DNA from: a virus | IMG/VR virus record: IMGVR_UViG_3300045988_137753 | Span: 1-58,009 of that record | Length of the DNA stretch: 58,009 nucleotides | Strand: one strand, 5' to 3' | Part shown: positions 1 to 58,009 of the stretch, in pieces | How the letters are laid out: every line of letters begins with the position of its first letter | Position numbering within the stretch: position 1 is the first letter of the stretch | Position numbers and translations under genes: made by a program | Notes under the pieces: generated by a model | Database searches by the model: none | Seen by the model: the letters and a program-made list of their open reading frames with translations, nothing else | Told to the model about the DNA's origin: nothing

Positions 1-2
1 AT

Positions 3-113
3 AAAGCTAAAGTTATTAGTCAATGTAAATGTGGATGTACTATAGATGGAAGAGCAAAAGATGAAGTTAGAGTATGGAGTTATGATCCAATAACAGAAGA
101 GGTGAAGCAATGA
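3..113 (+). CDS. small zinc-ribbon protein, 3' part of an ORF that starts at 57882 and crosses the circular junction
   Basis: Frame of ATG 57882 (CPHC..CKCGC) runs through the 55-nt end/start overlap and stops at TGA 111-113; ATGA overlap with next ORF. Confidence 0.5.
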   Translation, partial: KAKVISQCKCGCTIDGRAKDEVRVWSYDPITEEVKQ

Positions 114-298
114 AATTAACAGGATTACAAATAAGAAACATGCAGATGTTACAGGACCTAGAGAAAATGATAAAAGAACTTGAGATAAAAAGAATAGAAA
201 AGGACCTAATAAATACAAATAAATATAAAGAACTATATAAGATTTATCATAGATTGTTAGAGGAGATTGGATATGAAAGAGATTATAAAGTTTGCTAA
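110..298 (+). CDS. hypothetical small charged/coiled protein
   Basis: 62-aa ORF in track, translationally coupled (ATGA) to upstream ORF. Confidence 0.5.
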   Translation: MKLTGLQIRNMQMLQDLEKMIKELEIKRIEKDLINTNKYKELYKIYHRLLEEIGYERDYKVC

Positions 299-389
299 AT
301 TCTATTATGAGCTAGGATATAGCTTGAATGAAGCGATAACTATGGCTATTAATATAGCTAGAGAAGTGGAGATGAGTAAATATGAGTGA
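273..389 (+). CDS. hypothetical 38-aa protein
   Basis: ATG 273 preceded by AGGAG; stop overlaps start of next gene (ATGAGTGA); below the track length cutoff. Confidence 0.3.
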   Translation: MKEIIKFAKFYYELGYSLNEAITMAINIAREVEMSKYE

Positions 390-738
390 AGCACAAGAGC
401 AGAAAGCAGTCATAGAATGGTGTAATTGGAACTCAAATAGATTTGAAGAGCTCAAATGGATATTCCATTGTCCTAATGAAGCAAAAAGAAGTAAGACAAC
501 AGGAGCAGAATTAAAAAGACTTGGTATGCGAGCTGGAGTGCCGGACATCTTACTCCTAGCACCTAAAGGTAAATACATAGGACTTGCAATTGAGATGAAA
601 TATGGAAAGAATAAATGTACCATAGAACAAGTTAAATGGCTAGATTGGTTATATAAGCAGGGATATATGTGCAAGGTTTGTTATTCAGCAGAAGATGCGA
701 TAGCAGTAATAAAAGAGTATTTAGGAATTGAGAGATAA
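382..738 (+). CDS. VRR-NUC domain nuclease (PD-(D/E)xK)
   Basis: GVPDILLL...GLAIEMK motif arrangement typical of VRR-NUC. Confidence 0.75.
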   Translation: MSEAQEQKAVIEWCNWNSNRFEELKWIFHCPNEAKRSKTTGAELKRLGMRAGVPDILLLAPKGKYIGLAIEMKYGKNKCTIEQVKWLDWLYKQGYMCKVCYSAEDAIAVIKEYLGIER

Positions 739-829
739 AACTACATAGGGGGATAGAAAAAACGAAATAAGTATATCTCCCTATTATCATATACTAATGA
801 TAACCAATTAGGAATAAGGGGGCGAGCTG

Positions 830-1810
830 ATGACAATAGGATTAATAGATATAGATAGTAAAATACCGAATTTAGCACTAATGAAAATATCAAATTATTA
901 TAAAAATCTTGGTGAACAAGTAGAATTTGTACAGAAAAATAAGAAGTATGAAAAAATATATGCAAGTACTATTTTTACTAGATCTAAACCAATGGCAGAA
1001 AAGCTTATAGAAAAGTACGAAGGGAATATAGATATAGGTGGGACAGGATGGGATATAAAAAAAGAATTGCCTATAGAAATTGAAAAAACCAAACCAGATT
1101 ATAATCTTTATACAGCAGAAGAGATAGCATCCAGAATGAAAGGTATAGGAACAAAAGAACATAAATTAAAGAAAGCTAATGAAATAGTAAATGCTGGTAT
1201 GGGATTTACTAGCAGAGGATGTATAAGAAATTGTGGATTTTGTTTTGTACCTAAAAAAGAAGGCAAGCTCAGAGATGTAGCAGAAATAGGCGATTTAATT
1301 AATCCTAAAAGTAATGTATTGATACTTCATGATAATAACTTTACAGCTGACCCTTATTGCATAAACAAGTTAAAAGAAATAAAAGAACGTAAACTTATAG
1401 TTGATATTAACCAAGGATGTGATGTTAGATTGATGACTGATGAAAAAGCATATTGGTTAGGACAAGTTAAACATTTAAGAAGTTTACATTATGCATGGGA
1501 TTTAATGGAATATGAAAATAAAGTATTAGAAGGTATAAAAATACTTTCTAAATATGTTAAAAAATATAAACATATGTGTTTTATGTTAGTTGGATTTAAT
1601 ACTACTTTTGAAGAAGATATGTATAGATTTAAAAAATTATCAAGTATGAAAGTAGATCCATTTGTTATGATATATAACCAAATACCGGATATTAGATTAA
1701 AGCATTTTGCTAGATGGGTTAATGGAAGAATATATAAGAAATGCAAATTTGAAGAGTATGAACCATGGATAAAAGCACAAGCAACTTATAATCAAATAAG
1801 TCTATTTTAG
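830..1810 (+). CDS. radical SAM domain protein
   Basis: CIRNCGFC = CX3CX2C cluster motif in GFTSRGCIRNCGFCFVP. Confidence 0.7.
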   Translation: MTIGLIDIDSKIPNLALMKISNYYKNLGEQVEFVQKNKKYEKIYASTIFTRSKPMAEKLIEKYEGNIDIGGTGWDIKKELPIEIEKTKPDYNLYTAEEIASRMKGIGTKEHKLKKANEIVNAGMGFTSRGCIRNCGFCFVPKKEGKLRDVAEIGDLINPKSNVLILHDNNFTADPYCINKLKEIKERKLIVDINQGCDVRLMTDEKAYWLGQVKHLRSLHYAWDLMEYENKVLEGIKILSKYVKKYKHMCFMLVGFNTTFEEDMYRFKKLSSMKVDPFVMIYNQIPDIRLKHFARWVNGRIYKKCKFEEYEPWIKAQATYNQISLF

Positions 1811-1822
1811 GGAGGTGATATT

Positions 1823-1939
1823 ATGCTAGACGAGTTAAAAGAAATACTTAGCAGTTTATATTGCCAACTAGGATTGACAGATGACATTTTAAGGCTGTCA
1901 CAAGTAATAGATGAACTAATTAATCAAGAGATGAAATAA
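1823..1939 (+). CDS. Spo0E-like aspartyl-phosphate phosphatase family protein (38 aa)
   Basis: GGAGGTG RBS 1811-1817; LSQVIDELIN matches the Spo0E-family SQxxDxLI signature; not in ORF track (short). Confidence 0.55.
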   Translation: MLDELKEILSSLYCQLGLTDDILRLSQVIDELINQEMK

Positions 1940-1952
1940 GGGGGATTTAAAT

Positions 1953-2318
1953 ATGTTATTAAATAGAAAATATATAAATGACCTTATAGAAGAATTAGAG
2001 AGAGCACAAGAAACAAATAAACATTGTCATAAAATAATAGAATTCTGGAGAGAAAGAAGCAACAAATTAAAGGAAGATATAGAAGTTAAAGAGGACACAA
2101 TCGAAAATCTATTAGATGCAAATAAAGAGTTAAGCCTAGCAAATACTTACTTAGAAAAACAAAATATATCATTTGCAAAGGAAAATGCAATGTTGGAAAA
2201 AGAATTACAAGAGTTAAAAACTAAACATAGCAAAACTACAGGGCAATTGGACAAGTTAAGAAATTACTGTAGACAGTTAACAGGGATAGATATATTAGGA
2301 ACAGGGGAGGATGAATAA
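1953..2318 (+). CDS. hypothetical coiled-coil protein
   Basis: 121-aa ORF rich in E/K/L heptads. Confidence 0.55.
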   Translation: MLLNRKYINDLIEELERAQETNKHCHKIIEFWRERSNKLKEDIEVKEDTIENLLDANKELSLANTYLEKQNISFAKENAMLEKELQELKTKHSKTTGQLDKLRNYCRQLTGIDILGTGEDE

Positions 2319-2955
2319 TATGTTAAAAGTTGAAAATGTACATGTTTACGGATTAAGTAATGCAATAGAAACTGCAAGATATCCTATGGTAGCAGATGTA
2401 AAAGAATATAGAGAAAATGTGGATTATGAAAAAGCAATTAGAAATGCTTGCAACTTAGCTAATACTGGTAATAGTGAAGGCCATAATCAATTTTTAACAG
2501 GAATAACAGTTACTTTTGATGTAACTGCTTCAGTACAATGGTGGCCAGAGGCTCAAAGATACAAGTTTATGAATTTCATATCTAGTACATCTAAGATGCA
2601 CAAATTATCTAAAATGACTTTAGAAAAGTGTTGTAATGCTTTTGTAGATGAACAAATTATACATATAGCTGAGCAATATCAAAAATCTTATAACAAAGAT
2701 GTTCAAAAATACAGAGAAGGAAAAATAACTAAAGAAGAGCTAGACTACTCATTTTATTATATGGTTTATAATATTCCTCTAGGATTTGAACTAACAGCAG
2801 GAATGATTACAAATTATAGATGTCTTAGAAATATATACTTCCAAAGAAGAAATCACCGCTTACAAGAATGGCAAGTATTCTGTGATTGGATAGAAACATT
2901 ACCTATGGCAGATAAATTAATTACAGTGAGATATAACAAGGGAGATGATAAATAA
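2311..2955 (+). CDS. hypothetical protein (weak ThyX-like motif spacing, unconfirmed)
   Basis: 214-aa ORF after GGGGAGG; SVQWWPEAQRY and NYRCLRNIYFQRRNHRLQEW loosely recall ThyX blocks, but the RHR motif is not canonical. Confidence 0.5.
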   Translation: MNNMLKVENVHVYGLSNAIETARYPMVADVKEYRENVDYEKAIRNACNLANTGNSEGHNQFLTGITVTFDVTASVQWWPEAQRYKFMNFISSTSKMHKLSKMTLEKCCNAFVDEQIIHIAEQYQKSYNKDVQKYREGKITKEELDYSFYYMVYNIPLGFELTAGMITNYRCLRNIYFQRRNHRLQEWQVFCDWIETLPMADKLITVRYNKGDDK

Positions 2956-3143
2956 TGAGAGCAAAAAGAAAAACTTGTAAAGAAAGAGAACTAGTCAACA
3001 TGATAAATAAGAGATTTAAAGTGTTTTGTAATGAGTCTTATGATCTAGATGGAACAGGATGCATGAATTGTGAATTAGATTTTGAAGATGAAGAAAGTTG
3101 TGAAATACAATATATAAAAATGCTAATGGGAAAGGATGAATAG
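2955..3143 (+). CDS. small Cys-rich hypothetical protein
   Basis: 62-aa ORF, ATGA-coupled. Confidence 0.45.
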   Translation: MRAKRKTCKERELVNMINKRFKVFCNESYDLDGTGCMNCELDFEDEESCEIQYIKMLMGKDE

Positions 3144-3446
3144 ATGAATATAGAAGAAATTAATGGAGCTATAAAAGAAATAGCAGATAATTTTAAGAAT
3201 CCATCGCAACAACTTAAGTTAATTGAAGAACTAGGAGAATTATCAAGAGAATTGTCTAAAGATATAGCAGTAGGTAGAAATATATCTACTGCTACAATAT
3301 CAGAAATAGTTGATGTAGCTATACTAATTGAACAAATATTATATTTAGCGGAAGAAGAAGCAGCGGAATTAGCAAGAGAACAACTAGAATATAAACTTCA
3401 AAGAACATTGAGAAGAATCGAGGAGGGATATTATGAAAATAAATAA
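3144..3446 (+). CDS. MazG-like nucleotide pyrophosphohydrolase
   Basis: IEELGELSRE ... EIVDVAILIEQI, the EExxE / ExxD helices typical of small MazG proteins. Confidence 0.55.
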   Translation: MNIEEINGAIKEIADNFKNPSQQLKLIEELGELSRELSKDIAVGRNISTATISEIVDVAILIEQILYLAEEEAAELAREQLEYKLQRTLRRIEEGYYENK

Positions 3447-3978
3447 AACATTAATAATATCAATAAGCGGAGTGTTATTGACAGGAATTCTTTGTGTATT
3501 CGCTACACAAGGAGTTCAAAATAAGGCCATAGGATTAGAGGAACAGATACTAACTGCATCTTCAGATATAGAGATTCAAGAAAAAAGAAGAATAGACTTA
3601 GTTTATAATTTAGTAGATATAGTAAAGCAATATGACAAGTATGAAGCAAAAACTTTAAAAGATATAGTTAAGGCTAGAGGGAATAAAGATGGAGACATAT
3701 CTGAAGTAAATACTGTTCTAAGTGCAGTAACTGAAGCGTATCCAGAATTAAAATCAAATGAAAACTATAAGCAGCTTATGACAGAATTAACAGTTACAGA
3801 AAATATGATGGTTGATTATAGAACCAATTACAATACGCAAATAAAAGCATACAACAGGTATGTTAGAAAGTTCCCTAATAGGTTTATATTAGATCTGCTA
3901 GGATATGATGTGGTATCTTATACATATTTAGAATATAATGCCCCTTCAACAGCTCCACAGGGTTTATTTAATGAATGA
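3433..3978 (+). CDS. LemA family membrane protein
   Basis: N-terminal TM helix plus YNRYVRKFPNRFILDLLGY LemA-type C-terminus. Confidence 0.75.
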   Translation: MKINKTLIISISGVLLTGILCVFATQGVQNKAIGLEEQILTASSDIEIQEKRRIDLVYNLVDIVKQYDKYEAKTLKDIVKARGNKDGDISEVNTVLSAVTEAYPELKSNENYKQLMTELTVTENMMVDYRTNYNTQIKAYNRYVRKFPNRFILDLLGYDVVSYTYLEYNAPSTAPQGLFNE

Positions 3979-4702
3979 TATAGAAATAACTAAAAGAGAA
4001 GTAATAGCTAGTATATCAATACTGGCTATTATGATGATAATAGGAATCATAATAGGCGGGAAGCTCAATGAGTATAACCAAGATCAAAATGCTAAGTATA
4101 ATAAAGCGTTTAAGATATCTAAAGATAAGGATTTATTTGCTTATGCAATGAAAACTAACGTAGGTAATGTTTTTGCAGAAGGGGAGATAAAAGCAGTAGA
4201 TACAGTTAGTAATGAAGATATTGAAGGTGAATATTTAATCATTAAAAAGATTAAAGAAAAATATACTAAACATACAAGAACTGTAACAACTAAAGTTAAT
4301 GGTAAAACTAAGAGAAGGACTAAAACTTACTGGACTTGGGATAGAGTAGGTAGTGAAACTTTTAAATCTAAAGAACTAACCTTTCTAGGATCTATATTTA
4401 AAACATCTAAATTCAATCTGCCTAGTCCTGATTATATTACAACAATAAGTGGAGGATATCACATAAGATACAGATATTATGGCTTAGAGCCTAAATTTAA
4501 AGCAACTATATTTGCAACACTCAAGGAAAATACAATTATCAATGATAATGTAAAAATATATAAGGATAAGAATGTTCATGAGGCATTAGCAGAAGCAACA
4601 AGTGATGTTTCAATTTATATATTTTGGATACTATGGATAATAGTATCAGGGATAATTATATTTACATTTATATACTTTGATAATGATTGGCTAAATAAAT
4701 AA
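3971..4702 (+). CDS. membrane protein (TM helices at both ends), partner of LemA
   Basis: ORF 3938-4702; ATG 3971 overlaps the LemA stop; hydrophobic N- and C-terminal segments. Confidence 0.5.
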   Translation: MNDIEITKREVIASISILAIMMIIGIIIGGKLNEYNQDQNAKYNKAFKISKDKDLFAYAMKTNVGNVFAEGEIKAVDTVSNEDIEGEYLIIKKIKEKYTKHTRTVTTKVNGKTKRRTKTYWTWDRVGSETFKSKELTFLGSIFKTSKFNLPSPDYITTISGGYHIRYRYYGLEPKFKATIFATLKENTIINDNVKIYKDKNVHEALAEATSDVSIYIFWILWIIVSGIIIFTFIYFDNDWLNK

Positions 4703-4714
4703 CAGGAGGAACAT

Positions 4715-4822
4715 ATGGATTTAAGTAAATGCAATTCATTGGATGAATTAAAACAGGAAATATTAAGGCTTAGAAATGAAAATAGAGAACTTAAGGAACA
4801 AATATCAAAGGAAGAGGAATAA
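4715..4822 (+). CDS. hypothetical 35-aa coiled peptide
   Basis: ATG 4715 after CAGGAGGA RBS. Confidence 0.35.
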   Translation: MDLSKCNSLDELKQEILRLRNENRELKEQISKEEE

Positions 4823-4939
4823 CACCTAAAATAATGGGTGATAAAAATGCTTTAATATTAGACCAAGCTATACATTTTTTAACTTTAATATTAGCACTGG
4901 TTATTGAATAAAAATTTGATTTTATAAGGAGCTGGGAGT

Positions 4940-5338
4940 ATGGAGAAAAGAGAATTACAAGAATATATAGAAACCAAAAGAGAATTAGATATTATAAAGG
5001 ATAAAATAGAGTACCTAGAAGAAAAGAAAACAAGCATTAAAAGTATGATAATAGATGATATGCCAAAAGGTGGAAGTTTTGAAAATGATAGATTAGGAGT
5101 GTTGCTAGGAGAAATAGAAGAATTACTTAATATATACAATGAAAAACAAATAAGATTACTTAAGCAACAAAGGGCAATAGAAAATACAATAGATACATTG
5201 GAAGATGCAGTAGATAGAAATATAATGAGGTTAAGATATATTGACGGATATACGTGGGAAAGACTATGTGTTTTGATGAATTACAGTTGGAATGGAATAC
5301 ATAAAAAGCATAGAAAAATATTAGAAAAAATAAGATAA
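4940..5338 (+). CDS. late-gene transcriptional regulator, sigma-70 region-4-like (ArpU/RinA/DUF1492-like)
   Basis: C-terminal RLRYIDGYTWERLCVLMNYSWNGIHKKHRKILEKI HTH; sits just upstream of the packaging module. Confidence 0.5.
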   Translation: MEKRELQEYIETKRELDIIKDKIEYLEEKKTSIKSMIIDDMPKGGSFENDRLGVLLGEIEELLNIYNEKQIRLLKQQRAIENTIDTLEDAVDRNIMRLRYIDGYTWERLCVLMNYSWNGIHKKHRKILEKIR

Positions 5339-5640
5339 GGGTACTCCGGTGTACTATGAAAGCTGGTAATATATAAGCATGGAAGATTAGTAAAGCATAC
5401 CACACTATGCTGGAGAAATGAGAACTTAATTCCACTCAAATTAAGTTTCTGGAGGGACAAGAGTAGAGGTGCTCTTCCCTCAATATGTTGCTATGGGATT
5501 TATATACAAGTGGAGTATTAAATTGTCGACTATATATGAAACAAGTATATACTCGTGTTCAACTCATGAGGCAACTAATATATATATTAAAACATAGTAG
5601 TAGGAGTGAGAGGACCACTTTAAAACCTCCGGAGTAAACC
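5339..5640 (+). ncRNA. candidate structured RNA (unclassified; possibly intron-like)
   Basis: About 300 nt without an ORF. Long-range pairs TACTCCGG/CCGGAGTA and TACTATG/CATAGTA enclose several perfect local hairpins (AGCATA..TATGCT, ACTTAATT..AATTAAGT, GGGA(C)AAGAG..CTCTTCCC, GTTGC..GCAAC). Confidence 0.4.
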
Positions 5641-5831
5641 GTGATAAAATCAAAATATTCATATATATTGTGTTTTAAAAAATCTATATAATATATCTAT
5701 ATATCTATATCTTTAATTATTTATATTCCATTTTAATGCGCCCATTGATTTGGGTGCAATATGAAGGTATGAGTATTATCCAGTGCAACTCTGGAAACCT
5801 TCTAAATTGTTTTTATTCATTACTCCCACAA

Positions 5832-5864
5832 AGAGCACTAATAATTTAGTGTTCTTTTTATTTG
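5832..5864 (+). terminator. rho-independent terminator
   Basis: AGAGCACTAA-TAAT-TTAGTGTTCT followed by a T-run. Confidence 0.5.
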
Positions 5865-5883
5865 TATGAAAAGGTGTGATTAT

Positions 5884-6318
5884 ATGGTGAAAAGATGGAA
5901 GGAAATAGATGAAGTTATAAAACCTACAATAGAAATTCCAAAGGAATTGTACAAATATGATGACATTATGAAGGAAATACCAAACTTTGATAAAACGGAT
6001 GGAGCAAAGAAAGTGTATGAAAGAAAAGAATACATAATACTAGCAGTAAAGAAAGGATATGTTGTATATAACACTGAGAAGCCATTTATAAAAGGACATT
6101 CCCATATATATGGTTTTAATGTCGCTAAAACAGTAATAGATAACTGTATAAGAAAAAAGATGCCTAAAACTAGAAACTTGTATCTATTGACCAGCCATGC
6201 GAGGGTAAGTAATGATGAAAAATATATAAGATTAGTTCAGGAATTAATAGAAGCTAAGTCGGACAAAAGAAAGCTAAAATATAGAAATAAAAATATAAAT
6301 AGTAAAAGGAGCAAATAA
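5884..6318 (+). CDS. hypothetical protein
   Basis: ORF 5866-6318; ATG 5884 has the better RBS (AAGGTG). Confidence 0.5.
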   Translation: MVKRWKEIDEVIKPTIEIPKELYKYDDIMKEIPNFDKTDGAKKVYERKEYIILAVKKGYVVYNTEKPFIKGHSHIYGFNVAKTVIDNCIRKKMPKTRNLYLLTSHARVSNDEKYIRLVQELIEAKSDKRKLKYRNKNINSKRSK

Positions 6319-6319
6319 A

Positions 6320-6565
6320 ATGATATTTAAAATATATTTAGCATTTGTAGCAGTATCGTTAATATCATTTATATTATATTTTCTAAGAATTAATGAATAT
6401 TTAGCAGACCAAGGATTGCGATGTGTAGCAAATATGTCTACTGTGAAATGCATTATATATTGTTTTGTGCCTTTATTTCATATTTATTTTGGACACGAGT
6501 GCTATTACTTTGGAGTTATAGCTAATGATGAAGAGTTTGAAGGATTTATTAATGGTGATTATTGA
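6320..6565 (+). CDS. small membrane protein
   Basis: 81-aa ORF with a hydrophobic N-terminus. Confidence 0.45.
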   Translation: MIFKIYLAFVAVSLISFILYFLRINEYLADQGLRCVANMSTVKCIIYCFVPLFHIYFGHECYYFGVIANDEEFEGFINGDY

Positions 6566-6592
6566 AAAATATTAATAGGGAGGTGGCATTAG

Positions 6593-7045
6593 GTGAAGCT
6601 AACTGAAAAACAAAAAGCATTTTGTGATTACTATATTGAGTCACTTAATGCTACTGAAAGTTATAAAAGAGCTTATGGATGTAACAATGATGCAACAGCT
6701 AGAACGGAAGGAAGTAAAAACCTTGCAAAACCTAACATTAAAAAATATATTGATGATAAAATGAAACAAATAGAAGAAGATAGAATAGCAGATGCTAAAG
6801 AAGTGTTAAGATACTTAACGAAAGGAATACGACAAGAATTAGAGGAAGAAGTAGTTGTTATGGTTAATACTGGAGATTACACATCTGAACCTCAAATTAT
6901 AAAAAAGAAAATATCTATAAAAGATGCAAATAAGTGCGCTGAGCTTCTCGGAAAAAGATATTCGTTATTTACTGAAAAAGTTGATTTAAATGGAAATGTA
7001 GGAGTAACAATAATTGATGATATAGGAAGCTTAGAAGATGAATAA
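6593..7045 (+). CDS. terS: terminase small subunit
   Basis: GTG start after GGGAGGTGG; KLTEKQKAFCDYYI...NATESYKRAYG is typical of Terminase_4-type small subunits; overlaps terL. Confidence 0.7.
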   Translation: MKLTEKQKAFCDYYIESLNATESYKRAYGCNNDATARTEGSKNLAKPNIKKYIDDKMKQIEEDRIADAKEVLRYLTKGIRQELEEEVVVMVNTGDYTSEPQIIKKKISIKDANKCAELLGKRYSLFTEKVDLNGNVGVTIIDDIGSLEDE

Positions 7046-8227
7046 AAGAATATCAGAAATTATAAATAAAAACTTTTATGAATTTTGGAAAACAATTAAC
7101 TCTAATAAATATCTATTTCATGTATTAAAAGGTGGTAGAGCATCCGCTAAATCAACTCATGTATCGCTATGGTTAGTACTAGCATTAATGAAATATCCAG
7201 TAACTTGTCTATGTATCAGAAAAGTTGGTAATACATTAGCTGAGTCAGTATTTGAACAGTTAAAAGAGGCTATAGATATATTAGGAGTTAATCATGTATG
7301 GAGAATACAAAAGTCTCCGCTTAAATTAATATACATTCCTAGAGGAAACAGTTTTATATTTAGAGGGGCAGATGATCCAACAAAAATTAAATCAATTAAA
7401 ATGAGTAAGTATCCTATAAGCTTTGTATGGATAGAAGAGCTGGCAGAATTCAAAACCGAAGATGAAGTGTCGATAATAATTAATTCGGTATTAAGAGCAG
7501 AATTACCAAAAGAATTAAGTTATAAAGTTATATATTCTTATAATCCACCTAAGAGAAAGCAATCATGGGTCAATAAAAAATTTGAAACGCAATTCGTTGC
7601 AGATAATACATATATCCATCATAGTACTTATTTAGATAATCCTCATATATCAAAAGCATTTATTGATGAAGCTGAGGAAGTAAAAAAGAAAAACGAATTT
7701 AAATATAGATGGGAATATTTAGGAGAACCTATAGGCTCAGGAGTAGTTCCTTTTTCTAATTTGGAGTTTAGAAGAATAACAGATGAAGAAATAAAATCTT
7801 TTGATAATATTAAACAAGGAAATGACTTTGGATATGCTACAGACCCTATGGCATTTGTTAGAATACACTACGATAGTAAAAAGAGAATGTTATATTTTAT
7901 AGATGAAATTTATGGAGTTAAAATGTCTATTAGAGAATTAGCTTCAAAAATTAAATTAAAGAAATATGATGATTTCCCGGTAACTTGCGATGCATCTGAA
8001 CCACGTAGCATAGCAGAGCTTAGAGAATATGGTATAAAAGCAACAAGGGCTAAGAAAGGACCAGGTTCAGTAGAGTTTGGGGAAAATTGGCTAGATGATT
8101 TAGAAGCGATTGTTATAGATAGTAAAAGAACACCAAATACAGCACGAGAATTTGAAAATATAGATTATCAAACTGATAGGGATGGCAATACAATATCTAA
8201 ACTAGAAGATAAGGATAATCACTCGAT
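7038..8227 (+). CDS. terL: terminase large subunit, exon 1
   Basis: Walker A LKGGRASAKS and Walker B FVWIEE; the ORF breaks inside the nuclease motif at ...DKDNHS(I). Confidence 0.85.
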
Positions 8228-9129
8228 GGGTAGAGTAGCTTAGTCGAGTATAAACCGAGGAATTAAGCGGGAAGGCTGAAAAGCTAATCCGAACCGAAGG
8301 CTAATTTTAAAAGATTAGTCAGGGGCAGAGACTAGAAATTGAACCTCAAAAGAGAATATAATATTTCCACGAGACCTCGGAATTTACTTTATTGCGTATT
8401 GATACGGCAAGATATGTTATGATATAATATTATTATAATATATCGGAGGTGTTAATATGAAAACAATCATATTAGATGGTTATAAATTTACTAAAACAGA
8501 AAATAAAAAATATCATTATAATTCAACTTTAAGAAAATATTTACATCAATACATATGGGAAAAAGAAAATGGTTCAATCCCAAAAGGATATGAAATACAT
8601 CATATAGACCAAAATACTGATAATAATAGTATTGAGAATTTATGCTTATTATCAATAAAAGAACATAAAGAAATCCACAAAGAACTTTCATGGAATGAAG
8701 AAAGAAAAGAATGGGCTAGAAATAATTTAAATGAAAAAGCTAGACCAAAAGCGAAAGAATGGCATGGAAGCGAAAAAGGCAAGGAATGGCATAAAAAACA
8801 TTATGAACGAATGAAGGATAAGCTATTTGTAGAAAAAGAATTTGAATGTGAATATTGTAAAAAGAAATATAAAGCTATAAATAATAATACAAATAGATTT
8901 TGTTCTAATAAATGTAAAAGTGCATGGAGAAGAAAAAGCGGAATTGATGATGTAGAAAAAGTATGTAAAATATGTGGAAGTAAATTTAAAACCAACAAGT
9001 ATAGCAAAACTAAAACTTGTTCTAGAAGTTGTGCTAATAGATTAAAAAGTAAATTAAAAGATAGTCCGAACTTATAGGAATAACAACTATAAGAAGTAAA
9101 GGATAAAGAGCCCTTACGATAACAAAATG
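8228..9129 (+). mobile_element. group-I-like self-splicing intron in terL carrying an HNH homing endonuclease
   Basis: Exon 1 ends in U and the intron ends in G. Joining 8227 to 9130 restores DKDNHSIDATRYALE. The 3' end GATAACAAAATG is shared with the other two introns. Confidence 0.75.
8457..9077 (+). CDS. HNH homing endonuclease (intron-encoded)
   Basis: GYEIHHIDQNTDNNSIENLCLLSIKEHKEIH HNH motif plus C-terminal CxxC zinc ribbons. Confidence 0.85.
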   Translation: MKTIILDGYKFTKTENKKYHYNSTLRKYLHQYIWEKENGSIPKGYEIHHIDQNTDNNSIENLCLLSIKEHKEIHKELSWNEERKEWARNNLNEKARPKAKEWHGSEKGKEWHKKHYERMKDKLFVEKEFECEYCKKKYKAINNNTNRFCSNKCKSAWRRKSGIDDVEKVCKICGSKFKTNKYSKTKTCSRSCANRLKSKLKDSPNL

Positions 9130-9196
9130 TGATGCCACTAGATATGCATTAGAAAATGAAATGAAAGTTAAAAGCAATATACAAGTATTTAAATAG
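9130..9196 (+). CDS. terL: terminase large subunit, exon 2
   Basis: Reads (I)DATRYALENEMKVKSNIQVFK*, the missing conserved DAxRYA nuclease motif. Confidence 0.7.
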
Positions 9197-9208
9197 GAGG
9201 TGATAAAA

Positions 9209-10600
9209 ATGTTAGAAGATGGGCTACTTTTACAAAGAATACAAGCTAAAATATTAAACAATCAAAGTAAGGCAGATACGATAAGAACTGCCAAAAACTA
9301 TTATAATAATAAAAATGATATTTTACTTAAAGGAATAATACCAAAAGGAGAAGGTAAAGATCCATTAAGAAATGCAGATAATAGAATACCACATAATATT
9401 CATCAAATACTAGTAGATGAAAAAATATCATACCTATTTACATACCCTCCTATAATTGATATAGAAGATAATGAAGAAATCAATGAAAAAGTTAATCAAA
9501 GTTTAGGTAATGAATTTGAAAGAAAATTAAAAAATATTGGAATAGAGGCAAGTAATTGTGGAACTGCATGGATGCATTATTGGATTGAAACAGATGAAGA
9601 CACAAGAGAAAGTAAATTTAAATATGAGGTAGTAAATACAGAAGAAATTATACCGATATATGACAATGGATTAGAAAGAAAGCTAAAAAACATAATTAGA
9701 TATTACAAAGTAAAAGAAGAAGTTTTAAATCAATTAGATGAAATTACATATGCTTATATTGAATATTGGACAAACGATAAAATGATTAGGTGGAAAATGA
9801 AAGATAGCTTCACTAACACTCCAATAGAAGAAAGTGAAGATATAACACATACCTTAGGAGATGTTCCGTTTATCGAATTTTCTAATAACAAAGAAAAACA
9901 AAGTGACTTAGAAAAAATTAAAAGTTTATTGGATTTAAAAGATGTTGTTGTTAGTGGATTTGCTAATGATATAGAAGACATACAACAAATAATATATATA
10001 CTTGAGAATTATGGCGGAACTGATTTGAATGAATTTCTATCAGATTTAAAAAGATATAAAACTGTAAAAACAGAATCTATTGATGGAAACAGTGGAGGAT
10101 TGTCTACATTAAGTATAGATATACCTGTTGAAGCTAGAAATGTACTTATAGAATATCTTAAAAAGCAAATATATGAATCTGGACAAGGATTACAACAAGA
10201 TATAGAAGTTACAGGAAGCGTAAGCGGAGTTGCTCTTAAATTTTATTATAGAAAGTTGGAATTAAAATCCGGGTTATTAGAAACTGAATTTAGAACATCT
10301 ATAAATCATTTAATAAAGGCTATTTTAAAATTTTTAGGAATAACAGAAAATTATAAAATATCTCAGACTTATACTAGAAATATGATATCTAATGATTTAG
10401 AAGCAGCACAAATAGCTCAAATGTCAACTGGAATAATATCTAAGAAAACAATACTTGAAAATCATCCTTGGGTAGAAGATACAGTAAAAGAAGAGGAAAG
10501 ATTAGATGAAGAAAAACAACAAGAAGAGTCAATATTTGAACAAGAGTATAGTATGCAACAAGAAAAACCTGCTGAAGTAGGTGAAGAAGATAATGAATAG
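9209..10600 (+). CDS. portal protein (SPP1 gp6-like)
   Basis: About 460-aa ORF directly after terL with an acidic C-terminus; ATG 9209 follows AGGAGG. Confidence 0.75.
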   Translation: MLEDGLLLQRIQAKILNNQSKADTIRTAKNYYNNKNDILLKGIIPKGEGKDPLRNADNRIPHNIHQILVDEKISYLFTYPPIIDIEDNEEINEKVNQSLGNEFERKLKNIGIEASNCGTAWMHYWIETDEDTRESKFKYEVVNTEEIIPIYDNGLERKLKNIIRYYKVKEEVLNQLDEITYAYIEYWTNDKMIRWKMKDSFTNTPIEESEDITHTLGDVPFIEFSNNKEKQSDLEKIKSLLDLKDVVVSGFANDIEDIQQIIYILENYGGTDLNEFLSDLKRYKTVKTESIDGNSGGLSTLSIDIPVEARNVLIEYLKKQIYESGQGLQQDIEVTGSVSGVALKFYYRKLELKSGLLETEFRTSINHLIKAILKFLGITENYKISQTYTRNMISNDLEAAQIAQMSTGIISKKTILENHPWVEDTVKEEERLDEEKQQEESIFEQEYSMQQEKPAEVGEEDNE

Positions 10601-11612
10601 TAAACAGTATTGGATAGATAGAGAAAATCAGAAACTCAATAAAGGCATTAAGGATTGCAATAATTTAGCTAAAGAATTAGAACATCATTACAAACTAGCC
10701 AATAAAGAAATAGAAAAAGAAATTAATAATCTATTTGAAAAATATGCAAAAGATAATGAACTGACTTATGCAGAAGCAACTAAATATTTAACAGGAAATG
10801 AGTTTAAAATATGGAGAACTGATATAAAAGGATATCTTAAAATGATTGAAGATAATCCGGAGTTATTATTAGAGCTTAATACTTTAGCTATGAAAAGTAG
10901 AATTACACGTTGGGAATCATTGCAGTATGAAATTGATAAACAACTTAATAAATTAGCTATAACAACTGAGAAAGAAACCAAGGAGCTCCTAACGGATACA
11001 TTGAAAGACAATTATAACAGAAATGTATTTAATATATCTAAAAAAGCTGGATTTGTAGCAAATTTCAGTGGAATAGATAATAAGCAAATAGAAAGAATAC
11101 TTAGTCATCCATGGAGCGGTGCTAATTATAGTGATAGGATATGGAAAAATAAAAGCCTATTAAAAGATATAATTAAAGAAGAAATGACTCAAATGGTTAT
11201 ACAAGGAAGAGATAGTAGAACTATAGCTAAAAGAGTTGCTACTAGAATGAATGCAAGCTATAAAAATGCAGTCAGATTAGTACAGACAGAACATAGTTAT
11301 GTTATGGAACAAGCTAATAAAATTACTTATGAAGATTTAAAAGTTGAAAAATATCAATTTCTTGCTACTCCAGATGAAAGAACTTGTAAAGTTTGTGGTA
11401 ATTTAGATTTAAAAATATTCAATGTAAAAGATATGATACCTGGTAAAAATTGCAGCCCACTGCATCCTTCGTGTAGATGCACTTCTTTATTGTACTATGA
11501 AGATGAAGATGATGAAAATAGCACAAGATTTGCAAGAGATAAGAATGGAAAAAGAATTGAGATACCAAGCAATATGACATTTAATGAATGGAAGAAAAAA
11601 TATATTGATTAG
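10593..11612 (+). CDS. head morphogenesis protein (SPP1 gp7 / Mu F family)
   Basis: CKVCGNLD...LHPSCRC C-terminal motif; position after portal. Confidence 0.8.
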   Translation: MNSKQYWIDRENQKLNKGIKDCNNLAKELEHHYKLANKEIEKEINNLFEKYAKDNELTYAEATKYLTGNEFKIWRTDIKGYLKMIEDNPELLLELNTLAMKSRITRWESLQYEIDKQLNKLAITTEKETKELLTDTLKDNYNRNVFNISKKAGFVANFSGIDNKQIERILSHPWSGANYSDRIWKNKSLLKDIIKEEMTQMVIQGRDSRTIAKRVATRMNASYKNAVRLVQTEHSYVMEQANKITYEDLKVEKYQFLATPDERTCKVCGNLDLKIFNVKDMIPGKNCSPLHPSCRCTSLLYYEDEDDENSTRFARDKNGKRIEIPSNMTFNEWKKKYID

Positions 11613-11620
11613 GAGGAAAT

Positions 11621-11887
11621 ATGAAATTACAAGATACAATAGAAATGATGAATAGTGCTGATTACAATGAAAGATTTAAAGCGGAATTTTATCAATTAAA
11701 AATTAGAATATGTAAATTAGATAACATGGTGTCTAAATATAAATTAGGTGAATTACCATTTGAACCTAATTGTAGTTATGATTTATTAAATGGACAATTA
11801 AAAGCTATGAGATTATATCAATCATATTTAATAGAAAGAGCAGAAATAGAAAATATAGAAATAGATACAACTTTAAATAGTTTATAG
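11621..11887 (+). CDS. hypothetical protein
   Basis: 88-aa ORF after AGGAGGAAA. Confidence 0.5.
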   Translation: MKLQDTIEMMNSADYNERFKAEFYQLKIRICKLDNMVSKYKLGELPFEPNCSYDLLNGQLKAMRLYQSYLIERAEIENIEIDTTLNSL

Positions 11888-11895
11888 GAGGGTTT

Positions 11896-12159
11896 ATGGC
11901 AAGATATAAAACAAGACCTTGTGAAATAGAGGCATTTCAATTTACAAGAGATAATTTTAAAGAAATAGAAAAGTTTACAAATGGAAATGCTTTTGATTTC
12001 TATTTTAATGAACAATTACCAAATAATACTTCATGTAAAATACATACATCAGAAGGAGTAATGGTGGCAAGTGAATATGACTATATAATAAAAGGTTTAA
12101 GAGGAGAATATTATCCTTGCAAACCAGATGTATTTGAAAAGAAATATGAAGCTATTTAG
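11896..12159 (+). CDS. hypothetical protein
   Basis: 87-aa ORF after AGGAGGG. Confidence 0.5.
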   Translation: MARYKTRPCEIEAFQFTRDNFKEIEKFTNGNAFDFYFNEQLPNNTSCKIHTSEGVMVASEYDYIIKGLRGEYYPCKPDVFEKKYEAI

Positions 12160-12170
12160 CTTCTTTTTTT
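12148..12170 (+). terminator. rho-independent terminator
   Basis: GAAGCT-ATTT-AGCTTC followed by T7. Confidence 0.5.
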
Positions 12171-12272
12171 ATTGTCTTTTTTAGTATTTGCTAGACGTAA
12201 AAGAAGTAAATGCTGCTAAAATAATTCGACAAGTAAAAGTCGTATAAAAACGTAAATTATGGAGGTATTAAA

Positions 12273-12890
12273 ATGAAAAGAATTTTTTTAAAAGAGTTAG
12301 GAATAGATAGTGAAGTTATAGATAAAATCATGAGCGAACATGGCAAGGATATCGAAAGATATAAATCTGAAATAGAAGATTACGCTTCTGAGATAAAAGA
12401 ACTTAAAGCTAAAACTGTTGATTCAGAAAAAGCGATACAAGATGCTATATCTAAAAAAGAAGAAGAATTGAAACAAAAATATGCTGATAAAGAAAAAGAA
12501 TTCAAAGAAATGCAAAAGAAAGCTGAAAAGGCAGAGGAGTATTCAAAAGAACTAGAGAGCTTAAAACAAGCTCAAAGTGATAGAGAATACACAGAAGCTA
12601 TAAATAATTATTTCAATGATAACAAGATTGATTTTACAAGTAACTTTGCTAAAGAAGCTATACTTAGCAAATTTAAAGAAAAGAAATTTGAATTAAAAGA
12701 TGGTAAATTTAGTGAAGATGCTTCTAAATTCATAGAAGAACTTAAAAAGAGTGATGAAGGAGCGTTCAAAATGACTGAACCGCCTAAAAATAATTCAAAT
12801 ACACAAACGTATCAATATACACCTAAGGGAACTAATACAGAAGATACAGATTCAATGTTGTCCCAAGTCAATTCTATTTTGGGATTATAA
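12273..12890 (+). CDS. capsid scaffolding protein (GP20-like)
   Basis: Highly charged coiled-coil ORF immediately upstream of the capsid gene. Confidence 0.65.
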   Translation: MKRIFLKELGIDSEVIDKIMSEHGKDIERYKSEIEDYASEIKELKAKTVDSEKAIQDAISKKEEELKQKYADKEKEFKEMQKKAEKAEEYSKELESLKQAQSDREYTEAINNYFNDNKIDFTSNFAKEAILSKFKEKKFELKDGKFSEDASKFIEELKKSDEGAFKMTEPPKNNSNTQTYQYTPKGTNTEDTDSMLSQVNSILGL

Positions 12891-12915
12891 TTAAATTTAA
12901 AAGGAGAGGATAAAC

Positions 12916-13860
12916 ATGACAGCTATAAATACATTAGCTTATGCACAAATATTACAACAAGCTTTAGATCAAAAAGCAATACACACTTTATTAACAGGAT
13001 GGATGGACTCAAATGCAGGACAAGTTAAATATGTTGGAGGGAATGAAGTTAAAATACCTCAAATGTCAGTTGATGGTTTAGCTGATTATAATAGAAGTGA
13101 TGCTGGAGCAGGATATGTTCAAGGAGCGGTAACATTATCTTATAAAACATATACTATGAGTCAAGACAGAGGACGTAAATTTCAATTAGATGCAATGGAT
13201 GTAGATGAAACTAACTTTGTTGCAACTGCTACAAACGTAATGAATGTATTTCAAACTGAAAAAGTAGTACCAGAGGTTGATGCATATAGATTATCTAAAT
13301 TAGCTACTACAGCAATAGGTGTAGCTAATGACACAAATGTTGAATATGGATATACTCCAGCAAAAGATACAGTACTAACTAAAATAAAAGCTGGTATAAA
13401 AGTAATAAGAGAAAATGGGTATCAAGGAGAATTAGTAATACATGCTAACTATGATACAGTTACAGAATTAGAATTAGCTATGGCAGGAAAACTAGCGGCA
13501 GTAACTTTCTCACAAGGTGGCATAAACACTCAAGTTCCAGCAGTAGATGGATGTGCAATAATAAAAACTCCAGCTAACAGAATGTACTCAGCAATAACTT
13601 TAAATGATGGAACTACTTCAACTCAAACAGCAGGAGGATATGCAAAAGCAGCAAAAGCATTAGATGTTAACTTTATAATAGTTCCAAGAGAAGTACCAAT
13701 AGCAGTAACAAAACAAGATAAAATGAGAATATTTGACCCAGATACAAACCAAAATGCAAACGCTTGGGTGATGGATTATAGAAGATACCATGAATTATGG
13801 GTGTTAGATAACAAGAAAAACTTAGTATTTGCTAATATAAAAGATGCTAAATCTAGTTAA
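12916..13860 (+). CDS. major capsid protein
   Basis: 314-aa ORF after scaffold with strong RBS, followed by a terminator; composition is typical of capsid proteins. Confidence 0.7.
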   Translation: MTAINTLAYAQILQQALDQKAIHTLLTGWMDSNAGQVKYVGGNEVKIPQMSVDGLADYNRSDAGAGYVQGAVTLSYKTYTMSQDRGRKFQLDAMDVDETNFVATATNVMNVFQTEKVVPEVDAYRLSKLATTAIGVANDTNVEYGYTPAKDTVLTKIKAGIKVIRENGYQGELVIHANYDTVTELELAMAGKLAAVTFSQGGINTQVPAVDGCAIIKTPANRMYSAITLNDGTTSTQTAGGYAKAAKALDVNFIIVPREVPIAVTKQDKMRIFDPDTNQNANAWVMDYRRYHELWVLDNKKNLVFANIKDAKSS

Positions 13861-13876
13861 AATAAAGGTGATTTAA

Positions 13877-14014
13877 ATGTATGAGCTTAAAAAAGACAAT
13901 GTTCATAGAATAGTTGAAACAAAACAGCAAGTAGAAGTATTGCTATCAAGAGGATATGAACTAATTGAAGATACTAAATTAAAAAAGAAAAAAGCTAAAA
14001 AGGGAGAGGATTAA
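13877..14014 (+). CDS. hypothetical 45-aa protein
   Basis: ATG after AAAGGTGA; lysine-rich tail. Confidence 0.4.
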   Translation: MYELKKDNVHRIVETKQQVEVLLSRGYELIEDTKLKKKKAKKGED

Positions 14015-14029
14015 TGTCCTCTCTTTTTT
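14002..14029 (+). terminator. rho-independent terminator
   Basis: GAGAGGA..TCCTCTC followed by T6. Confidence 0.55.
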
Positions 14030-14044
14030 ATTGTAGGTGAAATT

Positions 14045-14458
14045 ATGCTTGAAAATATAAAAGCTTTATTAAATATTACTAAAAATGATTATGACTCATT
14101 AATAGAATTGTATATAAAAAAAGTTACTAAAAGAGTAAAAGGATATTGCAATATAGAAGATTTTTTAGTTCTTCCACAGATAGACCAAGATGCTATAAAT
14201 GAATTTATAGAAGACAAGGTAGCTAATATAATGGCATATAAATTAAGTGTGTTGGGCGAAAATGTAGATGATTCATCGACTTCTACTCCAGCGAATCAAG
14301 GAGCGATAAAATCAATTACTAGAGGTTCTGTAAGAATAGAATACAACTATGATAGTGTATCATCAGAAAGCATAAGCAATTCCAGTACAAAAACATCCCC
14401 GGAATTAACAGACGAAGAAATGAAGATACTTAATAAGTACAGAAAATTAAGATTTTAG
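14045..14458 (+). CDS. head-tail connector (gp6-like)
   Basis: LLNITKNDYDSLIELYIKKVTKRVKGYCN N-terminus is typical of gp6-like connectors; gene order. Confidence 0.5.
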   Translation: MLENIKALLNITKNDYDSLIELYIKKVTKRVKGYCNIEDFLVLPQIDQDAINEFIEDKVANIMAYKLSVLGENVDDSSTSTPANQGAIKSITRGSVRIEYNYDSVSSESISNSSTKTSPELTDEEMKILNKYRKLRF

Positions 14459-14469
14459 GAGGTGTTATT

Positions 14470-14823
14470 ATGGCAAGTGAAGCGGATATAATAGCAACTC
14501 TGTATTTTGATAACATGGATATATATAGAAAAGAAAAAGTTAAAAACCCTAATACTGGGATTACAACTATGCAAGAAATATTAAAATATTCTGATCTCAA
14601 ATGTTCATTAGACAAAGGGAGTGAAACAACAGTAGCAGGCGAAACAGGAACAGCCTATATTTCAGCAGCTTATAAATTATTTTGCAGACCAACAGTAGAC
14701 ATACAAGTTGGAGATAAGTTAGTTATAACTTACAATGGAAGAACAGAAGAATTTGAGGCCGGCGAACCTTATCCATATAAATCTCATATAGAAACTCCAG
14801 TCACTAAGAAGGTGAGAGTATAA
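14470..14823 (+). CDS. head closure / head-tail adaptor protein
   Basis: Size and position only. Confidence 0.35.
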   Translation: MASEADIIATLYFDNMDIYRKEKVKNPNTGITTMQEILKYSDLKCSLDKGSETTVAGETGTAYISAAYKLFCRPTVDIQVGDKLVITYNGRTEEFEAGEPYPYKSHIETPVTKKVRV

Positions 14824-15054
14824 TGAGTGGATATAGTTTTGAAATAAGTGGAATAGATGAACTTATAAATCAAATAGAACGAACAAGAATTAATTTTCCA
14901 AGGGATTTGCAAAAATTAATTGAAAAACATGGAGGTATTTTACTTAGAAATACTAAAATGAAATCCCCAGTTAACACAGGTCAGTTAAGAAGAAGCTGGG
15001 AATTAGAAAAAGGAGATTTATATATTAAAATTTACAATAATACTGAATATGGGT
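14823..15054 (+). CDS. HK97 gp10-like tail-completion protein, exon 1
   Basis: The ORF stops just after NNTEYG, inside the conserved YA.YVEYG block. Confidence 0.6.
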
Positions 15055-15337
15055 TAAGCATATAGCCCATGTAAAACTCGGCAAATACGAAGAAGGCTAA
15101 GTATAATTATATATGCTAACATCGTGCTAAGATACTAGATTACGAAAGGCTGGTGTCCAGCGTAGAGCGTAGTAAGTGAATAAATATAATCTTACCAAGA
15201 GTGCCGAGCAATCCAATAAGGGTTGCTTTTTTATTGGATTGAAAATGTACGCCAAGCTGGGTTGGAATAGACCAACTGATGAAAATGAGGGAAACCTCCA
15301 GAGTATAGGATAAAAAGCCTATAGATAATAACAAATG
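15055..15337 (+). mobile_element. ORF-less group-I-like intron
   Basis: Joining U15054 to 15338 gives NNTEYGLYVEYGHRIVG. The intron ends ...GATAATAACAAATG. Internal pairing CTCGGCA/TGCCGAG. Confidence 0.65.
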
Positions 15338-15492
15338 TATATGTTGAATATGGACATAGAATTGTAGGAAGAGATGGAAAAGTTAAAGGAGTAGCTGAAG
15401 GAGTTTATATGCTAAAAACCTCTTTTGAAAAAACTAAAAAAAATTTTGAAGAAGATTTAGAAAATCTATTTAAAAAATATGGCTTCAAATAG
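15338..15492 (+). CDS. HK97 gp10-like protein, exon 2
   Basis: Reads (L)YVEYGHRIVGRDGKVKGVAEGVYMLKTSF...KKYGFK* and has no RBS of its own. Confidence 0.6.
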
Positions 15493-15503
15493 GAGGTGAT
15501 TAA

Positions 15504-16067
15504 ATGATACCTCTAAAAAGTATATTATTCGCTACTACGAAAGCAGTAGCAGAAAATTTTCCGCAAGATGTATATATAGAAGATGACAATACGCAAGGCT
15601 TTGATAAGTCTTGTTTTTTTGTACAAATATTGCCTATTTCAAGTTCAGCTATAACTAGAATATCTAACCTAAGAACTATATCAGTATCAATAAAGTATCT
15701 ACAACAAGCAGGAGAAAGTATAACAAATATATATGATGCCAGTGATAGACTTGAAAAAATATTTGGAAGGACTTTATTTGTAGATGATACTTATCTGACA
15801 GTAGATGATATAGAAAGCAATATATATTCAGATGAAGTAGGTAGAATACTCGATTTCATGATACATCTTGATTTTGATGATATTAAATATTCACAATATA
15901 CGGGTCCGTTGGATAATCCGGATAGCGAACCAACAGAATATGAATTAATGAAAGAATTACATTTACAACTTAATGAATTAAGAAATATAACAATAGAAGC
16001 TGATGATCCTACTTTGCCAATAGTGGACAAAGCTATTGTAGATATTTCAAAATTATTAGAGAATTAA
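15504..16067 (+). CDS. tail terminator / sheath-initiator-region protein (hypothetical)
   Basis: Position between the gp10-like gene and the sheath gene. Confidence 0.35.
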   Translation: MIPLKSILFATTKAVAENFPQDVYIEDDNTQGFDKSCFFVQILPISSSAITRISNLRTISVSIKYLQQAGESITNIYDASDRLEKIFGRTLFVDDTYLTVDDIESNIYSDEVGRILDFMIHLDFDDIKYSQYTGPLDNPDSEPTEYELMKELHLQLNELRNITIEADDPTLPIVDKAIVDISKLLEN

Positions 16068-16083
16068 AAGGAGAGTGAAATAA

Positions 16084-17169
16084 ATGGCTTTAGGATTACC
16101 AAGTATAAGTATTAAATTTATACAAGAAGGTATTACTGCTATAAGCAGAGGATCCAGAGGTATAGTTGCAATGATAATAAAGGAAGAAAAAGCTATATCT
16201 CCTGCAACTATAGTTGATGTAACTGATATACCTAGCGATGTGACAGATAATAATAAGCAACTTATAACGAATGCTTTAATAGGAAATACAAGTGCACCAC
16301 TAAGATTAGAACTATACATTATAAGTGGAGAATTAACTTTACAAGATGCTTTAAGTTATTTTGAAAATACACAATTTGACTATTTATGCTACCCATCAGC
16401 TGTAGATGAAGATAAAACAGCAATAGTAACATGGATTAAATCGCAAAGAAATTTAGGAAATATGGTTAAGGCAGTATTAGCTAATGAAACAGCTGATTAT
16501 GAAGGAATAATAAATGTAACTCAAAGTGGAGTAGTTGTAGGAGAAAAAACTTATACTGCTGCTGAATTTACTGCAAGAGTTGCAGGATTAATAGCTGGAA
16601 CAGATTTAAGAATGTCAACCACTTATACTTCTGTACCAGAAGTTGATTTGATACCTTATGAATCAAGAACTGAAACAACTGAAAAAGTAGGGAAAGGCGA
16701 ATTTATTCTTTATAAGGAATCAGGAAGAATAAAAGTGGCAAGAGGAGTAAACAGCTTAACTACTGTATCTGATACAACTGTAACAGATATACAAAGTAAA
16801 GGTGATTTATTTCAAAAAATTAAGACTGTTGACATAATGGACTTAATAGCAAATGACATAAGAAAAACTGCAAGAGATGCATATATTGGAAAATTAAGTA
16901 ACAGTTATGATAATAAAGTATTACTAATTACAGCTATCCATGGTTATTTTGATGGATTGATTAATGATGGACTAGTTGAAAAAAATACAGTAACAGTTGA
17001 TATAGATATGGAAGAACAAAAGAAATACTTAAAATCAAATGGAGTTAATATATCTACTATGAGCGATCAACAGATAAGAGAAGCAAATACAGGAGATCAA
17101 GTGTTTATAGCAGTAGAATGTAAAATTCTTGATGCGATAGAAAGTATTAGCATTCGCTGCTTCATCTGA
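16084..17169 (+). CDS. contractile tail sheath protein (XkdK-like)
   Basis: 361-aa ORF directly upstream of the XkdM-like tube gene; gene order sheath-tube-chaperone-TMP. Confidence 0.7.
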   Translation: MALGLPSISIKFIQEGITAISRGSRGIVAMIIKEEKAISPATIVDVTDIPSDVTDNNKQLITNALIGNTSAPLRLELYIISGELTLQDALSYFENTQFDYLCYPSAVDEDKTAIVTWIKSQRNLGNMVKAVLANETADYEGIINVTQSGVVVGEKTYTAAEFTARVAGLIAGTDLRMSTTYTSVPEVDLIPYESRTETTEKVGKGEFILYKESGRIKVARGVNSLTTVSDTTVTDIQSKGDLFQKIKTVDIMDLIANDIRKTARDAYIGKLSNSYDNKVLLITAIHGYFDGLINDGLVEKNTVTVDIDMEEQKKYLKSNGVNISTMSDQQIREANTGDQVFIAVECKILDAIESISIRCFI

Positions 17170-17350
17170 TGCCATTGAAATAAAAAATCAGATGCTTTGT
17201 ATAATATTTCCATAAAATATCTATAATATAAATTTAAAAATGGTTCATCTATCAATAGAGAAGCTAATAGAATGGAAGTAGATTTTAAAACAATAAAAAC
17301 TGCAATAAAAAGACTTGAAGATGAAATATATGATTTATAAACAATTTTTA

Positions 17351-17384
17351 AGGACTTAATTTTTATTAAGTTCTTTTTATTTTA
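17351..17384 (+). terminator. rho-independent terminator
   Basis: GGACTTAAT-TTTT-ATTAAGTTC followed by a T-run. Confidence 0.45.
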
Positions 17385-17402
17385 TATAGGAGGTGTTTTT
17401 AG

Positions 17403-17438
17403 TTGAAAGCTAACGAAGTAATAAATGGTACTTGGGGT
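17403..17438 (+). CDS. tail tube protein (XkdM-like), exon 1 (12 codons)
   Basis: GGAGGTG RBS then TTG; reads MKANEVINGTWG and ends in U. Confidence 0.6.
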
Positions 17439-18786
17439 AAGTGTATTACTTCTATCCAACTTTGCCCCACTAAGTAGAAATATTTAGTTAAAAAACGGGA
17501 GAATTCAAAGAAAACCTAAGAATAATAACTATATTTATGATATAATATAAGTATAGGATAGTTAGGAAAGTCGCGAGTCTTAACGAAAAGGGATTATCCG
17601 AAGTCCCCTTCCTATTTATAAGTATTCGGAAATAAAAAACTATCGGAGGTTTTATTTTTATGAAGAAATACACTTTTGATAAAATAAAAGAAATAGTAGA
17701 AAGTAATGGATTTGAATTACTAAACGCAGATGATCCAAAGTTAAATGCTAAAATTACAATAAAATGTTCTGAAGGGCATATAAAAACAGTAACATTTAAT
17801 AGCTTTTTTAAAAGACCAATATGTTATAAATGCAATCCTCATTGGAATGCTATGAGTGAAAAAGAATTTTTAGAAAAATTAGCAAATTCTAATACAAACT
17901 GCAAATTAATAAGTAAATATACAAAGGCATCTGACAAAATGAAATTCAAATGTTTAGGATGTGGTAATGAATTTTATGCTAGAGGACAACATATACTAGA
18001 TGGACATAAATGTAAAGCATGTGCATTTTTAGAGTATGGAGACAAAAGAAGAAAAACACATGAAATATTTGAAAAGGAAATTAAAGAAAAGTATGGAGAT
18101 GAATTTATTTTACTATCTGAATATAAAGGGGATAAAGAAAAGATAAAATGTCTACATACTAAATGTGGTAAAATATCAGAAAAAAATGCAGGAACATTAT
18201 TAGGAAATGGAGGATGCAAATATTGTAAAGAAAGTAAAGGAGAAAATGCTATAAAACTATTTCTTGAAAATAATCATATTCAATACGAAAGAGAATATAG
18301 GAATAAAGAATGCAGATATAAATATACTTTACCTTTTGATTTTGCTATATACAAAGACAATAAATTAAAATTTTTAATTGAATATGATGGAGAGCTACAT
18401 TATAAACCAGGAAGATGGAAAGAAGCTAAAAATAAACTTGCTTCTAATTTAATGAAGGACAATATCAAAAGTGAATTTGCCAAACAACATAAAATAAAAT
18501 TAATAAGAATACCATATTGGGAATTTAATAATATAGATGAAATATTATATCATGAATTAAGAACTCTTTTATAGGGTTCTTTTTTATTTATGGCAACTTT
18601 GAACCGAGCCTAACAAATATCATAAAAGTAGTTAGGAAGGCGCAACGACTAACTCTTGCGGAAGATAACCAATAATAGAGACACGAGCACCCGTTACCTT
18701 ACTATTAAGTTAAAGGTAAAGACATAGTCTGGACTCATGGGAAACCATGAGAAATGTAGAATAAAATGCTACATGATAACAAAATG
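17439..18786 (+). mobile_element. group-I-like intron in the tail tube gene carrying a PD-(D/E)xK-type endonuclease
   Basis: Joining 17438 to 18787 gives INGTWGEVWINDVLV (XkdM-like N-terminus). The 3' end GATAACAAAATG is identical to that of the terL intron. Confidence 0.7.
17660..18574 (+). CDS. intron-encoded endonuclease: zinc-ribbon repeats plus Vsr/DUF559-like PD-(D/E)xK domain
   Basis: Three CxxC..CxxC ribbons; C-terminal PFDFAIY...LIEYDGELH motif. Confidence 0.6.
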   Translation: MKKYTFDKIKEIVESNGFELLNADDPKLNAKITIKCSEGHIKTVTFNSFFKRPICYKCNPHWNAMSEKEFLEKLANSNTNCKLISKYTKASDKMKFKCLGCGNEFYARGQHILDGHKCKACAFLEYGDKRRKTHEIFEKEIKEKYGDEFILLSEYKGDKEKIKCLHTKCGKISEKNAGTLLGNGGCKYCKESKGENAIKLFLENNHIQYEREYRNKECRYKYTLPFDFAIYKDNKLKFLIEYDGELHYKPGRWKEAKNKLASNLMKDNIKSEFAKQHKIKLIRIPYWEFNNIDEILYHELRTLL

Positions 18787-19170
18787 GAAGTTTGGATAAA
18801 TGATGTATTAGTTGATGAAATAGCAGCTTTTCAAGCCAAGATAGAATTTGACAAAGAAGATATAGATATCTGCGGTGAAATGATGACTCAACATAAAATA
18901 ACAGGATATAGCGGAACTGGCTCTATGACACTTAAGAAAACAAACTCTAGAATGATAAAATTGTTAGCTAATTTCATGAAAGATGGTCTAGAACCGGATG
19001 TAACAATAGTTGGGAAATTAGCTGACCCAGGTAATGGAGAAAGCGAAAGAATAAGTATATCAGGAGTATCCTTTGATGATTTAACTTTATTTGATTTTGA
19101 AGTTAAAAAATTAGGAGAAGTGGAATGCCCATTCACTTTTACAAAATATAAATTTATAGATTTAATATAA
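18787..19170 (+). CDS. tail tube protein (XkdM-like), exon 2
   Basis: EVWINDVLVDEIAAFQAKIEF...HKITGYSGTGSMTLKK is typical of XkdM-type tubes. Confidence 0.7.
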   Translation, partial: EVWINDVLVDEIAAFQAKIEFDKEDIDICGEMMTQHKITGYSGTGSMTLKKTNSRMIKLLANFMKDGLEPDVTIVGKLADPGNGESERISISGVSFDDLTLFDFEVKKLGEVECPFTFTKYKFIDLI

Positions 19171-19183
19171 AAAATAATATCAT

Positions 19184-19220
19184 AAAGGCTTTGGTGTTTC
19201 TAACTAAAGCCTATTTTTAT
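19184..19220 (+). terminator. rho-independent terminator
   Basis: AGGCTTT..AAAGCCT followed by T5. Confidence 0.45.
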
Positions 19221-19236
19221 TTTAGGAGGAAATCAA

Positions 19237-19635
19237 ATGAATATAATAGATAAATTAATGAAAATAGACGCAGGGACATTAGAAACACCAACTGCTATAC
19301 ATAAAATGTATGTGAAAAAAATAGGTGAAGAACTAGATTTTGAAATACAAGCTATAAATGCAGAAAAAGCTACAGAAATACAACAGAAAGCTATAAAAAT
19401 TGAAGATGGAAACGTATCAGACATAGATGTATATAAAACAAAAGTATTAACTATAATGGAAGGTTGTCCAATATTCAAGGATAAGGCACTTAGAGAACAT
19501 TTTGATTGTGCTACTCCAAAAGAACTTATAAATAAATTACTTCTTAAAGGAGAAGTAGAGGACTTAGTAAATGCAATAAATAATTTATCAGACTTGAAGA
19601 AAATAGAAAAAGTAGATGAAGAAATAAAAAACTAA
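19237..19635 (+). CDS. tail assembly chaperone (XkdN-like), short product
   Basis: Position between the tube and tape measure genes. Confidence 0.65.
   Translation: MNIIDKLMKIDAGTLETPTAIHKMYVKKIGEELDFEIQAINAEKATEIQQKAIKIEDGNVSDIDVYKTKVLTIMEGCPIFKDKALREHFDCATPKELINKLLLKGEVEDLVNAINNLSDLKKIEKVDEEIKN
19626..19632 (+). promoter_or_regulatory. -1 programmed ribosomal frameshift slippery heptamer A_AAA_AAC
   Basis: An X_XXY_YYZ heptamer lies immediately before the stop codon. The -1 frame stays open for 63 further codons up to the tape measure RBS. Confidence 0.6.
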
Positions 19636-19823
19636 TTGAAACAGATAGTGAAATAGCAACAATGTACTATCTGTTTAAATATAAAAATATAATGCCATCT
19701 CAATATTATAATATGAAATTTGGAGAAAAGACTATAATAAAAGCATTTGTAAGAAAAGAATCGGAAGAGTTTTATAAGATATCTAAAAATAAAAATATTT
19801 TTCCTACTCTAAATATTAAATAG
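19632..19823 (+). CDS. frameshift extension of the tail assembly chaperone (G/GT-type long product)
   Basis: The open -1 frame reads LIETDSEIATMYYLFKYKNIMPSQYYNMKFGEK... and has no start codon or RBS of its own. Confidence 0.55.
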   Translation, partial: LIETDSEIATMYYLFKYKNIMPSQYYNMKFGEKTIIKAFVRKESEEFYKISKNKNIFPTLNIK

Positions 19824-19839
19824 GAGGAGGTGAAGAAAC

Positions 19840-21888
19840 ATGGCTAACGATACAACCTTAGAAGCGGTAATTAGGCTTAGAGATGAAATCAGTAGGCCTC
19901 TTAATGACATACAAAATGAAATAAGAAATTTAAATAGAATATCTAACGATGCAAATAGTGCTATGAGAGATATACAAAGGGCAACTGGAGACACTGCTGA
20001 TTCAATGAGCGATTTAAGAAGTACAATGGAGGATACAAGTGAATCATTAAGAAATACTAATAATGCTGCAAATGAAGCTGCAAGTGGGATAGAGTCTCTA
20101 GCAACTTTGGAAGCTGGACAAAAGATGATGGAATTTGGAGGAAAAATTATTGATGTAGTTAAAAACTTAATGGAATTAACAGAAGCTACTAAAGAATTTA
20201 ATTCTCTACAAAGCAAATTACAAGGATCAACTAAACAAAATGGATATAAACAGAAAGATGCTAATAAAAATGCTGGACAAGTATATGGATATACTGGTGA
20301 TGATATGATGGCAGTCAATGTTGTTTCCAATTTACAAAAGATGGGGCTATCTCAAAGTGAATTAGATAAAACTATCAATGCTTCGCTAGCAGTATGGAGT
20401 GCATATGGAGATAGTATTCCAATAGAAGGACTTACTGAATCGATTACTGAAACAGCACAAGTTAGTAAAGTTACAGGAAACTTAGCAGATGCTTTGAACT
20501 GGGCTGGAATAAGTGAAGATAGTTTTAATAAGAAATTAGAGGCATGTAAAACTGTATCTGAAAAAAATAAACTTATAACAGATACATTAAATCAAGCATA
20601 CGGAAAAAGTAAAGAAACGTATGATAAAACTAATAAATCCATGATTGATTATAATAAATCTTTATGGGAATCACAAAAGGCACAAGCAGAATTAGGTTCA
20701 GCATTAGCGCCTTTAAATTCAGCAATTAATGGAATTAAATCGGCTTTTGCAGAAGCATTAGCACCAGTTATAAAACAAATTGCGGATGCTATACAACCAG
20801 TAATCCAAAAGTTCCAAGAATTTATAAAAGAACACCCTCAATTAGTAGCAGGTATAACAATGGTAGTAGCAGCTATAACAACACTAATAGGAATTATCGG
20901 AGCTATAATAGTTGTAGTAACAACGGTAAAATTAGCATTTGCTGGTATAAGCGCAGCTATAGGAATTGCATCAGGAGCATTTGCAGCATTAAGCGCCCCA
21001 ATTTTAATAGCTATAGGTGTAATAGCAGCAATTATAGCCATAGGAGTTCTATTATACAAAAACTGGGATACAATTTGCGCAAAAGCTACTGAATTGAAAA
21101 ACTGGGTAGTAGGTAAATGGAATGAGTTAAAAGCAGCAATAGCGCCAATTATTGAATTTATTAAAGCATTAGTTATAAGAAAATGGACTGAGATGAAAGC
21201 TAGTATAACTTTTGTATTAAATATAATAAAAGGAATAGTAATTGTAGCATGGAATGGAATAAAAACAAATATAACTATTGTATTAACTATAATAAAAACA
21301 ATTGTAACTACAGCATGGAATGCTATAAAAACTACTATAACTGTCGTATCAAATACAATCAAGACGGTAGTAACTACAATATGGAATGGAATAAAAACTG
21401 CCATATCAACTATTATATCAACAATTAAATCTATAGTAGTAGAAAAATGGAATGCTATTAAAAATGCTATAAAAAATGCAATGGATGCTATTAAAAATAC
21501 TGCTATAAATGCTTTTAATAATGTAAAAGAAAAAATATCAGGTGTAATTAGTGATATAAAAAGTGCATGGCAAGGATTAAAAGATAAAATCACAAATAAT
21601 CCTATAGTTGCTACAGTTAGAAAGGTTACAGAGTCATTAACTGGAGCAGAAGATGGAAACCATGCAGCAGGACTTCAAAGAGTTCCTTATAATAATTATT
21701 TAGCAAATCTGCATCAAGGAGAAGCAATTTTACCGAGAAGAGATGCTGATAAATGGAGACAAGGCAAAGGTAATACTCCTCAAATAGTCAATAATTTCTA
21801 CGGCATGACGATTAGAGAAGAAGCAGACATAGAAAAAGTGACATCAGGAATAGTCAGAAAACTGAATGAACAAAAAATAATAACTTAG
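19840..21888 (+). CDS. tail tape measure protein
   Basis: 682 aa with a central hydrophobic block and WNxIKxxI tandem repeats; position. Confidence 0.85.
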   Translation: MANDTTLEAVIRLRDEISRPLNDIQNEIRNLNRISNDANSAMRDIQRATGDTADSMSDLRSTMEDTSESLRNTNNAANEAASGIESLATLEAGQKMMEFGGKIIDVVKNLMELTEATKEFNSLQSKLQGSTKQNGYKQKDANKNAGQVYGYTGDDMMAVNVVSNLQKMGLSQSELDKTINASLAVWSAYGDSIPIEGLTESITETAQVSKVTGNLADALNWAGISEDSFNKKLEACKTVSEKNKLITDTLNQAYGKSKETYDKTNKSMIDYNKSLWESQKAQAELGSALAPLNSAINGIKSAFAEALAPVIKQIADAIQPVIQKFQEFIKEHPQLVAGITMVVAAITTLIGIIGAIIVVVTTVKLAFAGISAAIGIASGAFAALSAPILIAIGVIAAIIAIGVLLYKNWDTICAKATELKNWVVGKWNELKAAIAPIIEFIKALVIRKWTEMKASITFVLNIIKGIVIVAWNGIKTNITIVLTIIKTIVTTAWNAIKTTITVVSNTIKTVVTTIWNGIKTAISTIISTIKSIVVEKWNAIKNAIKNAMDAIKNTAINAFNNVKEKISGVISDIKSAWQGLKDKITNNPIVATVRKVTESLTGAEDGNHAAGLQRVPYNNYLANLHQGEAILPRRDADKWRQGKGNTPQIVNNFYGMTIREEADIEKVTSGIVRKLNEQKIIT

Positions 21889-21909
21889 TAAGGGAGGTAA
21901 TATTGCATT

Positions 21910-22578
21910 ATGGAGATGTATTTAAAAAATGATAAGCATATATTTAGATTTCCAATATTGCCTTCTACTATAAATGTACAAGATTATGCGATAATAAATG
22001 ACAGTAATATAACAGGATTAGGAGATGTTGCAATATTTGGAGGTAAAGGATTAAGAACAATAGAGATATCATCATTTTTCCCAAATCCAAAAAGAAAATA
22101 TAAATTTGTAAATTATTCAAATTATCCAAAACAATGGACCTGTGTATCTAAAATAAGAAGTTACATGAATAATGGTGAAGTAATGAGATTTATAGTAACT
22201 GGCACAGAAATAAACTTCCAAGCAAGAATAACTGATTTTACCTTTTCTCAACAAGATGGCACAGGAGATGTATATTATACTATCAATCTAAAGGAATATA
22301 GAGAAATTAAAATATCATCAACAACTCCAGCTAAAAAGAAAACTGATAACAAAAATAGGACATCTTCAAAAGATAAAAACAATAATAAAAATAAAACTTC
22401 AACCAAAAGTAAACAAACAATTCATACAGTAAAAAAGGGAGATACACTATATGATATAGCAAAGAAATATTATGGAAAAGGATCAAGCTATAAAAAAATA
22501 ATAGAAAAAAATAAATCTAAATATCCTTCATTAGCTAAAAATACAATAATTAAAGCTGGATGGAAGCTGGTGATATAA
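21910..22578 (+). CDS. LysM-domain tail protein (XkdP-like)
   Basis: C-terminal HTVKKGDTLYDIAKKYYG...IKAGWKLVI LysM motif. Confidence 0.75.
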   Translation: MEMYLKNDKHIFRFPILPSTINVQDYAIINDSNITGLGDVAIFGGKGLRTIEISSFFPNPKRKYKFVNYSNYPKQWTCVSKIRSYMNNGEVMRFIVTGTEINFQARITDFTFSQQDGTGDVYYTINLKEYREIKISSTTPAKKKTDNKNRTSSKDKNNNKNKTSTKSKQTIHTVKKGDTLYDIAKKYYGKGSSYKKIIEKNKSKYPSLAKNTIIKAGWKLVI

Positions 22579-24992
22579 TGATAACACTAAAAATAGTTGA
22601 TAGAAATAATAAAAAAACAGATATAACACAGTTAGTAGAAAAAGTTACTTGGAGTGGAGATTATAAACAAGCATCAAGAAAGCTAGAATTTTCAATAATT
22701 TCAAATAAATACGATAAAAAAATACCAAAAGTCGATATTAAAGAAGGCTATATGGTTTTTTTTTATGAAAATAAAAAAGAATTATTTAGAGGATTTATAT
22801 ACAGTATAGAAAAAACTACTGATACTACAAGCTACATGGCTTATGACCATGCACAAAAACTAGTTAATATTAAAGTTAATTACAACTTCAAGAACAAGAC
22901 TGCTAGTCAAATAACTACTCAAATGCTAGATGATTATTCAAAATATGGGCTTAAAAAAGGAAGCATTGTAAGTGATGGTGTTTCATGGAGCAAAGTATTT
23001 ATAGGAGTAAGCATGTATGACACTATAATGAGTGCTTATACAAATTCTCATGCTAGTAACGGCAAAGAATATATGTGCTATGCTAAGGAAGGTGAGATAT
23101 GCACAGCCCTAAAAGGAGATATAAAGCTAGATGTTCAATTCAAAGAAAAAGAAAATATAATATCAACAACTTATAAATCTAGTATAGAGAATGTAGTAAA
23201 TAGAGTAATTATAGTAGATGACTCAGGGAATAAAATAGGAGAAGAAAAGAATAGTAATTCAATAGATTTGTATGGATTATTTCAAGAAGTTGTAAAAGCT
23301 GAAAGCCAAACATCAGAAACTACACAATCAGCAACATCTGAAATATCAACAATGTCAGTTTCCACTTCTACATCTTCAACTACTAAAAACAACTCTTTTT
23401 CATTAAATACTACTAATTCAATAGCAAAATCTATATTTGATTTCTGTATAGGCAAAGGTTGCACTCCACAGGTTGCAGCTGCAATAGTAGCTAATGCAGA
23501 ATGTGAAAGCTCATTCAATACAAGTTCTGTTAATAGTATAGGAGCTAGTGGATTATTGCAATGGCTGGGAGGAAGATTAACAAGTCTTAAAAGAAAAGCT
23601 TCTAAAAAGGGAGTAAGTTGGACTAATCTTAACCTTCAATTAGAGCATATGTGGGATGAACTTAGTGGCGAAGAAAGTACTACTGTAGCTTTACTTAATA
23701 GTAGAGTTGGTGGATTAAGTAAATTTATGAAATTAACAGATCCATACAAAGCAGGCTATGAATTCGGTAAATGTTTTGAACGTGGTGGATATAATGAAAA
23801 AAGAGGTAATACAGCTAAGAATTGGTACTCAAAGGTTACTATTGGAGGTAAAAAAATATCAAATTCAAATACATCAACAGATGTAACTGACAATAACCAA
23901 ACAACAACTACTACAGTTATAGATTTAGAAAGTGCTAGAAAAGAAGCAAAGAAAAAATTAAACGATAGAGAAAGAAGTGCATCTTTGGATGGATATGGAG
24001 ATACCACTTGTATTACTGGATATGGTGTGACTGTTACAGACTCATCAACAGGATTAAAAGGACTATTTTATATAGATACAGACTCTCATACTTGGGAAAA
24101 TGGAGAATATAAAATAGCGCTTAATCTTAATTATAAAAACTTAATGAACGAAGTTGAAGCAGGAGAAGATGAAGAAAAACAAGAAACAACATACAATGAT
24201 AATAATTACAATGATGGAGAAAAAGTATTAAATGGCAAGAAAGTAAAAGCTATTTTTACTGCATATTGGCCAGGACCTGGAATAGAAGGTGGAATATATC
24301 AAAGCATGGGTGGAAAATTAGACCCTAGCAAACGTACATGCGCTGCACCTAAGAGTATTCCATTCAGAACAAAAATACAACCAAGTGGTACGGGAAGTTT
24401 TATAGATGGTAAAACTTATACTGTAACCGACAGAGGTGGGAAAATCGTAGTTAAAAATGGTGTATATCACATAGATATATTAATGAGAACTGACAAAGAA
24501 TGTAGAGTATTTGGCATTAAACATGGATATATCATAATAGGAGATGGAACTGGATACAAAGAAGTCCCAGCTACTTCAAATTTACCTTTAAATAAAAAAC
24601 AGGAAAAATTAATCTCTGTTGCAAAAGCTAAACTTGGAACACCTTATGTATGGGGTGCTTCAATAAATTCTACGACATCATTTGACTGTTCATCATTTAC
24701 TCGCTATGTGTATAAAACAGCATTAGGAATAACATTGCAAAGAACTTCTAATGTACAAGGCGAACAAGGTAAAAAGATAACAAGCACATCACAATTACAA
24801 GCTGGAGATTTAATTTACTTTAATACTTATTCAACAGATAGAGCAAATGGAATAACTCATGTTGGTATGTATATAGGAAATGGGCAAATGATACATGCTT
24901 CATATAGTTATAAGAAAGTCATGATAGTTAATTTGAAATCATACTTATCTTACAGAGGAACAAAATTTATATGGGCAAGAAGACATATATAA
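22578..24992 (+). CDS. XkdQ-like tail/baseplate hub fused to three cell-wall hydrolase modules
   Basis: ANAECESSFN..GLLQW (tail lysozyme-like), FTAYWPGPG..TDRGG (3D-like) and a C-terminal NlpC/P60 (FDCSSFTRYVY, THVGMYIGNGQMIHAS). Confidence 0.75.
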   Translation: MITLKIVDRNNKKTDITQLVEKVTWSGDYKQASRKLEFSIISNKYDKKIPKVDIKEGYMVFFYENKKELFRGFIYSIEKTTDTTSYMAYDHAQKLVNIKVNYNFKNKTASQITTQMLDDYSKYGLKKGSIVSDGVSWSKVFIGVSMYDTIMSAYTNSHASNGKEYMCYAKEGEICTALKGDIKLDVQFKEKENIISTTYKSSIENVVNRVIIVDDSGNKIGEEKNSNSIDLYGLFQEVVKAESQTSETTQSATSEISTMSVSTSTSSTTKNNSFSLNTTNSIAKSIFDFCIGKGCTPQVAAAIVANAECESSFNTSSVNSIGASGLLQWLGGRLTSLKRKASKKGVSWTNLNLQLEHMWDELSGEESTTVALLNSRVGGLSKFMKLTDPYKAGYEFGKCFERGGYNEKRGNTAKNWYSKVTIGGKKISNSNTSTDVTDNNQTTTTTVIDLESARKEAKKKLNDRERSASLDGYGDTTCITGYGVTVTDSSTGLKGLFYIDTDSHTWENGEYKIALNLNYKNLMNEVEAGEDEEKQETTYNDNNYNDGEKVLNGKKVKAIFTAYWPGPGIEGGIYQSMGGKLDPSKRTCAAPKSIPFRTKIQPSGTGSFIDGKTYTVTDRGGKIVVKNGVYHIDILMRTDKECRVFGIKHGYIIIGDGTGYKEVPATSNLPLNKKQEKLISVAKAKLGTPYVWGASINSTTSFDCSSFTRYVYKTALGITLQRTSNVQGEQGKKITSTSQLQAGDLIYFNTYSTDRANGITHVGMYIGNGQMIHASYSYKKVMIVNLKSYLSYRGTKFIWARRHI

Positions 24993-25004
24993 GGTGGTGA
25001 TCTA

Positions 25005-25415
25005 ATGGAAAAAAATCCTTACAATGAATTTCTATCTATAATTAAAGAAACTTCTAAAAGTAATATAACAGAAAATAAATTATTGAATATAGGAATTGTT
25101 GTATCACCTCTTCCAAATTTAATAATTAAAACATCTGAAATAGAATTAGATAAAGATAATCTCATGATAGATAAATGGCTCTTAGATAGACATAAGGAAA
25201 CACAAACATATACAAAAGGAGAACATACTCATAGTGGTGGAGGCCATGCAACAGGAGAAGGTGGAGGAGATGGAACGCATACTCATACAGGAGGAGAACA
25301 CTCTCATAAATCTAAAGATTATGTAAACAAGCTGAATATTGGTGATAAAGTTGTAATGCTTAGAGAAGATGATATTTTTTATATTATATCAAAGGTGGTG
25401 AGTATAGATGGATGA
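25005..25415 (+). CDS. baseplate/spike protein (XkdR/DUF2577-like) with a His-Gly-rich insert
   Basis: Position; HTHSGGGHATGEGGGDGTHTHTGGEHSH. Confidence 0.45.
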   Translation: MEKNPYNEFLSIIKETSKSNITENKLLNIGIVVSPLPNLIIKTSEIELDKDNLMIDKWLLDRHKETQTYTKGEHTHSGGGHATGEGGGDGTHTHTGGEHSHKSKDYVNKLNIGDKVVMLREDDIFYIISKVVSIDG

Positions 25416-25869
25416 AGAATACAATGATAGTTTTTATCCCTTTATTGACTACATTACTGAAAGTGTATCAGACATAGAATTAGAAGAAGATGACACATTG
25501 CCTTTGTATAGAGAAATAGCATGGGATTTCAAGAATGAACATCCTCTTGTTATTAACAATGAATTTAAGATAGTAGAGGAAAATGAAGCTATATGTGTAT
25601 GGATATGGCACGCTATAAAAACATTTAGATATTATTTTTCAATATATTCATGGGATTTTGGATGTGAAATAGATACATTGCTAGGACAAAATTATACTCC
25701 TGAACTTACTAAAATGGAGGTTACTAGATATATAGAAGAAGCATTATTGATAAATCCTTATATATTAGAAATAAATAAACTTGAAGTAGATTTTGATGGA
25801 GATACATTACAAGTAGATATGAGAGCAATAACAATTTATGAAGAATTGGAGGTGAATTTTGTTGTTTAG
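25408..25869 (+). CDS. baseplate protein (XkdS / gp25-like)
   Basis: Size and position upstream of the Baseplate_J-like gene. Confidence 0.45.
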   Translation: MDEEYNDSFYPFIDYITESVSDIELEEDDTLPLYREIAWDFKNEHPLVINNEFKIVEENEAICVWIWHAIKTFRYYFSIYSWDFGCEIDTLLGQNYTPELTKMEVTRYIEEALLINPYILEINKLEVDFDGDTLQVDMRAITIYEELEVNFVV

Positions 25870-26914
25870 CGAGCAAACATATGAAGCCTTAATTGAAAGA
25901 ATTTTGGAAAATACAAGTGCTAATAATTTAGATACTAGAGAAGGTTCAGTATCATTTAACTTATTAGCACCATTGGCTGAGGAATTAGCGAAAGCTTATA
26001 TCTCTATGGGCGATATACTTAATTTAGCATTTATAGAAGATACTTTTGACGACTATTTGGATAAAAGAGTTAATGAATTTGGGGTATACAGAAAAGACGG
26101 AGAAAAAGCAACTGGAGCTATAAAGGTTACTGGATTAGATGATACTTTTATAGGCAACAGTACAATAATTACATCTAATGGATTAGAATATATAGTATTA
26201 AACGATATACTTTTACCAAATGAAGATACTTTATATGTAGAAGCAACAGAAATAGGATATAAATATAATTTACCAGCTGGGTCCACTTTTGAATTTGCAG
26301 AGCATATAGATGGAGTTACTTCATTAACTAATGAAACTGCATTTGAAAATGGTGTAGATACTGAAACAGACGAAGAACTTAAGGAAAGATTTAAATATAT
26401 AATTCAAAATCCAAGGACATCAGGAAATGTTAATGATTATAAAGCATGGGCATTAGAGTGTGACGGAGTAGGAAGAGTAAAAGTATATCCTCTTTGGAAT
26501 GGCAATGGAACAGTAAAAGTGCTTATTATAGGTAATGACAATCTTCCATGTAGTGAAGAAACTGTAAATACAGTTATATCATATATAGAAGAAAAAAGAC
26601 CAATAGGAGCAACTGTAACAGTTGATACTCCACAATTATTAAAATTAACATTTGATATTAAAATAAAACTAGATAGTGCTTATTCACTAGATGATACAAA
26701 GGAACTAATATCAACAGTGCTATCAGATTATGTGAATAATTTGGAAGATGAAGATATTATATATTATAAAGCATTATCGGTAGTTGGTGATTTGGGAGCA
26801 GTAGATGATATAGTAGCATATACAATAAATAATAAACAAGAAAATATACCTGTTGGAGATTATTTTATTCCTGTTATAGATGCAATTACAATTTCGGTGA
26901 GCGAGGTGGTTTAG
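25859..26914 (+). CDS. baseplate J-like protein (XkdT)
   Basis: 351-aa ORF; position; GNVNDYKAWALECDGVGRVKV block is typical of Baseplate_J. Confidence 0.7.
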   Translation: MLFSEQTYEALIERILENTSANNLDTREGSVSFNLLAPLAEELAKAYISMGDILNLAFIEDTFDDYLDKRVNEFGVYRKDGEKATGAIKVTGLDDTFIGNSTIITSNGLEYIVLNDILLPNEDTLYVEATEIGYKYNLPAGSTFEFAEHIDGVTSLTNETAFENGVDTETDEELKERFKYIIQNPRTSGNVNDYKAWALECDGVGRVKVYPLWNGNGTVKVLIIGNDNLPCSEETVNTVISYIEEKRPIGATVTVDTPQLLKLTFDIKIKLDSAYSLDDTKELISTVLSDYVNNLEDEDIIYYKALSVVGDLGAVDDIVAYTINNKQENIPVGDYFIPVIDAITISVSEVV

Positions 26915-27709
26915 TTGGATTTAATCGATAAACTACCTTATTTTTATGACAATGGATATACTAAACCTATTATAGAAGCTGAACAAAAAGAAAGAGATAT
27001 ATTAGTTGAAGAAATAGAAGATGTATTAAGACAAATGTATGTTTTAACTGCAACTTGGGGATTAGATTATTGGGAAAATATGCTATATTTACCACGAGGC
27101 ATGGGAAAAACATATGAAGAAAGAAGAAGCATAATTTTAACTAAAATGAGGGGTAGCAAAACAACTACTATCGAAGTAGTAAAGCAACTTGCATACTCCT
27201 TTTTTGATGTTGAAAATGTAACAGTTGAAGAAGATAATGCACATTACATTTTTAATATTACTTTAGAAAATGCAAAATTTAAAAGTAGTAATTTTTCAGA
27301 CCTTATTAATGCAATTGAACTATATAAACCAGCTCACCTTAATTACTCATTTACTTTTGCTTCAAAGGGAACTGTAGTAATTAATAGTAGCCAGAGAATA
27401 GCATTATCTAAGTTGCCAGAGTGCAATACATTTAGAGTAGGTACTTGGTGGAAACCTTATTCAGACGGATATGGCAATATAGGAAAAGTAATACAAGCAA
27501 GAACTTATGATGGATATAGCAATTTACCTATTTGTGGATTATATAAAAATATAATAAAAATGTCAAAAGAGGAATTTGAATTAATACATAATCCAAGTAA
27601 AAATAATATTGTTGATTATGCTTTTGTTGATTATGCTATTGTAACAGAAACAGAAAGTATAAGTTCTAAAATAGGCGAATTAAAGATAGGATATAGCAAA
27701 ATTTTATAA
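26915..27709 (+). CDS. tail protein XkdU-like (DUF2313)
   Basis: TTG start; LPYFYDN...WGLDYWENML N-terminus is typical of this family. Confidence 0.55.
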   Translation: MDLIDKLPYFYDNGYTKPIIEAEQKERDILVEEIEDVLRQMYVLTATWGLDYWENMLYLPRGMGKTYEERRSIILTKMRGSKTTTIEVVKQLAYSFFDVENVTVEEDNAHYIFNITLENAKFKSSNFSDLINAIELYKPAHLNYSFTFASKGTVVINSSQRIALSKLPECNTFRVGTWWKPYSDGYGNIGKVIQARTYDGYSNLPICGLYKNIIKMSKEEFELIHNPSKNNIVDYAFVDYAIVTETESISSKIGELKIGYSKIL

Positions 27710-27727
27710 CTGAAAGAAGGTGAATAT

Positions 27728-30700
27728 ATGGCATATAAAAAGAAAGTATGGAAAACCGGCGATATTATGAAACAAGAAGATATTAATAATATTGAAAATG
27801 GAATATATGAAGCACATCAAGAATTGCAGAATCTGCATAATTATGATGACACAGAGATAAAAAATATAATAGGATCTGGAACATTATCTACAACAGCACA
27901 AGATTTAAAAGGTGCAATAAATGAGGTTTTTCAATCTGCCAGTAATGGTAAAACTTTAATTGCTCAAGCTATTACTGGCAAAGGAGTAACAACAAGTAAT
28001 ACAGATACGTTTCAAAGGATGGCTACTAATATAAGCTTGATAAGTGGAAAGGTTACTGGGAAAATATTAACACTTGATAATAAAAAATATACATTATCTG
28101 AGGATGATAATGGGAATATAACTGCTACAATAATCAAATTTAGTATAACTAATAAATTAACTAATGTAAGTAATAATAACTCTGCAATACAAGTAGATTA
28201 TGGAAACAGTTACTCTGCTACTATAACTGCTAATAGTGGGTATGGAATAAATTCATTAAGCATAACTATGGGAGGAGTAGATATAACTTCTACCGCATAT
28301 TCAAATGGGCAAATTAATATAAATTCTGTCACTGGAAATATAATTATTACAGTAACAGCTAGTGTAACTATTGATATATCAGGAAGTTTTGGATATATAC
28401 TTGGTGCTATAACAGAATGGGAAGTAATTGGAGATAGTATAACAGATGAAGGTATGCTACCATTGACTAAATATCCAACAATCTTAAAAAATCAATATAC
28501 TAATATATCAACTGTAAACAATTGCGCTAAAAGTGGAGCACATATAACTAATAAAACAACAGGATATAAAACATTTTCAACATTAATAGATGAAGGGTTA
28601 AGTGGGGCTTCTGCTAATGCAGGTCTAGTGACTATATTTGGTGGTGTCAATGATTATTTGCAAAATTGTGATATAGGTACAACTAATGATACAGAAGATA
28701 CTACATTTTATGGGGCATGCAAAAAACTTATAGAAAAAATCAAAAATAAATTTGCACAAGCTGAAATCATATGGATAATACCACTTAACATGACAAACGG
28801 TACATTTAACACTAACTCAAATGGAATTAATAATGCTGGTAACACATTGGACGATTATAGAACTGCTATTAAAAATGTATGTACTACTAACAATATTAAA
28901 ATAATAGATGTACATGAAGATAGCGACTTGCAACCAAGTACATTAAGCAGTGACGGTCTACATCCAACAGCTGACGGACAAGGATTACTAGCAAGTAAGT
29001 TTAGAAAATATATTCCATACATTCCAGCACAACCAACTACAGAATTAACAGTAAGTAATATTGCAGATATAACAACAGTAGAAAAAATCACTTTCAACAT
29101 AGTTTATTCAACATCAAAATCAGTTATAAAACATGAAGTATCTTGGGATGGTGGAAATACATATTATGATAAAACAAGTGATGTAACATCCAACAATTTA
29201 ACTTATACGTTTACACATGACGCCAATGCAAGTGCAGGAACTTATAATATGGCTATAAGAGTAACTACAAGTGACGGTGAAATAGCTACAAGTAATATAT
29301 TTACATTAACGGTAATAGCAAGTCCTACACAAGATACTTATACTAATGCGGTAATATCAGATTTCAAAACAGTAGGTAAAGTGGATGATTTAATCATAGA
29401 CAGTAATTCCAATTTAACTGCATCATCTGTTGGACAGTGGGGTATGTGTTATTTAAATAAAAATATATCTAAATTAAAATTCACATTAAGACCAAATGTT
29501 GCAGACTATGCGTGTTTATGCTGGTATATATATAATGATAACGGCGATGATACTTATAATATGATAGCATTAGGAATAGGAAGTGACCATGGACAAGAAT
29601 TCAAAATGACAATACCAGGAACAGGCGTTTCAAAAATAGCAAAATTAACATTACCTGATATAAATAAAAATGACATATTAATCGTAGAATATAATGGAAC
29701 TTCACAAAAAATTACAAAAGAAGATGGAACAGTTTTAATTACATTAGAAGGTAATATGAGCGGTTGGTGTGGACAATCTTCTAGTTCAATACCATTTTGC
29801 TCTAATGTAAAATATATTGAAAAAGAAAATACTGATACGGTTTTATTAGATTCTAATGGTGCATATATTGTAGATGATTTTTCAAGCAATATAGTAGATC
29901 CGAGTAAATGGTCTTATGAACTAGGATATGTTAGGAATAGTGAAACACAAAATTATGTAAATACTAATGCAATAATTAATGATGGTATTTTAGAATTAAG
30001 AGGTTTAAAAGATAGTAGCGGGAATTGGACTTCATCTTCTATTATATCAAAAGGTCATTTTGCATTTATGTATGGGAAAATAGAGGCACGTGTTAAATTA
30101 TGCAACTCAAATGGAGCATTTGGAGCATTTTGGACTTTAGGAGATAGTTTTGAATTTGGATATAAAGAAAATGGTAGCCCGGATACTTTGGGCGAATGGT
30201 GGGCGTATTGTGGAGAATTTGACATAGTTGAATTTTATAATAAAAAATTAACTTGTGGTGTATTCTTTAATCAAAAGGAAGAAAGTGGCCGTGTATGGTA
30301 TGACAATTATGCTACGGGTGATTGGCATATATTTGCAATGGAATGGGCAACAGATGGTAGCTTGAAATTTACTATTGACGGTAATGTGCTATCTACAACT
30401 AGTGCTACTGATAACAGAGCATTCCATATACCACACTTCATTTTACTTAATCAAGCAATTGGTGCTAGTGGTGGTACTCCTGATAGTAGTACAACTGAAA
30501 TAACTCAATATGTTGATTGGGTTAAATATTATCCTTTAAGTACAGAAAATGTAGTACTTAATAGTAGTGATTTCACAATTCAAGCAACAGATTTTAATGA
30601 AAATAATTGTGTAGTTAGAGCAACGTTTAATGACAACTGTATCAACAAAGCTTTAAGCTGGGAATCAAATAATGAAAGTGTTATTACTGTTCATAGTGGA

Positions 30701-30811
30701 TTTTGTGTTGCAGCTAGTTCAAGTGGTTCAGCTACTATCACAGCAACTTCTAAGAGCGGTGTTTCAAAGAGTATAACATTAAATGTCAGCAATAACGCTA
30801 TATCACATTAG
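27728..30811 (+). CDS. tail fibre / receptor-binding protein with SGNH esterase, GH16 glucanase-like and Big_2 domains
   Basis: GDSITDEG, GGVNDY and DGLHPT (SGNH blocks I, III, V); GEFDIVEF (GH16 ExDxxE); C-terminal Ig-like ITATSKSGVSKSITLNV. Confidence 0.7.
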   Translation: MAYKKKVWKTGDIMKQEDINNIENGIYEAHQELQNLHNYDDTEIKNIIGSGTLSTTAQDLKGAINEVFQSASNGKTLIAQAITGKGVTTSNTDTFQRMATNISLISGKVTGKILTLDNKKYTLSEDDNGNITATIIKFSITNKLTNVSNNNSAIQVDYGNSYSATITANSGYGINSLSITMGGVDITSTAYSNGQININSVTGNIIITVTASVTIDISGSFGYILGAITEWEVIGDSITDEGMLPLTKYPTILKNQYTNISTVNNCAKSGAHITNKTTGYKTFSTLIDEGLSGASANAGLVTIFGGVNDYLQNCDIGTTNDTEDTTFYGACKKLIEKIKNKFAQAEIIWIIPLNMTNGTFNTNSNGINNAGNTLDDYRTAIKNVCTTNNIKIIDVHEDSDLQPSTLSSDGLHPTADGQGLLASKFRKYIPYIPAQPTTELTVSNIADITTVEKITFNIVYSTSKSVIKHEVSWDGGNTYYDKTSDVTSNNLTYTFTHDANASAGTYNMAIRVTTSDGEIATSNIFTLTVIASPTQDTYTNAVISDFKTVGKVDDLIIDSNSNLTASSVGQWGMCYLNKNISKLKFTLRPNVADYACLCWYIYNDNGDDTYNMIALGIGSDHGQEFKMTIPGTGVSKIAKLTLPDINKNDILIVEYNGTSQKITKEDGTVLITLEGNMSGWCGQSSSSIPFCSNVKYIEKENTDTVLLDSNGAYIVDDFSSNIVDPSKWSYELGYVRNSETQNYVNTNAIINDGILELRGLKDSSGNWTSSSIISKGHFAFMYGKIEARVKLCNSNGAFGAFWTLGDSFEFGYKENGSPDTLGEWWAYCGEFDIVEFYNKKLTCGVFFNQKEESGRVWYDNYATGDWHIFAMEWATDGSLKFTIDGNVLSTTSATDNRAFHIPHFILLNQAIGASGGTPDSSTTEITQYVDWVKYYPLSTENVVLNSSDFTIQATDFNENNCVVRATFNDNCINKALSWESNNESVITVHSGFCVAASSSGSATITATSKSGVSKSITLNVSNNAISH

Positions 30812-30814
30812 GAG

Positions 30815-31123
30815 GTGATAAACTTGAGAACTCTTACAGATAAGGCACTTAATAAATTAGCAAATTATTATATTAGCAAACTAAAAAATGTTAAATATAC
30901 ACTTGATGGAGAAGAAAAAGAAATAGATTTTTTTTCTAAAAAAGTAATAGGAAATACTGCTTGTGCTTATGTATTCTTTGATGAGAATTACAAAGGAAAA
31001 ATTACAAATATAAGAGTAATAGATAAAGATGGGGATATAGTAGCACAAGACAAGAAAGTCTATGAAAGAACTACTGATAAGGCATTGTATATAGCATTTA
31101 AGCATGAATTTACGGAGGTGTAA
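30815..31123 (+). CDS. hypothetical tail-associated protein
   Basis: ORF after AGGAGGTG; non-ATG start. Confidence 0.45.
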   Translation: MINLRTLTDKALNKLANYYISKLKNVKYTLDGEEKEIDFFSKKVIGNTACAYVFFDENYKGKITNIRVIDKDGDIVAQDKKVYERTTDKALYIAFKHEFTEV

Positions 31124-31126
31124 AAA

Positions 31127-31438
31127 ATGAGTATATATACAAAGAATGAATGGATAGACCATATAGAAGATGTTGATACAGGAGAAGTATTACAAGTTGG
31201 TACTTTGTATTGTGCTAGACTTATGAATCATATGGAAGATGGCATAGAATCAGCACATAGTGAAATGATTGCAATGGAGACAGCTGTAAAAAATATGCAA
31301 ACGAAAGTAAAAGTATTAGAAGACAATCTTATAAATAATATGCCACATAACAATTTCTTAGAAGACTTAACTACTCTAGATGATATAATTATTACCGATG
31401 GCATATATAATAAAACATTAGCAAAAGTATATTACTAG
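31127..31438 (+). CDS. hypothetical tail-associated protein
   Basis: 103-aa ORF after GGAGGTG. Confidence 0.5.
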   Translation: MSIYTKNEWIDHIEDVDTGEVLQVGTLYCARLMNHMEDGIESAHSEMIAMETAVKNMQTKVKVLEDNLINNMPHNNFLEDLTTLDDIIITDGIYNKTLAKVYY

Positions 31439-31449
31439 GAGGTGATTAA

Positions 31450-32943
31450 ATGGCAGTAGGTGATATAGTAAAATTTGGGATGTTATCAAGTAATGGAAAT
31501 ACATATAAACAAAAAAGTACAATTGAAGCATTTAAAAATGGATATTATAACTTTAATTACACTAATTTTAACTTCATAGATGCATTAGATGAAGATAATA
31601 AATGGACTTGGATAGAAGCTAATATAGATATTGGTAAAATATATATATGCCCTTCTATAATAAAGGTAGGAAGCTATAATCAATTACAAAGAGTTTTAAA
31701 TAAAAATATGAATATAGGTGGAAAAACATATCAACTTATACTTTTAACTAGAGAACAGATTGAAGAACAAGTTCCTATTAGTATTTCACGACAAATAGAT
31801 TTTGCTTATAATACAGGTCAATCTGTAGAAGCTTATACTTGCACTACTCAGCACTGGGTAATAAGTTATGGTCATATATCAGAAGATGCTGTATACATGT
31901 GTTATTTCGATAAAATGCTTGATGGATGGATGCATTATACGGCTGCAAATCCGGAGCCAAATGATACAGATTATTTCGGTAACTATAATTATCAAGACAT
32001 AGATGCATCAAGTACGTCAGCGGGTTATATTCCAATATTAAAACTTATTAATTCCACTCCTACTATCAGTGGAAAAGATGAAAATTTAAAAGACAAAACA
32101 AGTAATTTCAGTATTACTTATTCAGTAAATGATAATGATGTAGCAGATGAGTTAACTGTAAATGAAAAACTTAATGGAGACATTATAAGAACATTAAAAA
32201 ATCCTGTTAAGGGAAAGGAATTGACACTAACTATTAGCGAAGAAAGATTTGCAAATTTGAGTGTTAATAGCACCAACACTATAGAAATAGAAGTAACAGA
32301 TGGGCAAGCTACTACATATAGAAGATATACATTTGTAAAGACTAATTCAGCACCATTTATAACTTATACAGGGCAAGTAGACTTAGGAGAGTTAACAACT
32401 AAACCTAGTATTACTTATTCAGTTAAAGATAATGAAGGAGATGCAATAACTGTAACTGAAAAATTGAATGGTGAAGTAATAAACCAATTTAGTGCAACTT
32501 CAAATACAAACTATACAGTAGGAATAACTGATACGTTTTGGCTTACTTGTGGATCTAATACAAATACAGTAGAAATAATAGCAAGTGATGCTCTTGGCGG
32601 AAGTAGTTCAAAGACTATTACATTTTCCAGAAAAATAACAAAACTACAAATAGTTATGAAAAATGCAATAGAAACAGATGCAAAAGCAACAAAGATATTA
32701 GTATCCCCTCAATGGACCACAACTGGAGGAGTTGGAAAAGTAGAAGTATGTAACAATGGATTTGACCCTAATCCTAAATGGGAAGATGCAACTACTATGG
32801 TAGTACTTAATAGACCTCATTTATTTACTAATACAAGCAAAACTGCTTCCAAATGGGGAATCAAAATAAGAATAACAGTCACAAAGAATCAAGGATATGA
32901 TGGAGAAGTTGCTATATACGGATTTGGAGGTGCCTATGAGTAA
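31450..32943 (+). CDS. structural protein with repeated Ig-like modules
   Basis: Two similar segments (SITYSVNDNDVADELTVNEKLNGDIIR and SITYSVKDNEGDAITVTEKLNGEVIN). Confidence 0.5.
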   Translation: MAVGDIVKFGMLSSNGNTYKQKSTIEAFKNGYYNFNYTNFNFIDALDEDNKWTWIEANIDIGKIYICPSIIKVGSYNQLQRVLNKNMNIGGKTYQLILLTREQIEEQVPISISRQIDFAYNTGQSVEAYTCTTQHWVISYGHISEDAVYMCYFDKMLDGWMHYTAANPEPNDTDYFGNYNYQDIDASSTSAGYIPILKLINSTPTISGKDENLKDKTSNFSITYSVNDNDVADELTVNEKLNGDIIRTLKNPVKGKELTLTISEERFANLSVNSTNTIEIEVTDGQATTYRRYTFVKTNSAPFITYTGQVDLGELTTKPSITYSVKDNEGDAITVTEKLNGEVINQFSATSNTNYTVGITDTFWLTCGSNTNTVEIIASDALGGSSSKTITFSRKITKLQIVMKNAIETDAKATKILVSPQWTTTGGVGKVEVCNNGFDPNPKWEDATTMVVLNRPHLFTNTSKTASKWGIKIRITVTKNQGYDGEVAIYGFGGAYE

Positions 32944-33098
32944 TGAAAATATTTCATGAAAAATCATTGATAGAAATAAATAAGGAAAAAGAAGAAAATG
33001 GAAAACTAAAAAAGGAAGTTGAAGAATTAAAATCAGAATTAGAACTAACTCAAGCTGCATTGAATGATTTATTATTTGGAGAAGAAGGAGGTGAATAA
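32943..33098 (+). CDS. hypothetical 51-aa coiled protein
   Basis: ATG overlaps the preceding stop codon (TAATG). Confidence 0.4.
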   Translation: MKIFHEKSLIEINKEKEENGKLKKEVEELKSELELTQAALNDLLFGEEGGE

Positions 33099-33100
33099 GA

Positions 33101-33238
33101 ATGGCTGGATATTTAGCATTACAAATAATGAAAGGCAACCTTAGTTATGCAAAGGTTATGAGTAAGTTTAGTAAATATAAAGAACGAATAGACATTATAT
33201 TAGTAGCAGAAGGCAGAGAAGATTTGATAGAAAATTAA
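33101..33238 (+). CDS. hypothetical 45-aa protein (XkdX-like size and position)
   Basis: ATG after GGAGGTG. Confidence 0.4.
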   Translation: MAGYLALQIMKGNLSYAKVMSKFSKYKERIDIILVAEGREDLIEN

Positions 33239-33263
33239 TCTTCTCTTTTTTTATTATCATTTA

Positions 33264-33290
33264 AGAGGATCTTCATAGGTCCTCTTTTTT
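33264..33290 (+). terminator. rho-independent terminator
   Basis: AGAGGATC-TTCATA-GGTCCTCT followed by T6. Confidence 0.6.
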
Positions 33291-33306
33291 AATAAGGAGG
33301 GATAAA

Positions 33307-34188
33307 ATGTCTTATAATAAAAAAGTATGGAAAAGTGGAGACAGAATTACAAAAGAAGCGCTAAACAATATGGAAAATGGTATAGAGACAGCACATCAAA
33401 ATTCAGGTGGAACAGGTTCGGTAGCAATAGTAGATAATTTAAACAGTAATAGTTCAACATCTGCTTTAAGCGCAAAGCAAGGTAAAGAACTTAATAATAA
33501 AATGCCTGCTAAATCTATAGTAGAAGGTGGGAAAATATACCTAGCAAAAGAGGATGGAACAAAATTAGATAGTGGTACTGAATTACCTACAAGTAGTGGA
33601 ACAGTTACAGATGGAAAAGAAATAGAACTTCAAAAAAGTACAACTCATATACAATGGCGCTATGTGGGGGATACGAATTGGATTAATCTTGTTGCGTTAT
33701 CGGACTTAAAGGGCGCAAAGGGGGAAAAAGGGGCCACTGGAGCAACTCCGAATTTAAAAATAGGAACAGTAACTACACTTGAGAGTGGGAGTAATGCAAC
33801 TGCAAGTATTACTGGAACAACTGAAAATCCGTTATTAAATTTGAGTATTCCAAAAGGAGCGAAAGGCGATAAGGGTGATACCGGTGCTAGTAGCGAAGGT
33901 ACTATTGATACTCTAGTGACTACTAATATATCAGGTAATACTTTATCACTGACAACAGATAAATATCAAACCACTACTATTGTAGATGGGACTGAAATTA
34001 CATTGCCAATAGTTACTTCTTTTACTGAAATTCATTTATTTTTTAATACAACAACAGATTTAACATTAACATTACCAGCTTGCAAATGGCAAAATGGAAA
34101 TACTCCAACAATATCAGCTAATAAAACATATGAATTTATTTTCACATATACCACAGAATGGCTAGGTGGGGTGATTGCTTATGAGTAG
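33307..34188 (+). CDS. second tail-fibre protein with collagen-like G-X-Y runs
   Basis: The N-terminus MSYNKKVWKSGDRITKEALNNMENGIETAHQ is paralogous to the start of the 27728 gene; KGAKGEKGATGAT and KGAKGDKGDTGAS. Confidence 0.6.
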   Translation: MSYNKKVWKSGDRITKEALNNMENGIETAHQNSGGTGSVAIVDNLNSNSSTSALSAKQGKELNNKMPAKSIVEGGKIYLAKEDGTKLDSGTELPTSSGTVTDGKEIELQKSTTHIQWRYVGDTNWINLVALSDLKGAKGEKGATGATPNLKIGTVTTLESGSNATASITGTTENPLLNLSIPKGAKGDKGDTGASSEGTIDTLVTTNISGNTLSLTTDKYQTTTIVDGTEITLPIVTSFTEIHLFFNTTTDLTLTLPACKWQNGNTPTISANKTYEFIFTYTTEWLGGVIAYE

Positions 34189-34225
34189 TAAACTATTAAT
34201 GAATAATATTGTAGGGGGTGATAAT

Positions 34226-34945
34226 ATGCAAGTACAAAAAGGAACTGTTATTGCTACAAATACTGATAAGCCAATAACTGTAAATGATTTAAATTTTACT
34301 CCTGATATAGTTTTAGTAAGAATCAAAGATATATCTACATATAATACAGTTCACTCACTATTTTGGATATATACAAAATATGCATCTTGTAGCATTCGTA
34401 CAGATAGTGGCGGTATAAAAAATAATATTTTAAATAAATGTATGTATACTGACCTAGGATACACTAAAGGGGAGACTACTATTACGGTAAAAAATAACTC
34501 GTTTACTTTTTCAAGTTTAAGTAGTTATGGACCTATTCAAGCTGGAGATGAATTTGAATATGTAGCCATAGCGTATGATGAAAATAAATATACTGGAGAA
34601 GTGGTAATATCTGATACATCCGAGCAAACATTCGATATAGATAACACACCAGATATTGTTATAGCCCGTTATATTGGCGATACTAATGGAAATATTGATG
34701 TAATCATTAAACGAACATTTTTATGGATATATACAAAATTTGCAACATTTACATTCAGAACTGATAGTGAGGGATTTGTTCAAGGAGGATTCCAGGCATC
34801 TACTTTTTATAATGATTGTGGATATATTAAAAACACTTCATTTATAACAATTACAGATAAAATAGTCAGTCTTAAAAAGGTTAATGATTTATATCCCCTT
34901 AATATTGGGGATGTAATAAGCTATAGCGTTATTAAATATGAATAA
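34226..34945 (+). CDS. hypothetical two-repeat protein (fibre-associated)
   Basis: GGGGGTGA RBS; internal duplication LFWIYTKYASCSIRTDSGG / FLWIYTKFATFTFRTDSEG. Confidence 0.5.
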   Translation: MQVQKGTVIATNTDKPITVNDLNFTPDIVLVRIKDISTYNTVHSLFWIYTKYASCSIRTDSGGIKNNILNKCMYTDLGYTKGETTITVKNNSFTFSSLSSYGPIQAGDEFEYVAIAYDENKYTGEVVISDTSEQTFDIDNTPDIVIARYIGDTNGNIDVIIKRTFLWIYTKFATFTFRTDSEGFVQGGFQASTFYNDCGYIKNTSFITITDKIVSLKKVNDLYPLNIGDVISYSVIKYE

Positions 34946-34965
34946 ATTTAAGGAGGTAAATTAAT

Positions 34966-35331
34966 ATGTATGCAAAATTAAATAATGGTGCATTAGAATA
35001 TGCACCAAGTAATTACAAATTAAACGATGGAAGAACTATAGTTGGATTCAACAAATCTGTACCACTAATGACTAGATATGGATTTAAAGAAGTGATAGAC
35101 CAACAACCAAGCTATGATGCAGATACTGAATATCTAGTAATAACAGGATATACAGAACAAGATACAACAATAACTATAGTATATGCAGTAAAACAAATGG
35201 ATTTAGTAGAACAAGAACTAACTATAGACGAAAAAATAACACAACTTAAAAATGTGGACACAGAACATGAGGAAGCATTAGCACAATTAACTGACATGAT
35301 AATATCTTTACAAGAAGGAGGTGCTGAATAA
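34966..35331 (+). CDS. hypothetical protein (possible fibre assembly factor)
   Basis: 121-aa ORF after AGGAGGT. Confidence 0.45.
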   Translation: MYAKLNNGALEYAPSNYKLNDGRTIVGFNKSVPLMTRYGFKEVIDQQPSYDADTEYLVITGYTEQDTTITIVYAVKQMDLVEQELTIDEKITQLKNVDTEHEEALAQLTDMIISLQEGGAE

Positions 35332-35465
35332 TGGCTAGAATATATGCTAACTTAATTATAAAGAAACGTAGAACAATAGAACAAGTACCTAAAATGTTTA
35401 AAGATGAGACTCTTAAGATATTAGAAAAAGATGGATATGACGGATATGGAGAACCTTTAGTATAA
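35331..35465 (+). CDS. hypothetical 44-aa protein
   Basis: TAATG overlap with the upstream gene. Confidence 0.4.
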   Translation: MARIYANLIIKKRRTIEQVPKMFKDETLKILEKDGYDGYGEPLV

Positions 35466-35571
35466 GTACATCAAAAATATTACGAATTACACAATTTGAA
35501 TCAATTGCGTAAGAAATATGTTTATAAAAATGAAGTCATGTTAATACTTTCTAATAAAAAGGAGTGTTGGC

Positions 35572-35670
35572 ATGGCTTTATTATATATAGCGTTAGTATT
35601 ATGTTTAATAGGCATATTAATAGGTATTTTGTCTATAATAGGGATAATTGTACTTTATAAGTCAATATAG
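35572..35670 (+). CDS. 32-aa single-TM hydrophobic peptide
   Basis: AAGGAG RBS; MALLYIALVLCLIGILIGILSIIGIIVLYKSI; terminator follows. Confidence 0.4.
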   Translation: MALLYIALVLCLIGILIGILSIIGIIVLYKSI

Positions 35671-35676
35671 AAAGTT

Positions 35677-35708
35677 AAAGGACTTAATTAATTTTAGGTC
35701 CTTTTTTA
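35677..35708 (+). terminator. rho-independent terminator
   Basis: AAGGAC(T)TAA..TTAGGTCCTT followed by T-run. Confidence 0.5.
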
Positions 35709-35729
35709 ATGTAAAAAAGGGGTGATATT

Positions 35730-36002
35730 ATGGATTTTCATTGCTGGAATGAAGAAGGGTGTACAGTAGAATTAGATGAAAGAGAGAGACAAGCATATAT
35801 AGATTATGTTCAAAAGAAAAATCCAGGGCAACAAATTAAATATATTACAGTAAAATTAGATGGAGATTATGTTGATTTGAAATATGAAGTAGTTCCAATT
35901 CCATTCCAAAGAATAAGAAGGATAACTGGCTATCTTTCAGAAGTGAAACAATTTAATGATGCCAAACAAGATGAATTAAAAGATAGAGTCAAACATTGCT
36001 AG
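35730..36002 (+). CDS. stand-alone NrdD C-terminal-like glycyl-radical domain protein
   Basis: RRITGYLSEVKQFNDAKQDELKDRVKH matches the class III RNR C-terminus (RxxGY...FN.GK..E...R.KH). Confidence 0.6.
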   Translation: MDFHCWNEEGCTVELDERERQAYIDYVQKKNPGQQIKYITVKLDGDYVDLKYEVVPIPFQRIRRITGYLSEVKQFNDAKQDELKDRVKHC

Positions 36003-36018
36003 AATAGAGGTGTTGTCT

Positions 36019-36246
36019 ATGAGTACAGAAATAATTGTTGCAATACTAGCATTAATAGGAACATTAGCTGGTTCGTATTTTTCTAATAATAAAAATACAG
36101 CTATTATGGATGAAAAAATTAAAGATTTAAAGAAAGACATAGAAACCTTATCGGATAGAGTAAATCGCCATAATAACCTTGTGGAAAGGATGGCAATAGT
36201 AGAAGAACATATTAAAATGAGTGAAAAGGAGAGAGATAAATGTTAG
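36019..36246 (+). CDS. XhlA/BhlA-like membrane protein (lysis accessory)
   Basis: N-terminal TM helix plus coiled coil, immediately upstream of the holin. Confidence 0.5.
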   Translation: MSTEIIVAILALIGTLAGSYFSNNKNTAIMDEKIKDLKKDIETLSDRVNRHNNLVERMAIVEEHIKMSEKERDKC

Positions 36247-36512
36247 ATTTAAGTGTTATAAGTAACTATTTAGTAGTTGCAGTAATATTAGTATGTTGTT
36301 GTATTGGATATGTAATAAAAACAAGTTTAGATTTTATACCTAATAAATATATACCATTAATCATGGCCTGCATAGGAGTGGTTTTAAACTACTTTATAGC
36401 AGGCTATTTTAATGTAAATGTATTACTAGGAGGGATGTTGAGTGGTTTAAGTTCTGTAGGACTTCATCAAGCTTTTAAAAATTTAATCGAAAACCAAGAA
36501 GGTGATAAATAA
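36240..36512 (+). CDS. holin
   Basis: 90 aa with multiple TM helices and a charged C-terminus; ATGA-coupled to the endolysin. Confidence 0.65.
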   Translation: MLDLSVISNYLVVAVILVCCCIGYVIKTSLDFIPNKYIPLIMACIGVVLNYFIAGYFNVNVLLGGMLSGLSSVGLHQAFKNLIENQEGDK

Positions 36513-37390
36513 TGAAGACTAAAAATGGTTTTACATTATTGGAAAATCAAAAAGATGTAAAAGATTGGTTGGCAAAACAACACGTAAGTAGAAAAATAAC
36601 AAAATTACAAGTACATCATATGGATATGCCAAGTTATTCAACTTGGGAAAAAACTGATAAAAAAGTATTTTCAGAACCACATTTTGGCAGAACTGAGTCA
36701 TTGGATAGTTATGGTAAAAGTAAATGGCATTATAGTGATGGACATGGTCATTATATTGCTCAACACTTTAATGTTTTTCCTGACGGTAAAATAACAACTG
36801 GTAGAAACCTTAATAGTACTCCAATCGGTATTAGAGGATGGAATACAGGTGCAATTTGTATTGAGATTTATGGTTGTTTTGACAAAGGACATGACAAAAT
36901 GACTGCTGCACAAAAGAAGGCAGTAATATATCTTTATGGTGAATTATGTAAAAGATTTCATATTCCAGTTAATGCCACTCACATAAGACCTCATTGTTGG
37001 TTTACTGCTGGAGGAACTTACTTAGGTAAATATAATCCTTCAAGAAGTGCTAAAACTTGTCCAGGTACTGCATTTTGGGGATATGGATGTTCTCCTGATG
37101 GGTTTGCTCATTTCATAAAAGATGTAAAGAACTATGTAGAAGGAAAAAAAGAAGAACCTAAGAAGGAAGAAACTAAATCAACTACAAAGAAATTTGAAAT
37201 AGTAACACTTGATAAACTTAATATAAGAAAAGTAGCAGATTGGGATGCAGATCCAGTTACAACAGTTAAGAAGGGGCAACATCTACAAGTAATAGATACA
37301 GTAGATGCTAAAAATGGAAGTACTCCTATGTATCGCTTAGAATCAGGTTTATACATAACTGCATCTGATAAATATGTAAAGAAAGTATAA
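36512..37390 (+). CDS. endolysin: N-acetylmuramoyl-L-alanine amidase (Amidase_2/PGRP) with C-terminal SH3-like wall-binding domain
   Basis: HHMD..., CIEIYG, KTCPG zinc-amidase landmarks; Lys-rich linker; LNIRK...YRLESGLYITA SH3b-like. Confidence 0.75.
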   Translation: MKTKNGFTLLENQKDVKDWLAKQHVSRKITKLQVHHMDMPSYSTWEKTDKKVFSEPHFGRTESLDSYGKSKWHYSDGHGHYIAQHFNVFPDGKITTGRNLNSTPIGIRGWNTGAICIEIYGCFDKGHDKMTAAQKKAVIYLYGELCKRFHIPVNATHIRPHCWFTAGGTYLGKYNPSRSAKTCPGTAFWGYGCSPDGFAHFIKDVKNYVEGKKEEPKKEETKSTTKKFEIVTLDKLNIRKVADWDADPVTTVKKGQHLQVIDTVDAKNGSTPMYRLESGLYITASDKYVKKV

Positions 37391-37391
37391 T

Positions 37392-37432
37392 AAAAAGGCT
37401 GGTAGGGATTATTTTCCTTACCAGCTTTATTT
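37392..37432. terminator. bidirectional terminator between the lysis module and the minus-strand accessory operon
   Basis: GCTGGTAGGG..CCTTACCAGC flanked by an A-run and a T-run. Confidence 0.6.
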
Positions 37433-38095
37433 TTATTTATCTAATTTGTACCACATACCAGGTATACATCCATCATATATTTCAGATGTATTATTTGTTG
37501 GTACATGGTATATTTTAACTCCTGTTATCTCTATTCTTTCTGTACTTTTTTCTTTTAGGTACAATGTTATTTTTCTAGTTTCTCCAGCTGATATATTTTG
37601 CTCAACACCATTCCATGGTATACAAGTATTGTTTTTATCATACTCTTTAAAATCTATTTCTAAATAATTTATATCATTTCCTGTATTATTAGTCCATGTA
37701 AATTCAAAACTTGGAGAAATTTCATCATCTAGATAAGTTTTTTCTATACTATCAAGTTGTTTAGCTATATATTTTTCAGCTTCTACTTCATTTCCACTAT
37801 AATTTTCAGGTATTTTTAAATTTACACCATTTTGATAATATTTAGCTTCTTCTTCTATTTTCCAGTCGTGGTTATCTAAAAAATTAATCTCATCTTCTGT
37901 TAATAACTTTCTATATGCTTCTGTTAATTCATTTCCTTCTAATCCTTTTAAAGTGGCAATTCTATCTTTTTCAGTCATATGTTTTTCTTCTTTTATAGAG
38001 CTTTCAGCTTTATTCTTATTTATATTATTACTACAACCTACCATACTTACTGCTAATATACTTGCTGCTAATATGCTTGTTATTCTTTTATTCAT
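37433..38095 (-). CDS. lipoprotein (moron)
   Basis: Signal peptide with lipobox AVSMVG-C; RBS AGGGGG 9 nt before the fourth-codon ATG. Confidence 0.7.
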   Translation of the reverse strand: MNKRITSILAASILAVSMVGCSNNINKNKAESSIKEEKHMTEKDRIATLKGLEGNELTEAYRKLLTEDEINFLDNHDWKIEEEAKYYQNGVNLKIPENYSGNEVEAEKYIAKQLDSIEKTYLDDEISPSFEFTWTNNTGNDINYLEIDFKEYDKNNTCIPWNGVEQNISAGETRKITLYLKEKSTERIEITGVKIYHVPTNNTSEIYDGCIPGMWYKLDK

Positions 38096-38128
38096 AAATA
38101 ACATCCCCCTTAATAATTTATAAATATT

Positions 38129-38428
38129 CTATTTTGCTTCTATTAACTCCGTTAGCATTAATTCCAAATTTCCATCATCTTCATCAAAACCCCATACTTC
38201 TAAATACTCCGCATTACTGTCTTTATGTCTCCATATACATTCTAAGTAAAAAATAACAGACCCTATATATATTTTGCAGCATTCTACTTTTTCTTCAAAG
38301 GTTTCGCAATCATATAGGTCGTATATTTTTCCTCCCCAACTGTTAATCATATTTGCGGCAGCCACTAATGTTGTTTCATTAGCCATTAAATAATTGAATA
38401 TATTTTTTCTTTGCGTTTCTTTATCCAT
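38129..38428 (-). CDS. hypothetical acidic 99-aa protein
   Basis: ORF 42 nt downstream of the tnpB-like gene on the same strand. Confidence 0.5.
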   Translation of the reverse strand: MDKETQRKNIFNYLMANETTLVAAANMINSWGGKIYDLYDCETFEEKVECCKIYIGSVIFYLECIWRHKDSNAEYLEVWGFDEDDGNLELMLTELIEAK

Positions 38429-38470
38429 TTATTTCACCTCTAACTTATTTATTTTTTTATTATTCTATTT

Positions 38471-39604
38471 TTAATACTGACTTAAGTTAATTGCTGCATT
38501 TAAGTCTCTATCCATTGTATGTCCACATTCAGGGCAGGTAAATATTCTATCTTTAAGTTTAAGTCTATCTTTGCCTGTTCTTGTATGTCCACATTTACTG
38601 CAAGTTTGTGAACTAGGATACCATCTATCAGCCATTACTAATTCTATGCCATATTCTTGTGTTTTATATTGTAATTGTCTTTGGATTTCAAAAAATCCTT
38701 GTTTGCCTATCGCATCTGATAAATGCTTGTTTTTCATCATTCCTTTTACATTTAAGTCTTCTATTACTATCTTTTGAGGTTTCTTTTCTACTAATTGGTG
38801 TGTCATTGTATGTCTATAATTATTTCTAATATCTCTTATTCTATGTTGCAGTTTTAAGATTTGTTTTTCTAATTTGATTATGTTATTAGTTTTATGATAT
38901 GCTTTCCCTTCTTTATTCATATCATATTTTTTACTTACTTGTCTTTGCAATCTTTTTAATCTCTTCTCTAATTTCTTCATCTCAGCAGTTTTGTTAATAT
39001 TCTTATATACTGTACCATCACTAACTATCGCTAAATCTTTAATACCTAGGTCTACACCTAATACAGTTGGATTTAATTCAGGTTTATAATCTTCTTGTTC
39101 TACTCCTACTGATATGTACCAATGCAATCCATCATATGTCACTCTTGGATTAGAGTATTTTTTTACAATAGGTATATAGTTTTTTCTACTTAATTTGACT
39201 ATTCCTATTTTAGGAAGTTTGACTTGATTTTCAGATATTTTTATAGCTTGATAATGTGGCGCAAAGGCTGGAGTTGTTCTATTTCTGCTCTTAAATCTTG
39301 GGTAGGATTTAGCATTGCCCTTTTTTACTTCTCTGAAAAAGTTCTTAAATGCTGTACAAGCATCTGTATAAGCTATAATTAGTGTCATTGCATCACAATC
39401 TTTAAGCCAGTTATTTTCTTTTTTATAAGCGGTTAAATACTTACTCATCCCCATGGCTGATATGAATTTTTCGCCTTTTTCATATCTTTCCTTTTGAAAG
39501 GCTAATGTCCAGTTATATATATGTCTTGCACATCCTGCTTGAAAAAACATTTGTTGTTCTTGTTGTTTATTAGGTTCTAATCTAACTTTGTATGATTTAA
39601 TCAT
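38471..39604 (-). CDS. tnpB: TnpB-type (IS605 OrfB family) RuvC nuclease, array-associated; candidate miniature type-V-like effector
   Basis: KVRLEPNKQQEQ N-terminus, VLGVDLGIKD (RuvC-I), IVIEDLNVKGM (RuvC-II), CSKCGH..CPECGH zinc ribbon, MDRDLNAAINL (RuvC-III). Confidence 0.9.
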   Translation of the reverse strand: MIKSYKVRLEPNKQQEQQMFFQAGCARHIYNWTLAFQKERYEKGEKFISAMGMSKYLTAYKKENNWLKDCDAMTLIIAYTDACTAFKNFFREVKKGNAKSYPRFKSRNRTTPAFAPHYQAIKISENQVKLPKIGIVKLSRKNYIPIVKKYSNPRVTYDGLHWYISVGVEQEDYKPELNPTVLGVDLGIKDLAIVSDGTVYKNINKTAEMKKLEKRLKRLQRQVSKKYDMNKEGKAYHKTNNIIKLEKQILKLQHRIRDIRNNYRHTMTHQLVEKKPQKIVIEDLNVKGMMKNKHLSDAIGKQGFFEIQRQLQYKTQEYGIELVMADRWYPSSQTCSKCGHTRTGKDRLKLKDRIFTCPECGHTMDRDLNAAINLSQY

Positions 39605-39618
39605 TTCTTTTTCCTCCT

Positions 39619-40018
39619 ATACTTGTTATATTTACATTTGTACGCTTCTAAGTTCGTTAACTATTAACTATGTGGTATGGTTTCAATACTTGTTGCATTG
39701 TATATTACATTTGTACATTCTCTTAGTTCTTCATCTATTTGCTCTTTTCTGACTTCGTTTCAATACTTGCTATATTGTATATTACATTTGTACAGAATTA
39801 TTTGAGTATGATAGCTTAATAGTTAATACAGTGTTTCAATACTTGCTATATTGTATATTACATTTGTACTTCTTGAAGAAATCTTGCTTCTCTCCTGGAA
39901 GATACAGTTTCAATACTTGCTATATTGTATATTGCATTTGTACGCTATAGCTTATAACTGTAATGTTATATTGTCCGCAATGTTTCAATACTTGTTATAT
40001 TGTATATTGCATTTGTAC
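39619..40018 (-). CRISPR. CRISPR-like array: five 37-nt repeats plus one truncated repeat, five unique 36-40 nt spacers
   Basis: Repeats GTTTCAATACTTG(C/T)TATATTGTATATT(A/G)CATTTGTAC at 39680-39716, 39757-39793, 39833-39869, 39907-39943 and 39982-40018. Truncated copy at 39619-39643. On the minus strand the repeat ends ATTGAAAC. Confidence 0.8.
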
Positions 40019-40206
40019 TCGTGCAACTTGCAATGCAGTAATGCCAATAGATATAAGTACTGAATAATAATTGTACTAGTTGATATACAAGTACTTTTTA
40101 TTAAGTTTTCAAGGTATCAACATATATCTGTACTAGTTGGTATTACTACAATATAAGTTACTAGCATTGAAAAATATAATAAATTTCTAATAACAAGATT
40201 GTATTA

Positions 40207-40373
40207 GCACAAGTGCAATATACAATATAACAAGTTTCCCTATTCAACGTATCCTCTTTTGCATAAGCTACTCGAGTTGGTATGATACTCCAAGGGCGTA
40301 AATTCGGGTTTGAACATCCCTACATACCGAAATAATCTTTTAAGTGATTATCTTTCGGTTTTTATTCTTTTGT
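40207..40373 (-). ncRNA. candidate tracrRNA-like RNA (anti-repeat 40207-40235 plus structured scaffold)
   Basis: Plus strand GCACAAGTGCAATATACAATATAACAAGT matches 27 of 29 positions of the reverse complement of repeat positions 9-37. The adjacent roughly 130 nt has stems (GTATC..GATAC, AGGG..CCCT, hairpin 40326-40359). Confidence 0.5.
40326..40370 (+). terminator. hairpin plus T-run (terminator-like on the plus strand; 5' stem-loop of the tracr candidate on the minus strand)
   Basis: ACCGAAATAATC / GATTA(TC)TTTCGGT followed by TTTTATTCTTTT. Confidence 0.45.
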
Positions 40374-40380
40374 TACTATT

Positions 40381-40409
40381 ATAATAACATAGTTCTCCAC
40401 TTTGTACAA
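40381..40409 (-). promoter_or_regulatory. candidate sigma-A promoter driving tracr/array/tnpB on the minus strand
   Basis: Minus strand reads TTGTAC-17 nt-TATTAT (overlapping TATAAT). Confidence 0.3.
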
Positions 40410-40476
40410 CCATTTTTGAAAATTTATTTATTTTTTTTCTTCACTATGATACAATTATCTCAAAGGTGGTGATTTT

Positions 40477-40635
40477 ATGGCTTTGAATGAAAATAAAGAT
40501 AGAATTAATCTTGTTATAGAAAAGGAATATAAAGAACAATTGCAAAAATTAGCAAAAGACAATAGAGTAACCTTATCAAACTTTTGTGCAACTGTACTTG
40601 TGAAATATATAGAAAAAAAGAACCAAGAGAAGTAA
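40477..40635 (+). CDS. ribbon-helix-helix (CopG/Arc-like) DNA-binding protein, 52 aa
   Basis: AAGGTGGTGA RBS; RINLVIEKEYKEQLQKLAKDNRVTLSNFCATVLVKYI fits a beta-alpha-alpha pattern; below the ORF track cutoff. Confidence 0.6.
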   Translation: MALNENKDRINLVIEKEYKEQLQKLAKDNRVTLSNFCATVLVKYIEKKNQEK

Positions 40636-40657
40636 TTTCCCTTGGCTCTTTCTTTTA

Positions 40658-40864
40658 TTAGCAATTATAATATTTATTTTCTATATTATTATATCTCTTT
40701 AGAAGAATATCATTTTCTCCCCAAAATCTTGCTTCTACTTGGTCAATATCAACTTTTTCTTTACAAATTTCTCTAAATAGATTAATTGCACTTACATAAT
40801 CAGTCCAACCACTATATAGTTCTAAACCTTCATTATTTATCCAACTAACTTGAAAATTATTCAT
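40658..40864 (-). CDS. hypothetical 68-aa protein
   Basis: ORF in track; start coupled to the stop of the upstream small gene. Confidence 0.45.
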   Translation of the reverse strand: MNNFQVSWINNEGLELYSGWTDYVSAINLFREICKEKVDIDQVEARFWGENDILLKRYNNIENKYYNC

Positions 40865-41011
40865 TTATTTGCCCTCCATGTCTTTTAATATTATATTTAC
40901 AAGTTCTTCCTTTGTAAAAAAATCATCTTCTGGATAATATCCTCTTGCATCATAGAAGTATTCTTTTAACATTTCCATGCTAGTTTTTTCTAACATTTCT
41001 TTCATTTTCAT
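40865..41011 (-). CDS. hypothetical 48-aa protein
   Basis: ATG after AAAGGGGGAT RBS on the minus strand; MKMKEMLEKTSMEMLKEYFYDARGYYPEDDFF... Confidence 0.4.
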   Translation of the reverse strand: MKMKEMLEKTSMEMLKEYFYDARGYYPEDDFFTKEELVNIILKDMEGK

Positions 41012-41238
41012 ATCCCCCTTTTTCTTTTATAGTAATATATATGCAAGAGTTATATAAAAATTGCATAAATTTATATAAATTTTAAATAATTTTTAAATGA
41101 TTTTATGTAACACTTGTAGAAGAATTACATATATTTATACAAAGAAAATAAATAGAGGATTTCAATAAAAAATAAATAATATATAAATTATACATTTTTT
41201 AGGTAAATCTTGAATAAAAATTAGTGAGGTGAAATTTT

Positions 41239-41409
41239 ATGGCAAAAGAAAAACCAACTATAATCAATATTTCATTTAAAAAAAATACACTTGATGATAC
41301 CATGCTTTTAGATTGGCTCCAACGTAAATTTGAAGTGTATGGCAAAAGCAACTATATAAAACAAGTCCTAAGAAAAGAAATGCTAAAAGAAATAAATAAA
41401 GAAGATTAA
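41239..41409 (+). CDS. RHH-like small DNA-binding protein, 56 aa
   Basis: GTGAGGTGA RBS; IINISFKKNTLDDTMLLDWLQRK...NYIKQVLRKEM. Confidence 0.45.
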   Translation: MAKEKPTIINISFKKNTLDDTMLLDWLQRKFEVYGKSNYIKQVLRKEMLKEINKED

Positions 41410-41415
41410 ACAAAA

Positions 41416-41451
41416 GAAAAGCTAGAGAATAAGTATCTCCAGCTTCTTTTT
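41416..41451. terminator. terminator hairpin
   Basis: AGCTAGAGA..TCTCCAGCT followed by T-run. Confidence 0.4.
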
Positions 41452-41578
41452 ATATAAAATGTCTTAATAATTCACATAAGGCAGCCAACCCAAAATAAAC
41501 TCCAGCCTTAAACAATTCAGTTACCTCCGATAAAAATAAGATATTAAGAATATTATTTCTCATAAGGGGGATTTTATA

Positions 41579-41971
41579 ATGGTAAAATATTACAGTATAT
41601 CAGAATTTTTACATTTAGAAGAAGAGGACTTGAATATAATAGAAAAGTTATTAGATCATATCAAAAGAAATAAAGTTGTATATTCAAGATTAGTATTATT
41701 AATAGCTTTAATTATGAAAAGTAATAGTATAGCTTATGCAGATAGCTTTGAAGTTAGCTTAAATAATTCAGCTAAACAAATTATAGATATGTTACTTGTA
41801 TTAGCAAAATATTCATTCTTAGGCTTAGGACTAAAAGAAATAATGTCAGTTATGATAGCTGGAGGAAGCTTTAAAGAGGCAACAACATCAGGAATGCAGT
41901 ATCTATTAACTTATGTATTAATTAAACTATATCCTTCATTATTTAATATGTTTAGTAAGATTAATTTCTAG
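41579..41971 (+). CDS. membrane protein (signal-like segment plus two TM helices)
   Basis: 130-aa ORF after GGGGGA; hydrophobic segments. Confidence 0.5.
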   Translation: MVKYYSISEFLHLEEEDLNIIEKLLDHIKRNKVVYSRLVLLIALIMKSNSIAYADSFEVSLNNSAKQIIDMLLVLAKYSFLGLGLKEIMSVMIAGGSFKEATTSGMQYLLTYVLIKLYPSLFNMFSKINF

Positions 41972-41982
41972 GAGGTGATATT

Positions 41983-42156
41983 ATGAAATCTAAAATAATA
42001 TTTAGTGTGCTTGGATGTTCATATAATTTATGTTTGATAGGGGGATTAGTAAGCTTTATATTATATGCTTATGGTTTAGATAAATGTAAGCATGGCCCAA
42101 GTATAGCTATAGGAGTATATCTTATATTATCAATATTAGGGGAGTGCTTATTATGA
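41983..42156 (+). CDS. 57-aa double-TM membrane protein
   Basis: GGAGGTGA RBS; below the track cutoff. Confidence 0.45.
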   Translation: MKSKIIFSVLGCSYNLCLIGGLVSFILYAYGLDKCKHGPSIAIGVYLILSILGECLL

Positions 42157-44441
42157 TTAATCTTAATGTAATTCCTGGAAAAGTAAAAAGTATGAAGCTA
42201 TCAGATTATTATGAGTATAGAAAATGCGAATATTCAATTATACAGTTGATACCAACAAAGAGTAACAGAAATAATAATACTGAACAAATAGCATCTCTAA
42301 TTAATAAAATGTTTAAACAGTCTAGTAAATATATAAATCAAGCTAGTAAGAAATTAATTATAACTCAAAAGCCTAAAGTGTCATTTTATATTCATATCCA
42401 AAAGACAAAAGTCCAATTCTATTTTATAATTCCTGAACAATTCTTAAATCAATTCAAAGTTAAATTTAAAGAGGTGTGGAAAAACATAGAGATTAAAGAA
42501 GTAGATAATATTCCGATAGATATAAATTCATGTACTAAGTATGATTTACATTATAAATATGAGGATAGTTTATCACTTGCAGTTGACAAAAGAAATAATG
42601 ATTTATTAAATGCTAACTTATCAGTTGTATCTATGTTAGAAGAAAATGAGTCAGTTGGACTTTTATATAATTTCATTCCTACAAGTTCAAAAGAAAGCAA
42701 CTATTTTAAATCTAATACCTACCCAAGAACAATTCAAAGATACAAAAATGGAGAAAATCTAAAAAAGTCAAAAAATATTAAAGATTTATCTGTAATAGCA
42801 TTAAAAAATTTTATCTCACTCATAAACGACCTCTTAAATTGTATTTTAAACGTACCACAAAATAATCAGCTTATACTTAATCCTTTGCAGTATGAAATAT
42901 CCCCAAGTACTAAAAGAAAAGGTGAGAAGGCAATATGCCAAAATCAAAGCATAATTTTAACTAAATCTAATGAAAAATCAAGGGAAATTGAACTTTCTAA
43001 TGCTTTTTCTAATACTTTCAAGATAATTTCAGATGATAATGAGTTAATCATTAATGAAATTACTAAAAACATTGATATAAAAAAGACAATCATAAATCAT
43101 GTGAATATTAATAAAACTACAATTGAAGAGTGCAGTAATTTTATATCAATGCCTAGTCTAGAAGTTATAAATCAATTCAAGATGATTGAACATAATAAGT
43201 GCCTAGAGTTGAAAGCTCCTAAATGTTTAGAGAATGGTAAGATAAGAATTGGAACTGTAAAGAATAAAGAAAACAAACAAGAGGTATATTACTCCATGGA
43301 TGAGCAAATGAAAAGACTAGGAAGAGTATTACTTGGAAGTATGGGTAGTGGTAAATCTTATTATATGCAAAATATGGCAAGTGATATTATAAAAGCTGGT
43401 AGAGGATTAGTAGTAATAGATTATATAGATAAATGTCAGCTATCAGATAATATAAAGAAAATAACTTCAAAGGATAAATTAGTAGAAATTAATTTCAACG
43501 ATCCTAAGCAAGTTCAATCATTTAACTTTAATGAGTTAATATTTAATGAAGATGATGACATATACTATAAGGTTAATATAGCTATGCAGAAAGCTGAACA
43601 AATGCAATTATTATTAGACAGTATAAATGATGACAATAGTAAACTTACACCAAGAATGCTTAGATATTTTTATGCAGCTGCTACAGTAGTATATTATAAG
43701 AATGTAAATGCTAGTTTTAAAGACATTATTAATATATTGAAATACCCAGATAAAAGATTTGAGTTAATAAAAAATATACCGGATATTTTAATAGAAGAAA
43801 TAGAAGATTTAAAAGATCTAGATAAAATAGATAGCAAAGGTAGAGTAGAGAATTATGATAGTAAGATAGATGGAATTCTGGACCGTGTTAGCTGGTTAAA
43901 AACTAATTTATATACAAAACTAGCATTTAATAAAGAAGCTGATAATAATATTAATTTTGTAGAAGTTATGAAGCAGAATAAAGTAATTCTGATAAAAATA
44001 CCTGAACAGTATTTTAAAAGCAGAATGATTAGAAATGTAATTGCCACATACTTTTTAAATAAAGTTTGGATTAGTAAGCAAATAGATTGTAGTACACATA
44101 CAGAATTATTCTTTGATGAGATACATCAATGTTACAACTGCCAACTACTTATGCAAAACATATTGGTAGAATGTAGAAAATTTCAATTAACTCCTACTTT
44201 AGCTTTACATTATTTAGATCAGTTAACTCCTAAGTGCAAAAATAGTGTATTGGCATCTGGATCTAGTTATTTATTATTGCAAGGATGTGATGTAAAAGCA
44301 TTTAAAGAATTATCTACTTACTTTGAAAAAGATGGATATAGTGAAATTGATTTAGCTGAATTGGATAGATACAACGCTTTATGTCTAATAAAGAATGAAG
44401 AACAAGGATATAGCTCATTTATAGCTCAACTCCCTTCATAG
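42153..44441 (+). CDS. large P-loop ATPase (VirB4/TraC/HerA-FtsK-like AAA-like domain)
   Basis: Walker A LGSMGSGKS about halfway through, Walker B ELFFDEIH; ATGA overlap with the upstream membrane gene. Confidence 0.55.
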   Translation: MINLNVIPGKVKSMKLSDYYEYRKCEYSIIQLIPTKSNRNNNTEQIASLINKMFKQSSKYINQASKKLIITQKPKVSFYIHIQKTKVQFYFIIPEQFLNQFKVKFKEVWKNIEIKEVDNIPIDINSCTKYDLHYKYEDSLSLAVDKRNNDLLNANLSVVSMLEENESVGLLYNFIPTSSKESNYFKSNTYPRTIQRYKNGENLKKSKNIKDLSVIALKNFISLINDLLNCILNVPQNNQLILNPLQYEISPSTKRKGEKAICQNQSIILTKSNEKSREIELSNAFSNTFKIISDDNELIINEITKNIDIKKTIINHVNINKTTIEECSNFISMPSLEVINQFKMIEHNKCLELKAPKCLENGKIRIGTVKNKENKQEVYYSMDEQMKRLGRVLLGSMGSGKSYYMQNMASDIIKAGRGLVVIDYIDKCQLSDNIKKITSKDKLVEINFNDPKQVQSFNFNELIFNEDDDIYYKVNIAMQKAEQMQLLLDSINDDNSKLTPRMLRYFYAAATVVYYKNVNASFKDIINILKYPDKRFELIKNIPDILIEEIEDLKDLDKIDSKGRVENYDSKIDGILDRVSWLKTNLYTKLAFNKEADNNINFVEVMKQNKVILIKIPEQYFKSRMIRNVIATYFLNKVWISKQIDCSTHTELFFDEIHQCYNCQLLMQNILVECRKFQLTPTLALHYLDQLTPKCKNSVLASGSSYLLLQGCDVKAFKELSTYFEKDGYSEIDLAELDRYNALCLIKNEEQGYSSFIAQLPS

Positions 44442-44552
44442 GGAGTCTTTTTGTGTCGAAAACTTTTTTAATAAAAATTAATAAAATATAGTTGACATTG
44501 TAGTTGTTATCAACTATTATATAATTAATAAAAGATACAGGAGGTAAGAAAG

Positions 44553-45059
44553 ATGAAAAGAAACTTAATGAAAGAAGCTCACAAACTAACAAGAGAAATA
44601 GTAAATAAATATGAGGATGTTGATTATAAAACTCAATTAGGTTTATGTTTATCTTTCTTATCTCAAGAAAATGGAGGAAAAGAAATGATAGAACTTAAAG
44701 GAACTGAAAAACAAATAAAATGGGCAGAAGACTTAAGAGGCAGATTTGTAAAATATTTAGACTTTATAAAAGATTTAGCAAACGAAATAGAAATATCAGA
44801 AAGCTTACAAGATGACATAGAAGATGATTTTAGTAGTATAGAAGAAGCCTTTGAAGTAATAGAAAAACAAGAAAAAGCTTCAAAAATAATAGCCTCTTTA
44901 AGAGGATACAAAATGTTTTCTAGTGATGAAGCTATAGAAAAAGAAATAGAAAAAACTGAAGCACATCTAGTAGATTATGCACAACATTATAATGATATAC
45001 AAAGTGAAAAAGAATCTTATATAGCTTGGACAATAATGAGATTGGCAGATATGAAATAA
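44553..45059 (+). CDS. hypothetical acidic protein
   Basis: 168-aa ORF after AGGAGGTAAG. Confidence 0.5.
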   Translation: MKRNLMKEAHKLTREIVNKYEDVDYKTQLGLCLSFLSQENGGKEMIELKGTEKQIKWAEDLRGRFVKYLDFIKDLANEIEISESLQDDIEDDFSSIEEAFEVIEKQEKASKIIASLRGYKMFSSDEAIEKEIEKTEAHLVDYAQHYNDIQSEKESYIAWTIMRLADMK

Positions 45060-45152
45060 ATAAAATAAATAAGGAGGCGATAAAATATAAATATTACGTT
45101 GTCAGAGAAAGTGGATATTATTTTTAATGAGGATTTGATGGAGGACAGGTTA

Positions 45153-45722
45153 ATGAGAAATAGATTTAATAGGCTTATAAGCCTTCAAGAGGCATCAAAA
45201 CAATATAATAAGCATGAGAGTACACTCCGTACTCTCATCGAACGTAGCAAATTTGTACAAGGTGTAGATTGTATGAAATATGGCAGAACTTGGGTATTTA
45301 ATCAAGATGCCTTAGACAGATTTTATGGTATAAATAAGAAAGGAGATTTTATTATGGAAATTAATAAGTACATTGCAGACCACAAAGAGTTTTTCAACAA
45401 TGAAAGTAAAGTAGGCTTATTCAAATTAGGGACATTGATAGAAAATGTTAGAAATAATCTAACTGAAAAACAATTTGAGCCTTATAAAAATATATTAGCC
45501 GATGCTACGAATAATGACTGTAATAACACTGCAGATTACATTATGAAACATGTATATACAAAATTGATGAAATTAATAATTCAGTATGATTTGGGATGCG
45601 AAAATATATTGGAAGAAATATCAGATATTATGATGAAGACACAGTTTAAGTTGCCAGAAGGCGATACTAATTACATCTTATATATATATATAGGAATTAA
45701 TATTTATAAGGAAGTGAATTAA
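45153..45722 (+). CDS. HTH (excisionase/MerR-like) DNA-binding protein with C-terminal extension
   Basis: ISLQEASKQYNKHESTLRTLIERSKF..GRTWVFNQDALDRFYG; ATG 45153 follows GGAGGA. An internal RBS and ATG at 45354 suggest a possible second product. Confidence 0.45.
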   Translation: MRNRFNRLISLQEASKQYNKHESTLRTLIERSKFVQGVDCMKYGRTWVFNQDALDRFYGINKKGDFIMEINKYIADHKEFFNNESKVGLFKLGTLIENVRNNLTEKQFEPYKNILADATNNDCNNTADYIMKHVYTKLMKLIIQYDLGCENILEEISDIMMKTQFKLPEGDTNYILYIYIGINIYKEVN

Positions 45723-47036
45723 TTGAAAATCTATAAAGAACAAAATGTACTAGATGCAGCATTTGAAAGATTAGAATATGCATTTACTGAATTTGACAAT
45801 CTATATTTTTCTGTAAGCGGTGGAAAAGATAGTTCGATAATGGTTCAATTAGCATCAAAAGTTGCAAGAAAAATGAATAAGAAATTTTCTGTATTGTATA
45901 TAGATTTAGAAGCACAATATAAAGCCACCATAGACCATGTTAAAGTATTAATAGATGAATGCGAAGATGTAATAGAAGATTGGTATTGGTGTGCGTTACC
46001 TCTTAGTTTAAGAAATGCAGTATCGGTTATTCAGCCTAAGTGGATATGCTGGGACAAGAAGGACAAAAGCAAATGGGTAAGACAAATGCCAACAGGCAAA
46101 TATAAAAAGTATGTTGTTAATGAAGATAATTACCCAGAAGAATGGACTTGGTTTGAGCGTGGTATGGAATTTGAGGAGTTTATATTATATTTTGCTCAAT
46201 GGTTTAATGAAAAACACGGCGGAATTACTGGGGCAGGAATAGGAATAAGAAGTGATGAGAGTCTTAACCGTTTTAGCACAATTATAAGCAACAAAAAAGT
46301 TCGTTATAAAGACAAGCCTTGGACAACACAAGTTAAATTCAAGCATCTACAAAACGTGTATAATTTTTATCCAATTTATGACTGGAGAACTGAGGATGAT
46401 TGGGGAGCGGTTGCAAAGCTTGACTTAAAGTTTAATGAAATATATGAACTGATGTACAAGAATGGAGTTAGCATACATGAACAAAGATTGTGCCAACCTT
46501 ATGGAGATGACCAAAGAAATGGGCTAGATCAATTTAAAGCACTTGAATATGAAACGTGGGAAAAGGTCCTTAATAGGGTACATGGAGTTAACTTTGGTAA
46601 TATATATGCAAGAACTTCTCTATTAGGGAATATAAAAAGTGAAAAGCCATCTAATATGACTTGGGAACAATATGCAGTATGGCTATTAGAAACTATAGGA
46701 TTATATGCACCAGAATTAAGGGACCATTATCATAAAAAAATAAGAACTTTCTTAGATTGGTATGAAAAAGAAGAAGGCATAAGAGTTGAAGATATAAAAG
46801 ATGAAGAAGATAGTAAACTTGAAACAGCTAAGAAGGTAGCTTCATGGAGAAGGATTGCTAGAGCAATTGAAAGGAATGACTTTTGGATGAAAAGATTATC
46901 TTTCGGGCAAACAAAAGGCGATGTAGAAAGAATGTTTGAACTTAAGAAAAAATATGCTGACTTATTAGATGCAGATGCAACAAATGATAAGCATCTAAAA
47001 CAAATAGCAAATGAATTAAATAAAGGAGTAGATTAA
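45723..47036 (+). CDS. PAPS reductase / PP-loop ATP pyrophosphatase family protein (IbrA / DndC-like)
   Basis: FSVSGGKDSSIM PP-loop; long C-terminal extension. Confidence 0.8.
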   Translation: MKIYKEQNVLDAAFERLEYAFTEFDNLYFSVSGGKDSSIMVQLASKVARKMNKKFSVLYIDLEAQYKATIDHVKVLIDECEDVIEDWYWCALPLSLRNAVSVIQPKWICWDKKDKSKWVRQMPTGKYKKYVVNEDNYPEEWTWFERGMEFEEFILYFAQWFNEKHGGITGAGIGIRSDESLNRFSTIISNKKVRYKDKPWTTQVKFKHLQNVYNFYPIYDWRTEDDWGAVAKLDLKFNEIYELMYKNGVSIHEQRLCQPYGDDQRNGLDQFKALEYETWEKVLNRVHGVNFGNIYARTSLLGNIKSEKPSNMTWEQYAVWLLETIGLYAPELRDHYHKKIRTFLDWYEKEEGIRVEDIKDEEDSKLETAKKVASWRRIARAIERNDFWMKRLSFGQTKGDVERMFELKKKYADLLDADATNDKHLKQIANELNKGVD

Positions 47037-47037
47037 T

Positions 47038-47688
47038 ATGAATGCAAGAATAGCAGAATTATTATTAGAACTTAAAAGAGAATTCAATAATATAGACAAC
47101 TTAGATGAAAAGGTGAGTACAATGAATACTATTAGAGCTAATCTATCTGATATATCACCATTTGAAGAACCTGTTGACTGTGTAAGATGGATACCAATGG
47201 ATAAGGTAAAAGCTAATGAATACAATCCAAACCGTGTGGCCTCAACTGAAATGAAATTACTTCATACATCTATAAAACTAGATGGATATACTCAACCAAT
47301 AGTAGCGTACAAACTTGATAATGGAGAATATGAGGTTGTAGACGGATTTCATAGAAATAGGGTAGGAAAAGAATATAAGGATATAAATAAACGTATACAT
47401 GGATATTTGCCACTTGTAATACTAGATAAACCATTGGATGAACGTATAGGAAGTACAATAAGACATAATAGAGCTAGAGGGACACATCAAATACGTTCTA
47501 TGAGTGAAATAGTAATCGACCTATCAAAAGCTGGATGGACAGATGAAGAAATATGCAAGAAGATAGGAATGGAACTAGATGAGGTAATTAAATTAAAACA
47601 AATTACAGGTTTAAAAGAAGCTTTCCAAAATCACGAGTTTAGCAAATCCTGGGAGGAATTTGAAAAGAAATATTATGAAAACAAGTAA
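47038..47688 (+). CDS. ParB-like nuclease domain protein (IbrB / DndB-like)
   Basis: NEYNPNRV...VVDGFHRNRV...RHNRARG ParB/Srx motifs. Confidence 0.75.
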   Translation: MNARIAELLLELKREFNNIDNLDEKVSTMNTIRANLSDISPFEEPVDCVRWIPMDKVKANEYNPNRVASTEMKLLHTSIKLDGYTQPIVAYKLDNGEYEVVDGFHRNRVGKEYKDINKRIHGYLPLVILDKPLDERIGSTIRHNRARGTHQIRSMSEIVIDLSKAGWTDEEICKKIGMELDEVIKLKQITGLKEAFQNHEFSKSWEEFEKKYYENK

Positions 47689-47878
47689 ATTGCTATGTAT
47701 GATACTAGATAATGAAGGGGAGATTGAAAGCAGCAATCTCCTTTTCTTCTTAAAAGAATTAACAAAGTTAGGTTATATAGAAGTTAATGGAACAAGGATG
47801 AAATTAACTGATAAGGGGGTATATTATGCAAGATCTAAAAACAATGACAATAGAAGAACTCAGACAATTGGCGACTAG
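47660..47878 (+). CDS. hypothetical small (winged-helix-like) protein; start uncertain
   Basis: ORF in track; overlaps both neighbouring genes. Confidence 0.3.
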   Translation: MKRNIMKTSKLLCMILDNEGEIESSNLLFFLKELTKLGYIEVNGTRMKLTDKGVYYARSKNNDNRRTQTIGD

Positions 47879-48338
47879 TATAAAAGTTGAATTAGATAAT
47901 AGGATAAAGGAACTTAAAGAAGTTAAAAAAGAAGTAGAAGAAGTATGTTTAAATGAATATAAATTTTATTTTAAAACTGAATGTACATTTAGAAATAGAG
48001 GGTATGTAGCTAGATGTTACTATGATGAGAAACTGCAAAGAAAATTTAAAAAGTTAGAAGAAACAGAGTATGGGAAAAATTTACTTATTGAAGGCTGTTA
48101 TAATGCAAAAGAAAACGATGTATTGGATATTAGATATAGAAATAGCGAATATGGAGAAAGTGGATACTATATTGTTTTAGAAGGGAAATTAACTAAAATA
48201 TGTGATATATCCGATATTCATAAAGTATCTTCTGTCAAGAGATATTTAAAAGGTGAAATTATATTTGAAAACTTTTTAGAAATAGTTGGATTAAAAGAAA
48301 TAGAAGTGGGTGTTATAGATGAATTATTTGAAGACTAA
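47826..48338 (+). CDS. hypothetical protein
   Basis: 170-aa ORF after AAGGGGG. Confidence 0.5.
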   Translation: MQDLKTMTIEELRQLATSIKVELDNRIKELKEVKKEVEEVCLNEYKFYFKTECTFRNRGYVARCYYDEKLQRKFKKLEETEYGKNLLIEGCYNAKENDVLDIRYRNSEYGESGYYIVLEGKLTKICDISDIHKVSSVKRYLKGEIIFENFLEIVGLKEIEVGVIDELFED

Positions 48339-49755
48339 TATGTTTGAACATCAAGAAAAAGCCTTTAATAAAATCAAAAAACTTAAAGCATGTGCCTTGT
48401 TTATGGATATGGGTACAGGCAAAACTAGAACAATGCTTGAATATATCCAGTTAAAGCTTAATCAAGGAAAAATAAATAAGGTGTTTTGGATATGCCCTTG
48501 CAGTACTAAGAAAAACCTTAGAGAGGATATATTTAAGCATTCTATATTTTCATCCAATTATGTTGAAAAAATAAAAGATGAATTAATAGTAATAATAGGA
48601 ACTGAAACTATAAGCCAATCAAACAAATTCTATATAAAAACTAGAAATTTAATAGAAAAATATCATCATTCATTATTAATAATAGACGAAAGCCATATGA
48701 TAAAGAACCACAAAGCAATCAGAACACGAAGATTACTTGATTTAGGGCAAATAGCAGAATATAGAGCGATACTTACAGGCACACCAGTTACACAAGGCAT
48801 ATGGGACCTATTTACTCAATTTTACTTTCTTCATCCAAAAATTTTAGGATATAATTCATTCTATGCTTTTGCTGCTAATCATTTAGAGTATTCTGAAAAA
48901 TATCCAGGGCAAATAATTAATACGCATAATACGGACTATATAACAAAGAAGATTAATCCTTATATCTATCAAATAACTAAAAAGGAGTGTTTGGATCTTC
49001 CTCCCAAAACCTATACCAATAGATATTTTGATTTTGATAGTAAGCAATATGAAATATATCAAACAATCAAGAATTACTATGTTAACCAAATTAGTTATGA
49101 TAATTTTATCGGAGAATGCATACTTAATATGATTAATGCATTGTATAGAGTTGCTAGCGGATATATAGATATAGAATTAGACCCACCCATATACCATGGA
49201 AGAGAGATTATAACTCACTTGCAATACAAGGGATATGAAAGAGCAATAGAAACAATTACTCAGTTATCAAATATTCCTTCTAATACAAAATGTATTATCT
49301 GGCACAGATATAATAGTGATCTCGAATTGTTATCAGAAAAATTAAATGAGAATGATATTAAATATGTATGCATTAATGGTGGAATATCTCAAAATCAGCG
49401 AGAATTGAATATAAACAATTTCAAGACATCAAACGACATAAATGTATTAGTAGCTAATATAAACATTGGAAATGTGGGTTTAAATCTACAAGAGGCTAAT
49501 TATATGATATATTATAATTCTACTTTTGAATATGCTAAAAGGAAGCAGTCAGAAGATAGAATATATAGAATAGGGCAAAATAAGAACTGCCATATAATAG
49601 ACATTCTTTCTAATTCCGGAATAGATAGCATGATGGAAGGCAATATATATAATAAAACAAATCTTATTAGAGATATAAGAAATAAAATAAATGAAATAAA
49701 AGATGATAAAGAAAAGATAGAAGAATTCAAACAAAAAATATTAGATGAATATTAA
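48319..49755 (+). CDS. SNF2-family helicase
   Basis: MDMGTGKT (motif I), LLIIDESHMIKN (motif II), LTGTP, QSEDRIYRIGQ (motif VI). Confidence 0.85.
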   Translation: MNYLKTNMFEHQEKAFNKIKKLKACALFMDMGTGKTRTMLEYIQLKLNQGKINKVFWICPCSTKKNLREDIFKHSIFSSNYVEKIKDELIVIIGTETISQSNKFYIKTRNLIEKYHHSLLIIDESHMIKNHKAIRTRRLLDLGQIAEYRAILTGTPVTQGIWDLFTQFYFLHPKILGYNSFYAFAANHLEYSEKYPGQIINTHNTDYITKKINPYIYQITKKECLDLPPKTYTNRYFDFDSKQYEIYQTIKNYYVNQISYDNFIGECILNMINALYRVASGYIDIELDPPIYHGREIITHLQYKGYERAIETITQLSNIPSNTKCIIWHRYNSDLELLSEKLNENDIKYVCINGGISQNQRELNINNFKTSNDINVLVANINIGNVGLNLQEANYMIYYNSTFEYAKRKQSEDRIYRIGQNKNCHIIDILSNSGIDSMMEGNIYNKTNLIRDIRNKINEIKDDKEKIEEFKQKILDEY

Positions 49756-49990
49756 AATGGGGTAGCTTATGCACAAGCACATACTACCCCATAAACACTA
49801 ACCATATCATAAACCGTGTATTAAATATCTAAACAAGTTTAGAACGTTTCACTTATCAAATACACTTGATATAGTGTATGCAAATCACTGGCTAAAAATT
49901 GCATGTCCTTTCATATTTAACACATATTTAACATTTAATTCCTAACTGCTATGATTGCCTGTGGATAAAATTGTGGATAAAATATAATAA

Positions 49991-50220
49991 CTGACTTTTT
50001 ACTGACATTTTAAATGTATTCATGGTTGTGTTATTGAATATAACTTCACTTGATAAACATAGTCAATCACACGTACAATGTGACAAAGACCATTGCAAAC
50101 TTCGGTATTGAATGGCAAGTGCAAGTATTTTTAGTACTTGCACTTGTAACTAATGGTAATTTTTACTATATTTAAGACTGACAATGCACTGACAACTGAC
50201 AATCAAACTGACAACTGACA
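49991..50220. promoter_or_regulatory. attP region with ACTGACA direct repeats (candidate integrase arm sites) and a 12-bp perfect palindrome
   Basis: CTGAC(A) at 49991, 50002, 50178, 50189, 50196, 50208 and 50215; CAAGTGCAAGTA-7 nt-TACTTGCACTTG at 50116-50146. Confidence 0.45.
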
Positions 50221-51342
50221 TTACTTTTTAAATAGCATATCTTCCAAATTATCACTTGCTTTTTTATCCATTTCATCAAGTGTATGAGTGTATATATTTA
50301 ATGTGGTCCTTATATCTGAATGCCCTAACCTAGTTGATACTGTCTTTATATCTGTGCCAGCTGCAATTGATAGAGTAGCAGATGAATGCCTTAAATCATA
50401 CATTCTAATCCTTCTTAAATCGTATCTATCGCAAAATCTAGCAAATTGATGAAATAATGTATTCATTTTCCACATTTCCAATCTTGTATTTAAGCATACT
50501 AAATTATACTGATTAAATAAAACACCATCATTTATTAGTCTATTTTGCCTTTCTTTCTCTTTTATCATTTTTTCAATTAAATAATTAGGTACAGTTATTA
50601 TTCTTTTAGAATTCTCTGTTTTAGGATCTTTAAAATAAGAGTTTCCCTCAAGCTCATAAATACTTTTATTAACAAAAATAGTATTTTTTTTGAAATCAAC
50701 ATCATCCCAACTTAATGCCATAGCTTCACCTTTTCTAAGGCCTGCGAGTAACATTAACAATAAAGGTAATTCTAACGCTTTATTTTCTACACATTTAATA
50801 GCTTTTAATGCTTCTTCTTTGGTCCAACTGGTAGCCTTAACCTTGATGTTTTTTTTAGGAACTTTTATAAAATCTGTTATATTTTCACTTATTTCTTTAA
50901 ATCTATAAGCATCTCTTAAAACTACTCTAAGAGAAGCATAGCGAGCTTCCGCACTACTCCCCCCGTGTTCTTTATATATTTTATTTACCCATTGCTGTAA
51001 TTGATATACAGTCACATCATTTAATTTAGTATTCGTAAAAAAAGGCTCTATAGATACCTTTATGATGCTTTTTCTTTTCTTGATAGTATATGGGGATAAA
51101 TTATTAGTATTATCTTCTAAAAATTTATAACATCTATCTACTAATGTTATATCTTTACTTATCACAAAGCTGTTTTTATTAATAGAACTTTTTAGATCAA
51201 TAAGATGTTTATCTGCTTCCTTTTTAGAATCATATTTGCCAACACTTTTTTGTTTTAGTTTCCCTTTTTCATCATAGTATTCAACTATAACATTATAATT
51301 GTTACCTCTCTTACGAATAAATGTGCTTTTTATATTATCCAA
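50221..51342 (-). CDS. int: tyrosine integrase
   Basis: RKGEAMALSWDDVD, MYDLRHSSAT, RLGHSDIRTTLNIYTH catalytic blocks. Confidence 0.9.
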   Translation of the reverse strand: MDNIKSTFIRKRGNNYNVIVEYYDEKGKLKQKSVGKYDSKKEADKHLIDLKSSINKNSFVISKDITLVDRCYKFLEDNTNNLSPYTIKKRKSIIKVSIEPFFTNTKLNDVTVYQLQQWVNKIYKEHGGSSAEARYASLRVVLRDAYRFKEISENITDFIKVPKKNIKVKATSWTKEEALKAIKCVENKALELPLLLMLLAGLRKGEAMALSWDDVDFKKNTIFVNKSIYELEGNSYFKDPKTENSKRIITVPNYLIEKMIKEKERQNRLINDGVLFNQYNLVCLNTRLEMWKMNTLFHQFARFCDRYDLRRIRMYDLRHSSATLSIAAGTDIKTVSTRLGHSDIRTTLNIYTHTLDEMDKKASDNLEDMLFKK

Positions 51343-51598
51343 TCTTGAACACTCCTAGTTCTTCTGAAAATTCAACTTTATTCAATTCTTTATCTATAAG
51401 CCAATCACTAAGTTCATAAGGACTTATTTTTAATTTATTTGAAATATTTATTATCTGCTTAATTGTCACATTCTTTTTTTTATGCTTGCTTTCTAATTCA
51501 CTCAAAAAACTCTGAGATAAATTGCATTTTATAGCTAATTCCTTTTGTGTTAATCTTTGTTTTTTTCTTGCTTCTTTTATCATTATTTTTCCTCTCAA
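51335..51598 (-). CDS. XRE-family HTH protein
   Basis: LTQKELAIKCNLSQSFLSELE. Confidence 0.7.
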   Translation of the reverse strand: MRGKIMIKEARKKQRLTQKELAIKCNLSQSFLSELESKHKKKNVTIKQIINISNKLKISPYELSDWLIDKELNKVEFSEELGVFKIG

Positions 51599-51698
51599 AT
51601 GTCATTTATATTTACACTTAAAATGTCAAATCAGGTCGTAAATATCGCTATCAGCGATATTTTTTATGTTACAATTTTATTAGAAAGGGGGAGATGCG

Positions 51699-51806
51699 AT
51701 GAAAAAAGAAGAGTTTATTAAAAAAGTATTAAAGATAAAAAAAGAAAATAAAGATGATTATAAAAAAATAATTGATAAAATTAATGAACTAAGACAAGTA
51801 AAGTAA
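51699..51806 (+). CDS. hypothetical 35-aa Lys-rich peptide
   Basis: AAGGGGGAG RBS. Confidence 0.3.
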   Translation: MKKEEFIKKVLKIKKENKDDYKKIIDKINELRQVK

Positions 51807-51807
51807 T

Positions 51808-52137
51808 TTATTTGTCTTTTCTTTTTTTTATCATAGTTTGAATCATAGTATCAATTAATTCTTTATTGTCTTCACTTAAATCTGAATACTTTTTATATAA
51901 ACTACTTATTTCATCATATTCTTTATTTAAATATTCATCATCCCCTCTTAATAGAAAATCTATTGTTACATGAAAGTAGTCAGCTATTTTTATTAATGTC
52001 TCGGCATCAGGAAACCTCCTATTTGTTACCCAGTTTGAAACAGATCCACGCTTTACATTTAATGTATCAGCTAAGTCTTTTTGAGTAATACCATTACTTT
52101 TTATTAAAAATTGAAGCCTATCACCAAAGCTAGTCAT
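51808..52137 (-). CDS. CI-like repressor (XRE HTH, no peptidase domain)
   Basis: ITQKDLADTLNVKRGSVSNWVTNRR; GGGAGGTG RBS before the sixth-codon ATG; divergent from the cro-like gene. Confidence 0.7.
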   Translation of the reverse strand: MTSFGDRLQFLIKSNGITQKDLADTLNVKRGSVSNWVTNRRFPDAETLIKIADYFHVTIDFLLRGDDEYLNKEYDEISSLYKKYSDLSEDNKELIDTMIQTMIKKRKDK

Positions 52138-52195
52138 ATCAACACCTCCCATTACTTCAAATATACCATAATTAATAATTATATGAAAGTTATAG

Positions 52196-52289
52196 CTTCA
52201 ATATGAATATTTTTTCGAAAAAAATTAAAAATAATATTGACAACTTCAATATGAAGCATTAACATATAAGTATAAACTTCAATATGAAG
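52196..52289. promoter_or_regulatory. immunity operator cluster, three copies of palindrome CTTCA-ATA-TGAAG, with TTGACA -35
   Basis: Copies at 52196-52207 (last base differs), 52244-52256 and 52277-52289; TTGACA at 52238-52243. Confidence 0.6.
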
Positions 52290-52317
52290 CTAGAACAAAT
52301 TAAAGGAGGTTGTATAA

Positions 52318-52548
52318 ATGCCAAACAATGTTGCTGGATTTAGAGCAAAATACAAAATACCTCAAAGGGTATTAGCTGATTTATTAAATATAAAATTGCC
52401 AACATATTGCAATAAAGAAAATAATGTCAGAGCTGAATTCACAAGAAGCGAAATGGTTTCAATAACAATATTTTTCAAGCAATATGAACCACAAATAACA
52501 ATGGATGACTTATTTTTTTATCCAAAAGTGCTTCATAAAGAAGCATAA
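52318..52548 (+). CDS. Cro-like HTH regulator
   Basis: IPQRVLADLLNIKLPTYCNKEN; first gene of the rightward early operon. Confidence 0.6.
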   Translation: MPNNVAGFRAKYKIPQRVLADLLNIKLPTYCNKENNVRAEFTRSEMVSITIFFKQYEPQITMDDLFFYPKVLHKEA

Positions 52549-52587
52549 CATATTAAGTTAACAAAAACATTAGGGGGATGATGGAAT

Positions 52588-52767
52588 ATGAAGAAAGTTT
52601 TAACAGTCAATGATGTACAAGAAATACTACAAATATCTCAAAAAACAGCTTACAACTTAGTAAGACAAGCTTTAACTGCTGGAGATATGTTCAAAGTAAT
52701 AAAAATAGGTGGAGTTTATAGAATTCCAACTGAACCTTTTTTAAATTGGCTAGACCAAATGGATTAA
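52588..52767 (+). CDS. excisionase-family HTH DNA-binding protein (59 aa)
   Basis: LTVNDVQEILQISQKTAYNLV...VYRIPTEPFLNWL. Confidence 0.55.
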   Translation: MKKVLTVNDVQEILQISQKTAYNLVRQALTAGDMFKVIKIGGVYRIPTEPFLNWLDQMD

Positions 52768-52784
52768 AAGGAGGGGAGTAATAA

Positions 52785-52910
52785 ATGTCAGTAACTTGGA
52801 TACTTAAGATTTATTGTAATCTTATAAGAACAGGTGAGGCAGAAAATGATTGGGAAGAATATTTTAAATTTCAAGATATGGTATTAAGAAAAATAAATAA
52901 GGGGGAATAG
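52785..52910 (+). CDS. hypothetical 41-aa protein
   Basis: AGGAGGGGAG RBS. Confidence 0.35.
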   Translation: MSVTWILKIYCNLIRTGEAENDWEEYFKFQDMVLRKINKGE

Positions 52911-52913
52911 CAT

Positions 52914-53678
52914 ATGTCAGATTTATATTTAAGTTATAAAACATTTAGTAATAATGAATTTGGAGAAATAAGAGTATTAGAAATAAAAGAAAAAACATAT
53001 GCAGTAGCAAATGACGTAGCAAAAGCATTAGGATATAAAAACCCAACTGATGCAGTAAACACAAAGTGCATGAACATCGTAAAACACGAGGTTGAAAATT
53101 CAAGAGGACAAATGAGAATGACAAATATAATACCAGAAGGTGACATATACAGATTAATAATAGGCAGTAAATTACCAAATGCAGAAAAGTTTGAAAGATG
53201 GATATTTGATGAAGTTTTACCTTCTATAAGAAAACATGGAGCTTATATGACAGAGAATACAATAGAAAAAGCATTAACTAGTCCAGATTTTCTTATACAG
53301 TTAGCAACTAAGTTAAAAGAGGAACAAGAAAAATCTAAACAACTAGAGGACAAGCTAGAGAAAAATAGTAAGATGCTGAACCAAATATCTGCTAGTAAAA
53401 ATTCCTTATTGGTTAGGGAAGTAGCTAAGATACTAAGTAATCACCACGGCATAGTTATAGGAGAAAAGAAATTGTATCAAAAGCTTAGAGATTGGGGCTG
53501 GATATTTAAGAATAGTACAGAAGCTAAGCAAGAAGCGATAATACATGGATACTTAGAAGTAAGAGAAGGGACTAGAGAAAGTTCTAAAGGAGTATTTACA
53601 TTCCATACAACTCGCGTAACCGGAAAAGGACAAAGAAAGATATTAGAAAAATTATTGGAAGAATTAGAAAATAAGTAA
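52914..53678 (+). CDS. antirepressor (Bro-N / KilAC type)
   Basis: FGEIRVLEIKEKTYAVANDVAKALGY..., ERWIFDEVLPSIRKHGAY, and a C-terminal KilAC-like segment. Confidence 0.8.
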   Translation: MSDLYLSYKTFSNNEFGEIRVLEIKEKTYAVANDVAKALGYKNPTDAVNTKCMNIVKHEVENSRGQMRMTNIIPEGDIYRLIIGSKLPNAEKFERWIFDEVLPSIRKHGAYMTENTIEKALTSPDFLIQLATKLKEEQEKSKQLEDKLEKNSKMLNQISASKNSLLVREVAKILSNHHGIVIGEKKLYQKLRDWGWIFKNSTEAKQEAIIHGYLEVREGTRESSKGVFTFHTTRVTGKGQRKILEKLLEELENK

Positions 53679-53735
53679 TACAAGTTTTAACTGAGGTCCA
53701 AATGGATGCGAGTGAATATTAAAGGGGGTTATATA

Positions 53736-53882
53736 ATGCAAGACTATATTAAACATTTACAAAGTCAAATAGAGTACTGGCAGAGAATTGCCCTAGCAGA
53801 AAGAGAAAAGAACATTAAATTAGAAGAAATCATTAAGAAAATTGAAAAAAAGATATACAACTTAGAGGATAAGGAGGATTAA
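53736..53882 (+). CDS. hypothetical 48-aa coiled protein
   Basis: AAGGGGG RBS. Confidence 0.4.
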   Translation: MQDYIKHLQSQIEYWQRIALAEREKNIKLEEIIKKIEKKIYNLEDKED

Positions 53883-53883
53883 T

Positions 53884-54189
53884 ATGAACTGGATATTAGA
53901 TGAAGTCAGAGAAAGTATTAAAAATAAGATTACAGTATGTGAGAGTTTCATGGAACTATGTGATGAACAAATTAAAAATTATAAAAATAGATATGAAACT
54001 AATAGAGTAGGAGAAGCAGCAAACCATGAATACTGGAGAGCATGCAAAATAAGAACAGCATACGAAATCAAGGATTTAAAAGAAATATTGCAGGAAATAG
54101 ATGCAATGATGCAAGAAGAAATTAAACAACTAGAGGAAGCAGATGAAGATGAAAGAGAAAATAGAGCAGATGCTTACATGGGAATATAA
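53884..54189 (+). CDS. hypothetical protein
   Basis: 101-aa ORF after AAGGAGGA. Confidence 0.5.
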   Translation: MNWILDEVRESIKNKITVCESFMELCDEQIKNYKNRYETNRVGEAANHEYWRACKIRTAYEIKDLKEILQEIDAMMQEEIKQLEEADEDERENRADAYMGI

Positions 54190-54288
54190 AAATAGAACCT
54201 ACGGCAATAGGTCCTATCTTTAGAAAAAGTTAAGTAATTAGAAATTTACTTTTTCTATATTATATCACGAAAGGATATGATTTAGAAC

Positions 54289-54597
54289 ATGAAAATTAGA
54301 GATTTATTTCAAGGATGTAATCAGGCTTTTAGAAATAGTGAACCTACATTTCAAGCTAGGCTATTATATGCAGAATTAAGTAGTCCTTATGATGTATATG
54401 CAGATAGCAAATGGGGTTATATAGATGCAGCAAAGGAATGTTTAGAAGGATATAAACCAATCGAAGAACTGGAGGAATATGTCAAACAATACGAAATAGA
54501 TAATAGTCCTTTAGATGAATATGATTTAAGTTATTGCCTTGCAATAAAAGATTTCATAAAACAAGAGAAATTAAAGGAGTGTGGAACTAATGAATAA
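54289..54597 (+). CDS. hypothetical protein
   Basis: 102-aa ORF. Confidence 0.5.
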   Translation: MKIRDLFQGCNQAFRNSEPTFQARLLYAELSSPYDVYADSKWGYIDAAKECLEGYKPIEELEEYVKQYEIDNSPLDEYDLSYCLAIKDFIKQEKLKECGTNE

Positions 54598-55477
54598 CAA
54601 TAATGCATTGCAGTTAGCAACTTATACATTAGAAGGTGGACAAGTATTAAATGCTGAAACTGTAAAAAATTATTTAGTAAGCGGTAATGGAAACATAACA
54701 GACCAAGAAACAATGATGTTTATAGAATTATGCAAGGCACAAAAGTTGAATCCTTTTATAAGAGAAGCGTATATTATTAAATTCGGTAATAGTCCAGCAA
54801 ATATAGTAGTCGGTAAAGATGTGTTTGTTAAAAGAGCATATAGAAATCCAAGATTTGAAGGCATGAAAGCTGGAATAGTAACGATTGATAAAGACGGAAA
54901 CATGATAGAAAGAGAAGGAGCATTAAAAGGTATAAATGAAAAATTAATCGGTGGATGGGCTGAAGTATATGTAAAGGATATGAAGTTCCCTATTAAGTCA
55001 ACAGTAAGTATGGAAGAATACAGTAAGGGACAGTCAACATGGAAGCAAATGCCTTGTGTAATGATTAGAAAATGTGCAATGGTAACGGCATTAAGAGAGG
55101 CATTTCCGGAAGATTTACAAGGATTATATGATGCATCTGAAATGGGAATAGATACAAAACTACCGGAAAAAGAAATAATTCCAGGCATGGCATCAACTAA
55201 GCAAAAGAATAAGATAATGGCAATGGCATCACAAAAGGGATTATATGATTTCAATAATCCTAAAGACATAAAAGAATTAGAGTATTTCTGTACTAGCAAT
55301 GGATACGATTTAAAACATCTTAAATTTGAAGAAGCAGATGAAGTATTACAACTTTTAATTGAATATGATCCAAAGGTTGATGATGTAACTGTAGATGATG
55401 AAATACAAGATGTAGAGTTTAATGAAGTCACTGAAACTGATGAAAGTAATATAGAAGGGCAAGTTAGTTTATTGTAA
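54590..55477 (+). CDS. recT: RecT-family single-strand annealing recombinase
   Basis: FIELCKAQKLNPFIREAYIIKFG..., WKQMPCVMIRKCAMVTALREAFPE. Confidence 0.8.
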   Translation: MNNNNALQLATYTLEGGQVLNAETVKNYLVSGNGNITDQETMMFIELCKAQKLNPFIREAYIIKFGNSPANIVVGKDVFVKRAYRNPRFEGMKAGIVTIDKDGNMIEREGALKGINEKLIGGWAEVYVKDMKFPIKSTVSMEEYSKGQSTWKQMPCVMIRKCAMVTALREAFPEDLQGLYDASEMGIDTKLPEKEIIPGMASTKQKNKIMAMASQKGLYDFNNPKDIKELEYFCTSNGYDLKHLKFEEADEVLQLLIEYDPKVDDVTVDDEIQDVEFNEVTETDESNIEGQVSLL

Positions 55478-55531
55478 TAGGTTGAGGATTAATTCCTCTT
55501 CCTAATCAAAAGACAAAGTGAGGTGAAAGAA

Positions 55532-56347
55532 ATGGCGAAGTATAGAGCAATACAAACAGATTTCTGGGAAGATGGATTTGTATTAGACTTAACTCCGGAA
55601 GAAAAATATTTTTATCTTTATATATTAAGCAACCCTAGAACTACTCAATGTGGATGTCATGAGTTGCCTTATAAAGTTATAGAAATGCAAACTGGATATA
55701 ACAGAGAAACAGTTGAAAAGCTATTACAAAGATTTGTTGACTATGGGAAAATTGAATATTCACCTGATACAAAAGAAATTCTCATAAAGAATTGGCATAA
55801 ATTTAATTTTACTAAATCTCCAAAGGTTATGAACTGCATACTAAAAGAAATTTCAGAAATTAAAAATCCAGACTTTAAAAAATATATGATAGATGTTTGC
55901 ATAGGGTATGGATACCCTATGGATAGTCTATATATAGACTTGGGGGAAAAAGAAAAACAAAAAGAAAAACAAAAAGAAAAACAAAAAGAAAAACAACAAC
56001 AACAAGCAAAAAATACCGTATCACCTGTTGTTGTTGATAAAATAAAGTCTTATTTCGATTTAAAAAATGAAGATATACAAACTATATATGAAGCTCTTAT
56101 AAGTGCAGATAAAGATATTTCATATTTAGATGAAAAACTTCAAATTACTAAAAGTTCAAATGTAAAAAATGTTACTGGTTTTATTATTAAAGCAATTAAG
56201 GATAATTATACATTAAACAATAAAACTAACAATATTCAATTTAAACCGACTAAATTTCATTATAATGCCGGGAATGAAAACTTTAGGCAATATGATCCTG
56301 ATGAACTAGAAACACTTCTAAAAGAAAGTCAAAAGGGGAAATTTTAA
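55532..56347 (+). CDS. phage replisome organiser / DnaD-like replication protein with a KEKQ repeat linker
   Basis: AIQTDFWEDGFVLDLTPEEKYFYLYILSNPRTTQCG N-terminus; 12-nt in-frame tandem repeat near 55945-55990. Confidence 0.65.
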   Translation: MAKYRAIQTDFWEDGFVLDLTPEEKYFYLYILSNPRTTQCGCHELPYKVIEMQTGYNRETVEKLLQRFVDYGKIEYSPDTKEILIKNWHKFNFTKSPKVMNCILKEISEIKNPDFKKYMIDVCIGYGYPMDSLYIDLGEKEKQKEKQKEKQKEKQQQQAKNTVSPVVVDKIKSYFDLKNEDIQTIYEALISADKDISYLDEKLQITKSSNVKNVTGFIIKAIKDNYTLNNKTNNIQFKPTKFHYNAGNENFRQYDPDELETLLKESQKGKF

Positions 56348-56381
56348 TCCAGGGGATTTCCCCTGGCAAGGGGGAGTAATT

Positions 56382-56879
56382 ATGAAATATAAATATATAC
56401 CAGTAAAGAAATACCATTCTAAATATACAGATCCAAACGATAATACATCACTTAACTATCTTGCTTTGGCAGCAGCAATACTAGACCCAAATCCAAAGAA
56501 AGACTCAAGAAATTATATGCTACCAGAGCTATTTAATCCAGAGGAAGCAGAAGAAAGAATAAGAGAAATTGACAATATAAGAGCAACTGGAGGAATAACA
56601 GAAGCAGAAATGATTGTCATTAACGAAGAAAATGCTAATTATGATATAAAAGTCAGAAAAGAATTAGAGGCAATTAAAAAAAGAAGAGTTTTCAAGAGAA
56701 GACAAATTAGAGTGATTAACAAGTATGCAGGAGAAGAAAGAATATTTTCTTCTATGAAGGAAGCTTGTGAAGAATACGATTTAAATTACAACAGTGTACA
56801 AAATACATATAAATATTATCAAAAGAGATACGGAGCAAACAAAATTAAATATCATGGATTAATCATAGAGAAGATGTAG
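56382..56879 (+). CDS. hypothetical protein
   Basis: 165-aa ORF after GGGGGAG. Confidence 0.5.
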   Translation: MKYKYIPVKKYHSKYTDPNDNTSLNYLALAAAILDPNPKKDSRNYMLPELFNPEEAEERIREIDNIRATGGITEAEMIVINEENANYDIKVRKELEAIKKRRVFKRRQIRVINKYAGEERIFSSMKEACEEYDLNYNSVQNTYKYYQKRYGANKIKYHGLIIEKM

Positions 56880-56892
56880 AGGGGGAACAAAT

Positions 56893-57867
56893 ATGATTAT
56901 CGATAAAAATATTGTTAAATTGTTTGGAAAGGCTCAAAATGGCGATAGAGAGACCATAACAAGCATTGTTGAGGATAATATGGGGCTTGTATATAAGCAA
57001 GCAAAGAAATTCAAAGGCAAAATGATATCATATGATGATGCAATTCAAGTTGGAAGTCTAGGATTATTATATTCCATACAAAATTATGACCCAGAACTAG
57101 GAATAAAATTTTCAACTTATGCAACAAGCAATATAATAGGTAAAATAATGCATACTATAAGAGACCATAGGGAAGATGTACCATTTAGAATACCTAGAAA
57201 AAATTTTAATGAATATAGACAAATCAAGCAAATTAGAAAAGAATTCGAGAAAATACAAAGAGAACCCACACTAAAAGAAATGTCAGAAATTATGGGAATA
57301 ACAATACAAGAAATTACAAAGACATTGCATCTTATGGAAGGCAAAATTCCTATGGATAGCACAATGAGAGCGTCTAAACATAAAACAAAGGCTGTAAAAT
57401 TTTCAGAAACATTAGAAAGTAATAGCATATCAGAAGACCAAATAATTTTCAAAATAGATATCCCTAATGCTATTAATAAGCTACCAGAAAGGGAAAAATT
57501 AGTAATAATAAAAAGATTCTACGAAGAAAAAAGTCAGTCAGAGATTGGAAAAGAATTACAAACAAGTCAAGCACAAATTCACAGAATAGAAAAAATAGCA
57601 TTGAAAAATCTAAAAGATATTTTGAACGGAAAGAATATAGAAATATTGGACTTGGACAAGCCAGTAGCTAGAAAATACAAATATATAGATATGGCTACAA
57701 CAGATTTAAGTTGCCTTACGGAGCGACAAAAGAAGTGTGTTGACTTAGTATTTGGCGAAGGGCTAACACAAGCTGAGGCAGGCGAAATATTGGGTGTGAG
57801 TAAACATAATGTATATGCAGCGATAACCGAAGCAATAAAAAAACTAGATAAAAAGAAAATTAGTTAA
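56893..57867 (+). CDS. sigma-70 family sigma factor (sporulation/group-3-like) with an extra C-terminal region-4-like HTH
   Basis: Region 2 DDAIQVGSLGLLYSIQNYDP..FSTYATSNIIGKI; region 4 LPEREKLVIIKRFYEEKSQSEIGKELQTSQAQIHRIEKIAL; second copy LTERQKKCVDLVFGEGLTQAEAGEILGVSKHNVY. Confidence 0.75.
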   Translation: MIIDKNIVKLFGKAQNGDRETITSIVEDNMGLVYKQAKKFKGKMISYDDAIQVGSLGLLYSIQNYDPELGIKFSTYATSNIIGKIMHTIRDHREDVPFRIPRKNFNEYRQIKQIRKEFEKIQREPTLKEMSEIMGITIQEITKTLHLMEGKIPMDSTMRASKHKTKAVKFSETLESNSISEDQIIFKIDIPNAINKLPEREKLVIIKRFYEEKSQSEIGKELQTSQAQIHRIEKIALKNLKDILNGKNIEILDLDKPVARKYKYIDMATTDLSCLTERQKKCVDLVFGEGLTQAEAGEILGVSKHNVYAAITEAIKKLDKKKIS

Positions 57868-57881
57868 GGGGATGAAAACTA

Positions 57882-58009
57882 ATGAAAAATATTGTTGGTG
57901 CTAAAGAAAATGTGTGCCCTCATTGCCAAGGCACAATGCTATACATAAAAATCAATAAAGCTAAAGTTATTAGTCAATGTAAATGTGGATGTACTATAGA
58001 TGGAAGAGC
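57882..58009 (+). CDS. small zinc-ribbon protein, 5' part (continues at position 3 after circularisation)
   Basis: AAGGGGA RBS; MKNIVGAKENVCPHCQGTMLYIKINKAKVISQCKCGCTIDGR... Confidence 0.5.
   Translation, partial: MKNIVGAKENVCPHCQGTMLYIKINKAKVISQCKCGCTIDGR

Follow-up and report, generated by a model that had tools for sequence, protein, structure and literature searches.

The window, that is the whole stretch of 58,009 nucleotides that was analyzed, is a circular viral record whose ends overlap by 55 nt, which gives a genome of 57,954 bp. The genome is that of a temperate gut phage, with Intestinibacter as its probable host, and includes an integrase gene. Directly behind the holin and amidase genes lies a minus-strand cassette that consists of an RNA scaffold, a leader, a short CRISPR array and a tnpB gene (38471..39604), the stop codon of which is separated from the next ORF by 42 nt. 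The position after the lysis genes of a temperate phage and the 42-nt gap agree with a preliminary description made from the DNA letters alone, in which the locus was viewed as a TnpB-length nuclease guided by a split tracrRNA and repeat-spacer RNA. The tnpB locus is fixed at this one slot across syntenic phages. No tnpA gene adjoins tnpB in the window, and the marks of a mobile insertion sequence, a serine-recombinase TnpA and/or multiple copies, were not found.

The tnpB product is an IS607-type RNA-guided nuclease of 377 aa that contains the Pfam domains HTH_OrfB_IS605, OrfB_IS605 and Cas12f1-like_TNB. The full set of RuvC landmarks noted previously was borne out: the D/E/D triad and the CxxC..CxxC zinc ribbon are intact, and the triad also is intact across all relatives. 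The protein scored 308 bits with the NCBIfam model guided_TnpB, compared to 77 bits with the Cas12f2 model for which the cut-off is 450. The closest solved relative by sequence is ISFba1 TnpB (PDB 8IAZ; E 3e-76). An AlphaFold model of the window protein (pLDDT 89.5) matched the fold of 8IAZ with TM values of 0.90/0.88, and matched ISDra2 TnpB (TM 0.80), LaTranC (0.71/0.58) and AsCas12f (0.66) more poorly. Profile and structure comparisons thus identify an IS607 TnpB in domain set, fold, catalytic triad and zinc ribbon. The protein is not a Cas12f, as it has neither the expanded REC and WED regions nor the sequence family of these enzymes and its fold match to them is 0.6-0.7 compared to 0.90 for TnpB. 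The dN/dS values of 0.12-0.26 between the window gene and its relatives show that tnpB is under purifying selection. A match to the Rfam family Histone3 within the gene (38659-38703), with 23 bits where the cut-off is 34, was set aside as chance.

The array (39644..40018, minus strand) comprises five repeat-spacer units and was recognized by repeat search, by the protospacer PAM and by sub-threshold matches to the Rfam family CRISPR-DR7. The 37-nt repeats, at 40018-39982, 39943-39907, 39869-39833, 39793-39757 and 39716-39680, alternate with spacers of 38, 37, 39, 40 and 36 nt in minus-strand order, all five of which are unique, exactly as first described. The array is read on the minus strand because the PAM of its protospacers is 5′. 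It is closed by a decayed terminal repeat (39619..39643, minus strand) that has an internal deletion and lacks the 3′ tag ATTGAAAC. As the preliminary description had noted, this remnant ends 14 nt ahead of the tnpB ATG; it runs directly into the AGGAGG ribosome-binding site, and the same fusion was present in all clade-A loci. A promoter belonging to tnpB itself was not found. The CRISPR-DR7 matches of the window repeats reached 28-35 bits on the minus strand against a cut-off of 37. Membership of that family was rejected, as the scores fell below the cut-off in every clade, and the resemblance serves as a lead only.

In public data the repeat was found only beside this tnpB, in 7 IMG/VR contigs and 7 metagenome contigs, and no near-identical locus was present in INPHARED. 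None of 185,579 species genomes contains the exact repeat; it therefore is not an IS-end or REP-like element, which had been raised initially as a competing possibility. Related loci carry 77 different spacers. Their turnover is polarized: trailer spacers are held in common and leader ends differ (L009 vs L065, L014 vs L017, L001 vs L084), so that the inter-repeat sequences of homologous loci are not identical.

Across a leader of 188 nt (40019..40206, minus strand), which is partly conserved with locus L007, the array faces a 29-nt anti-repeat (40207..40235, minus strand) identified from inverted repeats, cognate duplex energy and covariation. This is the inverted repeat copy that had been placed about 190 nt past the array. 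It pairs with repeat positions 1-29 at 27-28 of the 29 positions, and the duplex has an energy of -36.6 kcal/mol (RNAduplex). The anti-repeat directly abuts a RAGATH-18 motif (Rfam RF03064; 40236..40296, minus strand) that scored 65.3 bits against a cut-off of 44.9 (E 4e-12). The motif, the core of a former reRNA scaffold and the putative tracrRNA body, also exceeds the Rfam cut-off in relatives, and its flanks align with theirs. The 5′ part of the scaffold (40297..40365, minus strand) was delimited by alignment with relatives and by pair counts. It includes a stem-loop (40358-40327) and a hairpin (40320-40306); the GTTCAA loop of this hairpin (40315-40310) and the 3′ tag of the repeat, TTGAA(A)C, form a pseudoknot.

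A RAGATH-18 RNA with conserved flanks next to the gene is characteristic of IS607 elements, but the single-molecule guide expected right after tnpB is absent. Instead, the scaffold is located ~600 nt upstream of the tnpB start, with the anti-repeat rather than a tag and guide at its end. No second RAGATH-18 copy was detected 3′ of tnpB, in keeping with the earlier remark that there is little room for a right-end omega RNA behind the gene. As judged from sequence, the RAGATH-18 RNA has moved upstream of the gene and lost its guide. Because the tag-plus-guide end has been lost, the window tracrRNA probably cannot act alone.

A consensus scan picked out a candidate tracrRNA promoter (TGTACA, 16 nt, TATTAT with a TG extension; 40381..40408, minus strand) in a region that is conserved in clade A and also in L210; the promoter-like sites in the tracr and leader regions were weak and no more numerous than in shuffled sequences. 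The leader presumably holds the array promoter, which itself was not confidently located by the scan, and no terminator was found 3′ of the anti-repeat. A first reading of the region as a plus-strand Cas9-like tracrRNA with a 5′ anti-repeat and with the hairpin at 40327-40358 as terminator was rejected, as this hairpin corresponds to the 5′ stem-loop that is conserved in the minus-strand reRNA scaffold and the PAM fixes the sense of the crRNA.

The pairing between scaffold and repeat is maintained across clades. Cognate anti-repeat:repeat duplexes had energies of -30 to -44 kcal/mol compared to -9 to -19 kcal/mol for non-cognate combinations. In the pseudoknot, clade A has a C-G pair where clade B has U-A, an extra C-G pair is present in L019, and all 84 cells were paired. 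In the whole tested structure 97.4% was paired, 7 pairs were changed on both sides and 0 of 500 shuffles reached the observed values, with the covariation drawn from few independent lineages, namely three or four clades. A one-base bulge in clade B makes a single column structure for the anti-repeat:repeat duplex impossible. Its covariation was followed by script in clade-specific registers, and the shuffle test covers the shared parts only. At the level of sequence and covariation, therefore, the locus has the split guide of TranC systems, a scaffold-homologous tracrRNA with a crRNA that restores the missing stem. The fusion of RAGATH-18 with the anti-repeat, the covariation and the spacer turnover together uphold the split guide that had been proposed for this TnpB-length effector.

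In a neighbor-joining tree the TnpBs with a linked array group as a single clade within the canonical IS607 TnpBs. A TnpB-sized effector (377 aa) nested within a TnpB lineage is a feature of TranC systems, and this placement, together with the apparent use of an reRNA scaffold as tracrRNA, sustains the earlier view of the locus as a transposon-to-CRISPR intermediate. Relatives at ≤49% identity carry the same RNA 3′ of the stop codon and have no array, and some distant ones (L025, L050) are accompanied by an IS607 TnpA with MerR and Resolvase domains. In canonical relatives the scaffold ends in ..AAC, which is paired with the hairpin loop inside one RNA. The unsplit scaffold end is retained in L007, L008, L010, L011 and L016. 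Elements are ordered gene-tracr-array in L007 and clade B and tracr-array-gene in the window clade. Thus, one narrow clade (62-99% protein identity) displays almost every stage from transposon nuclease to CRISPR effector: the canonical single guide RNA, an unsplit scaffold with a mini-array, a tracrRNA that still has its guide end, a fully split tracrRNA with the array 3′ of the gene, and the rearranged tracr-array-gene operon. The size of the protein is unchanged throughout the series.

Protospacers were identified for 9 spacers, all in sibling phages and some as perfect matches. The 5′ flank is TTTA in 8 of the 9 and TTCA in the other; with a TTTA background of 1.5%, 8 of 9 corresponds to P = 2e-14. 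In the window, the first 24 nt of the trailer-most spacer 5 (39644..39679, minus strand) match, in reverse complement, the 29-nt repeat of Cas12f arrays in sibling phages. This spacer has 7 matching sites with a TTTA flank, spread over three other phage contigs; each Cas12f-repeat copy that it matches is preceded by TTTA and the match is confined to the PAM-proximal 24 nt. Spacers 1-4 had no match in INPHARED, in IMG/VR (exact 24-mers) or among the related loci, and none in PLSDB beyond one chance-level Bacillus match. The proposal that the system attacks competing phages hence gained targets with a TTTA PAM in sibling phages, to which the window itself contributes spacer 5 and not spacers 1-4. 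Conserved association with an array, varied spacers and PAM-flanked targets, as in TranC systems, all were observed.

Residues K80, K83, Y117 and N121 of ISFba1 TnpB read its AGGAG TAM. Most canonical relatives have K/N, K, Y and N/Q at these four positions compared to M/I, I/V, A/M and P in almost every array-linked member; L005 is different at the first two. At the positions of ISFba1 K80, K83, N121 and N122 the window protein has M, I, P and H. The G-rich TAM (AGGAG or GAGGG) of the family thus is not in evidence: the protospacers are flanked by TTTA and the TAM-reading residues have been replaced.

The observed anatomy, homologies, covariation, spacer turnover, PAM and target identities match the TranC pattern, and the cassette very probably constitutes a very small type-V-like CRISPR system that has no adaptation module and uses an IS607-family TnpB without expansion as its effector. 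Transcript boundaries, RNA processing and cleavage can be envisaged as follows. A guide-less tracrRNA of ~165 nt would extend from ~40370 to ~40205 on the minus strand and comprise the old reRNA scaffold, with its 5′ stem-loops and RAGATH-18, and the terminal 29-nt anti-repeat. The leader would drive transcription of the array and probably also of tnpB behind it. A crRNA of 37-nt repeat plus spacer would dock on the tracrRNA through two contacts: repeat positions 1-29 and the anti-repeat would together restore the ancestral guide RNA's terminal stem, and the tag TTGAA(A)C would form with the GTTCAA loop the pseudoknot that in canonical relatives arises within a single RNA. The TnpB-RNA complex would then find a 5′-TTTA PAM with a spacer match, and the RuvC site would cut the DNA. 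ISFba1 TnpB works best with a 20-nt guide, and 3′ trimming or unused length is therefore assumed for the 36-40-nt spacers. As the known targets are sibling temperate phages, the cassette may serve superinfection exclusion or inter-phage competition.

No Cas1, Cas2 or Cas4 was among the matches listed in a Pfam scan of the 58-kb genome or in a PADLOC scan of 76 ORFs, which took the best 25 families and which very weak matches to these proteins could escape. The adaptation module (cas1, cas2) of a strict adaptive CRISPR-Cas system accordingly is missing among the matches listed, as the preliminary description had held. In a phage without adaptation genes of its own, new spacers probably would be inserted in trans by host Cas1-Cas2-Cas4.

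The origin of the repeats bears on this point. As its repeats resemble a widespread type I-B-style family, the array may be a captured one and not a product of the guide RNA. According to this possible but less favored explanation, the array is, or stems from, a host-type (type I-B-like) mini-array that already was present in the phage. The guide RNA of TnpB would have become fitted to it later, through acquisition of an anti-repeat and adjustment of the hairpin loop, and neither duplication nor splitting of the reRNA would have produced the repeat. Extension of the array in trans would fall to host Cas1-Cas2-Cas4, and host Cas6/Cascade might use the array as well. The difference from the preferred explanation concerns array origin and adaptation alone; TnpB is guided in the same way in both. 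The 37-nt repeats that start with GT and end in the tag ATTGAAAC and the 36-38-nt spacers are those of a cosmopolitan repeat family, in line with the CRISPR-DR7 scores (28-35 bits vs 37), although these are below the Rfam cut-off in every clade. A genome scan recovered arrays with repeats ending in CAAGKATTRAAAC and a period of 72-75 nt, one of which (L175, Chromatium weissei) has Cas3b, Cas6b, Cas1b and Cas4b on its flanks. The best among the scan matches listed share 29 of 37 positions with the window repeat, but 13 of the 29 were forced by the search pattern itself, and the exact repeat is in none of the species genomes. Leader-end turnover and a strict PAM in a phage without cas1, cas2 or cas4 call for an adaptation machine that acts in trans, as capture would supply. 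On the other hand, canonical scaffolds end in ..AAC paired with the hairpin loop and the tag therefore could descend from the reRNA; moreover, unsplit scaffolds with the same tag occur in the clade.

That the locus is a decayed relic, or an RNA-guided repressor of the TldR type that no longer cuts DNA, is highly improbable. Domesticated repressor TnpBs (TldR) are known in phages, and spacers 1-4 are without known targets. However, TldRs have lost the RuvC site, whereas the D/E/D triad and zinc ribbon are intact here, dN/dS is 0.12-0.26, and spacer turnover, a PAM and perfect matches to sibling phages are evident. Least probable of all is a chance juxtaposition of a solo IS607 TnpB and an orphan array used by host Cas proteins only, with a coincidental anti-repeat: orphan mini-arrays are frequent in phages, TnpB genes are common there (many canonical copies were among the matches listed) and the repeats resemble a Cas6-type family, but the repeat was never found apart from this tnpB, the scaffold has no guide of its own and bears a 29-nt anti-repeat whose changes follow those of the repeat from clade to clade, tnpB has neither an RNA behind it nor its own promoter, and the TAM-reading residues changed in step with array association.

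In sibling phages the same slot is occupied by a true Cas12f cassette, whose effector has 28% identity to the window TnpB over the C-terminal half. Spacers of each cassette type apparently are directed at the guide-RNA genes of the other: the Cas12f repeat is matched from the TnpB array, and the tracr gene with its RAGATH-18 motif from a Cas12f array. The Cas12f-array repeat produced only sub-threshold matches to Rfam DR14, and may resemble the type I-B repeat of C. difficile. A tentative further reading is that the alternative cassettes in one slot, with mutual PAM-flanked targeting of guide genes, use host-type I-B repeats that are extended by host Cas1-Cas2-Cas4. If so, the CRISPR step here was the adaptation of a guide RNA to a captured array and not the de novo splitting of a guide. 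Leader-end turnover with a strict PAM and no cas1, cas2 or cas4 raises the question of who performs adaptation for phage mini-systems. The switch in target motif, AGGAG to TTTA, can be traced to four identifiable residues in an unexpanded protein, and the step that leads from TnpB to Cas12 therefore is testable by simple swaps. Furthermore, an enzyme of 377 aa with an RNA scaffold of ~165 nt is a small nuclease with a 4-nt T-rich PAM that is of practical interest.

A system of this kind is not unprecedented, as TranCs and V-U* branches have been published and CauTranC9 is in a preprint. Intermediates from both the IS605 and IS607 lineages are reported as TranCs (Jin et al., Cell 2025). The likeness lies in TnpB-like effectors of ~300-600 aa beside arrays that lack adaptation genes, and in an ancestral reRNA whose function is divided between a tracrRNA and a crRNA. 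Use of both crRNA and reRNA is reported for TranCs, whereas the window tracrRNA has no ATTGAAAC tag plus guide, which L007 keeps. In the window, in contrast to TranC, the tracrRNA and array are found upstream of tnpB. LaTranC, for which a structure is solved, derives from IS605, is larger than the window protein at 478-575 aa and has only distant similarity to it, with an alignment over the C-terminal third (E 5e-25; TM 0.71/0.58).

CauTranC9 (bioRxiv 10.64898/2026.03.27.714800) is similarly phage-borne and TnpB-sized without REC/WED expansion, with a short PAM, a five-repeat array and spacers that match phages, and its authors propose superinfection exclusion (bioRxiv 10.64898/2026.03.27.714800). 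Compared by description, TranC clade 9 has a mean effector length of 414 aa and a 38-bp repeat against 377 aa and 37 nt in the window; its model was compared by the authors with ISDra2 TnpB. No tracrRNA was identified by the authors for clade 9, whereas that of the window is clear.

ISFba1 TnpB (Ren et al., Cell Res 2024, PMC11061315; 8IAZ) is colinear with the window protein and shares the RuvC triad and the RNA scaffold family, RAGATH-18 with both flanks. ISFba1 employs one RNA 3′ of the gene, with a guide that the end of the transposon determines, and a 5′-AGGAG TAM (PMC11061315), and canonical members of its family often are linked to a serine-recombinase TnpA. The window instead has no TnpA, an upstream guide-less scaffold that ends in an anti-repeat, guides from an array, a TTTA PAM and replaced TAM readers.

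Type V-U* and V-F systems likewise join a RuvC effector, a tracrRNA and a short array without cas1, cas2 or cas4 and use a 5′ PAM. About 40 V-U* branches have been published, and such systems arose from TnpB independently ~50 times (Altae-Tran et al., PNAS 2023, PMC10691335). Cas12f proteins (8J12, 8HR5, 9NZP) form dimers and have expanded REC and WED regions, unlike the window protein which matches their fold with TM 0.6-0.7. The array is 3′ of the gene in nearly all conserved V-U*/V-F associations (PMC10691335), whereas the window array is upstream and probably co-transcribed with tnpB. As a mechanism this is not new, and the locus confirms and illustrates the TranC model.

The 377-aa protein encoded at 39604–38471 on the minus strand is an unexpanded IS607-type TnpB. 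Pfam detected HTH_OrfB_IS605, OrfB_IS605 and Cas12f1-like_TNB domains, the NCBIfam model guided_TnpB scored 308 bits, and all Cas12 models fell far under their own cut-offs. The closest solved structure was ISFba1 TnpB (8IAZ, 384 aa) with which the protein is colinear over its full length (E 3e-76). An AlphaFold model (pLDDT 89.5) was superposed on 8IAZ with TM-scores of 0.90/0.88, compared with 0.80 for ISDra2 TnpB, 0.66 for AsCas12f and 0.71/0.58 for LaTranC. The RuvC D/E/D triad and zinc ribbon are intact, and dN/dS of tnpB versus relatives was 0.12–0.26. Thus, the preliminary description was correct in attributing every RuvC landmark and the ribbon to a TnpB-sized nuclease, and the profile and structure comparison that it proposed placed TnpB clearly ahead of Cas12. 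Nucleases that take their guide from RAGATH-18-derived reRNAs, the reRNA being the single guide RNA of canonical TnpB, form a family founded on ISFba1 TnpB (Ren et al., 2024, PMC11061315). Members of this family use one RNA of ~187 nt encoded just 3′ of the gene and recognize AGGAG or GAGGG as TAM (PMC11061315).

The RAGATH-18 motif in the window was located by Rfam upstream of tnpB at 40296–40236, minus strand (65.3 bits versus a cut-off of 44.9; E 4e-12). The scan of the locus revealed no second copy 3′ of the gene, where the stop codon and the next gene are 42 bases apart and where little room for an omega RNA had been anticipated. The motif lies in a structured RNA region (40365–40236) preceded by a promoter-like site in a conserved region (40408–40381), and directly abuts a 29-nt anti-repeat (40235–40207). 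A 188-nt leader then leads to the array (40018–39644) of five 37-nt repeats, each with a unique spacer (38, 37, 39, 40 and 36 nt), followed by a decayed sixth repeat (39643–39619) that runs into an AGGAGG ribosome-binding site; all are on the minus strand. The repeats and spacers, the truncated terminal repeat, the inverted repeat copy ~190 nt beyond the array and the 42-nt gap agree with what had been recognized from the DNA at the outset. Judged from sequence, the anti-repeat appears to be the new 3′ end of the RAGATH-18 reRNA of the TnpB family.

The homologous RNA was located in relatives with a profile built on the RNA region of the window. In clade A (88–95% protein identity; loci L001–L006 and L073), the RNA precedes the gene and the array comes next, in the order seen in the window. 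In L007 (72% identity), it begins straight after the stop codon, which is the canonical place, with the array ~180 nt further on, and clade B (62–68%; L009–L019, L034/35, L040 and L065) has the same arrangement. Relatives with ≤49% identity possess the RNA 3′ of the gene and no array, and some include an overlapping IS607 TnpA with MerR and Resolvase domains. The array-linked proteins formed one clade nested among canonical IS607 TnpBs in a neighbor-joining tree, which supports the proposal of a transposon-to-CRISPR intermediate; according to this tree, the upstream tracr-array order in the window is the derived state. The clade A tnpB genes have lost the strong TTGACT-17-TATAAT promoter present in L007 and L008 (3940–4000), and the last repeat no longer carries its 3′ tag and merges into the tnpB ribosome-binding site (window 39605–39643, minus). 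As there is no dedicated promoter and the gene starts right after a decayed repeat, tnpB probably is read through from the array and the nuclease mRNA in the window probably is a 3′ extension of the pre-crRNA.

Unsplit guide-RNA ends occur in the same clade in L008 (5167–5660), L011 (2401–2570), L061, L010 (5129–5330), L016 (2753–2960) and L007 (5298–5335). These consist of a short hairpin or a full anti-repeat, then directly a tag (ATTAAAAC, ACTGAAAC or ATTGAAAC) and the DNA next to it. L008, which has three RAGATH-18 copies, combines its unsplit end with a mini-array of truncated repeats, and a normal array is present in L010, L016 and L007. These relatives look like natural single-guide and dual-mode intermediates, and some unsplit ends may be secondary fusions as L010 and L011 are nested within clade B.

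Beyond RAGATH-18, the canonical scaffold has a short hairpin and, immediately 5′ of the guide, a tail (..GGCAAC, ..GTAAC) that complements the loop (GTTG, GTTA) of a 5′-flank hairpin. The first arm of the short hairpin appears to have become the anti-repeat in the array-linked clades, with the repeat supplying the second arm and the tail. Two pairings are predicted: one between the anti-repeat and repeat positions 1–29, and one between the loop GTTCAA (window 40315–40310) and the TTGAA(A)C tag at the 3′ end of the repeat. Cognate anti-repeat:repeat duplexes had predicted energies of −30 to −44 kcal/mol compared with −9 to −19 kcal/mol for non-cognate clade combinations. Clade A and L007 have C-G at a tag-loop pair where clade B has U-A, with a further U-A to C-G change in L019 and CAG/CUG in L008. 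Covariation was assessed in a 14-sequence alignment of tracr and repeat, with 500 shuffles and slid versions as controls. Overall 97.4% of cells were paired, seven pairs had changed on both sides, and neither the shuffles (0/500) nor any slid version reached the observed pairing values, although the evidence is good and not overwhelming because few independent lineages are represented. The covarying pairing, the abutment of RAGATH-18 with the anti-repeat and the PAM described below favor a guide that is split into tracr and repeat-spacer RNA as originally suggested.

The arrays behave as CRISPR arrays. Seventy-seven different spacers were gathered, 44 in clade A plus L007 and 33 in clade B. 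Related arrays have trailer-end spacers in common and diverge at the end nearest the tracr: between L009 and L065 only spacer 1 is different, L017 has three extra leader-end spacers and L014 one of its own with the last three in common, and L084 and L001 possess only the last two in common. This turnover removes the objection, raised in the preliminary description, that homologous loci might carry identical spacers. The further objection that the repeats are REP or IS-end copies scattered in host genomes also was removed: a degenerate 26-nt repeat pattern produced no matches in 185,579 species genomes and elsewhere matched only tnpB-bearing contigs (seven in IMG/VR and seven in a metagenome set). 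Individual clade A arrays (L001, L004, L084, L086 and L073) and the window array contain repeats of two subtypes, GTACAAATGY... and GTACAAGTTCR..., in interleaved order, and L003 has the same spacer twice in tandem, which suggests array recombination or repeat-unit duplication beyond leader-end addition.

For nine spacers, a protospacer was located in the retrieved portions of sibling phage genomes, which supports the presumed attack on competing phages. On the spacer-identical strand, the protospacer is preceded by TTTA in eight cases and by TTCA in one (TTTA background frequency 1.5%; P = 2e-14). This 5′ PAM sets the crRNA sense on the tnpB strand with repeat-then-spacer polarity like type V. 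Residues K80, K83 and N121 of ISFba1 TnpB read AGGAG, and Y117 is at the duplex entry (PMC11061315). Most canonical relatives have K/N, K, N/Q and Y at positions 80, 83, 121 and 117, respectively, and nearly all array-linked members instead have M/I, I/V, P and A/M (L005 differs at the first two), in an alignment that is less certain in these loops than in the RuvC core. The window genome also is a predicted target of the arrays of sibling phages: 37436–37471 (+) matches the duplicated spacer of L003/L080 at 36/36 positions and 40764–40799 (+) matches L084 spacer 5 at 35/36, each with the PAM TTTA.

Window positions 1–55 are repeated at 57955–58009, and this 55-nt assembly overlap indicates that the genome is complete and circular with 57,954 bp (G+C 29%). 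L086, a metagenome contig that contains this cassette too, is 58,521 bp. Pfam matches to portal, terminase, sheath, baseplate, RecT and tyrosine integrase identify a temperate tailed phage, and the cassette is directly after the holin and amidase genes as read from an annotated relative (95% identical), in accord with the suggested slot after the lysis genes. An Intestinibacter sp. assembly is the source of a close homologue (P0004, 95% identical) and suggests a Peptostreptococcaceae gut bacterium as host. Canonical RAGATH-18 elements are common in INPHARED Staphylococcus and Bacillus phages, and are annotated as such in a few records. Cas1, Cas2 and Cas4, reported missing from the 58-kb circle, were absent among the PADLOC matches listed for the window genome. 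Although adaptation genes are lacking among these matches, spacer turnover is polarized and PAM-selected. Type I-B systems share this repeat-to-spacer polarity and use 5′ PAMs selected with Cas4, and in view of these likenesses the spacers most probably would come from host Cas1-Cas2-Cas4 acting in trans. The window repeats (39680–40018) resemble a cosmopolitan 37-nt family ending ..AACAAGGATTGAAAC, and scored 28–35 bits with Rfam CRISPR-DR7 (cut-off 37), under which the relatives also fell. Genomes were scanned for two AACAAGGATTGAAAC-type ends 45–75 nt apart, and the matches listed (L089–L208) were from very diverse bacteria and archaea, the best among them being identical to the window-type repeat at 29/37 positions. 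The L184 repeat (Anaeromicrobium sp., Clostridia) has 29/37 positions in common with clade A, and one such array in Chromatium weissei (L175) is flanked by Cas3b, Cas6b, Cas1b and Cas4b (type I-B). Capture of the array, as opposed to its birth from guide RNA, is possible but less likely than not.

The proposed spacer search was productive for spacer 5 (39644–39679, minus), the trailer-most and oldest; spacers 1–4 had no match in INPHARED, PLSDB or, as exact 24-mers, IMG/VR. The first 24 nt of spacer 5 exactly match seven sites in three other IMG/VR phage contigs, each with TTTA 5′. The matching arrays (L209 5411–6294, L210 2816–3513 and L211 2940–3431) are Cas12f arrays, and the target element is the reverse complement of their 29-nt repeat; the window has no TTTA-flanked copy. 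Given these flanks, a TnpB that needs a 16–24-nt guide could cut every repeat unit of the rival array. L210 2380–5776 (IMGVR_UViG_3300045988_153789) is the same slot as window 37433–40480 with a different cassette, the common flanks being an RHH gene plus promoter region to one side and ORFs of 99 aa and 223 aa to the other. In this cassette, eleven 29-nt repeats are followed by a 405-aa nuclease closely related to solved Cas12f proteins (9NZP, E 7e-134; CnCas12f1 8HR5, E 1e-126), and a tracr-like region has the anti-repeat CACTTAGTTAAT. The last L210 spacer (3438–3484; 5′ flank CCG) matches the clade A RAGATH-18 tracr gene with 95.6% identity over 45 nt (L002 contig) and window 40304–40266 with 87% identity, and L211 spacer 4 matches window 40912–40947 (+) at 36/36 positions (5′ flank CCT). 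The CnCas12f1 PAM is CCN. Two alternative miniature type V cassettes thus occupy one slot in related phages, and these flanks and the spacer 5 matches suggest that each targets the guide-RNA genes of the other. Alternatively, the cross-matches may be recombination scars, as L210 2735–2790 keeps a remnant of a clade A array trailer and the tracr-matching spacer is unusually long (47 nt); spacer 5, however, is inverted relative to the Cas12f array, begins exactly after TTTA and is of ordinary length. The apparent reciprocal targeting of guide-RNA genes and the adaptation puzzle are worth following.

Approximately 50 independent TnpB-to-type-V events and 40 V-U* branches have been described, mostly with an array downstream of the gene and no other cas genes (Altae-Tran et al., 2023, PMC10691335). 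In contrast, the array in the window is upstream and probably co-transcribed with tnpB. TranCs (Jin et al., 2025, as described by citing papers) are transposon-CRISPR intermediates of IS605 and IS607 lineages, in which the reRNA is split into tracrRNA and crRNA. CauTranC9 is phage-borne and unexpanded with phage-targeting spacers and a short PAM, and a tracrRNA could not be identified in its clade (bioRxiv 10.64898/2026.03.27.714800), whereas the window clade has a clear RAGATH-18-derived tracrRNA. Thus, this kind of system already has been published, and the window clade is set beside TranC and CauTranC9 by their descriptions. The locus adds this clearly identified tracrRNA, whose pseudoknot co-varies, as well as an effector of only 377 aa, which is very small, the upstream array, a TAM-to-PAM change that has been mapped, relatives of one clade with unsplit or half-split guides (L007, L008, L010, L011, L016 and L061) and apparent cross-targeting between two cassettes. 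The mechanism will not surprise a specialist, and the value of the clade is as a compact, testable series of intermediates.

Follow-up and report, generated by a model that had tools for sequence, protein, structure and literature searches.

The window analysed here, the whole 58,009-nt stretch of IMG/VR record IMGVR_UViG_3300045988_137753, is a temperate siphophage- or myophage-like genome of about 58 kb. It encodes a terminase, a portal, a major head protein, holin/endolysin, an integrase (50221-51342) and a repressor (51808-52152), the last two being markers of a temperate phage. GC content was 29% and the portal was 60% identical to the portals of the C. difficile phages phiCD119 and phiCDHM19. 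Just past the lysis genes, the minus strand carries a gene for a TnpB-like nuclease preceded by a CRISPR array. A near-identity search of this locus against isolated phages returned no match. A 95% identical TnpB with the same type of array (P0004/L125) is filed under a MAG of Intestinibacter sp., a member of the Peptostreptococcaceae, the same family as Clostridioides. A reading made from the sequence alone (the sequence-only reading) had seen a hint at the host lineage in a C. difficile-like repeat within the array. At the level of the family this hint is supported by the Intestinibacter match, while C. difficile itself is not necessarily the host, and we take the family Peptostreptococcaceae as a hint only.

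The cassette lies entirely on the minus strand and runs from a promoter through a tracrRNA (RAGATH-18 and anti-repeat), five 37-nt repeats and a truncated repeat joined to a ribosome binding site (RBS) to an IS607-type tnpB. Its features are:

40381 to 40408, minus strand: promoter-like site found by scan, TGTACA-16-TATTAT, TG-extended, in the flank common to Cas12f-bearing sister phages
40236 to 40296, minus strand: RAGATH-18 RNA motif, the body of the tracrRNA (Rfam RF03064, 65.3 bits against a gathering score of 44.9)
40199 to 40235, minus strand: anti-repeat of 37 nt, pairing with the first ~29 nt of each array repeat (inverted repeats I1-I5, 85-93%)
40019 to 40198, minus strand: leader, the interval from tracr to array, with two copies of TGTACTAGTTGRTAT
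39680 to 40018, minus strand: array of five full 37-nt repeats (Rfam CRISPR-DR7 matches on the minus strand)
40018-39982, 39943-39907, 39869-39833, 39793-39757 and 39716-39680, minus strand: the full repeats
39981-39944, 39906-39870, 39832-39794 and 39756-39717, minus strand: spacers S1-S4
39644 to 39679, minus strand: spacer S5, the oldest, 36 nt, CATACCACATAGTTAATAGTTAAC-GAACTTAGAAGC, between the full repeat 39680-39716 and the terminal repeat
39656 to 39679, plus strand: I-B-type repeat fragment GTTAACTATTAACTATGTGGTATG, the last 24 nt of the 36-nt unit
39619 to 39643, minus strand: truncated terminal repeat GTACAAATGTAAATATAACAAGTAT, with a partial tracr-pairing segment kept and the 3' handle TGAAAC lost
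39613 to 39618, minus strand: RBS AGGAGG in place of the last 6 nt of the repeat, followed by 8 nt and the ATG at 39604-39602
38471 to 39604, minus strand: tnpB, encoding a 377-aa IS607-type TnpB-like RNA-guided nuclease (Pfam HTH_OrfB_IS605, OrfB_IS605 and Cas12f1-like_TNB)

The nuclease matched the structure of ISFba1 TnpB (8iaz_A) over its full length with an E value of 3e-76. The Asp/Glu/Asp residues of its RuvC domain are retained and the motifs VDLG, IEDL and DRDLNAA are conserved, and the effector looks intact by these sequence features. Rfam Histone3 matches within tnpB were below threshold and were judged spurious. The cassette is without cas1 or cas2.

RAGATH-18 is the scaffold of the guide RNA (reRNA) of IS607-type TnpB, and the motif was found at the same position in the related loci L015 and L017-L020. 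IS607 TnpB has been reported to be guided by RAGATH-18-derived RNAs (PMC11061315). In relatives of 66-72% identity RAGATH-18 sits just downstream of tnpB, which is the canonical single-guide arrangement; in the clade of the window (at least 88% identity) it lies upstream of tnpB and is followed by the anti-repeat, the leader and the array. The anti-repeat comes directly after RAGATH-18, and the duplex predicted between it and the array repeats (GTACAAATGTAATATACAATATAACAAGTATTGAAAC, direct-repeat spacing 74-77 nt) reached -31 to -38 kcal/mol as compared to about -9 to -10 for shuffled repeats. The last full repeat carries three substitutions and its duplex was weakened to -31.5 kcal/mol. Cassette-specific sequence starts just downstream of the -10 box of the promoter. 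No terminator was predicted between the promoter-like site (40408-40381) and tnpB, suggesting that tnpB is probably translated from the array transcript. A plus-strand tracrRNA with a terminator at 40320-40365 was considered first and was rejected since the Rfam match to RAGATH-18 lies on the minus strand, no terminator was predicted on the plus strand and the PAM logic described below fits only minus-strand guides.

The array ends in a degenerate repeat at the start of the gene. The segment 39619-39643 reads ATACTTGTTATATTTACATTTGTAC on the plus strand and GTACAAATGTAAATATAACAAGTAT on the minus strand, where it is directly followed (39643 to 39619) by AGGAGG. The truncated repeat abutting the RBS had been described in the sequence-only reading and its coordinates proved exact. 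Measured against the full repeat, the terminal copy of the window is missing 6 internal nt, and its last 6 nt (TGAAAC) have become AGGAGG. In L115 and L125 the terminal repeat is intact except for this TGAAAC to AGGAGG swap (...AACAAGTAT followed by AGGAGG), so that the further description of the repeat as overlapping the RBS is a fair one. A degenerate repeat fused to ATAGGAGG ends every related array (L015-L020, L110-L122 and L125), and the fusion of terminal repeat and RBS is by this comparison a conserved design. Residual pairing of the terminal repeat with the tracrRNA was predicted at -20.7 kcal/mol, barely exceeding the best of 200 shuffles (-20.3 kcal/mol). With the RBS replacing the 3' handle, tnpB would be translated from the array transcript and the 5' end of the gene would be unusable as a guide, giving no crRNA. 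Through the tracr-pairing half that it keeps, the terminal repeat could define where the last crRNA ends on its 3' side, or could feed back on translation.

The unit at 39644-39679, between the last full repeat and the terminal repeat, is the centre of this analysis. It lies between two repeats and is 36 nt long, other spacers being 37-40 nt in the window and 35-41 nt with the related arrays included, and is referred to here as S5. On the plus strand the unit ends in GTTAACTATTAACTATGTGGTATG, which had been likened to the type I-B direct repeat of C. difficile. The consensus given for it was right, as GTTTTATATTAACTA[A/T]GTGGTATGTAAAT was found both in the arrays of C. difficile phages (annotated as 'CRISPR-DR14' in CDKM15) and in C. 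difficile chromosomes, for example in 20 copies in OX244046.1. The literature search found no I-B repeat string and the consensus was verified from sequence instead. The expected agreement of about 20 of 24 positions was also borne out, with 21/24 for the T variant and 20/24 for the A variant, the 18-nt run included. Identity was 21/24 to GTTTTATATTAACTATGTGGTATG and rose to 24/24 with a phage variant, GTTAAC.... The first 24 nt of S5 are therefore the reverse complement of a repeat of the I-B type, which in phages is linked to Cas12f as described below. The last 12 nt appear to come from the spacer next to the copied repeat, and this 12-nt tail was absent from all collections searched.

An exact 24-mer match is expected by chance about 6e-13 times per spacer. 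The 24-mer had 0 matches in 596 Gb of genome contigs (185,579 species, one genome each), yet three phage contigs of IMG/VR and five contigs from metagenomes contained it, in every instance as a CRISPR repeat. The full repeat of these arrays is GTTAACTATTAACTATGTGGTATGTAAAT and their spacers are 36-37 nt. Coincidental resemblance, one of three explanations offered beforehand, would be helped by the AT-rich DNA of the window. The chance expectation and the identity of the 24-mer to the repeat of syntenic phage arrays exclude it, leaving a probability we regard as negligible. The fragment is a single 24-nt piece without TAAAT and not the complete, regularly repeated 29-nt repeat of an I-B mini-array, and no other copy was found in the window at 8 or fewer mismatches. 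A source for the full 36/36 nt of S5 was not found, the match covering 24-25 nt. The exact source junction (...GCTTCTAAGTTC followed by GTTAAC...TAAAT) was absent from JGI metagenomes, and no spacer in the arrays examined ended in GCTTCTAAGTTC.

The exact 20-22-nt cores of S1-S4 gave 0 matches in IMG/VR, so the other spacers of the window are without a known target. Searches of the whole array and of 34 pooled spacers against isolated phages resulted in weak or chance matches or none; among these was a 79% match of S4 to C. perfringens phage repressor genes. An 11-nt likeness of S3 to the repeat (TTAACTATTAA) was taken as chance.

Arrays with this repeat are found at the same locus in sister phages. 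The flanks in L013 and L014 are those of the window, with up to 96.5% identity on the side of the RHH gene and 97.6% on the side of the 99-aa and 223-aa genes. In the alignment, homology stops right after the shared -10 box (...TATTATAATAGTAACAA) and resumes right after the stop codon of the nuclease. Between the shared flanks, the sister phages carry a ~300-nt RNA-like region, an I-B-type array and a 405-aa gene. The 405-aa protein is a Cas12f (9nzp_A, E 2e-133; CnCas12f1 8hr5_A, E 2e-127) with 29% identity to the TnpB of the window. The same order of array and Cas12f, there with the canonical C. difficile repeat, was seen in the MAG loci L091 and L099, and the region upstream in the Cas12f cassette contains a diverged anti-repeat. 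Protospacers of the Cas12f arrays had the 5' flanks CCT, CCA and CCG, which fit the C. difficile I-B PAM (YCN, CCA/CCT; PMC8406132) and the report that co-occurring V-F and I-B systems share PAMs (bioRxiv 10.1101/2024.04.09.587696). The 'I-B repeat' in these phages is, judged from this arrangement, the repeat of a type V-F array. The expectation that C. difficile-type I-B mini-arrays occur at this site in related prophages was correct as to their presence in the syntenic sisters. These arrays are not without a cas gene, since Cas12f lies directly downstream and the cassette has its own anti-repeat.

The immediate left flank of the window was 96.5% identical to Cas12f-bearing phages and about 70% identical to the TnpB-bearing L017 and L019. 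This incongruence between flank similarity and cassette type indicates that cassettes move between backgrounds. Such exchange, together with the presence of I-B-type arrays at exactly the same locus, would be expected if the 24 nt were a relic, that is the scar of an I-B/Cas12f array displaced by recombination and without function as a guide. A terminal unit reduced to a 17-nt fragment in L015 could be taken in the same sense, as could a 47-nt piece of the TnpB tracr gene in Cas12f arrays, which is oriented as in the TnpB cassette and may be a relic in its own right. The position of the fragment in the window is difficult to reconcile with a scar: it is inverted relative to the syntenic arrays L012-L014, it lies ~700 nt from one boundary of the cassette and ~1.2 kb from the other, and the 36-nt unit fills a normal spacer slot from full repeat to terminal repeat. 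Two further observations, the register of the fragment and its counterpart in a second lineage, make the relic an unlikely reading.

The repeat contains a single TTTA, and S5 starts at the very next base (ATTTA followed by CATACCAC...), a position with a chance of 1 in 29 per strand, and (A)TTTA is the 5' flank in all repeat targets of S5. For protospacer flanks, spacers were read on the minus strand and the orientation was always the same. Six independent protospacers of the family had (T)TTA 5' flanks: those of L017_S3, L017_S8 and L018_S3 (primary flank TTTTA in each), L015_S8 (ATTTA), L120_S4 (CTTTA) and S5. TTTA occurs at a background frequency of 1.4%. Some further copies of the targets had ATTA, CTTA or TTAA at the flank position, suggesting that the motif may be TTA. 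From these flanks we infer TTTA as the PAM of the 377-aa nuclease, and the register of S5 combined with the family-wide TTTA/TTA flanks argues that S5 is a genuine guide whose target has the correct PAM. The PAM-proximal 20 nt of S5 matched 20/20 in 13 repeat copies of rival arrays, and most of the remaining copies had a single mismatch, at guide position 5, 6 or 9.

Three of the protospacers matched by sister TnpB arrays lie in the window:

37436 to 37471, plus strand: protospacer in the 223-aa gene, matched 100% by S3/S4, a duplicated spacer in the sister TnpB array L017, 5' flank TTTTA
39328 to 39364, plus strand: protospacer in tnpB (antisense), 2 mismatches to the terminal spacer of L017, 5' flank TTTTA
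40764 to 40799, plus strand: protospacer with a 100% match by spacer 4 of sister TnpB array L120-L122, 5' flank CTTTA

In the lineage L110-L114, whose TnpB is 95% identical, the terminal spacer (CATATCACATAGTTAATAGTTAAC-GGATTCCTCTTC) is an anti-repeat spacer in the same register as S5 and matches the GTGA variant of the repeat at 24/24. The 12-nt tails of the two spacers are unrelated, and for the L110-L114 spacer the closest junction lies in L109 (32 nt, 2 mismatches). By register, repeat variant and tail this spacer is an independent second case, and the C/T polymorphism at guide position 5 parallels the GTGG/GTGA polymorphism of the repeat. The 17-nt terminal remnant in L015/L016 matches the anti-repeat/leader region of the Cas12f cassette with a TTTA flank, and the terminal spacer of L017 is directed at a rival tnpB allele. 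L120/L121 and L122 have three trailer spacers in common and different leader ends. This places the diversification of the array at the leader end and makes the terminal spacer the oldest.

Our main reading, to which we assign a probability of roughly 0.78, is that S5 is a bona fide spacer and guide of a phage TnpB-derived CRISPR that was captured from the repeat-spacer junction of a rival array. The sequence-only reading had named a spacer acquired from an I-B-type array and directed against rival-prophage CRISPR loci as one option, and it is this option that gained support from the exact repeat match, from the TTTA PAM, register and orientation, and from the independent second anti-repeat spacer. 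One promoter would drive the tracrRNA (RAGATH-18 and anti-repeat), the array and tnpB, the anti-repeat would pair with each repeat, and the crRNA would consist of ...ATTGAAAC plus the spacer. The 377-aa nuclease would then cut DNA in which 5'-TTTA is followed by a match to the spacer. For S5 the target would be the repeat GTTAACTATTAACTATGTGGTATG followed by TAAAT, the TAAAT end supplying the TTTA. As this repeat is that of the Cas12f-linked I-B-type arrays of sister phages, a single guide would find several targets in each rival genome. Exclusion of co-infecting or resident rival phages is the likely benefit, and with homologous flanks the replacement of the rival cassette may also be favoured. 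RNA processing, cleavage and the biological pay-off are what we infer from the sequence and its arrangement.

S5 could instead act at the level of RNA, its crRNA being antisense to the repeat of a rival or host pre-crRNA and blocking processing or tracr pairing, much like an RNA anti-CRISPR borne on a guide. Over 24 nt, S5 RNA is indeed the perfect complement of the repeat RNA transcribed towards cas12f, and phages are known to use RNA anti-CRISPRs (Racrs) that imitate repeats (PMC10651486). The orientation of these mimics is sense and not antisense, whereas the fragment in the window is embedded as an array spacer and would be transcribed antisense to the repeat, which is not the form of a Racr or a solitary repeat. 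The consistent 5'-TTTA flank of unrelated protospacers points to DNA as the target and we saw no sign of TnpB acting on RNA, so that we consider this explanation highly improbable.

A DNA guide could also serve as a weapon against the host, directed at chromosomal I-B arrays and either crippling immunity or degrading the genome in lytic growth. The canonical T variant of C. difficile presents TTTA and matches the guide over 18 PAM-proximal nt, mismatches being limited to guide positions 19-20, base pairs 15-20 are without protein contact in the ISFba1 TnpB structure (PMC11061315), and canonical repeats occur in dozens of copies per genome. Were the host to carry T-variant I-B arrays, with TTTA and an 18/20 match, the same guide would be autoimmune in a lysogen, and the phage, with its integrase and repressor, is temperate. 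Perfect 24/24 matches were confined to phage-borne Cas12f arrays and the 24-mer was in no species genome, while A-variant repeats are mismatched at seed position 9. In the scan of genomes for the I-B repeat, the canonical C. difficile-type repeat was essentially restricted to C. difficile genomes and Intestinibacter genomes were absent from the matches. Together these points leave an anti-host role rather improbable, and we retain the main reading of S5 as a guide against rival phage arrays.

The rival arrays in turn carry matches to TnpB-bearing phages, one of them in the window:

40912 to 40947, plus strand: protospacer with a 100% match by spacer 4 of L014, a rival Cas12f array, 5' flank CCT

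The penultimate unit of five Cas12f arrays, 47 nt long, matches the RAGATH-18 tracr gene found in TnpB cassettes at 91-96% identity, and the flank there is CCG; the tracr copy of the window itself differs from this segment at 10 positions. Because of its unusual length and its orientation, which is the same as in the TnpB cassette, the 47-nt segment could be either a spacer or a relic. Within the Cas12f group, some arrays hold a spacer that over its first 18-19 nt matches the first repeat of others in reverse complement, with the flank CCA where the target repeat reads GTGG. In the arrays that hold this spacer, the leader-end repeats read GTAG, which removes that PAM. Judged by these matches, each of the two CRISPR systems, both borne by phages, seems to target the other.

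Two features of a homing cassette are present, a guide that fits the other allele of its own locus and homologous flanks. Guide-directed cutting can be hypothesised as the driver of cassette exchange. The TnpB-CRISPR and Cas12f-CRISPR cassettes, unrelated to one another, would then be mutually targeting alleles in a homing or gene-drive contest, each with guides against the repeats, tracr or nuclease of its opponent. A cut in the rival array and recombination across the common flanks would convert the rival genome, and the GTGG/GTGA/GTAG and guide variants would be the record of an arms race. We put this forward as a tentative extension that is possible, if rather doubtful.

TnpB-linked CRISPR arrays as a kind are already known, and the finding therefore concerns the last unit of the array, where the repeat-directed, reciprocal targeting appears to be new. 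CRISPR arrays are usually the weapon and not the target; here the repeat offers a conserved, multi-copy and PAM-bearing target. If the main reading is true, a minimal TnpB-CRISPR could disable or destroy any rival with a competing Cas12f array. The rival aims back at the window phage, and also at the TnpB tracr gene if the 47-nt segment is a spacer. This would be a natural case of CRISPR-versus-CRISPR conflict between viruses, would suggest within-array repeat polymorphism as an escape from repeat-directed guides, and would allow a test of RNA-guided nucleases as drivers of cassette replacement in phage genomes. The 1.9-kb cassette with its TTTA PAM would also be tractable for studying spacer gain without cas1/cas2, and the PAM deduced here is a short one for an ultra-compact 377-aa nuclease.

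Compared with known systems, the rival cassette resembles the type V-F CnCas12f1 (8hr5) in its protein match, in the array directly upstream and in CCN-type flanks like the C. difficile I-B PAM. It is absent from the window, phage-borne and allelic with the TnpB cassette. The mini-arrays of Sulfolobales viruses (PMC6858448) and the arrays of C. difficile prophages (PMC4173771, PMC8406132) are, like that of the window, virus-borne with spacers against close relatives, and superinfection exclusion is the implied function in each case. Those arrays need host Cas proteins and target ordinary viral genes, whereas the window encodes its own nuclease, the target is a rival CRISPR repeat, tracr or nuclease cassette, and targeting runs in both directions. 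Homing in the style of TnpB or homing endonucleases shares with the window a guide that matches the alternative allele and homologous flanks for repair; the window differs in that the guide sits in an array and is not set by the end of the element, and no conversion event was observed.

The IS607 TnpB of ISFba1 (8iaz; PMC11061315) is similar to that of the window over the full-length protein, in the RAGATH-18 RNA and in the RuvC triad. A canonical IS607 TnpB has a single reRNA downstream of tnpB and one guide fixed by the transposon end, and the RAGATH-18 TnpBs studied have AGGAG or GAGGG TAMs (PMC11061315). In contrast, the window has a split guide, an array of variable spacers and TTTA as its apparent PAM. 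TranC systems, TnpB-to-Cas12 intermediates with a split guide that include the phage-borne CauTranC9 (bioRxiv 10.64898/2026.03.27.714800), are close to the window in layout. Both combine a TnpB-family RuvC nuclease with an intact catalytic triad, TnpB-sized and without domain expansion, with a short PAM, no adaptation module, a short array (3-8 repeats, each about 37 nt) and a split guide of tracrRNA and crRNA, in which the tracrRNA scaffold derives from a transposon guide (reRNA) and its 3' part pairs with the repeat. CauTranC9 is in addition Caudoviricetes-encoded, as is the cassette of the window, and both have spacers matching phages. The TnpB of the window matched LaTranC (9jfo/9jfq) weakly (E 5e-25) and in the C-terminal part only. 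Unlike TranC, the window uses an IS607-type RAGATH-18 scaffold, has the tracr and array upstream of the gene, shares its promoter with an alternative cassette and has an oldest spacer that would target the repeats of another array.

The TnpB cassette of the window sits in a plug-in slot that takes alternative cassettes of RNA-guided nucleases. We compared this slot with the same site in the sister phages L013 and L014, which carry a Cas12f cassette. The same promoter -10 box was found directly upstream of both cassette types (window 40365-40410 vs L013/L014) and both extended as far as the RBS of a 99-aa gene that they have in common. Beside the promoter lies a gene whose product is a candidate for regulating the slot, and the Cas12f-bearing sister L014 carries an identical copy.

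Gene beside the slot
window 40477-40635, + strand: divergent gene for a 52-aa ribbon-helix-helix protein, beside the cassette promoter

Arrays of C. difficile I-B-type repeats with a 405-aa, CnCas12f-like Cas12f directly downstream were present in the sister phages and in two MAGs.

Cas12f and array regions
L014 2630-3460 and L013 2506-3542: sister phages
L012 5100-6300: further sister phage
L091 and L099: the MAG loci

A diverged anti-repeat was detected about 80-100 nt upstream of the Cas12f-linked array (L014, around 2840-2862), and the protospacers of these arrays were flanked by CCT, CCA or CCG. Together, the adjacency of array and Cas12f, the I-B-type repeats, the anti-repeat and these flanks suggest a type V-F system, carried by phages, whose repeats and PAM are those of host type I-B.

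Two units of the Cas12f arrays matched other guide-RNA loci.

Matching units
L013 3438-3484 and L105 5815-5861, also L106, L107 and L108: 47-nt tracr-matching unit, penultimate in the array
L012 5834-5870: spacer CTTAGTTAATATGAAATC..., also carried by L105, L107 and L108

The RAGATH-18 tracr gene of TnpB cassettes (L015 650-696, L017 and L018) was 91-96% identical to the 47-nt unit, with a CCG flank; the window copy (40304-40258) differed at 10 positions. Given its odd length and the shared orientation, this unit may be either a spacer or a relic. Over its first 18-19 nt, spacer CTTAGTTAATATGAAATC... matched the first repeat in other Cas12f arrays, read as reverse complement. Its target has a CCA flank where that repeat reads GTGG, and the leader-end repeats of its carriers read GTAG (CTA, no PAM).

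The TnpB arrays had trailer spacers in common; their leader ends varied, or internal deletions set them apart (L120/L121 vs L122; L020 vs L117). They thus diversify like adaptive arrays despite a cassette without cas1 or cas2. One L017 spacer was duplicated in tandem (3549-3584 and 3622-3657) and matched window 37436-37471 at 100%. A duplicated leader motif may be an operator or related to acquisition.

Leader motif
window 40067-40086 and 40124-40143: ATA(A/T)(T/C)TGTACTAGTTG(A/G)TAT, one copy at each position

In the 72%-identical relative L021 (4001-5725) the order was tnpB, RAGATH-18 downstream, then a 3-repeat array, which may be intermediate between the single-guide and upstream-array layouts.

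Elsewhere in the window, three 66-nt tandem repeats (21204-21398, 79% matches) lie within a 682-aa ORF (19840-21888).

Two degenerate I-B-type repeats, just 19 nt apart and with a terminator after them, adjoined the lysin gene in C. perfringens phages.

Degenerate repeat pair
L001 (phiSM101) 1455-1575, also in L002 (vB_CpeS_BG3P)

This pair resembles a mini-array or solitary-repeat element, perhaps Racr-like.

What the first reader, a model, noticed from the sequence alone, without database searches (positions are those of the whole stretch)
40207..40373. Anti-repeat embedded in a structured 160-nt segment, with conflicting strand signals
Seen in sequence: GCACAAGTGCAATATACAATATAACAAGT (40207-40235) is the inverted complement of repeat positions 9-37 and matches the leader-proximal repeat variant (39982-40018) best. 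Same-strand transcripts of this site and of the array would therefore form a duplex of about 29 bp, leaving 8 nt of the repeat (ATTGAAAC on the minus strand) unpaired next to the spacer. Two signals disagree on orientation. On the minus strand the layout is promoter-like TTGTAC-17-TATTAT (40381-40409), scaffold, 3' anti-repeat, AT-rich leader, array, then nuclease gene. That order is type-V-like, and the repeat then ends in the common GAAAC terminus. On the plus strand the anti-repeat is followed by stems and a hairpin with a T-run (40326-40370), which resembles a Cas9-style tracrRNA with its own terminator. The strand actually used decides which end of each spacer is the guide end.
Basis: partly seen in the sequence, partly recalled or inferred. 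Interest (0 to 1): 0.8.

Follow-up and report, generated by a model that had tools for sequence, protein, structure and literature searches.

The report
Phage mini-CRISPR with split TnpB guide RNA
The flagged segment is a real tracrRNA gene on the minus strand: it is the scaffold of a transposon (TnpB) guide RNA cut in two, so that a 377-residue nuclease in a phage can use a CRISPR array against rival phages; this is a well-preserved example of a recently described kind of system (TranC), not a new kind.

Summary
40207-40235 is a 29-nt anti-repeat; none is expected by chance. The strand conflict resolves to the minus strand.

Read on that strand, the locus has these parts:
- a promoter-like site
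- a small hairpin
- a RAGATH-18 core (Rfam 65 bits, threshold 45)
- the anti-repeat and a leader
- five repeats plus a degenerate sixth
- a 377-aa TnpB-like gene, full-length similar to the IS607-type ISFba1 TnpB (PDB 8IAZ, E = 3e-76)

Relatives in about 30 phage or metagenome contigs form one clade with arrays. Its members range from unsplit single-guide RNAs to split tracrRNA plus array.

Three lines of evidence fix the strand:
- All 30 distinct repeat/anti-repeat pairs are more stable on the gene strand.
- 22 of 58 base pairs covary.
- The repeat's last 8 nt are not idle: UUGAA pairs with the small-hairpin loop, homologous to pseudoknot PK2 of the solved ISFba1 RNA.

Eleven spacers match rival phages. 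Ten of the targets carry 5'-TTA, whereas canonical relatives use AGGAG.

No expression or cleavage data exist. The best label is a new member of the TranC class (transposon-CRISPR intermediates).

The parts
40381..40409 (-). Promoter-like site for the tracrRNA: -35 TTGTAC, 17 nt, TG-n-TATTAT (TATAAT lies 3 nt further on). The predicted start is near 40374.
   Evidence: though such matches are as common in shuffled sequence. In alignment A1 the -35 (TTGTAC/TTGCAC/TTGCAT) and the -10 keep their position in two unrelated upstream contexts. L007 lacks them; there the scaffold follows the gene's stop codon. Function is inferred, not shown.
40326..40359 (-). 5' stem-loop of the scaffold (ACCGAAAGAUAAUC...GAUUAUUUCGGU).
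   Evidence: Conserved in the aligned array-bearing loci of both subclades; it is absent from the two promoter-driven solo guide RNAs of L008. Helices 1-2 are 99-100% paired, with compensatory and U-G changes on the gene strand. In canonical relatives it lies directly 3' of the tnpB stop codon. The corresponding 5' region of the ISFba1 guide RNA is disordered and dispensable (PMC11061315, section 10).
40306..40320 (-). Small hairpin GGG-AUGUUCAAA-CCC. Its loop UUCAA (40314->40310) is predicted to pair with UUGAA in the repeat's 3' tag, forming an intermolecular pseudoknot equivalent to PK2.
   Evidence: All 5 pairs are kept in 14 of 14 sequences, with one C-G to U-A swap. Across 116 distinct scaffolds, 102 have a complement of the loop downstream, against 59 +/- 5 in the control, and about nine different loop/tag sequence pairs occur. 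The position matches PK2 of the ISFba1 cryo-EM structure (PMC11061315, section 10).
40236..40296 (-). RAGATH-18 core of the scaffold.
   Evidence: Rfam RF03064, 65.3 bits (gathering score 44.9), full model 1-71, minus strand only. The same family scores above threshold on the gene strand in all 11 related loci tested. Its helices covary: GUAUC/GAUAC, GUGUC/GACAC, GUGCC/GGCAC.
40207..40235 (-). Anti-repeat, at the 3' part of the tracrRNA. It pairs with nt 1-29 of each repeat.
   Evidence: In helix 9, 26 pairs are 98.6% paired and 9 show compensatory changes between subclades.
40019..40206 (-). Leader between the anti-repeat and the first repeat. It is conserved among relatives and contains two direct repeats (40067-40086 and 40124-40143).
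   Evidence: New spacers appear at this end when close relatives are compared.
39644..40018 (-). CRISPR array: five 37-nt repeats (GUACAAAUGCAAUAUACAAUAUAACAAGUAUUGAAAC and variants) and five spacers of 36-40 nt. On the minus strand each spacer lies 3' of its repeat.
   Evidence: Rfam CRISPR-DR7 matches on the minus strand fall just below threshold (35.3 against 37 bits).
39619..39643 (-). Degenerate terminal repeat GTACAAATGTAAATATAACAAGTAT. It is followed directly by the AGGAGG ribosome-binding site (39613-39618) of the nuclease gene.
   Evidence: The same arrangement is seen in L001, L003-L006 and L163.
38471..39604 (-). 377-aa TnpB-like RuvC nuclease, the effector.
   Evidence: Pfam HTH_OrfB_IS605 + OrfB_IS605 + Cas12f1-like_TNB. 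Full-length match to PDB 8iaz_A, E = 3.1e-76. D185/E282/D365 and two CxxC motifs are present. It belongs to a monophyletic array-associated clade.
39328..39364 (+). Protospacer inside the effector gene (antisense strand). It is matched by the last spacer of a rival phage's array (L003 s8; 2 PAM-distal mismatches; 5' TTTA). A second site lies at 39426-39461 (last spacer of L163; 3 mismatches; TTTA).
37436..37471 (+). Protospacer matched perfectly by spacers 3 and 4 of L003 (5' TTTA). A further one lies at 40764-40799 (L161 s5; 1 mismatch; TTTA).

Best explanation
This is a compact, phage-borne, type-V-like CRISPR system of the TranC kind (transposon-CRISPR intermediate). Its effector is a 377-aa homologue of IS607-type TnpB.

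Its guide is the ancestral TnpB guide RNA (reRNA) cut into two molecules, both transcribed from the window's minus strand:
- tracrRNA, about 170 nt, roughly 40374 to 40207: a 5' stem-loop, a small hairpin, the RAGATH-18 core and a 29-nt anti-repeat.
- crRNA: a 37-nt repeat followed by a 36-40 nt spacer.

Repeat nt 1-29 pair with the anti-repeat. This rebuilds, in trans and much extended, the last stem of the ancestral scaffold. Within the last 8 nt of the repeat (AUUGAAAC), UUGAA pairs with the loop of the small hairpin, restoring pseudoknot PK2. The spacer then sits where the transposon guide would sit.

The complex is expected to recognise 5'-TTA (mostly TTTA) next to a protospacer and to cut with its single RuvC site. 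The targets are related temperate phages, so the likely role is competition between phages, or superinfection exclusion by the prophage.

Shown here, in silico:
- the parts and their strand
- homology to RAGATH-18 and ISFba1 TnpB
- covariation of the structure
- the PAM
- phage targets

Inferred:
- transcription and processing of the RNAs
- assembly of the RNA-protein complex
- DNA cleavage
- how new spacers are acquired
For: Protein:
- Full-length match to ISFba1 TnpB (8iaz_A), E = 3.1e-76, with the catalytic D/E/D and the zinc ribbon conserved.

Scaffold RNA:
- RAGATH-18 lies on the minus strand, directly 5' of the anti-repeat.
- RAGATH-18 is the core of the guide RNA of IS607 TnpB (PMC11061315).
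- A model built from the scaffold finds it immediately 3' of the gene in 123 canonical or unsplit relatives.

Evolutionary series inside one monophyletic clade:
- L008 has promoter-driven single-guide RNAs ending ...GGGAA-GCUUG-AUAA-CAAGU-AUUGAAAC-guide.
- L010 and L016 have the first guide in cis, followed by an array.
- L007 and subclade B have gene, scaffold, anti-repeat, leader, array.
- The window and L001-L006 have the same module circularly permuted.

Structure:
- 99.3% of cells are paired, against 87.2% in shuffles (0 of 500 reach it) and 35-47% when partners are slid.
- 22 pairs have compensatory changes.
- The two subclades have unrelated duplex sequences but keep complementarity.

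Strand:
- The gene-strand duplex is more stable in 30 of 30 pairs, by a mean of 8.4 kcal/mol.
- Spacer turnover is polarised towards the tracrRNA/leader end.

Pseudoknot PK2.

PAM and targets:
- Eleven independent spacers match related phages.
- Ten targets have TTA directly 5' of the protospacer on the side next to ...GAAAC, P about 5e-14.

Co-occurrence and context:
- The repeat occurs only next to this gene: 7 of 7 IMG/VR contigs and 6 of 6 metagenome contigs.
- The element is a phage, and no transposase lies nearby.
Against: - There are no transcript, processing, binding or cleavage data for this locus or any relative.
- Promoter-like matches are no more frequent than in shuffled sequence.
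- Single-sequence folding is not significant.
- None of the window's own five spacers has a match in INPHARED. None of the three tested as exact 24-mers matches IMG/VR. The PAM and the targets are therefore inferred from relatives' spacers.
- No cas1/cas2 was seen, so the route of spacer gain is unknown. The family lists I read were truncated at 25 rows.
- The covariation rests mainly on two subclades plus L007/L008, so few independent events underlie many of the counted cells.
- The side on which the PAM lies would also fit a Cas9-like geometry on the other strand, so it does not fix the strand by itself.
Confidence: 0.85

Rival explanations
1. Cas9-style reading. The segment is transcribed from the plus strand, with the anti-repeat at the 5' end, stems, and its own terminator at 40326-40370. 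The crRNAs would then be spacer-repeat.
For: The conserved motif beside protospacers would then lie 3' of the protospacer, as it does for Cas9.
Against: - No Cas9 family was listed among the window's 58 ORFs (lists truncated). The only nuclease next to the array is TnpB-like.
- RAGATH-18 and model R1 match only the minus strand.
- The hairpin covaries with U-G pairs on the minus strand, and in relatives it follows the gene's stop codon.
- The plus-strand duplex is weaker in 30 of 30 pairs.
- Unsplit relatives place the guide 3' of ...AUUGAAAC.
Confidence: 0.02
2. An ordinary IS607 transposon copy. TnpB and its reRNA would serve transposon retention, and the repeats would be incidental or decayed transposon ends.
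For: The protein and scaffold are clearly of the IS607 / RAGATH-18 lineage. The closest bacterial relatives are canonical IS607 elements with a MerR-resolvase TnpA.
Against: - There is no serine recombinase beside the gene.
- The scaffold is not 3' of the gene.
- The 3' end is no longer ...CAACGG but AUUGAAAC.
- The repeat-spacer units are regular.
- Spacers differ between close relatives and match other phages with a TTA motif, not AGGAG.
Confidence: 0.03
3. The array is an orphan phage array that is processed and used, or at least extended, by a host class 1 CRISPR system. Its link with the TnpB-like gene would be secondary, or the array would serve both.
For: The repeat ends in AUUGAAAC, the common 8-nt handle of Cas6-processed class 1 crRNAs (my own knowledge). 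It scores just under threshold for Rfam CRISPR-DR7. No adaptation genes are seen in the phage, yet spacers turn over in a polarised way.
Against: - The anti-repeat and the loop/tag pairing covary with the repeat.
- The repeat is found only beside this gene, in 13 of 13 contigs.
- The PAM is on the side expected for a TnpB/Cas12 effector.
- None of the 80 bacterial loci with relatives has an array.

Use of host Cas1-Cas2 for acquisition alone is not excluded, and it is compatible with the main explanation.
Confidence: 0.05
4. The system binds targets but does not cut them (a repressor, as in TldR or Cas12m), or it is a decaying remnant.
For: Nothing here shows cleavage. Some TnpB derivatives are nuclease-dead regulators (PMC13565253).
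Against: - The RuvC D185/E282/D365 and the zinc ribbon are intact.
- The exact protein is on 17 contigs read from public assemblies; the four shown come from four different samples, and every array that is complete there is identical to the window's.
- Targets lie on both strands and inside coding regions of rival phages, not in promoters.
Confidence: 0.05

Closest known systems
ISFba1 TnpB with its RAGATH-18-derived reRNA (IS607 OMEGA system; Ren et al., Cell Res 2024, PMC11061315; PDB 8IAZ)
   Same: - The protein is of the same size and is colinear over its full length (E = 3e-76), with the same catalytic residues.
- The RNA scaffold has the same parts: a 5' stem-loop, a small hairpin, a RAGATH-18 core, a terminal stem, and a short tag that forms PK2 just before a 3' guide.
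   Different: - Here the terminal stem is split into two RNAs and lengthened to 29 bp.
- Guides come from a CRISPR array, not from the transposon flank.
- There is no TnpA.
- The tag is AUUGAAAC rather than ...CAACGG.
- The inferred target motif is TTA rather than AGGAG/GAGGG.
- The scaffold lies upstream of the array and gene, under its own promoter-like site.
TranC, transposon-CRISPR intermediates (Jin et al., Cell 2025, as cited in PMC13565253 and PMC13639567; LaTranC, PDB 9JFO). This includes the phage-borne CauTranC9 (bioRxiv 10.64898/2026.03.27.714800).
   Same: - A TnpB-sized effector sits next to a short CRISPR array.
[quoted passage not shown]
- Origins from IS607 lineages are reported.
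- CauTranC9 is in a Caudoviricetes genome, has 5 repeats of 38 bp, no domain expansions, a compact PAM, and spacers against phages. All of this resembles the window.
   Different: - LaTranC is only distantly related (E = 5e-25, C-terminal part only).
- I could not obtain the TranC clade sequences, so I cannot say whether this is clade 9.
- The preprint found no consistent tracrRNA structure for clade 9 and does not mention RAGATH-18 or IS607. Here the tracrRNA is defined.
Miniature type V effectors with a tracrRNA (Cas12f, Cas12n)
   Same: - A single RuvC effector.
- A tracrRNA with a 3' anti-repeat.
- A crRNA with a 5' repeat and a 3' spacer.
- A T-rich 5' PAM.
   Different: - The effector has no REC/WED expansion.
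- Sequence similarity is weak: Cas12f chains at E about 1e-12 and Cas12n at 2e-28, over the RuvC half only.
- No cas1/cas2/cas4 lies nearby.

Membership tests
RAGATH-18 RNA (Rfam RF03064) | Covariance-model score at or above the curated gathering score | tested here: met
   65.3 bits against 44.9, model positions 1-71 of 71, at 40236-40296 on the minus strand.
RAGATH-18 RNA (Rfam RF03064) | Lies next to an IS607-type tnpB, on the same strand, directly 3' of the gene | tested here: inconclusive
   Same strand and same locus: yes. But in the window it lies 630 nt upstream of the gene, beyond the array. In L007, subclade B and 123 other relatives it is directly 3' of the gene.
IS607 TnpB/reRNA OMEGA system | TnpB protein with an HTH, a RuvC (D-E-D) and a zinc ribbon | tested here: met
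IS607 TnpB/reRNA OMEGA system | Single-molecule reRNA whose guide is the DNA flanking the transposon's right end | tested here: not met
   The scaffold ends in an anti-repeat, and the guides are spacers of an array. The canonical end ...CAACGG is absent.
IS607 TnpB/reRNA OMEGA system | Serine-recombinase TnpA and a mobile element | tested here: not met
   No resolvase lies beside the gene or among the listed families of the window. The canonical relative L073 has one.
IS607 TnpB/reRNA OMEGA system | G-rich target-adjacent motif (AGGAG or GAGGG) | tested here: not met
   Protospacer flanks give TTA in 10 of 11 cases. L073 keeps AGGAG at its left boundary.
TranC (transposon-CRISPR intermediate) | TnpB-like effector without domain expansion, nested among TnpBs | tested here: met
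   377 aa, colinear with ISFba1 TnpB. The clade is nested among canonical IS607 TnpBs.
TranC (transposon-CRISPR intermediate) | Adjacent CRISPR array whose repeat pairs with a tracrRNA homologous to the ancestral reRNA | tested here: met
   This is sequence and covariation evidence only.
TranC (transposon-CRISPR intermediate) | Guided DNA cleavage with crRNA plus tracrRNA (and with reRNA) | not testable with these tools
   Needs biochemistry. Relatives with unsplit or cis-linked guides (L008, L010, L011, L016) fit dual use.
TranC (transposon-CRISPR intermediate) | Assignment to a published TranC clade (for example clade 9 / CauTranC9) | not testable with these tools
   Jin et al. 2025 and the preprint's supplementary tables are not held.
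Type V CRISPR-Cas (Cas12 subtypes that use a tracrRNA) | Single RuvC effector, 5' PAM, crRNA with a 3' spacer, tracrRNA | tested here: met
Type V CRISPR-Cas (Cas12 subtypes that use a tracrRNA) | Membership of a named Cas12 family, and an adaptation module | tested here: not met
   Only weak, partial similarity to Cas12f and Cas12n chains. No Cas1/Cas2 appears among the listed families (lists truncated).
Type II (Cas9) tracrRNA | A Cas9 gene, and a tracrRNA with a 5' anti-repeat and 3' terminator on the strand of the array transcript | tested here: not met
   No Cas9 family is listed. The strand tests favour the minus strand.

The most novel reading that the evidence does not exclude
One monophyletic clade of gut-phage TnpBs may preserve every step from a transposon guide RNA to a dual-RNA CRISPR system:
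- promoter-driven single guides
- a first guide in cis followed by an array
- split tracrRNA plus array
- a permuted operon

In this clade the pseudoknot that locks the guide into the scaffold has become intermolecular, formed between a tracrRNA loop and a crRNA tag. The tag changed from the transposon end ...CAACGG to AUUGAAAC, which is the usual class 1 crRNA handle. The target motif changed from AGGAG to TTA.

This would suggest that the array was captured from, or is still extended by, a host class 1 system. It would also suggest that release from the transposon-end constraint allowed the PAM to shorten. If not yet described, it would also define the missing tracrRNA of the smallest known CRISPR effector clade.
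Probability: 0.3. Interest if true: 0.75.

Novelty: new member of a known kind. Interest (0 to 1): 0.6.

Why it matters
The guide end of each spacer is the end next to ...AUUGAAAC on the minus strand, and the PAM (TTA/TTTA) lies on that side.
- It gives a complete, testable parts list for a 377-aa CRISPR-guided nuclease with a short T-rich PAM. That size and PAM are of interest for genome editing.
- The relatives show in natural sequences how a transposon guide RNA was split into tracrRNA and crRNA. They also show which contacts were kept (the terminal stem and PK2) and which were free to change (the tag and the target motif).
- Temperate phages aim these arrays at each other, including at each other's nuclease gene.

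Tried and rejected
- Single-sequence folding of either strand was not informative.
- The promoter/terminator scan found no more sites than in shuffled sequence.
- A megablast of the locus against GenBank phages found nothing.
- The window's five spacers found nothing in INPHARED. Three of them, tested as exact 24-mers, found nothing in IMG/VR.
- A fuzzy-regex repeat finder timed out.
- A first tree run timed out.
- A first, anchor-based test of the pseudoknot picked up spurious anchors and was discarded. I replaced it with a test based on model alignments.
- The Jin et al. 2025 paper and the preprint's supplementary tables are not held, so the TranC clade could not be assigned.
- I considered PAM position as a strand test and rejected it, because it fits both geometries.
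- I did not run structure prediction, because the full-length match to 8IAZ made it unnecessary.
Full report
**1. The observation.**
The window carries five 37-nt direct repeats at 39680-40018, spaced 74-77 nt apart. An inverted copy of repeat positions 9-37 (plus-strand numbering) lies at 40207-40235.
- Allowing up to 3 mismatches, the 29-mer matches only itself and the two leader-proximal repeats. Shuffled copies of the window give 0.00 matches.
- The predicted repeat/anti-repeat duplexes are 28-29 bp at -31 to -38 kcal/mol, and the last 8 nt of the repeat (AUUGAAAC on the minus strand) lie outside them.

I add a degenerate sixth repeat at 39619-39643, which abuts the AGGAGG ribosome-binding site of the downstream gene. 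The array thus holds five real spacers.

**2. What sits around it.**
The ORF next to the array (38471-39604, minus strand, 377 aa) has the three Pfam domains of TnpB.
- It aligns over its whole length with chain A of PDB 8IAZ at E = 3.1e-76. My reading is that 8IAZ is the cryo-EM structure of ISFba1 TnpB, the IS607-type TnpB guided by a RAGATH-18-derived RNA (PMC11061315).
- D185, E282 and D365 and two CxxC motifs are in place.
- Rfam finds exactly one family above threshold in the whole window: RAGATH-18 at 40236-40296 on the minus strand, 65.3 bits against 44.9. It touches the 5' end of the anti-repeat.

The window is a temperate, contractile-tailed phage with a portal, terminase, sheath, baseplate, integrase, RecT, holin and endolysin. 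The locus lies just after the lysis genes. No resolvase-type transposase sits beside it, and no Cas1/Cas2 or Cas9 appears among the listed families, although those lists were cut at 25 rows.

**3. Relatives.**
A scan of IMG/VR gave 72 loci. Scans of bacterial genomes, of metagenomes and of exact-protein contigs added more.

Every locus whose protein is at least 64% identical to the window's carries an array or guide units, apart from truncated fragments:
- Subclade A (the window and L001-L006) has the order tracrRNA, leader, array, gene.
- L007 has gene, scaffold, anti-repeat, leader, array. Its leader is homologous to the window's.
- Subclade B (L009-L019 and others) has the same order as L007, but a different repeat (GUAACAGAAUAUAUUCCAGUUAAACAAGGAUUAAAAC) and a different, matching anti-repeat.
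- L010 and L016 have the first guide fused in cis to the scaffold, followed by repeats.
- L011 and L061 have an unsplit hairpin and a single guide.
- L008 has two stand-alone guide RNAs with their own TTGACA/TATAAT promoters. Each ends ...GGGAA-GCUUG-AUAA-CAAGU-AUUGAAAC followed by a guide.

In a neighbour-joining tree of 129 distinct proteins, the 20 array-associated tips form one clade with no other member.

The 80 best bacterial relatives are at most 55% identical, and none has an array. One of them, L073 from Terrisporobacter, is a textbook IS607:
- a MerR-resolvase TnpA overlaps tnpB
- RAGATH-18 lies 3' of the gene
- the element ends ...GGCAACGG
- AGGAG lies at the left boundary

The clade A repeat occurs in public collections only beside this gene, in 13 of 13 contigs.

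**4. Which strand.**
Four independent lines point to the minus strand of the window.
- Rfam and my own model R1 match only that strand. In relatives the scaffold continues from the gene's stop codon.
It varies by compensatory and U-G changes that pair only on the gene strand.
- In all 30 distinct anti-repeat/repeat pairs, the duplex is more stable on the gene strand, by 8.4 kcal/mol on average. The differences are G:U wobbles there and A-C mismatches on the other strand.
- Unsplit relatives put the guide directly 3' of ...AUUGAAAC. Close relatives also share gene-proximal spacers and differ at the tracrRNA/leader end, as expected if the leader is upstream.

Single-sequence folding and promoter scans do not discriminate. 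The -35/-10 upstream of the scaffold does keep its position in two unrelated upstream contexts, and it is missing where the scaffold follows the gene.

**5. Structure.**
I joined each scaffold and anti-repeat to its own repeat with a GAAA linker (14 distinct sequences, alignment A2).
- RNAalifold predicts the 5' stem-loop, a small hairpin, the RAGATH-18 stems and a 26-pair repeat/anti-repeat helix.
- Adding the five pseudoknot pairs gives 58 pairs. Counting these, 99.3% of cells are standard pairs, against 87.2% in shuffles (0 of 500 reach it) and 35-47% when partners are slid.
- 22 pairs show changes on both sides.

Much of this signal comes from the split between two subclades, so it reflects few independent events. 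It is nonetheless consistent in every helix.

**6. The eight 'unpaired' nucleotides.**
The loop of the small hairpin (UUCAA, 40314->40310) is complementary to UUGAA in the repeat tag.
- Subclade B has UUUAA pairing with UUAAA.
- The gene-proximal RNA of L008 has UUCAG pairing with CUGAA.
- Across 116 distinct scaffolds, 102 have a 5-nt complement of their own loop 10-115 nt after RAGATH-18. The control, in which loops are paired with other loci's flanks, gives 59 +/- 5.
- About nine different loop/tag sequence pairs occur. Examples are CGUUG/CAACG, CGUUA/UAACG, CGAUA/UAUCG, CAAUA/UAUUG and UGAUG/CAUCA, normally followed by G and then the element's end.

This matches PK2 of the ISFba1 structure. 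There, five loop bases of the 5'-flank hairpin pair with the five bases just before the last scaffold nucleotide, and mutating them impairs complex formation (PMC11061315, section 10). In the window this pseudoknot would form between two molecules. The register is slightly ambiguous, because GUU/AAC is also possible.

**7. Targets and PAM.**
Of 90 distinct spacers from all arrays, 11 independent ones match sequences outside arrays in related phages.
- Directly 5' of the protospacer, on the spacer-identical strand in gene orientation, eight have TTTA, two have CTTA and one has TTCA.
- The background frequency of TTA is 3.7%, so P is about 5e-14. The other flank shows no motif.
- Canonical RAGATH-18 TnpBs use AGGAG or GAGGG, so the motif has changed.
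- The window itself is hit four times, always with TTTA: 37436-37471 (0 mismatches), 40764-40799 (1), and 39328-39364 and 39426-39461 (2 and 3). The last two lie inside its own nuclease gene.
- The window's own spacers have no match in INPHARED or, for three exact 24-mers, in IMG/VR.
- The PAM side alone would also fit a Cas9-like reading on the other strand. It shows which spacer end is PAM-proximal, not which strand is transcribed.

**8. How it most likely works, and what it is.**
The ancestral single guide RNA has been cut in the loop of its last stem. The 5' part became a tracrRNA. The 3' arm of that stem, together with the tag, became the CRISPR repeat.

Pairing of the repeat with the anti-repeat, and of the tag with the small-hairpin loop, rebuilds the scaffold around each spacer. 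The TnpB-like protein then cuts TTA-flanked targets in competing phages.

This is the TranC concept (Jin et al. 2025, as summarised in PMC13565253 and PMC13639567).

A 2026 preprint describes a very similar phage-borne example, CauTranC9. It has five repeats of 38 bp, no domain expansion, a compact PAM and phage targets. The preprint reports no consistent tracrRNA structure for that clade and does not mention RAGATH-18 or IS607. I could not obtain the sequences needed to test identity.

I therefore file the locus as a new member of a known kind. What this analysis adds:
- a defined RAGATH-18-type tracrRNA
- an intermolecular PK2
- the change of target motif
- a natural series of intermediates

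Expression, processing, cleavage and the route of spacer acquisition remain inferred.

Noticed in passing
L008:1440-1609 and L008:5470-5654: A 204-kb phage contig carries two stand-alone, unsplit guide RNAs. Each has its own TTGACA/TATAAT promoter and lacks the 5' stem-loop. Each ends in a 5-bp hairpin, then AUUGAAAC, then a guide. They lie far from each other, and one is 2.4 kb upstream of the nuclease gene.
   Followed up: partly
L008:5158-5420: After the gene, the scaffold carries a guide in cis. Two truncated 23-25 nt 'mini-repeats' follow (ACAAGTGTAACAAGCACTGAAAC and GTACAAATGTAACATATGCTAAAAC), each followed by a spacer-like stretch. This could be an emerging array or a decaying one.
   Followed up: no
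L010:5256-5509 and L016:2879-3074: Hybrid layout: the scaffold's own 3' end (...ACAGGGATTAAAAC) carries the first guide in cis, and normal repeats and spacers follow directly without a leader.
   Followed up: partly
L011:2530-2600 and L061: Inside subclade B, two loci have an unsplit hairpin whose loop still reads like the anti-repeat (CCTTGT-TTAATTGGAATATATTCTGTTAT-ACAAGG-ATTAAAAC). A single guide and a T-run follow. This looks like a deletion between the anti-repeat and a repeat, that is, a reversion to a single guide.
   Followed up: no
L007:5298-5332: In L007 the anti-repeat is followed immediately by TTGAAAC, which looks like a vestige of the ancestral tag. The window lacks it.
   Followed up: no
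window 39328-39364 and 39426-39461; L003:3921-3957; L163:~4953-4988: The gene-proximal (oldest) spacers of two rival phages' arrays match the antisense strand of the nuclease gene in the window and its closest relatives, with a TTTA PAM. L003's own gene gave no comparable match to its spacer; L163's own gene was not checked. Phages appear to aim their arrays at each other's nuclease gene.
   Followed up: partly
L017:5702-5764: A 63-nt 'spacer' is identical to the end of the leader of L012/L014. The spacers after it equal the array of L014. Arrays here are also reshuffled by recombination, not only by single-spacer gain.
   Followed up: no
window 39680-40018 (repeat 3' ends): The repeat tag AUUGAAAC is the usual 8-nt handle of Cas6-processed class 1 crRNAs (my own knowledge). 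The repeats score just under threshold for Rfam CRISPR-DR7 on the minus strand (35.3 against 37 bits). No adaptation genes are seen in the phage. This raises the question of whether a host class 1 system supplies acquisition.
   Followed up: partly
window 40477-40635 (+) and 40613-40655: A 52-aa Arc-like repressor ORF is divergent from the tracrRNA promoter-like site. It is followed by a 19-bp hairpin flagged as terminator-like on the minus strand.
   Followed up: no
window 38129-38428 (-) and 37433-38104 (-): Two ORFs (99 and 223 aa) lie directly downstream of the nuclease gene on the same strand. They match no Pfam or PHROG family. They are kept in the same position in the four contigs shown that carry the exact protein. 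One of them holds the protospacer at 37436-37471.
   Followed up: no
window 40067-40086 and 40124-40143: Two 20-nt direct repeats lie in the leader (ATAATTGTACTAGTTGATAT and ATATCTGTACTAGTTGGTAT). In alignment A1 the stretch holding 40124-40143 is conserved in subclade A and missing from L007, while the one holding 40067-40086 is kept in L007 too. Their function is unknown.
   Followed up: no
L009:2465-3388: In subclade B the gene upstream of the nuclease encodes an actin-like (ParM/ALP) segregation protein, and an endolysin lies downstream. This hints that these hosts of the system are phage-plasmids.
   Followed up: no
L009_s2 targets in L017/L018:3550-3583: The best-matching targets of this spacer carry TTCA instead of TTTA, plus a mismatch at spacer position 2. 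More diverged copies keep TTTA. These may be escape mutations.
   Followed up: no
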